A stretch of DNA of 17,495 bases from a virus: UHGV virus genome UHGV-0117107. One strand, given 5' to 3'. Position numbers and translations under genes: made by a program. The notes beneath the pieces were generated by a model. That model did not search any database. It had not been told where the DNA came from and worked only from the letters and a program-made list of their open reading frames with translations. How positions within the stretch are numbered: the first letter of the stretch is position 1; each line of letters opens with the position of its first letter. Positions 1 through 17,495 of this stretch are shown here, one piece after another.

Positions 1-2429
1 CCCGCTATTTTTAGCAATGTTCCGGCTTTAAGATTCTGTTGCCATGATTCCAAACTTCCCTTAACGCCATCAAGTATTTTTTTAACGTTATCTAAGAAAC
101 TTATTTTTTCGAATGGATCAGATAATCCTTTAATAAAGTTTCTTATGGCTAGTAATATTCCAGCAAACAATCCGCTGTTTAATACTTCGAAAATATCGCC
201 TTTACCAAAGGCATCGGCTATCATATTACCTATATCGGAAAAAGCTTCTCCGATGGCCGCGCCAACCGACTTTATAGTGTTCCATAGACCGGAAAAGAAG
301 CCAAGAAAACCTTGAAGTGTAGGAGAAATCTTAAAACTCTCAATAAGTGAGCGTCCAAACTCTGCTATTTTTGAAATCCCGTTGCTAAGAAATCCAACAA
401 TTTTATCAACTGCGTCGCCAAACAGATTTCCTTCTACTATGGAGTCTCTCACATTCGAGATAAAATCTCCAAAAGAACTCGTTGCATCCAGTATTCCTCC
501 ACCAAGTCCGGTGAAGTTTCCAATAATATCTAGAGCGCCTTTTCCAACAGCTTTAAAAGCCTCTATAACAATATCGATAGCGGAAAAGATTCCTTTAAAT
601 GTAGATTTTATTTTAGATGCAGCGCCTTCACTTACTTTTAAAGTATCAGTGAAAGCTTTGAATCTATCAATCATACTTACTACTTGGTCGACTGTAGTAG
701 GTGGAAATATCTCTCTAAAAGCTTCTTTTATCGGTTTTATTATATCTCCAAGGAATTTGAATATATTTTTCAAACCCTCTATAATTTTTTCTCTACCGCC
801 AAGCTCGGTTATTCCATCGATAAGACCATCTATGTTGTCTTTTAATTTATTCGTAGATTCGTTTGCTTCATTTAGCGCTTTTAATGTAGCGTCATCAACG
901 ATACCTGTTATTTCTAAATCGTTAGCTTCCTGAAAAGCTTTAATAGCTGACTCTGTGGCACTTCCGAAAATTCCATCAGCACCAGAATCGCCAATATCAT
1001 AGTTAAGGCTTTGTAATGCTTTTTGTACTTTTGTTACGTCGTCTCCTGTATTACCTTTCGATAAACCGGCTTCGACTCCACTTAAATCTACAAGTTCGCC
1101 TTTTAATCCGCTAACAGCTTCTTTTAAAATATCAGAAGATATGGCACCAGATTGAAAAGCTTTTTCTAGAGAACCATATTTTTTTATGATCTCGTCCATA
1201 TTAACGCCATGGTCCTCAGCAATCGATCTAACTTTTTCCTCAAAAGTATCGGTTTCTACACCAGCTTCATTTATTTTTTTTACAAGCTTATCCCAGTTAG
1301 AAGACATCGCGCCTTCCAATAATTCGTTACGAGATTTCGCTGATGATTCAACCATCTTTCCAATGGTATCTGAAATTCCAGTGAACAATTCTTTGGAGTC
1401 TTCAAAATCACCGACAAGTATTCTCCAAGTTTGACCCCATCCAGATTGGAGAGATTCTTTTACCGTATCTATCAGCTGTGTGAATGTTTTTACTTTTGTA
1501 GCAGCGTCTTCAGCGTCCTTCGCTAAAGCCATAATATCGTTTGCTTGAGATTCGCTATAACCTTGGGCAATAAGATCGGCCTTACTATATGCGCCAGACA
1601 ATTGGTTAAGAGTTTCAGTTAATACCTCGGTCGTTAACCATTCACCTTTTGTTAGGCTTTCTCTAAAGCTGCCATATGTATCAATAGCTTGTTTAGCGCC
1701 TGTTCCCAAAAGTTCAGACGTTCTAACAAGTGCGTCCTGAAATACCTTACCACCCATACCGGCATTAACAACTGAGTTCCAGTCCATAAGACTAACTTTA
1801 CCTGCCGCCAATGCCTGAGAAAGCTGATACATCGCAGTAGATGCCTGTTGAGAAGTTGATCCAGAAACTGCGGCCAAGTTCGCAATACCTTTAATAGCAT
1901 TAACTGAGGTATCAAGTTTTACACCAGCTGCTGTAAACGTACCGATATTACGAGTCATTTCCGTAAAATTGTAAATCGTCTTATCGGCATATGTATTTAG
2001 CTCATCTAAAGCCTTATTTACAATATCAACATTAGTGCCTTCCTGCCTTGTATTGGATAGAATTGTCTGAATAGCACCAATCTGAGTTTCGTATTCTTGG
2101 AAACCGCTTTTAACCGGATCTATAGTTAATGCTGATATCATACGTTTACCAGTGTTAACAGCCTGGTTAGTGATGTTTGCTAAAGCAGTTACACCAGCGA
2201 CCTGTAGTGCTGAAAATTTAGCCTGAACTGTCTCTATACCACTGCTCATTCCTGCAAAGCTAACACCTTTAGCAGCCTTACCGACATTCTCCAACCCTTT
2301 GGAGGCACCAGATAGATTTAACTTTTGTTTGAGCTTATCGAGAGTTGACATACTGGTTGCGACTCCGCTCTCAAACTGCTTATTGTCGAACCGCATCTCC
2401 AAGACTCTGTTGTCAATAGTCGTACTCAT
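1..2429 (-). CDS. Tail tape measure protein, 5' part (809 codons, 3' end beyond window start)
   Basis: This ORF is absent from the supplied track because no stop codon lies in the window. I translated the minus strand by hand from the ATG at 2429-2427 down to position 1 and found no stop. The product begins MSTTIDNRVLEMRFDNKQFESGV. It carries TP901-type tape measure motifs (YETQIGAIQTILSNT, MTRNIGTFTAAG, YQLSQALAAGKVSLMDWNSVVNAGMGG) followed by Gly/Ala/Ile-rich helical repeats. Its ATG overlaps the upstream stop (ATGA at 2426-2429). Confidence 0.85.
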   Translation of the reverse strand, partial: MSTTIDNRVLEMRFDNKQFESGVATSMSTLDKLKQKLNLSGASKGLENVGKAAKGVSFAGMSSGIETVQAKFSALQVAGVTALANITNQAVNTGKRMISALTIDPVKSGFQEYETQIGAIQTILSNTRQEGTNVDIVNKALDELNTYADKTIYNFTEMTRNIGTFTAAGVKLDTSVNAIKGIANLAAVSGSTSQQASTAMYQLSQALAAGKVSLMDWNSVVNAGMGGKVFQDALVRTSELLGTGAKQAIDTYGSFRESLTKGEWLTTEVLTETLNQLSGAYSKADLIAQGYSESQANDIMALAKDAEDAATKVKTFTQLIDTVKESLQSGWGQTWRILVGDFEDSKELFTGISDTIGKMVESSAKSRNELLEGAMSSNWDKLVKKINEAGVETDTFEEKVRSIAEDHGVNMDEIIKKYGSLEKAFQSGAISSDILKEAVSGLKGELVDLSGVEAGLSKGNTGDDVTKVQKALQSLNYDIGDSGADGIFGSATESAIKAFQEANDLEITGIVDDATLKALNEANESTNKLKDNIDGLIDGITELGGREKIIEGLKNIFKFLGDIIKPIKEAFREIFPPTTVDQVVSMIDRFKAFTDTLKVSEGAASKIKSTFKGIFSAIDIVIEAFKAVGKGALDIIGNFTGLGGGILDATSSFGDFISNVRDSIVEGNLFGDAVDKIVGFLSNGISKIAEFGRSLIESFKISPTLQGFLGFFSGLWNTIKSVGAAIGEAFSDIGNMIADAFGKGDIFEVLNSGLFAGILLAIRNFIKGLSDPFEKISFLDNVKKILDGVKGSLESWQQNLKAGTLLKIA
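873..1058 (-). other. PG_binding_1-like peptidoglycan-binding domain embedded in the tape measure protein (about aa 458-519)
   Basis: Hand translation gives KGNTGDDVTKVQKALQSLNYDIGDSGADGIFGSATESAIKAFQEANDLEITGIVDDATLKAL. This matches the classic G..G..V..LQ..L...G......DG.FG..T..AV..FQ....L...G.vd..T pattern of PG_binding_1. Confidence 0.7.
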
Positions 2430-2803
2430 ATCTTAGTAACCTCCCTCCAGGCCTCTTCTGCCATTTTGTCAAAAATAGGCTGAATCGCAGGATTGATATA
2501 ATCTCTCCCTTGAACCCAGCCTCCAGTACCAGTCCCATGACCATATTGCAAAATAATAGCGATTGGTACACCTTTATTAATGTTAGAGTTTGTAAAAGTA
2601 ATCTTTGCTGATCCGGATGTATTCTCAATTTCGTATCCCCACGATTTAGCAGTCAATCCAGATTCTACAGGAGTAGCAGACATAAGAGCAGCCACCCCTT
2701 CCCGACCATATTTGTCGAGTACGCTGAGCTTTGCATTCCCTTTAAGTTTCTCAAAATATCGAGTAACTTTAGAGAAGTCTCCCTTATGTCTGAAACTAAT
2801 CAT
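2426..2803 (-). CDS. Small virion/neck-type protein, HK97 gp10-like by eye (125 aa)
   Basis: SD AAGGAGAAAGATCAAAATG. The pattern TPVESGLTAKSW...ILQYGHGTGTGGWVQGRDYINPA resembles the HK97 gp10 family layout (TP.dtG.l..s ... E.G ... PF..pA). The stop overlaps the tape measure start. The function call is tentative. Confidence 0.45.
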   Translation of the reverse strand: MISFRHKGDFSKVTRYFEKLKGNAKLSVLDKYGREGVAALMSATPVESGLTAKSWGYEIENTSGSAKITFTNSNINKGVPIAIILQYGHGTGTGGWVQGRDYINPAIQPIFDKMAEEAWREVTKI

Positions 2804-2818
2804 TTTGATCTTTCTCCT

Positions 2819-4237
2819 TTACAGTAGCTCGTTAACTCGATCCTGAATTTTCTGAATCATGTTGTGATCGTATCCAGCTTTTGCGAGGGCATTAATTCGT
2901 GCATCTCCATTACCGTATTTTCCGGCAATGACATCACGGGCTACATTATCAATCACTATCTGATTTACTTTCTTCTGCACAGTGTCTGGATTATAACCAG
3001 CTTTCTTGAGAGCAGACACACGAGCATCACCATTACCCCATTTACCGGCGATTACTTCTTTAGCAATTTCATCGATAGATTTGGTCGGTTTTGGCGTAGA
3101 TGTAGGTTTAGATGTTGGTGCTGGTGTGGAAGAACTTTTCGCATATTTTGGTCTAGCAAAACCACGAATCATACCCCAGCCAACCGGAATGGTACGTCTT
3201 GCTACTGCTTCTCCTCTGTTACCTTCAATCGCTGTGATTTGTCCGTTTGAAACAGATTCCACATACCCGATATGATCAGAATATCCGTCGTTTGGCTGAG
3301 TCTTATCATCCCAGTTATAAACAATTACATCACCAGGTTTCGGAGTAATGGTGCCGTCCTCGACCCAAATGCCTTTCTGCTTAAAAATCTTAATATGTTC
3401 CTCACAACCAACTTCTGTACCGATGAGATCGACTGCTCCGGATTTGATAGCTGCTGCTGATACTGTACAATCACACCATTCATCATTAGGTTTAATAGCG
3501 TATCCGCGAGCCAAAGGTTTGTGAGAATTATAGATGTTAAGAATCTCAATATATTTACCGTTAGCTTCAGAATAACCGAGCCAACTTCTCATAACATTAA
3601 GAACGTCCTGTGCTGTTACACCCAATTCCGTATCCTCCTGTTTTCCGTAAAAATAGTTCATGTCGACTTTACCTTTAATACCGCCTACAGTTCCGGAACT
3701 CGTATACTGATGAACCAAACAACCGTAATCTGCTTTTCCGTTATAATCAGCGAGCCAGAATTTGTACTGTTTAATCAGATCATGATTATACCAATTTCGA
3801 TAGTAGTCGATATTTGCGTAGATTCCAGCTTTGTATCCCTGAGATTCTACGTACTCACAAAAGATTCTTGTAAAGTTATTACATTCATTTTTACCAAGTC
3901 TCACACCTTTTGCAGCTGCTTTCTTGACTGTGTCATATTCGAAATCTGCGAAGATGATTGTGTTTTTATCAAGACCAGCTTTTCTAACAACATCAACACA
4001 GAATTTTGCTTCGTCAAGTGCGCCCTGTTCGTTTAAGGCATAAATAAAATGGTAAGTTCCTATAATCGGAATCTTGTTGTTTTTACACCCATTGACATAC
4101 TCATAGAATTTTGAATCTACTGTCTTCCTGTAAGAAGATCTAAGAATCGCGAACTCTATTCCGGAGGACTTGACTTTAGAAAAATCTACATCTCCCTGCC
4201 AATAGCTGATATCAATTCCTTTCTTCACAATCATCAT
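2819..4237 (-). CDS. Modular endolysin: N-terminal GH25 muramidase, central CHAP/NlpC-P60-type cysteine peptidase, Ser/Thr/Pro linker, two C-terminal Cpl-7 (CW_7) cell-wall-binding repeats (472 aa)
   Basis: The GH25 signature GIDISYWQGDVDFSKVKSSGIEFAILRSS...DMNYFYG maps to about 3644-4225. The peptidase part has Cys in EWCDCTVSAAAIKSG, His in SDHIGYVESV and the motif AIEGN (about 3173-3625). The linker is SSSTPAPTSKPTSTPKPTKS. Two repeats of type VIAGK(W/Y)GNGDAR..AL.KAGY map to 2822-3076. The start overlaps the upstream stop (ATGA at 4234-4237). Confidence 0.9.
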   Translation of the reverse strand: MMIVKKGIDISYWQGDVDFSKVKSSGIEFAILRSSYRKTVDSKFYEYVNGCKNNKIPIIGTYHFIYALNEQGALDEAKFCVDVVRKAGLDKNTIIFADFEYDTVKKAAAKGVRLGKNECNNFTRIFCEYVESQGYKAGIYANIDYYRNWYNHDLIKQYKFWLADYNGKADYGCLVHQYTSSGTVGGIKGKVDMNYFYGKQEDTELGVTAQDVLNVMRSWLGYSEANGKYIEILNIYNSHKPLARGYAIKPNDEWCDCTVSAAAIKSGAVDLIGTEVGCEEHIKIFKQKGIWVEDGTITPKPGDVIVYNWDDKTQPNDGYSDHIGYVESVSNGQITAIEGNRGEAVARRTIPVGWGMIRGFARPKYAKSSSTPAPTSKPTSTPKPTKSIDEIAKEVIAGKWGNGDARVSALKKAGYNPDTVQKKVNQIVIDNVARDVIAGKYGNGDARINALAKAGYDHNMIQKIQDRVNELL

Positions 4238-4794
4238 CCTTTCGAATTGAATTTCTTTCTTCGAGCTGCATTCATTTCAGCATAACGACTCATTAATTCT
4301 CGCTTACTTGTCTGTTTAGGTGGCTCATTGTGAGCACTACATACCCTTATCAAAGTAATAAGTCTATTAAGATGCCATTTTTCACACTCAAATGGAATAT
4401 TGTTTGCAATCATCCAATAATATATAAGCTCTGACGTTATGATCTCTCGATTTTTCTTTCCAGATCTTCTGTCATTGATAGTAGTTGCTGTCATTGGAGC
4501 ATAAATATAGTCAGTTATTTGCTTTAAGTTATCTTCACTTAACCGACCATACACACTTGGATCAACATTCTTATTGAGTGTCATACACCTTATGTAATCT
4601 ATTGTTTCTTCAATGGTTTTCTCTTTATTTGTATAAAAAGGTTTACACCATTTTGATTCCCATTTTGAAAGAGAGATGAGTGAATGTTCTAATTGTAGTG
4701 TCTGCTCTTTCTGAGCTGGCACGGGTATAAACACTTGATTTCCTTCATCCCATAATTCGTCAGCTTCTCTAGCAGGTACTATAATCTGAATCAT
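4234..4794 (-). CDS. Hypothetical protein in the gpT / second tail-chaperone position (186 aa)
   Basis: It has its own SD GGAGGGATGAGTAATG. It sits directly after the chaperone-like gene. The basic C-terminus is RYAEMNAARRKKFNSKG. The function is inferred from position only. Confidence 0.4.
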   Translation of the reverse strand: MIQIIVPAREADELWDEGNQVFIPVPAQKEQTLQLEHSLISLSKWESKWCKPFYTNKEKTIEETIDYIRCMTLNKNVDPSVYGRLSEDNLKQITDYIYAPMTATTINDRRSGKKNREIITSELIYYWMIANNIPFECEKWHLNRLITLIRVCSAHNEPPKQTSKRELMSRYAEMNAARRKKFNSKG

Positions 4795-4823
4795 TACTCA
4801 TCCCTCCATTGTGTTCGAATTTA

Positions 4824-5237
4824 TTAAGCTCCTGGAAGCAGATTCTTTGAATTAGCTTCCTGTGCAACATCAGCCGGAACGATGCCGTTAATAAATGCCG
4901 CTGCTGCTTCTGCGTCTGTAGCAAGTTCCATGAAGAGTGTGGAATAAGCTTCTGTCTGTGAAAACTTTCTTGACAGTGGTCTTCCGTCCTCATCAAGTTT
5001 CATGAAACCTTTACCATCCGGAGCCTTTTCTCCATATGCTTTAAGAATAAGATCTTTAAAGATAGCTACGATTGTCGGAGTATCCTGTGCTGCCACGACT
5101 TTCTCAATCATCTCAGCGAATCCACCAACTGTAGATAATTCCATCTCCATAATTTCTGCTTTAGAAAGGTTGAAGTAATATGTATCTTCTCTTTCTACTC
5201 CGTTGTAATCTGTGTATTTAATAGCTTTTTTTAACAT
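4824..5237 (-). CDS. Putative tail assembly chaperone (gpG-position, 137 aa)
   Basis: SD AAAGGAGAACAACATG. This acidic small protein is the first gene after the major tail protein gene. The N-terminus KYTDYNGVEREDTYYFNLSKAEIMEMEL is typical of siphovirus chaperone families by eye. Confidence 0.55.
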   Translation of the reverse strand: MLKKAIKYTDYNGVEREDTYYFNLSKAEIMEMELSTVGGFAEMIEKVVAAQDTPTIVAIFKDLILKAYGEKAPDGKGFMKLDEDGRPLSRKFSQTEAYSTLFMELATDAEAAAAFINGIVPADVAQEANSKNLLPGA

Positions 5238-5273
5238 GTTGTTCTCCTTTCAATTTTTCAACGTTTAATAATT

Positions 5274-5308
5274 AAAAAAAAAGACCCCACCTATTGCTAA
5301 GCGGGGCC
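5274..5308 (-). terminator. Rho-independent terminator downstream of the major tail protein gene
   Basis: The minus-strand RNA reads GGCCCCGC-UUAGCAAUAG-GUGGGGUC followed by U9. The stem is six pairs including one G-U, plus flanking pairs. It lies 26 nt after the stop at 5334. Confidence 0.7.
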
Positions 5309-5333
5309 TATCGTTATTCCATTACTTAGTTAC

Positions 5334-5999
5334 TTACGCACCTGTCGTAGTTTTCATCATAGTAGCAACCTCATCCGGGAGTGGAAGTCTTGCTTCTGTA
5401 TCCTCGTCACCGTAAAGAACTGCCTCCAGTGCTGCCAGTTTAGTTGGATCAGCTGTGGTAGAGTCGATTATGAGATGAGATGTAGGTTTGAAATTAGCTA
5501 CAGATACCGGAGTAGTACTACACTCCCAGGACATAGTAGCCGCTTCCGGACTATCATTTACAGTCGCACGAGATACTTCGGAAGGAGCTGCAAGAGCACC
5601 GTATACCAGATGCAGTTTGTAACCATGTGATTCGCCCTCTGTATCATTACCAATAAGGCTTCGATAAGATAAACCGAAATTTTTACGTTTCTGCTGTCCA
5701 ATCTTAACGCCGGTTGCAATTTCTCCTTCACCGTTACATTCTGCGAATTCATCGGGATACATATAAGCTTCGATTGTGAAACCAAATTCCTCAGCGGACA
5801 TAAGTGTCACATACTTAATGTTATCTGCATAGAGCGGTGTCGGTTCTGCTCCAGATGGTGATTCTGTTACAGCTGTAAGACCATTCCATGCTGCTCCTTT
5901 CGGATAGTTTCCATCAGTTCCCATTGGATAAATTACGCCATGATCGACGCCAGTTTCAAACAAACGTTCGCCTGTTGCGTCCCATACAAGTTTAGCCAT
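5334..5999 (-). CDS. Major tail (tube) protein (221 aa)
   Basis: SD AAGGAGGAAATCAAATATG. The N-terminus MAKLVWDATGERLFETGVDHGVIYP...AAWNGLTAVTESPSGAEPTPLYADN...EEFGFTIEAYMYPDEF matches by eye the widespread siphovirus major tail subunit pattern. The position before the chaperones and the terminator behind it fit an abundant product. Confidence 0.7.
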   Translation of the reverse strand: MAKLVWDATGERLFETGVDHGVIYPMGTDGNYPKGAAWNGLTAVTESPSGAEPTPLYADNIKYVTLMSAEEFGFTIEAYMYPDEFAECNGEGEIATGVKIGQQKRKNFGLSYRSLIGNDTEGESHGYKLHLVYGALAAPSEVSRATVNDSPEAATMSWECSTTPVSVANFKPTSHLIIDSTTADPTKLAALEAVLYGDEDTEARLPLPDEVATMMKTTTGA

Positions 6000-6013
6000 A
6001 TTTGATTTCCTCC

Positions 6014-6334
6014 TTAATAATATAGCGTTAATACATCGTGATTGAGATTATCGGCTTTATACAGCCTATCGTAAGAGCAGTATGGAAGTTCCATAAGCTT
6101 CTGTATAACAGGATTATCCGGTAATTTACTAATCACGGTAATGTCATATTTCCTACGTGTTAAATATGTTGAGTTGTTAGCTTTCATGGTTTCGATATCA
6201 CTTAATGAATACACAATAGCTGGATAACTCATTTGAAGTGACGCTGGGGGTTGATAGAAAACCTGGTTACTACCAAGAAGTTCTTCAAGTTTCGCTTGTA
6301 GTTCTAATCTACTAGCCACGCCACACACCCCCAA
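6014..6334 (-). CDS. Neck / tail-completion-type protein (about 101-106 aa)
   Basis: The track start at 6334 is a TTG. A GTG at 6319 preceded by GGGGGTG is an equally plausible start. The motif VFYQPPASLQMSYPAIVYS...DNLNHDVLTLYY resembles a conserved small protein found just upstream of major tail genes in Gram-positive siphophages. The function is inferred from position. Confidence 0.4.
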   Translation of the reverse strand: MGVCGVASRLELQAKLEELLGSNQVFYQPPASLQMSYPAIVYSLSDIETMKANNSTYLTRRKYDITVISKLPDNPVIQKLMELPYCSYDRLYKADNLNHDVLTLYY

Positions 6335-6629
6335 TCGATAATATCAGTCTAGGATACTGAACTTCGACGTCTGTCACTTTCCATTTCTCATTTGAGAATT
6401 CAATCCAAGTCATGGCAGATACATGATCTCTGGCGTAGGGATCGGCCACTATACTAATCTGGTTTGAGATATTAATATCATCGTTAACGTTTCCAGAATT
6501 CTGCCGTTTCCACCGATTGCTCATGATATCACCAAAATACTGACGTTCGACGATTTCATCTTCTATCCAGACACCAGGCTCAACCTCGCCAGTATAAGTA
6601 AATCCGATCTTCCCACACCATTTATTCAT
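6312..6629 (-). CDS. Head-tail adaptor / head-closure-type protein (105 aa)
   Basis: SD GGAGTGATAGAACATG. It is the first gene after the capsid gene, and its size and position are typical of head completion proteins. No strong motif was recognised. Confidence 0.35.
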   Translation of the reverse strand: MNKWCGKIGFTYTGEVEPGVWIEDEIVERQYFGDIMSNRWKRQNSGNVNDDINISNQISIVADPYARDHVSAMTWIEFSNEKWKVTDVEVQYPRLILSIGGVWRG

Positions 6630-6653
6630 GTTCTATCACTCCATTTTGAATTG

Positions 6654-8399
6654 TTAGGCAGTTTCTTTCACGAATTCAAGAGCTACTGCGGAATACGGTT
6701 TAACAAGTGTACCGGAGCAACGTGTCTCCATAAGATACTTCTGCTTGTTGTAATCGATATCGAAATCATCGAAGAAGTTGATTTCTCCACCCTTATCTGT
6801 ACCTACGTTGTAATCTTTAAGATTTACATAGATACCAGCAAGCTCATATGTCTTATTTTCATCGTCTGTTCTTGTAAGACCTTCCATTACCGGAACCGGA
6901 ACGATTTCTCTTACGCGAAGAGATGCTGCAAGTTTCTGTACGCTATCATAGATAACACGTCCGTTTGTATCTTCAATGAGCAAGCAATCTGTAAGCATAT
7001 CCTCAGACATGAACATATCAGGGTTGCCAGATCCTTTATAATTCTTTCTGGATTTGATGCAAGCTTTGATGAATGCCTTAGCTTTCTCTTCAGCAGTAGC
7101 GGAATCGCTTACATTGATAGCTGCTTTAACTGTGAAAAGATCTTCCATCTTCCAGATAGGTCTGATGCAGTCCTCATTGATTTTATCGTTAGCCTCTTCA
7201 ACCGGATCTCTTCCATCACCGATAAGGAATGCGCGAGCAAGTTCCTCATCAAGCATCATACGAACTTCTCTCTTCAGCCATGGAAGAATATCGAAATCTG
7301 TAATATCAAGCATGTCATCGCGATCTAATGCCTGTTTCTTGTATACAGTTGTTGGATTTGTTACACGTTTGAGAAGCTTAAATACTTCTTCAATTTTAAG
7401 TTTGCCTTTCTGGTATCCCTTTGCTCTAGCCTGTGCTGCTGTGATGTCAGCAAAGATAGTTTTGATACGGGAGAACGGTGTGTGATGTACTCCGCCAAGT
7501 ACTTTTGATACCCAATCGTCATTACGTTTGATAAATTCCGGTTCATTGTTAAGATTCTTTGCATCCGGGAATAAGATGTCAATGTCTGTGATACCATGAG
7601 CAAGCACTGCCTCTTTAAGAGAACCTGAGCGTTTCGCATCTTCGAAAATCGCAGTCATCTCGGAGTGTGTAAGCACATCATCTGCCATAGGGGTTTCATT
7701 GTCGAATACGTTGTGTTTCATATTTTTGTTTCCTCCTTCATTTTCATCATCTTCTTCGGTTTCAACACCAGCATCTTCTAATGCCTGTCCGATCATAGCG
7801 TACACAACAGTTTTCTGTTTCTCAGAAAGAGTGTTGAATACATCAGCTACAGTTTCGTCCTTATTTTCTTCGGCATTATGTTTTTTGGTTTCTTCTGCCA
7901 TTTTTTCTTCTCCTTTCTCAGAAGTATCTGCGTGGAACAATGACTCCACATTTTCGATATATTCGCCTGAGCTGATATATCCCTCTTCATAAGAATCTTC
8001 GCCATGCATCATGACAGACTCTATTACTGCGCCTGGATTAGCACCAGCTAAAACCAAACTAAGCTCACGAATGACTCCGTGAACTACATTACTTCCCTGC
8101 TGTTTAAGTCTGTTGGCATATATGGAAAATCTATTCACATCACCATGCTGAACCAGCAATTTAGCATTCTGCCCTGATTCCGTATCGTTAAATGTGCAAT
8201 ATGCATACACACCTTCGTCCCTGTTTTCCAGCAAGGCATGACCGAGCACTTCATCTACGCTATTATGCTGATGATTCCAAACTAACGGTACAGTTTCACC
8301 ATCGCACTCTTTGAATGCATCTTTCATGATGACTCTACCGTCCGCACACAGCATGTCAGCTTTAGTAGCCCAGCCAGAACAATCATATGACTTAGCCAT
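6654..8399 (-). CDS. Prohead serine protease (HK97/S78 family) fused in frame to HK97-fold major capsid protein (581 aa)
   Basis: The N-terminal 135 aa or so carry S78-like motifs (VPLVWNHQHNSVDEVLGHA, RFSIYA, ELSLVLAGANPGA). An acidic linker spans roughly aa 136-226. The C-terminal 355 aa or so look like a capsid protein (ELARAFLIGDGRDP, the position, the size). SD AAAGGAGGCAGAAAATCAAAATG. Confidence 0.8.
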   Translation of the reverse strand: MAKSYDCSGWATKADMLCADGRVIMKDAFKECDGETVPLVWNHQHNSVDEVLGHALLENRDEGVYAYCTFNDTESGQNAKLLVQHGDVNRFSIYANRLKQQGSNVVHGVIRELSLVLAGANPGAVIESVMMHGEDSYEEGYISSGEYIENVESLFHADTSEKGEEKMAEETKKHNAEENKDETVADVFNTLSEKQKTVVYAMIGQALEDAGVETEEDDENEGGNKNMKHNVFDNETPMADDVLTHSEMTAIFEDAKRSGSLKEAVLAHGITDIDILFPDAKNLNNEPEFIKRNDDWVSKVLGGVHHTPFSRIKTIFADITAAQARAKGYQKGKLKIEEVFKLLKRVTNPTTVYKKQALDRDDMLDITDFDILPWLKREVRMMLDEELARAFLIGDGRDPVEEANDKINEDCIRPIWKMEDLFTVKAAINVSDSATAEEKAKAFIKACIKSRKNYKGSGNPDMFMSEDMLTDCLLIEDTNGRVIYDSVQKLAASLRVREIVPVPVMEGLTRTDDENKTYELAGIYVNLKDYNVGTDKGGEINFFDDFDIDYNKQKYLMETRCSGTLVKPYSAVALEFVKETA

Positions 8400-8438
8400 T
8401 TTGATTTTCTGCCTCCTTTTTAATTAACTTAAACTGCA

Positions 8439-8705
8439 TTAAACCGAAGCAGTGAAAGTAACAGCTGTTGAACTTCCATCACTAGCGATAAGACCAGTAG
8501 ACTTAAGGCATACCGGTTTGTAATATGTATCTGTCATGTAAACAGTTACTCCTTTAAGGAATAACTCCTGGAGATCTTCCTTCATGACTTTCTCCGCTTT
8601 TGCTTCCTTATCGTAGAACAGAACTTTTGAAGAATTTGCATATAAAACAACTGTTTTTACAAACTTTTCATCATATGCTGCATTAACTGTTTCTCTTTTA
8701 GCCAT
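8439..8705 (-). CDS. Hypothetical small protein after portal (88 aa from ATG at 8705)
   Basis: The track ORF extends to 8774 and would overlap the portal gene. The internal ATG at 8705 has SD GGAGGAAAATAATTATG and removes the overlap. No family was recognised. Confidence 0.5.
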   Translation of the reverse strand: MAKRETVNAAYDEKFVKTVVLYANSSKVLFYDKEAKAEKVMKEDLQELFLKGVTVYMTDTYYKPVCLKSTGLIASDGSSTAVTFTASV

Positions 8706-8748
8706 AATTATTTTCCTCCATTTGTTAATAATGTGTATTGTTTCACAA

Positions 8749-10020
8749 TCATAGGTCCGAAATTGGTGTGTCACCTAATGAGGGTTCTTCCTCTGGTGGA
8801 ATATCTTCTTCACTTATATCCGGAGTTGGATTCAATCCAGTTCCTGTTTGATTGATGTTGCTATTTACTAACTGGTCAGCTTTTGGATCATCTGATGGTT
8901 TCATACCAATAATCTGTCGAACCTCATTAGCTGTAAGTATTTCATTCTGCGTAAACACTCCAGCGATTTCAGCCAGTTTACTAAGAGGAACGAGTCTAAA
9001 CGAATCTCTGAAGAATTTGATAGTCTGATTCTGAGATCGTGCTGTCTTTGTTAAAAACTTGCGTTTCATCTCATCGACGATTGCTGCGACAATTGGCTCA
9101 ATAGTCCTTGAATAGTAGTTCAGCATTTCTTCTTCGCTCGCTGATCCATCGAGTATCGCCTGTGTGATTCCAAGCTGGCTGTATAGTTGAGCAGTTAGAT
9201 ATTCCACTTGTTTCATCAGGTTATTGTCGAGAGGTCTGTTTAACTGCACTATCTTTTCAGTTCCATCAACATAGCCAATACCGTAAGTGGAACCGCTTAG
9301 CTGTTGCTCCAGGTCCGCACGTCTTTCATTAGCTAGTTTTCGCCGAGCTTCAGATTTAATAGAATATGGTAGCTGAATAATCATGTCCAATTTTCCACTA
9401 CTGATACGTTCGTCCATTCTATCGAGAAGGGCAAGTTTTCGCGTAAGACGCTGCATGGTAGAATTATGCTCATTGATAACCGCATATAAAGGATTCTCAA
9501 CTATAGCTACCATTTTCTTTTCAAGCTTAATGTCTTCTCGTTCTCCTGTTCGTTCATTGTAAACTCTAACTTTCACATGGTTTGGATACCATTCAAGAAT
9601 TTTACCAGTTCGCATGGAAAGTATTTTATATGATTCAGTTTGAGATGGATCTATATCTGTATCAACAGGAACTATTGCTACACAGCCCTCGTCAAGCATA
9701 GACATAACGATATCTTGTGTGAATGCTCTACCAGTCTGATCGATATTCGCTTCAAGATTCAGACATTTATTAAGAGTCGAATCAATCTTTTCTATAAATC
9801 TACCGTTACTGTCTATACGACAGTGATTAATATTTATAGAAGAGACATCCAAAGCTATTCGATTAAAAATAGCAGTAACAACAGATCGCTCATTACCCCT
9901 AGTGAATCTCGGCCTATCCGGTCTATTTGAATATCCTGGACCAATGTTACGAGAGTCATATGTCGGATCTCGGTTCATGAAAGCATTCCACGAATGCCGA
10001 AGTCTATCTATAAAATCCAT
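8749..10020 (-). CDS. Portal protein (423 aa)
   Basis: SD GGAGGTAAAATCAAAATG. The call rests on size, position downstream of terL and upstream of protease/capsid, and a C-terminal region (NEILTANEVRQIIGMKPSDDP) followed by an acidic tail, as in many portal proteins. It is positional plus weak motif evidence. Confidence 0.65.
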   Translation of the reverse strand: MDFIDRLRHSWNAFMNRDPTYDSRNIGPGYSNRPDRPRFTRGNERSVVTAIFNRIALDVSSININHCRIDSNGRFIEKIDSTLNKCLNLEANIDQTGRAFTQDIVMSMLDEGCVAIVPVDTDIDPSQTESYKILSMRTGKILEWYPNHVKVRVYNERTGEREDIKLEKKMVAIVENPLYAVINEHNSTMQRLTRKLALLDRMDERISSGKLDMIIQLPYSIKSEARRKLANERRADLEQQLSGSTYGIGYVDGTEKIVQLNRPLDNNLMKQVEYLTAQLYSQLGITQAILDGSASEEEMLNYYSRTIEPIVAAIVDEMKRKFLTKTARSQNQTIKFFRDSFRLVPLSKLAEIAGVFTQNEILTANEVRQIIGMKPSDDPKADQLVNSNINQTGTGLNPTPDISEEDIPPEEEPSLGDTPISDL

Positions 10021-10034
10021 TTTGATTTTACCTC

Positions 10035-10631
10035 CTATGGTGTTGATGGATTAAGACTTTCAGCGATTTTAGCGTCTATGTATGAATGTATTTCAGCTAT
10101 ATCCGCTTCCGTCCAATAATCAGTACCTCTGACAGGTGTCTTCCCATCAGTACCAGGATCTCCTTTTGGTCCAGCATCACCAGTATCACCTTTTGGTCCC
10201 TGAACACCCTGTTCACCTTGAGGTCCGGTTAATCCTGTATCTCCCTTTGGACCCTGAATACCTTGTTCACCTTGAGGTCCAGTAGCTCCGGTATCACCTT
10301 TTGGTCCCTGGATACCCTGTTCACCTTTCGGGCCTGTAGCTCCGGTATCACCTTTCGGACCTTTAAGACTAGCTAACCATTCAGTCTCGCTTCCTTCGAA
10401 ACCAGTAGAAAGCGCTACTTGATAAGCAGAATCACCTGGATCTCCTTTTTCACCAGGAGGGCCAGGAGTGGTTGAACCAGTTCCTCCGTTAGTAATGAGC
10501 TCGCATAATTCCCAAAGCAATTCTTCAGCTCTAGACTGAGGTCTCGGCAATCCTTCAGTACCTTTCTGTAAGATAGTATTTTTCATATATTCTTCAAATC
10601 TACTATCCGGTATGTATGTTTCATCGATCAT
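10035..10631 (-). CDS. Collagen-like triple-helix repeat protein (198 aa)
   Basis: There are four G-X-Y triplets at aa 57-68 and 25 uninterrupted G-X-Y triplets at aa 91-165 (GPKGDTGATGPKGEQGIQ units). Between them is SAYQVALSTGFEGSETEWLASLKG, a motif common in phage collagen-like fibre proteins. A short non-collagen C-terminal domain follows. SD AGAGGTGACAAAATG. Confidence 0.85.
   Translation of the reverse strand: MIDETYIPDSRFEEYMKNTILQKGTEGLPRPQSRAEELLWELCELITNGGTGSTTPGPPGEKGDPGDSAYQVALSTGFEGSETEWLASLKGPKGDTGATGPKGEQGIQGPKGDTGATGPQGEQGIQGPKGDTGLTGPQGEQGVQGPKGDTGDAGPKGDPGTDGKTPVRGTDYWTEADIAEIHSYIDAKIAESLNPSTP
10137..10361 (-). repeat. Imperfect 54-bp tandem repeats (about 4 units) encoding the G-X-Y tract
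   Basis: The DNA units ggtatcacc-tttnggncc-ctgna(t/c)accctgttcacct(t)-nggncc-ngtnnn recur with 54-nt periodicity across 10137-10361. Confidence 0.8.
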
Positions 10632-10649
10632 TTTGTCACCTCTAAGTGC

Positions 10650-10895
10650 TTAGAGTTCAATTCCTTCAATGGCTGCTCTTACCTCAAGACATCTGAGATA
10701 CTCGCCCATGTAACGTTTCTGCTCCTGAAGTTTTGCTATCGGGCAAGTTGGTTTGAAGTCGAGAACTCCTGCTTCATGTTTTACAAGCATCTGATGTAAT
10801 TTGTCATATCGAATCTTTGTCTGATAATACTCAGCTTTAAAACGATCTTTATAATCGGAACTATTCATAAGTTCAATCGTGTCTTTTAACTCCAT
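10650..10895 (-). CDS. Small helical hypothetical protein (81 aa), resembles the widespread crAss001_48-related family
   Basis: SD AAGGAGGTAAATTCAAAATG. The sequence pattern is DYKDRFKAEYYQTKIRYDKLHQMLVKHEAGVLDFKPTCP...LQEQKRYMGEYLRCLEVRAAIEGIEL. The family assignment is from memory only. Confidence 0.45.
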   Translation of the reverse strand: MELKDTIELMNSSDYKDRFKAEYYQTKIRYDKLHQMLVKHEAGVLDFKPTCPIAKLQEQKRYMGEYLRCLEVRAAIEGIEL

Positions 10896-10915
10896 TTTGA
10901 ATTTACCTCCTTATC

Positions 10916-10972
10916 TTATTTACGGCCGCCTTTCTTACCGCCTTTTCCTTTACGTCCACCTTTACATGCCAT
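10916..10972 (-). CDS. Candidate micro-ORF, 18 aa: MACKGGRKGKGGKKGGRK
   Basis: I found it by hand in the otherwise unexplained 89-nt gap between terL and the next gene. SD AGAGGTGAAAAACTATG overlaps the terL stop. Its TAA is followed immediately by the next gene's SD. The composition is 8 of 18 Lys/Arg and 7 of 18 Gly. Confidence 0.35.
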   Translation of the reverse strand: MACKGGRKGKGGKKGGRK

Positions 10973-10984
10973 AGTTTTTCACCT

Positions 10985-12718
10985 CTATTCAAAAGCATCC
11001 TTGTTCAGTTTATAAGCAACGAACGCATCCATAAGTGCTGCAACGCAGTCAATCTTATGCTCTCGTTTGCGTTTATAAAGTTTTCTGTTACCGTTGGTGT
11101 CTTCAAGGGTGATACAGTTTCCCATAGCAAACGACATGATCTCTTCATCGAATCGAAGCATTCTCTCTTCAGAAAGGTTCTTTAATTCTCCAAGAGGAAT
11201 AGATTCTGTCTTTGCTCCCTGAATTACTTTCTCAATACCAAACGGACCATTCTCGGTTTCCCATCTATTAACAAATTCCTTTGCTCCATACGGGTCAAAG
11301 CCGAAACACCGAACATCGTAATCACTATCGATAATATGTTTATCCAGATCGTCGTAAACTTGCATCATATCGAGGATCGCACCGTCGAGAACTATCAAAC
11401 TACCTTCATTCATAAACTGATCGTATTTCGTCCGCATAGCTGCTGGTAATTTCATCAGAGTTAATGAAGAAATATAGTTTCTAGTCTTAATACCGAACGT
11501 TCCATCCTGTAAAGGGAACATAAATGAGAATGAGCAAAAGTCGTCTCCCTGCGATAAGTCTGCTCCCATAGCACAAGGTAATCCCCAGTAATCTCTACGT
11601 CTATGAGGTATTGTCTCTTCATAAGTAAAGTAATAGGTATAACCTTCCAACGGGATTCCAAATCTTTTCGCAAGAATATCGTTCTTTGCTGCTGGGTTCT
11701 GTTCGGCTCTTTCCACGTCAAGCTGATATGCTTCAGGGCTAACGGTCTTTCCAATATTCGGATTAGCCTTAAGCCACATTTCTGGATTTCCTACTTCCTC
11801 AATATCATCGAGCTTATACCACCAGATTGATACGTGAGGATTAGTGTACTCGTCTCGAAGAATCTTAGATAATTCCATTTTGATTGTGTCGCCGCTACCA
11901 TTTCGTACAGTACCTTCTGAACTGGTTGCCACAATAAGATAATCATCATTTTTTGAGGCACCCTGTTCAACAGCACCAACGACGTCTTCTCGTACATCTC
12001 CTGATAGCCATTCATCTATAGTGGAGATCTTATCTCTTCGTGACTGCAATTTATCGATGGACATTGGTAGAACTTCGATTATTGAATTTGTAAGGAAGTT
12101 CTCTACACCCTTTTTCGTACTAGCTAACTTCTGTCGATTCGCCCTTGAGCCTGTAGTATTCTGTAAAGAGCCCTCTGTTAAGAATTTAAACAAAGGACCT
12201 CTAGCTCTTGCTATAGCTGTACGAATAGGAGCTAATGTTGCTTCTGATTGTCTCATTGTCGGCGCGGTTACTAATTGCTGAGTAGTACTCGTGTCGACAT
12301 TTAAAAAATAAGCCTGAATACATGCCGCATACATCGATTTAGCAGCACCTCTGGCTACGATCAAATACTGTTTGTTAACCAGTCGTTTCTTAATTCTCTT
12401 GGTAACATATCGTCCTTCGTCGTAGTCATAGACTGATCGTTCAACGAAGTAATACCAACCGAAAATCTGTTCCGCCCAAAGTTTAAACGAATCAAGTAAA
12501 TGTAGATCTTCGCCATCAGTTAATGTGAGTTCGTTCTCACAATAATTAATAAAACCCTGGATCGCTTGGTCGTCATACCAAATTCCAGGGTTAGCTATAA
12601 GATCATCTATTCGATTCATCTCCATCGAGATTTCTTTACATATTGGGATTTCTCCTCGCATGACCGCCTCTCTAAAGCGGCCGTAATATTTCGGAACAGC
12701 CGTGTTTGAAAGACTCAT
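10985..12718 (-). CDS. terL: Terminase large subunit (577 aa)
   Basis: It has a Terminase_1-like layout with a Walker-A-like LIVARGAAKSMYAA, an ATPase N-half and a nuclease C-half. Size and position upstream of portal fit. SD AGGAGAAAAACATCATG. Confidence 0.9.
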   Translation of the reverse strand: MSLSNTAVPKYYGRFREAVMRGEIPICKEISMEMNRIDDLIANPGIWYDDQAIQGFINYCENELTLTDGEDLHLLDSFKLWAEQIFGWYYFVERSVYDYDEGRYVTKRIKKRLVNKQYLIVARGAAKSMYAACIQAYFLNVDTSTTQQLVTAPTMRQSEATLAPIRTAIARARGPLFKFLTEGSLQNTTGSRANRQKLASTKKGVENFLTNSIIEVLPMSIDKLQSRRDKISTIDEWLSGDVREDVVGAVEQGASKNDDYLIVATSSEGTVRNGSGDTIKMELSKILRDEYTNPHVSIWWYKLDDIEEVGNPEMWLKANPNIGKTVSPEAYQLDVERAEQNPAAKNDILAKRFGIPLEGYTYYFTYEETIPHRRRDYWGLPCAMGADLSQGDDFCSFSFMFPLQDGTFGIKTRNYISSLTLMKLPAAMRTKYDQFMNEGSLIVLDGAILDMMQVYDDLDKHIIDSDYDVRCFGFDPYGAKEFVNRWETENGPFGIEKVIQGAKTESIPLGELKNLSEERMLRFDEEIMSFAMGNCITLEDTNGNRKLYKRKREHKIDCVAALMDAFVAYKLNKDAFE

Positions 12719-12761
12719 GATGTTTTTCTCCTGTTTTATTTTGTGTTCTATTTAGCACACT

Positions 12762-13334
12762 TTAACGACCATAACGAGCATTGTTCAATATTCTTGACAC
12801 ATAGGTTCGTCCAGTCTTTTTGTATGCTTCTTGAGATTCGAGCAACATAGCATCTGCCTTATCAGATAATCTTGAAGCATCTTCGAACATTTTATTATAC
12901 TCCTTAGCATCTGCTGTTTTGTTCTGTGCAGAAGCTATAAATCTTGAAACTGCGTTTTTACCAAGTTTCTTGCGCTGCTCTTTAACCTGATTCCACTTTG
13001 CATCAGCAACATCACTAGCTTTTGATGCTGCATCAACCTTTTTAGAATAATCTTTTACTGCTGATTTTTTGGCATCTACTTTCGCTTTCTTTATGTCGGC
13101 TTTTGCTTCTCTTAAAGAAGCCTTAGCTGCATCTCTTTGGATCTTATTACCTTTTCGAATAGCTCCAATACCGTTCAACTGACCAGAATTCCTAGCTGCT
13201 TTACGAGCTTCTAATCCATCAGCTCTGGCTTTCTTAGAGGCTTGTCTAAAGGTCGGCTGATCGCTTCTCCTTCTAACTCCCCACTTCATGCCTTTTACAC
13301 CGTAGTGCATTAATTTGTCATCATAGTATCCCAT
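12762..13334 (-). CDS. Paralogue P4 of the YHxGxKGxKWGxRR family (190 aa): N-terminal module plus Lys/Ala-rich predicted helical region
   Basis: The N-terminus is MGYYDDKLMHYGVKGMKWGVRRR. SD AAGAGGTGAAAATTCAAAATG. The rest is highly basic (AKADIKKAKVDAKKSAVKDYSKK). The C-terminal KKTGRTYVSRILNNA resembles TKGREYASRMLETT in P1. Confidence 0.7.
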   Translation of the reverse strand: MGYYDDKLMHYGVKGMKWGVRRRSDQPTFRQASKKARADGLEARKAARNSGQLNGIGAIRKGNKIQRDAAKASLREAKADIKKAKVDAKKSAVKDYSKKVDAASKASDVADAKWNQVKEQRKKLGKNAVSRFIASAQNKTADAKEYNKMFEDASRLSDKADAMLLESQEAYKKTGRTYVSRILNNARYGR

Positions 13335-13363
13335 TTTGAATTTTCACCTCTTATCTCAAATAG

Positions 13364-14500
13364 TTATGTGTTCCCGGACAGCATCCCAATGATTTCTCTA
13401 TCCGATAGTTTCGTGTTCGGATGTTGTTTACGATAATTATTTATCGCTTTTGTGTTAAAAGCATATGATACTCCTACTGGAACAGTTGCTCCCAAAGCAT
13501 ACGTAGCTCCCTTTTTTGAGCCAGTTATTATTTTGTTGACGTAGTCTTCAGCTTTCTGTATTTTCTTAGCTTGATCAAGATTCTTTGAAATCTCATCAAC
13601 CGTTAATTCTCTAAAATTAGTTACAGAAATCTTTCCTTTCGCATCAAATACTATGAGAGGATTTTTTGTCTTGTAGTCATTAAACTTCATATCGTTAATG
13701 TCTTGAATAGCATTATATCCTTTTGATTTCATAGCACTATAAAATGTTTTGGATGAATATGAATCATGATTCCCAGCTAATTTAGAATTGAAATTTTCAT
13801 ACAGTTTTGATAACTCACTATCTGTATACGTTCCGAATTTAGCAAATCTTATAGGCTTTTCATTCGAACTTATAGAGCTTGGTAGATTATGTACATACTC
13901 TGCGAACTTTTTATCATTCTTATAAAGATCTTTGAATACTTTCTTCGCATTATTCTTAGAAGCAACTTTGACATCATCTTTAACTAATAAAGACATCACA
14001 TATGCTTTTCCAGTCTGTTGATATCGTTCTCTACCAAGTTTACCTGCATATTTTATGTTATCGGTTTTCTTGTATGAAGCGAAGAAATTATCGTATAACT
14101 TTCCTCCGGTATCTTTCATCTCTACTCGTTGCAACAACTTTCCAGACTTTATAGTTTTATCACAGTAATCTTTAATGTACTTATTTGTTGCATATGCAGC
14201 TATCGAAGCAACTGTGATACCGGCTGTTATGGCTATGATTTTCTCAGTTTTGATACGTCTATCAGCCGCCATCTTAGCCTGTTTAGGACTCATCCCTTTG
14301 CTAATATACTTAGATTCAATCCTCGATCTGTGACTCGATCTATTTGTGCTCTTATCGGATTCGTTTTGGTATTTATTCTTTCCAGCATTAGTGAGAGAAC
14401 CGTCTTTATTTTGGTAACGTCTTATTCCCCATTTCATGCCTTTTACACCGTAATGGTAGAGTTCATCTGTAGAAGTTATTCTTGAAATTGCATACTCCAT
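13364..14500 (-). CDS. Paralogue P3 of the YHxGxKGxKWGxRR family (378 aa): N-terminal module, one hydrophobic helix, C-terminal domain shared with P2
   Basis: The N-terminus is ...TDELYHYGVKGMKWGIRRYQNKDGSLTNAGKNKYQ. The hydrophobic segment is IIAITAGITVASIAAYA (aa 88-104). C-terminal motifs FYSAMKSKGYNAIQDINDMKF..YKTKNPLIVFDAKG align with P2. SD AAGAGGTAGGTGAGTCAAAATG. Confidence 0.7.
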   Translation of the reverse strand: MEYAISRITSTDELYHYGVKGMKWGIRRYQNKDGSLTNAGKNKYQNESDKSTNRSSHRSRIESKYISKGMSPKQAKMAADRRIKTEKIIAITAGITVASIAAYATNKYIKDYCDKTIKSGKLLQRVEMKDTGGKLYDNFFASYKKTDNIKYAGKLGRERYQQTGKAYVMSLLVKDDVKVASKNNAKKVFKDLYKNDKKFAEYVHNLPSSISSNEKPIRFAKFGTYTDSELSKLYENFNSKLAGNHDSYSSKTFYSAMKSKGYNAIQDINDMKFNDYKTKNPLIVFDAKGKISVTNFRELTVDEISKNLDQAKKIQKAEDYVNKIITGSKKGATYALGATVPVGVSYAFNTKAINNYRKQHPNTKLSDREIIGMLSGNT

Positions 14501-14517
14501 TTTGACTCACCTACCTC

Positions 14518-17495: not shown

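Follow-up and report, generated by a model that had tools for sequence, protein, structure and literature searches.

A lysin gene inside the tail module is atypical for siphophages of Gram-positive hosts generally, as the original prediction made for the present locus had correctly stated. Virion-associated peptidoglycan hydrolases are typically domains of structural proteins (tape measure, Tal), usually without dedicated wall-binding repeats. The lysin described here shares with the pneumococcal enzymes Cpl-7 and Cpl-1 an N-terminal GH25 domain and C-terminal CW_7 repeats of the Cpl-7 type; however, compared with Cpl-7 it has an extra CHAP domain between GH25 and the repeats, and two CW_7 repeats where Cpl-7 has three. 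Moreover, unlike the genes of Cpl-7 and Cpl-1, its gene is located in the tail module and does not adjoin a holin gene; the comparison with the pneumococcal lysozymes extends to a holin of the Dp-1 family, which the closest relatives are predicted to use as the partner. The same architecture class is found among the bicatalytic GH25-CHAP-CBD endolysins of gut phages, a catalogue of which (PMC13284279) makes no mention of holins or genomic context; in the present protein the binding module is a pair of CW_7 repeats. Tail-cluster location and predicted peptidoglycan-degrading activity are features in common with the virion-associated hydrolases surveyed in PMC10194240. Unlike those enzymes, however, the lysin is free-standing and has CW_7 repeats, and the lysins of its relatives travel with holin-like genes.

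A literature search for an earlier description of this gene arrangement in gut phages found none, and returned only a note on lysin B of the cluster DJ Gordonia phages together with general endolysin surveys. Cluster DJ phages and Rhodococcus phage ReqiPepy6 have a homologous structural module in which an envelope-degrading lysin B occupies the same position, directly upstream of the gp10-like and tape measure protein (TMP) genes and far from the holin gene. The enzyme in that position is an accessory mycolyl esterase (LysB), whereas the enzyme considered here is the peptidoglycan hydrolase itself. In addition, the actinophages have a second major-tail-protein paralogue beside LysB, and their lysin A and holin genes lie upstream of the terminase gene. 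The head–tail module and its order are also homologous to those of Faecalibacterium phage FP_oengus (Oengusvirus) and of phages of the Lactococcus 1706 / P092 type, in which the junction that holds the lysin gene here is uninterrupted.

The window, that is the whole stretch of DNA analysed, is a complete metagenomic contig of 17,495 bp (ENA ERZ1755062 NODE_792). It ends inside the tape measure gene, so that it lacks all of the sequence past the tail genes and the holin partner of this phage can be predicted from relatives only. Consistent with the original prediction, no holin candidate or small membrane protein was found on the coding strand of the 17.5-kb window. A megablast search of the whole window against GenBank phages gave only one 76.6%-identical stretch, in the terminase gene of MT835495.1, which indicates that a close sequenced phage is absent from that collection. 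The features that bear on the lysin gene are collected in Table 1.

Table 1. Lysin gene, its domains and its neighbourhood in the window (nucleotide positions of the window)
Feature	Position	Strand	Support or remark
Terminator-like hairpin + T-run	5282..5309	(-)	In the 96-nt gap following the major tail protein gene
Tail assembly chaperone, Phage_TAC_17	4824..5237	(-)	Pfam PF23803, E 1.6e-37
Upstream flank of the slot: phrog_4338, Lactococcus 1706 gp16-like, 186 aa, second chaperone position	4234..4794	(-)	PHROG E 8e-75
Lysin gene	2819..4237	(-)	472 aa: GH25 muramidase + CHAP-type peptidase/amidase + S/T/P-rich linker + 2x CW_7
GH25 (Glyco_hydro_25) catalytic domain, aa 8-187	3677..4216	(-)	Pfam PF01183, E 2e-29, 103.6 bits, cut-off 27
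CHAP domain, aa 254-340	3218..3478	(-)	Pfam PF05257, E 2e-8, 35 bits, cut-off 26
Two CW_7 (Cpl-7-type) repeats, ~aa 389-428 and ~aa 432-471 (boundaries of the second approximate)	2825..3073	(-)	Pfam PF08230, E 2e-34, two stretches
Downstream flank of the slot: gp10-like / 1706 gp17-like, tail completion/Neck1 family	2426..2803	(-)	phrog_5, E 1e-13
Tape measure protein, N-terminal 809 aa, cut by contig end	1..2429	(-)	Pfam TMP_3; phrog_4372, E 5e-235
PG_binding_1 inside tape measure protein, aa 461-519	873-1049	(-)	Pfam, E 5e-19

All of the lysin domains score above the curated Pfam cut-offs, which confirms the three-module architecture first read from the sequence. The protein has two peptidoglycan-hydrolase catalytic domains and, at its C-terminus, a wall-binding module of the Gram-positive type, and its PHROGs matches are exclusively to endolysin families. 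Reading of the translation by eye places the candidate catalytic Cys of the CHAP domain in the motif NDEWCD and the candidate His in SDHIGY. Among solved structures, the nearest are the wall-binding domain of Cpl-7 (5i8l, E 1.5e-29) and the GH25 lysins 4jz5, 4kru and 2nw0, with 4cvd also among the best matches. The N-terminus, MMIVKKGIDIS, leads directly into the GH25 domain with no signal peptide apparent, and a hydropathy scan of the ORF found no transmembrane (TM) segment. The ORF is free-standing: searches of Pfam and PHROGs gave no match to a structural-protein family or linking domain.

The gene order set out in the original prediction, with the lysin between chaperone-position genes and a gp10-like/tape measure pair, was confirmed, as were the junctions. 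The lysin gene overlaps the upstream ORF in an ATGA at 4237-4234, a gap of 15 nt parts it from the downstream gene, and the gp10-like gene overlaps the start of the tape measure gene by 4 nt in a second ATGA (2429-2426). Translational coupling of the lysin, which had been proposed from the first overlap, is only plausible, given four in-frame starts (ATG 4237, ATG 4234, TTG 4230 and GTG 4228); the spacing of the Shine–Dalgarno sequence GAAAGGA at 4243-4237 suits TTG 4230 or GTG 4228 better. The window has 20 gene junctions, 6 of which overlap, and the tight packing around the lysin gene is therefore nothing special.

With regard to the flanking genes, the chaperone label holds for the Phage_TAC_17 gene, whereas the gene adjoining the lysin is a member of phrog_4338 with no assigned function. 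Homologues of the latter are present in ~240 GenBank phages, and a search for a relative in the PDB found none. The gp10-like name is supported by the phrog_5 match and by the annotation of the FP_oengus homologue, whose Pfam search gave no match at E <= 0.01 for the gene of the window; homologues of this gene occur in ~237 GenBank phages, in every case immediately upstream of the TMP gene. The peptidoglycan-binding domain earlier seen in the tape measure protein is indeed present (PG_binding_1). Overall, the gene order (protease-capsid fusion, DUF7253, tail terminator, major tail protein, TAC, phrog_4338, gp10-like, TMP) is that of phage 1706, and the annotation of ReqiPepy6 names equivalents of 1706 gp09-gp18. 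As judged from its sequence, the structural module of the window is Lactococcus-1706-like.

No promoter or terminator was found bracketing the lysin gene, and its GC content (0.398) does not deviate from that of the window (0.391). The hairpin that follows the major tail protein gene is the sole terminator-like site in the region 2200-6100. Since shuffled sequence gives a mean of 2.3 such sites, the hairpin on its own is weak evidence; it may lower the expression of the chaperone, lysin and TMP genes.

In order to compare relatives, the junction between the phrog_4338 gene and the gp10-like gene was treated as a slot, and its content was tallied in 121 distinct regions of IMG/VR relatives with gp10-like proteins 71-82% identical to that of the window (coding-strand ORFs only, slot sequences de-duplicated). 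Lysins were detected in the bulk surveys by seed sequences instead of full Pfam, so that divergent lysins were possibly overlooked. The slot holds a peptidoglycan hydrolase in 103 of the 121 relatives and is empty in 12, which answers the question of synteny raised by the original prediction: the chaperone-to-tape-measure junction is lysin-bearing in most of the relatives surveyed. The slot hydrolases are of six catalytic types, including Amidase_2, Amidase_3, GH25, CHAP and Phage_lysozyme, and have SH3, LysM or CW_7 binding modules; two relatives, for example, have Amidase_2+SH3 (L179) and Amidase_3+CW_7 (L181). At least 14 distinct loci have an orthologous GH25+CHAP+CW_7 lysin in this slot, and the identities of 51-62% indicate a long residence there. 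The nearest of these, on IMG/VR contig 3300006099_000009, is 62% identical to the window's lysin over its full length.

One or two small membrane-protein ORFs are found next to the slot lysin in 65 of the 103 lysin-bearing relatives. Most have no match to annotated holin families, and one group has a weak match to a holin PHROG; they are probably holins on the grounds of their size, TM content and position, and of the holin-location pattern described below. Many relatives would thus hold an entire holin–lysin set in the slot. The lineage surveyed comprises hundreds of IMG/VR contigs and prophages in Blautia, Mediterraneibacter and Ruminococcus-type genomes. Sequence comparison indicates that the phrog_4338/gp10-like junction is a lineage-wide plastic cargo slot, and gut Lachnospiraceae phages usually have their lysin there, often together with holins.

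The location of the holin varies with the content of the slot. This comparison was anchored on tail-gene proteins and confined to loci in which 6 kb or more of sequence follows the tail genes, and the two classes of 33 and 8 loci were checked by eye. Where the slot contains membrane ORFs as well as a lysin, a Dp-1 holin was found downstream of the tail genes in none of the 33 loci. Where the slot contains a lysin only, a recognised holin lies ~14-20 kb downstream in all eight, with no lysin adjoining it. This holin is PF16938 Phage_holin_Dp1 (E 3e-32) or phrog_1129, and in some loci an XhlA-like protein precedes Phage_holin_Dp1. Seven of the eight have the same GH25+CHAP+CW_7 lysin in the slot, and the class includes the 62%-identical orthologues of the window's lysin. 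Since these relatives have a holin and no other recognisable lysin, the slot lysin must serve lysis in them. A strict either/or between a slot lysin and a post-tail lysin was rejected: in one locus (L104) a lysin occupies the slot and another lysin-like gene lies close to membrane genes downstream, so that the two are not strictly exclusive. One empty-slot locus (L183) has a holin and no recognisable lysin in the region fetched.

Sequenced phages and prophages display the same range. In MT835495.1, the closest GenBank relative, the slot is occupied by an Amidase_2+SH3 lysin, and a phrog_1129 holin (E 1e-20) lies past the tail fibre genes; a seed-based scan together with the gene map found no further lysin on this contig, whether adjoining the holin or away from it. 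In FP_oengus the slot is empty, and both endolysin and holin are past the tail genes. The window's lysin has its counterpart in the same slot of prophages in a MAG of a Ruminococcus sp. and, on QXWO01000037.1, in the isolate Lachnospiraceae bacterium 1XD21-87. Elsewhere, homologous CHAP/GH25/CW_7 lysins directly follow holin-like genes in prophages of Blautia, Mediterraneibacter, Faecalicatena and others, and one such conventional cassette in Lachnospiraceae prophages consists of a Dp-1 holin and then a CHAP-GH25-CW_7 lysin.

Taken together, these data make it very likely that the lysin is a conventional holin-dependent endolysin in a position typical of its lineage, with its predicted holin gene beyond the contig end. 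The position is inherited within a Lactococcus-1706-like siphophage lineage. The gene would be transcribed within the late tail-assembly operon, and the protein, having no signal peptide or membrane anchor, would accumulate in the cytoplasm until a holin encoded elsewhere released it to the wall. To judge from the closest relatives, this holin would be of the Dp-1 or phrog_1129 type and encoded past the tail fibre genes. Once released, the enzyme would be anchored to the peptidoglycan by its pair of CW_7 repeats and would cleave it through both catalytic domains, the GH25 muramidase and the CHAP peptidase/amidase.

The slot comparison removes the apparent anomaly of the locus: the gene should be annotated as an endolysin, and a holin is not to be expected beside it. 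Among gut phages of Lachnospiraceae, a large and widely distributed lineage has its lysin gene in the interval that separates the tail chaperone genes from the gene for the tape measure protein. Pipelines that seek lysis cassettes only past the tail fibre genes will miss these lysins, and pipelines that take any tail-module hydrolase for an entry enzyme will mislabel them. In addition, the slot provides a ready natural set of lysins matched to their hosts and, because the holin location varies with its content, a clean comparative system for the unlinking of lysin and holin.

The original prediction had offered two other explanations for the position of the gene. In substance, close relatives routinely have the same gene order with a holin outside the region that the window covers, which goes against both: as the slot is where a widespread lineage normally has its lysis genes, the lysin is neither a one-off insertion nor a likely entry enzyme. 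A recent, moron-like relocation of a lysis gene into the tail operon of this phage would agree with the generally atypical position and with the uninterrupted junction of FP_oengus, Lactococcus P092 and 12 IMG/VR loci. It is extremely improbable, however, because the great majority of relatives, together with prophages of several Lachnospiraceae genera, have a lysin in the slot, the orthologues in that slot are long diverged, and the gene has neither a deviating GC content nor a promoter or terminator of its own. The other explanation was a virion- or tail-associated hydrolase, which would help the PG_binding_1-bearing TMP to cross the thick wall at DNA injection. The tight packing of the gene in the tail-assembly operon would fit such a role, as would the peptidoglycan-binding domain of the TMP, the CW_7 found in the TMPs of some relatives, and the extra genes annotated as tail proteins in the same slot of actinophage relatives. 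Nevertheless, an entry enzyme offers no rationale for the small membrane-protein genes that adjoin most slot lysins, and in relatives with a lysin-only slot the slot lysin is the only recognisable partner of a holin past the tail fibre genes. Moreover, the protein has a classical endolysin architecture with binding repeats and no structural-protein link, homologous lysins reside in conventional holin–lysin cassettes, and the catalytic type in the slot switches freely among relatives, as in endolysins. An entry function is consequently very unlikely.

A similarly small chance is given to a dual role, in which the bulk of the protein acts as endolysin and a fraction is also incorporated into tails, or co-purifies with virions, and aids entry. 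That fraction may go to the lumen or tip of the tail, possibly together with the PG_binding_1-bearing TMP, where it would help to breach the thick wall of Lachnospiraceae. Co-transcription with the tail-assembly genes next to such a TMP would favour this; however, the endolysin role alone accounts for all of the observations. A more modest suggestion, better supported than this double duty, is that 1706-like phages may have a hot spot for envelope-degrading cargo at their gp16-like/gp10-like junction, shared across host phyla, such that ~14 kb of tail genes can come to part a lysin from its holin. The cargo comprises peptidoglycan hydrolases, with or without holins, in phages of Lachnospiraceae; in those of Gordonia and Rhodococcus it is LysB, and in those of Streptomyces a gene annotated as a chitosanase.

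The 472-residue ORF between the phrog_4338 (gp16-like) and gp10-like (gp17-like, phrog_5) genes, a junction referred to here as the slot, lies upstream of the tape measure protein (TMP) gene. It encodes a GH25 domain (residues 8–187), a CHAP domain (residues 254–340), an S/T/P-rich linker and two CW_7 repeats, with the GH25, CHAP and CW_7 matches all exceeding the Pfam cut-offs. Its PHROG matches are exclusively to endolysin families, and the nearest solved structures are a Cpl-7 wall-binding domain and GH25 phage lysins. The protein adds a member to the well-known class of GH25/CHAP/CW_7 endolysins, architectures of which were catalogued in a gut phageome survey (PMC13284279).

Genes were assigned by Pfam and PHROG searches together with the precomputed contig annotation, and all real genes on the window ORF map are on the minus strand. 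The overlaps and gaps originally quoted for the lysin flanks were exact in the window sequence; however, tight packing is not peculiar to this gene, because genes overlap at six of the window's 20 junctions. Four in-frame lysin starts fall within 10 nt (4237, 4234, 4230 and 4228), and the Shine–Dalgarno sequence is better spaced for the latter two than for the former two. The window is the entire metagenomic contig and its end falls within the TMP gene. Thus, the claim that there is no holin nearby holds for the window coding strand, where no holin-like gene was found, but says nothing about the region beyond the tail genes.

Genes of the window
Feature	Position	Strand	Remark
HNH-like	16498-16941	-	first in transcription order
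Four DUF7211 paralogues	12762-16125	-	
Large terminase	10985-12718	-	
Sequestin-family gene	10650-10895	-	
Collagen-repeat gene	10035-10631	-	
Portal	8749-10020	-	
Protease-capsid fusion	6654-8399	-	
DUF7253	6312-6629	-	
Tail terminator	6014-6334	-	
Major tail protein	5334-5999	-	
Phage_TAC_17 chaperone	4824-5237	-	
phrog_4338 gene	4234-4794	-	
Lysin	2819-4237	-	
gp10-like / phrog_5	2426-2803	-	
TMP, first 809 aa	1-2429	-	last in transcription order

The suggestion that the lysin gene is a moron-like, autonomous insertion was not borne out by its composition or flanks. Its GC content (0.398) matches that of the window (0.391) and of its neighbours, promoter-like matches around it are not commoner than in shuffled sequence, and the only terminator-like hairpin in the region does not flank it, being located upstream of the chaperone genes, past the major tail protein gene. 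This hairpin (5282–5309, minus strand) is strong, with 12 pairs and a T-run; it lies in the 96-nt interval that follows the major tail protein gene and could be an attenuator that keeps tail-tube expression well above that of the chaperone, lysin and TMP.

Slot content was surveyed in 80 IMG/VR loci fetched via the gp10-like protein (71–82% identical) and 91 further loci fetched via two tail proteins, which gave 121 distinct slots once identical sequences were collapsed. A peptidoglycan hydrolase gene is present in 103 of these, 65 of which also carry one or two small membrane-protein ORFs adjoining the lysin; 12 slots are empty (7–21 nt) and six hold only a non-lysin ORF (five of 80–109 residues, one of 499). 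Representative slot lysins were checked against Pfam. Their catalytic modules comprise Amidase_2, Amidase_3, GH25, CHAP, Phage_lysozyme and two unnamed N-terminal modules, and their binding modules are SH3, LysM or CW_7. The orthologous GH25+CHAP+CW_7 lysin occurs at 14 distinct loci, with 51–62% identity to that of the window (up to 62% over the full length). A lysin in the slot is the normal state in a large gut-phage lineage, which contradicts relocation into this phage alone. Peptidoglycan-binding modules are swapped among the TMPs of the lineage: that of the window has PG_binding_1 (873–1049, minus strand) and those of several relatives have CW_7 (the TMPs of loci L109 and L183, and L063 at 11827–11988), and therefore the same binding-module families appear in TMP and endolysin.

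Homologues of the phrog_4338 and gp10-like proteins are each found in ∼ 240 GenBank phages, with nearly identical counts per host genus (Arthrobacter, Gordonia, Streptomyces, Rhodococcus, Lactococcus of the P092/P118 type, and Faecalibacterium, as in FP_oengus), and also in human-gut contigs. The annotation of Rhodococcus phage ReqiPepy6 assigns the module to the Lactococcus-1706-like type, the slot flanks being gp16 and gp17. The content of the slot differs from phage to phage. In FP_oengus and P092 it is empty. The slot of Arthrobacter phage Caterpillar spans ∼ 6 kb with five genes annotated as tail proteins, and in three other actinophages a second major-tail-protein paralogue is accompanied by an envelope-active enzyme, which is lysin B (LysB) in ReqiPepy6 and Gordonia phage Tanis and carries a ‘chitosanase’ annotation in the Streptomyces phage Rima. 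Actinophages with lysin B in the same slot are the described counterpart, and its placement in cluster DJ was noted as an unusual arrangement (PMC12859696). The closest GenBank relative, MT835495.1, has flank proteins 61–73% identical and an Amidase_2+SH3 lysin in the slot; that of MT835616.1 is a CHAP+CW_7 lysin.

Scanning species-representative genomes with the lysin yielded 25 loci, almost all of which belong to Lachnospiraceae and related Clostridia, including Blautia, Mediterraneibacter, Faecalicatena, Ruminococcus sp. and Lachnospiraceae isolates. A full-length homologue occupies the same slot in three (a Ruminococcus sp. MAG, another MAG and the isolate Lachnospiraceae bacterium 1XD21-87), and a different CHAP lysin does so in two more. 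Most of the remainder carry CHAP, GH25 or CW_7 lysin homologues in conventional cassettes, immediately behind small multi-TM ORFs; in one of these, a Dp-1 holin precedes a CHAP-GH25-CW_7 lysin that shares 61% identity with the window lysin in the CHAP domain. The protein family therefore serves as an endolysin in those orthodox cassettes.

The location of the holin varies with slot content. Downstream of its tail fibre genes, MT835495.1 encodes a phrog_1129 holin (E 1e-20) and a second membrane protein; no lysin adjoining either was found, and bacterial genes start a few kb past this region. In contigs with the window's lysin type, the tail fibre genes are followed by a diversity-generating retroelement (DGR; Avd, phrog_3206, and reverse transcriptase, PF00078). 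Next comes either a membrane protein of phrog_4105 or one that is XhlA-like (phrog_937), and behind it a holin of the Dp-1 family (PF16938, E 3e-32) with no lysin beside it. Among loci with at least 6 kb past the tail genes, all 33 with membrane ORFs and lysin in the slot have the phrog_4105 gene and no Dp-1 holin downstream, and a recognised holin lies downstream in all eight with a lysin-only slot. The regions are otherwise collinear and differ cleanly in whether the holin gene is present. No other observation argues as strongly that the slot membrane ORFs are probably holins and that the slot lysin is the endolysin whichever layout is used. Two loci depart from the pattern. Locus L104 has a second lysin-like gene downstream besides its slot lysin. 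In the empty-slot prophage L183, the tail fibre genes are followed by a holin of the phrog_1129 type, another TM protein and then directly a large serine recombinase (19558–22032), and the 22 kb retrieved contain no recognisable lysin.

The DGR lies beside the tail fibre genes in L097 (14491–16288; Avd E 7.5e-14, reverse transcriptase E 5e-17), L099-L104, L109, L121 and L131, which suggests receptor-binding-protein hypervariation in the lineage; the corresponding part of the window's phage lies outside the contig. The phrog_4105 protein is conserved (∼ 113–125 residues, one N-terminal TM segment; L099 16126–16500, L121 16211–16552 and homologues). Its gene follows the DGR in most examined relatives of that tail type, with or without a Dp-1 holin after it, and is replaced by the XhlA-like gene in L097 and L109. 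It may encode an accessory factor of lysis, for instance an antiholin or a spanin-like protein.

Taken together, the window lysin is very probably an endolysin. That it acts purely in entry, as a virion- or tail-associated lysin, is improbable, as the free swapping of catalytic and binding modules at a fixed position is the behaviour of endolysins and not of tail components; a dual role in lysis and entry is equally improbable. Least probable of all is a recent relocation into the tail operon, given the same-slot lysins of the relatives and of the named genomes. The domain content, the conservation of the slot and the dependence of holin location on slot content are observed directly, and the course of lysis is inferred from them: as an endolysin, the protein would most likely be transcribed late together with the tail-assembly genes, perhaps in smaller amount beyond the hairpin, would build up in the cytoplasm and would reach the wall once a holin encoded elsewhere triggers. 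Its tail-operon placement carries no functional cost, because an endolysin needs late co-expression with the structural genes. The lysin in a tail-gene position, as first posed, is thereby explained and ordinary. The relation between slot content and holin location is a modestly new comparative observation; a literature search found no paper on it or on the slot in Lachnospiraceae phages.

Several other genes of the window are of note. The four tandem DUF7211 paralogues (PF23847; 190, 378, 352 and 181 residues) have an N-terminal ‘YHHGVKGMKWGVRR’ motif in common, two have one predicted TM segment each, and similar genes are present in MT835495.1. They occupy the HNH-to-terminase interval, which is the site of lysin A and holin in actinophage relatives. 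The 198-residue product of the collagen-repeat gene, which lies in the portal-to-terminase interval, contains a long stretch of collagen-like G-X-Y repeats (GPKGDTGATGPKGEQGIQ...) and has no Pfam family in the precomputed contig annotation, which assigns the neighbouring 81-residue protein to PF21825 ‘Sequestin’, conserved in MT835495.1 (10605–10850). Prohead protease and major capsid protein form a single 581-residue ORF, with weak Pfam matches to both Peptidase_S78 and Phage_capsid, a fusion also present in Arthrobacter AM/AU and Gordonia DJ relatives.

What the first reader, a model, noticed from the sequence alone, without database searches (positions are those of the whole stretch)
6654..8399. 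Prohead protease and major capsid protein encoded as one 581-aa ORF, with two internal SD+ATG sites that could yield protease-less capsid products
**Seen.** S78-type protease motifs occupy roughly aa 1-135, a strongly acidic linker follows, and a capsid-like domain fills the C-terminal 355 aa or so, all in one frame.

Two in-frame ATGs inside the linker carry good ribosome-binding sites.
- M167 (ATG at 7901-7899) is preceded by AAAGGAGAAGAAAAA.
- M227 (ATG at 7721-7719) is preceded by GAAGGAGGAAACAAAAAT. This GGAGG-to-ATG spacing of 10 nt matches several bona fide starts in this operon, for example GGAGGTAAAATCAAAATG at 10020. The codons for EGGN double as the SD.

**Established.** Protease-capsid fusions are annotated in some phages. 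Nested in-frame products that set stoichiometry are known for head genes such as lambda C/Nu3.

**Inference.** The full-length product could deliver a few protease copies into the procapsid through its capsid domain. Internal initiation would then supply the bulk capsid subunit, with the acidic region acting as a delta- or scaffold-like domain when initiation is at M167.
Basis: partly seen in the sequence, partly recalled or inferred. Interest (0 to 1): 0.55.

Follow-up and report, generated by a model that had tools for sequence, protein, structure and literature searches.

The report
Nested starts inside protease–capsid fusion gene
A gut-phage gene that fuses the head-maturation protease to the major capsid protein carries an internal translation start, kept as ATG, GTG or TTG in every relative examined, so one gene probably makes both a protease-tagged and a plain capsid subunit.

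Summary
ORF 6654-8399 (minus strand, 581 aa) joins an S78 prohead protease (aa 1-~130), an acidic linker and an HK97-fold capsid domain. In-frame ATGs with Shine-Dalgarno (SD) sequences sit at 7901-7899 (M167) and 7721-7719 (M227).

The fusion itself is already known (PHROG 3270, "major capsid and protease fusion protein").

What I could not find reported is the comparative evidence that M227 is a real initiation codon.
- In 218 non-redundant homologs with DNA, the codon is ATG in 179, GTG in 37 and TTG in 2, and never anything else.
- GTG makes up only about 18-28% of Val codons elsewhere in these genes.
- The start shifts by one or two codons in some lineages.
- An SD as strong as the one at the gene's own 5' start precedes it.
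- Predicted mRNA structure dips there.

M167 shows the same ATG/GTG pattern, but only in a gut sub-clade.

A recurrent [LIVM]-x-H-[SAG] motif predicts that the mature capsid protein starts at S246. Virion N-termini therefore cannot reveal where translation began.

The most likely mechanism is nested translation that sets the protease:capsid ratio, like lambda C/Nu3 but with the coat protein as the shared module. Product ratios and co-assembly were not tested.

The parts
6654..8399 (-). Complete protease-linker-capsid ORF (581 aa, 65.2 kDa; stop TAA at 6656-6654)
8412..8416 (-). SD (GGAGG) of the 5' start, 12 nt upstream of ATG 8399-8397; anti-SD pairing -12.2 kcal/mol
7995..8399 (-). Prohead serine protease domain (aa 1-135; S78 / assemblin fold; invariant S92 and H107, H43/H45 at least 90% conserved)
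7929..7940 (-). L154-F-H156-A157, the first conserved [LIVM]-x-H-[SAG] motif after the protease domain; candidate cleavage site (H156 is invariant in the 43-sequence alignment A1)
7899..7916 (-). Internal start site 1: SD AAAGGAG (7916-7910), 8-nt spacer, ATG of M167 (7901-7899). Product 415 aa, 46.9 kDa. Conserved as ATG or GTG only in a gut-phage sub-clade
7767..7856 (-). Conserved helical module of the linker (aa 182-211, ETVADVFNTLSEKQKTVVYAMIGQALEDAG). Present family-wide and duplicated in some relatives; candidate scaffold- or delta-like element
7719..7739 (-). Internal start site 2: SD GAAGGAGGA (7739-7731), 10 nt from GGAGG to the ATG of M227 (7721-7719). Product 355 aa, 40.3 kDa. The start codon is conserved family-wide as ATG, GTG or TTG; the local 60-nt MFE is only -1.9 kcal/mol
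7662..7673 (-). L243-T-H245-S246, an [LIVM]-x-H-[SAG]-type motif found 16-22 residues after site 2 in 189 of 189 homologs. Predicted maturation cleavage, giving a mature N-terminus at S246 (inference)
6657..7664 (-). Predicted mature HK97-fold major capsid protein (S246-A581, 336 aa, 38.1 kDa)

Best explanation
The gene is a member of the known protease-major capsid protein fusion family, and it is translated from nested in-frame starts.

**Products.** Initiation at 8399 gives the 65-kDa protease-linker-capsid polypeptide. Initiation at M227 (7721) gives a 40-kDa capsid subunit without protease. In this gut sub-clade, initiation at M167 (7901) also gives a 47-kDa form that keeps the conserved helical linker module.

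**Proposed mechanism (inferred).** All forms share the HK97-fold domain, so they co-assemble into one procapsid shell. The full-length subunits carry the protease and the helical module inside. The protease:coat ratio is set by the relative strength of the ribosome-binding sites on a single mRNA. The protease then cuts at [LIVM]-x-H-[SAG] sites in the linker and at H245/S246 in every subunit. This leaves one mature 38-kDa capsid protein whichever start was used.

**Shown:** the domain architecture, and selection on the start codon, the SD and an open RBS.
**Inferred:** that the products are made, their ratio, co-assembly, and the cleavage sites.
For: 1. **Start-codon identity is conserved.**
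   - In 218 non-redundant homologous genes with DNA, the codon three codons before the invariant N230 is ATG in 170, GTG in 37 and TTG in 2.
   - The other 9 have an ATG shifted by one or two codons. No gene lacks a start-capable codon.
   - A second set of 144 IMG/VR loci gives ATG 123, GTG 14 and TTG 2. Four non-start codons (GTA x3, ATA x1) each have an ATG in the adjacent codon, and one locus is misaligned.
2. **Every Val at this site is GTG, against the genes' own codon usage.**
   - GTG makes up 28% of the other Val codons in those 37 genes.
   - In 11 Val-bearing homologs, mostly 40-53% identical to each other, nine other conserved-Val columns use mixed codons (GTG 17 of 95). This column is GTG in 11 of 11.
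   - There were at least 18 independent ATG to GTG/TTG switches. GTG is retained in clades that have diverged to 53-77% identity.
   - Ile, CTG-Leu, Thr, Lys and Arg, the other single-nucleotide neighbours of ATG, are never seen.
3. **Cultured phages follow the rule.**
   - ReqiPoco6, Circum, Pherobrine, Rima and Qui have ATG.
   - Faecalibacterium phage FP_oengus has GTG.
   - Lactococcus phage P118 has TTG.
4. **The SD is strong.**
   - Pairing upstream of the site averages -11.2 kcal/mol, and 97% of sites are at or below -8.
   - In a 54-gene subset it averages -10.6, against -11.1 at the genes' 5' starts.
   - In the same subset the site lies in the top ~4% of positions within its own linker.
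5. **Predicted mRNA structure dips at the site across 218 homologs.** Mean 50-nt MFE is -3.1 kcal/mol, against -6 to -10 within +/-180 nt. In the window the site is essentially unstructured (-1.9 kcal/mol).
6. **The site lies in a disordered, otherwise hypervariable linker**.
7. **Site 1** follows a KG[DE]xx motif and is ATG (8) or GTG (12) in sub-clade members with DNA (one of the GTG cases, L049, falls in the helical module rather than at site 1). In the 43-sequence alignment A1 it is M in 24 and V in 17; the other two rows carry a KGExxM motif slightly further downstream.
8. **The reading frame stays open.** All 209 genes with a complete 5' side keep at least 219 codons in frame upstream of site 2. 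The long form is therefore also under selection.
Against: - There are no expression data of any kind. Everything rests on sequence conservation.
- Shuffling synonymous codons upstream of site 2 gives an SD as strong as the observed one (mean -10.7 shuffled against -10.5 observed, Wilcoxon p = 0.64). The SD is therefore encoded through amino-acid choice (E-E-G, E-G-G). It cannot be separated from a peptide-level constraint on that stretch.
- ATG to GTG is a single-nucleotide change, so young Val lineages would carry GTG by descent. The argument relies on divergent clades retaining it and on the absence of other substitutions.
- No natural variant with separate protease and capsid genes starting at site 2 was found.
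- The dip in mRNA structure is partly compositional, because GC also dips.
- Interior volume does not exclude a shell built only from full-length subunits. This is my own estimate: about 10.6 MDa, similar to the P22 scaffold load.
Confidence: 0.73

Rival explanations
1. There is no internal initiation. Every subunit is made as the 65-kDa fusion and trims itself. The conserved Met and the E-E-G stretch are peptide features, for example part of a propeptide or a protease recognition element.
For: The SD is no stronger than the amino-acid sequence dictates. A conserved cleavage-like motif lies just downstream. A shell of full-length subunits is physically possible (own estimate).
Against: A peptide constraint does not explain several observations.
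- Val is always GTG (37 of 37 and 14 of 14) and Leu is always TTG, while other Val columns use mixed codons.
- Ile and CTG-Leu never occur at the site.
- The Met shifts by one to two codons relative to invariant N230 in the DNA set, and by up to six residues among the 150 representatives.
- RNA structure dips at the site.
Confidence: 0.06
2. Internal initiation occurs, but the full-length fusion is the main building block. It would behave like HK97 gp5, with protease plus linker serving as an oversized delta domain. The short product would be a minor or auxiliary species.
For: No separate scaffolding gene was noted between portal and capsid in the gene tables I saw for this window's relatives. 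The conserved helical module exists only in the long forms. The 5' and internal SDs are similar in strength.
Against: Nothing computed here separates this from the best explanation, because the product ratio is unknown. Known nested head genes (lambda C/Nu3, herpes UL26/UL26.5; own knowledge) make the protease-bearing form the minor one.
Confidence: 0.18
3. The internal SD-like sequence is a translational pause site. It would let the protease domain fold before the capsid domain emerges, and would not be an initiation site.
For: A strong SD-like sequence sits inside a long ORF, at a domain boundary.
Against: Pausing does not need a start codon 6-12 nt downstream, yet the start codon is the most strictly conserved feature.
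Confidence: 0.03

Closest known systems
Major capsid and protease fusion proteins of actinobacteriophages and related Firmicutes phages (PHROG 3270). Examples: Arthrobacter phage Circum gp12, Gordonia phage Pherobrine gp21, Rhodococcus phage ReqiPoco6 gp026, Faecalibacterium phage FP_oengus, Lactococcus phage P118
   Same: Same full-length architecture, at 35-63% identity over at least 97% of the protein. Same position after the portal gene and before the DUF7253 gene. All carry the same internal start. Klyczek et al. 2017 (PMC5513430) describe the fusion as an unusual feature.
   Different: Among the records whose gene tables I inspected, each gives a single CDS with no nested product. I found no paper that mentions an internal start. 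The window's sub-clade adds a second internal start (M167).
Lambda C/Nu3 and Mu I/Z nested head genes (own knowledge)
   Same: A long form has an N-terminal protease, and a shorter in-frame product starts internally on the same mRNA. The shared C-terminal module brings the protease into the procapsid and sets the stoichiometry.
   Different: In those systems the shared module is the scaffolding protein, and the coat protein is a separate gene. Here the shared module is the coat protein itself.
Herpesvirus UL26/UL26.5 (assemblin-scaffold; own knowledge)
   Same: The protease fold is related (Foldseek hits to KSHV protease). An in-frame nested shorter product is more abundant than the protease-bearing form.
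   Different: UL26.5 has its own promoter and transcript. Here no internal promoter signal was found (6 promoter-like sites against 7.0 expected). The shared module there is scaffold, not capsid.
HK97 gp4 (protease) and gp5 (capsid protein with delta domain). A distant unfused relative is Streptococcus phage Javan400
   Same: An S78 protease followed by an HK97-fold capsid protein with an N-terminal part that is removed. In Javan400 the two genes are adjacent and in the same frame, separated by a single stop codon.
   Different: HK97 and Javan400 have separate genes. Here there is no stop codon in any of the 209 genes with a complete 5' side.

Membership tests
Protease-major capsid protein fusion family (PHROG 3270; 'major capsid and protease fusion protein') | N-terminal S78 / assemblin-fold prohead protease domain | tested here: met
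   Pfam PF04586 scores 27.6 bits against a cutoff of 21. Foldseek hits KSHV protease and T4 gp21. S92 and H107 are invariant; H43 and H45 are at least 90% conserved.
Protease-major capsid protein fusion family (PHROG 3270; 'major capsid and protease fusion protein') | C-terminal HK97-fold major capsid domain | tested here: met
   Pfam PF05065 scores 24.5 bits against a cutoff of 24.2. Foldseek hits the E1004, HRP29, T7 and T5 capsids at E 1e-5 to 1e-3. The model is of moderate quality only (mean pLDDT 58).
Protease-major capsid protein fusion family (PHROG 3270; 'major capsid and protease fusion protein') | Both domains in one uninterrupted ORF, matching family members end to end | tested here: met
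   PHROG 3270 matches aa 2-576 at E 9e-216. All 246 phage records with a match cover at least 80% of the query in one place.
Protease-major capsid protein fusion family (PHROG 3270; 'major capsid and protease fusion protein') | Head-module synteny: portal, then the fusion gene, then a small DUF7253 gene, then the major tail protein | tested here: met
   Window ORFs compared with annotated relatives.
Nested in-frame head-assembly genes (lambda C/Nu3 type) | An in-frame internal initiation codon with its own ribosome-binding site | tested here: met
   Comparative evidence only: ATG/GTG/TTG conservation, the SD and an open RBS.
Nested in-frame head-assembly genes (lambda C/Nu3 type) | Two polypeptides demonstrated in infected cells | not testable with these tools
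   This needs ribosome profiling or protein analysis with a protease-dead mutant.
Nested in-frame head-assembly genes (lambda C/Nu3 type) | The shared C-terminal module is the scaffolding protein | tested here: not met
   The shared module is the HK97-fold capsid protein. The system therefore works like C/Nu3 but is not a member of that group.
HK97-type capsid protein with delta domain | An N-terminal delta domain of about 100 aa, with the protease encoded by a separate gene | tested here: not met
   The protease is in the same ORF. Between site 1 and site 2 there is only a 60-aa segment containing a helical module.

The most novel reading that the evidence does not exclude
A single gene would supply all three head-assembly functions of a large phage family. 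That family has about 1,000 clusters at 50% identity and infects Actinobacteria and Firmicutes. Programmed nested translation would produce the protease (long form only), a scaffold-like helical module (long and intermediate forms) and the coat protein (all forms). RBS strength would set the stoichiometry, and [LIVM]-x-H-[SAG] cleavage would erase the differences in the mature virion. No separate scaffolding gene would be needed. This would be the first case in which the coat protein itself is the shared module of a nested protease gene.
Probability: 0.45. Interest if true: 0.75.

Novelty: new variant of a known kind. Interest (0 to 1): 0.62.

Why it matters
- **Annotation.** Hundreds of sequenced phages annotate this gene as one protein. 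They include many SEA-PHAGES Arthrobacter, Gordonia and Streptomyces phages, dairy Lactococcus phages and abundant human-gut phages. If the internal start is used, their major capsid protein has an unannotated second origin.
- **Open question.** How these phages avoid loading one protease per coat subunit would have a simple, testable answer.
- **Principle.** The protease-delivery logic known from lambda, Mu and herpesviruses would extend to a case where the coat protein is the carrier.
- **Experimental handle.** It gives a clean system for studying how RBS strength inside an ORF sets assembly stoichiometry. Culturable systems exist (FP_oengus, Circum, P118).
- **Proteomics.** The predicted cleavage motif explains why virion proteomics would not have revealed the internal start.

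Tried and rejected
- **Synonymous-codon shuffling upstream of site 2.** I looked for an SD stronger than the peptide requires and found no excess. The SD argument therefore rests on position, strength relative to the linker, and the start codon.
- **Natural split genes whose capsid gene starts at site 2.**
  - The 356-aa call P0009 sits 122 nt from a contig end.
  - The 357-aa call P0029 follows a run of N in a scaffold, which shifts the frame.
  - Loci 90-94% identical to the 344-aa call P0199 have long in-frame upstream ORFs.
  - No genuine split was found.
- **Internal promoter, as in UL26.5.** No enrichment of promoter-like sites.
- **Literature.**
  - Nine searches found papers that note the fusion but none on internal initiation.
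  - Summer et al. 2011 (PMC3020559, ReqiPoco6 proteomics) is not held.
  - bioRxiv preprint 10.64898/2026.09.13.751334 (HFTV1 ribosome profiling) contains 'internal translation' and 'prohead protease' but could not be opened. Prior description elsewhere cannot be excluded.
- **PDB sequence search** with the family profile gave no hit.
- **M167 as a family-wide feature** was rejected. It is absent from many clades.
- **Capsid-volume argument** against an all-full-length shell was rejected as inconclusive (own estimate).

Full report
**1. What is in the window**

The minus-strand ORF 6654..8399 encodes 581 aa.
- Pfam finds Peptidase_S78 at aa 17-94 and Phage_capsid at aa 358-575, both above their curated cutoffs.
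- PHROG 3270 matches end to end at E 9e-216.
- An AlphaFold model (mean pLDDT 58) has an ordered N-terminal domain (aa 1-117) and disordered stretches at 118-182 and 211-243. It also has a helical pair at 184-209, then helices at 245-267 followed by the capsid body.
- Foldseek matches the C-terminal part to HK97-fold capsids (E1004, HRP29, T7, T5). It matches the N-terminal part to herpesvirus and T4 gp21 proteases.
- The linker, aa 136-226, has pI 4.16.

Among 122 internal in-frame ATGs in the window's 20 minus-strand ORFs I took as genes, they rank 2nd and 3rd for anti-SD pairing.

**2. The fusion itself is already known**

- tblastn against 50,697 phage records finds 246 records. All cover at least 80% of the query in one place.
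- Many are annotated "major capsid and protease fusion protein". They include phages of Arthrobacter, Gordonia, Streptomyces, Rhodococcus, Lactococcus and Faecalibacterium.
- Klyczek et al. 2017 (PMC5513430) call it "an unusual feature".
- A scan of 1.84 billion cluster representatives with the capsid part finds 1,008 clusters at E <= 0.001. Nearly all of the best 150 are 550-1,084 aa long, so they are fusions.
- The closest relatives come from gut metagenomes. Many are binned with Clostridia genomes, and one lies in a complete F. prausnitzii chromosome.

**3. The M227 site is a conserved initiation codon**

A first alignment of 44 IMG/VR homologs showed that the linker is hypervariable and rich in insertions and deletions. 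Even so, the M227 column is Met almost everywhere, and two sequences have Val encoded by GTG.

Among 150 representatives less than 50% identical to each other, most have Met three residues before an invariant Asn (N230). About a dozen have Val, two or three have Leu or Ile, and about twenty have the Met displaced by a few residues.

DNA fetched for nine Val cases showed GTG in all nine, and the Leu case was TTG.

After adding 160 loci from genomes and metagenomes, I had 218 non-redundant genes with DNA:

| Codon at the site | Genes |
|---|---|
| ATG, three codons before N230 | 170 |
| ATG, shifted by one or two codons | 9 |
| GTG | 37 |
| TTG | 2 |
| No start-capable codon | 0 |

A further 144 IMG/VR loci gave ATG 123, GTG 14 and TTG 2. 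Four non-start codons there each had an ATG in the adjacent codon, and one locus was misaligned.

Controls:
- GTG makes up 28% of the other Val codons in the 37 genes.
- In 11 Val-bearing homologs, mostly 40-53% identical to each other, nine other conserved-Val columns use all four codons (GTG 17 of 95). This column is GTG in 11 of 11.
- An approximate tree needs at least 18 ATG to non-ATG switches. Clades made only of GTG sequences have diverged to 53-77% identity.

A structurally required Met would be expected to be replaced by Ile or Leu with any codon, and to stay at a fixed position. Neither is seen.

Cultured phages obey the same rule: FP_oengus has GTG, Lactococcus P118 has TTG, and five actinophages have ATG.

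**4. Ribosome-binding context**

- SD pairing upstream of the site averages -11.2 kcal/mol, and 97% of sites are at or below -8.
- In a 54-gene subset it averages -10.6, against -11.1 at the genes' 5' starts. In the same subset the site lies in the top ~4% of positions in its own linker.
- Predicted mRNA structure has a clear minimum centred about 12 nt upstream of the codon across 218 homologs.
- In the window, the 60 nt around M227 fold at only -1.9 kcal/mol and the SD is unpaired.

One caveat applies. Shuffling synonymous codons gives an equally strong SD, so the SD is written through the choice of amino acids (E-G-G, E-E-G).

No internal promoter signal was found.

**5. The M167 site**

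- In the 43-sequence gut-clade alignment A1 the column is Met in 24 and Val in 17. Two sequences carry the same KGExxM motif slightly shifted.
- In genes with DNA, the residue after a KG[DE]xx motif 40-55 aa past the protease is ATG (8) or GTG (12). One of the GTG cases, L049, falls in the helical module rather than at site 1. An AAAGGAG-type SD is present in the close relatives checked.
- Many other clades lack any such site.

It is therefore a plausible second start, specific to this sub-clade. Between the two starts lies a helical module, ETVxDVFxTLxExQKxVVYxxIGxAL. It is conserved across the whole family and duplicated in some relatives.

**6. Predicted processing**

In 189 linkers there are 604 His residues. 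Of these, 78% are followed by Ser, Ala or Gly, and 89% have Leu, Ile, Val or Met two residues before. This gives a recurrent motif, [LIVM]-x-H-[SAG].

In the window it occurs at L154-F-H156-A157. It also occurs inside the capsid N-terminus, at L243-T-H245-S246 and L266-A-H268-G269.

A motif of this type lies 16-22 residues after site 2 in 189 of 189 genes. I infer that these are protease cleavage sites and that the mature capsid protein starts at S246 (38.1 kDa).

If so, all translation products converge on one mature protein. N-terminal sequencing of virions could not reveal where translation began.

**7. Mechanism and status**

The best-supported reading is nested translation. A long protease-bearing subunit and one or two short subunits are made from one mRNA and co-assemble through the shared capsid domain. 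Proteolysis then removes the differences.

| Shown by the sequence data | Inferred |
|---|---|
| Domain architecture | That the products are made |
| Selection for an open frame through the linker (209 of 209 genes) | Product ratio |
| Selection for a start codon, an SD and an unstructured RBS | Co-assembly |
| | Cleavage sites |
| | Scaffold role of the helical module |

The logic matches lambda C/Nu3, Mu I/Z and herpes UL26/UL26.5 (own knowledge). The difference is that the shared module is the coat protein rather than a scaffold.

**8. Novelty**

The fusion is known, and nested head genes are known. I did not find a conserved internal start in this fusion family in nine full-text searches. 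Two possibly relevant papers could not be read. I rate it a new variant of a known kind, with moderate to high interest.

Noticed in passing
window minus strand: 2801-2808, 8397-8404, 10018-10025, 10893-10900, 13332-13339, 14498-14505, 16123-16130, plus 5 other sites: The octamer TCAAAATG occurs 12 times, all on the coding strand, against 1.35 expected (no shuffle of 200 reaches 12). Seven copies are the start codons of ORFs. The same TCAAA directly precedes the fusion gene's ATG in most homologs, including high-GC actinophages (Circum, Gordon, Pherobrine, Rima, Qui). This looks like an extended start context (GGAGG, 8-12 nt ending in TCAAA, then ATG) conserved across host phyla.
   Followed up: partly
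window 12762-13334, 13364-14500, 14518-15576, 15580-16125 (minus strand): Four consecutive genes next to the putative terminase ORF (10985-12718, not tested) all begin with the same N-terminal motif (...YHYGVKGMKWGVRRYQ...) and then diverge. They form a tandem paralogous family of unknown function. A similar motif (HYGRKGMKWG) appears inside one 915-aa fusion-family representative (P0134).
   Followed up: no
window 2819-4237 (minus strand): A 472-aa ORF whose N-terminus looks like a GH25 muramidase (by eye; not scanned), with a repeat-containing C-terminus. It lies between the tail-chaperone-like genes (4234-5237) and the downstream tail genes. In the 94%-related locus L065 the corresponding 338-aa gene carries Glyco_hydro_25, CW_7 and LysM hits, and a 125-aa gene then the tape-measure gene follow it. 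This is an unusual place for a lysin.
   Followed up: partly
window 10035-10631 (minus strand): A 198-aa ORF with a long collagen-like Gly-X-Y repeat (GPKGDTGATGPKGEQGIQ...), lying between the portal gene and the putative terminase region.
   Followed up: no
window 8439-8774 (minus strand): The small ORF between the portal gene and the fusion gene is listed from a GTG. It has an in-frame ATG at 8705 preceded by GGAGG (-9.3 kcal/mol), so the real product is probably 88 aa. Relatives have a hypothetical gene of 164-259 aa in this position.
   Followed up: partly
L001 3001-4950 and L003, L008, L048 (IMG/VR relatives); linker region equivalent to window 7767-7856: The conserved helical linker module is present in two copies in several close relatives (an 82%-identical homolog is 650 aa against 581 aa here). 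Linker length varies from about 80 to more than 350 residues across the family. Module copy number is therefore evolutionarily labile.
   Followed up: partly
L065 1-121 (contig HALL17-1...scaffold_76, 70 kb): In this 94%-identical relative, the 121 nt upstream of the site-2 ATG carry two in-frame stop codons inside the helical module. The contig starts there. This is either assembly-end error or a natural variant in which only the short capsid product can be made. I could not fetch the other contig end.
   Followed up: partly
L075 1447-3246 (Streptococcus phage Javan400): In this distant (24% identical) unfused relative, the protease gene and the 421-aa capsid gene are adjacent and in the same reading frame. 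A single stop codon separates them, so one substitution separates it from a fusion.
   Followed up: partly
L067 4276-4875 (ReqiPoco6 gene 029) and window 5334-5999: The ReqiPoco6 record, following Lactococcus phage 1706, calls the gene three genes downstream of the fusion a 'head protein / major head protein'. The gene in the same position is annotated as the major tail protein in Circum, Gordon, Pherobrine, Rima and Qui. The older 'head protein' label is probably wrong.
   Followed up: partly
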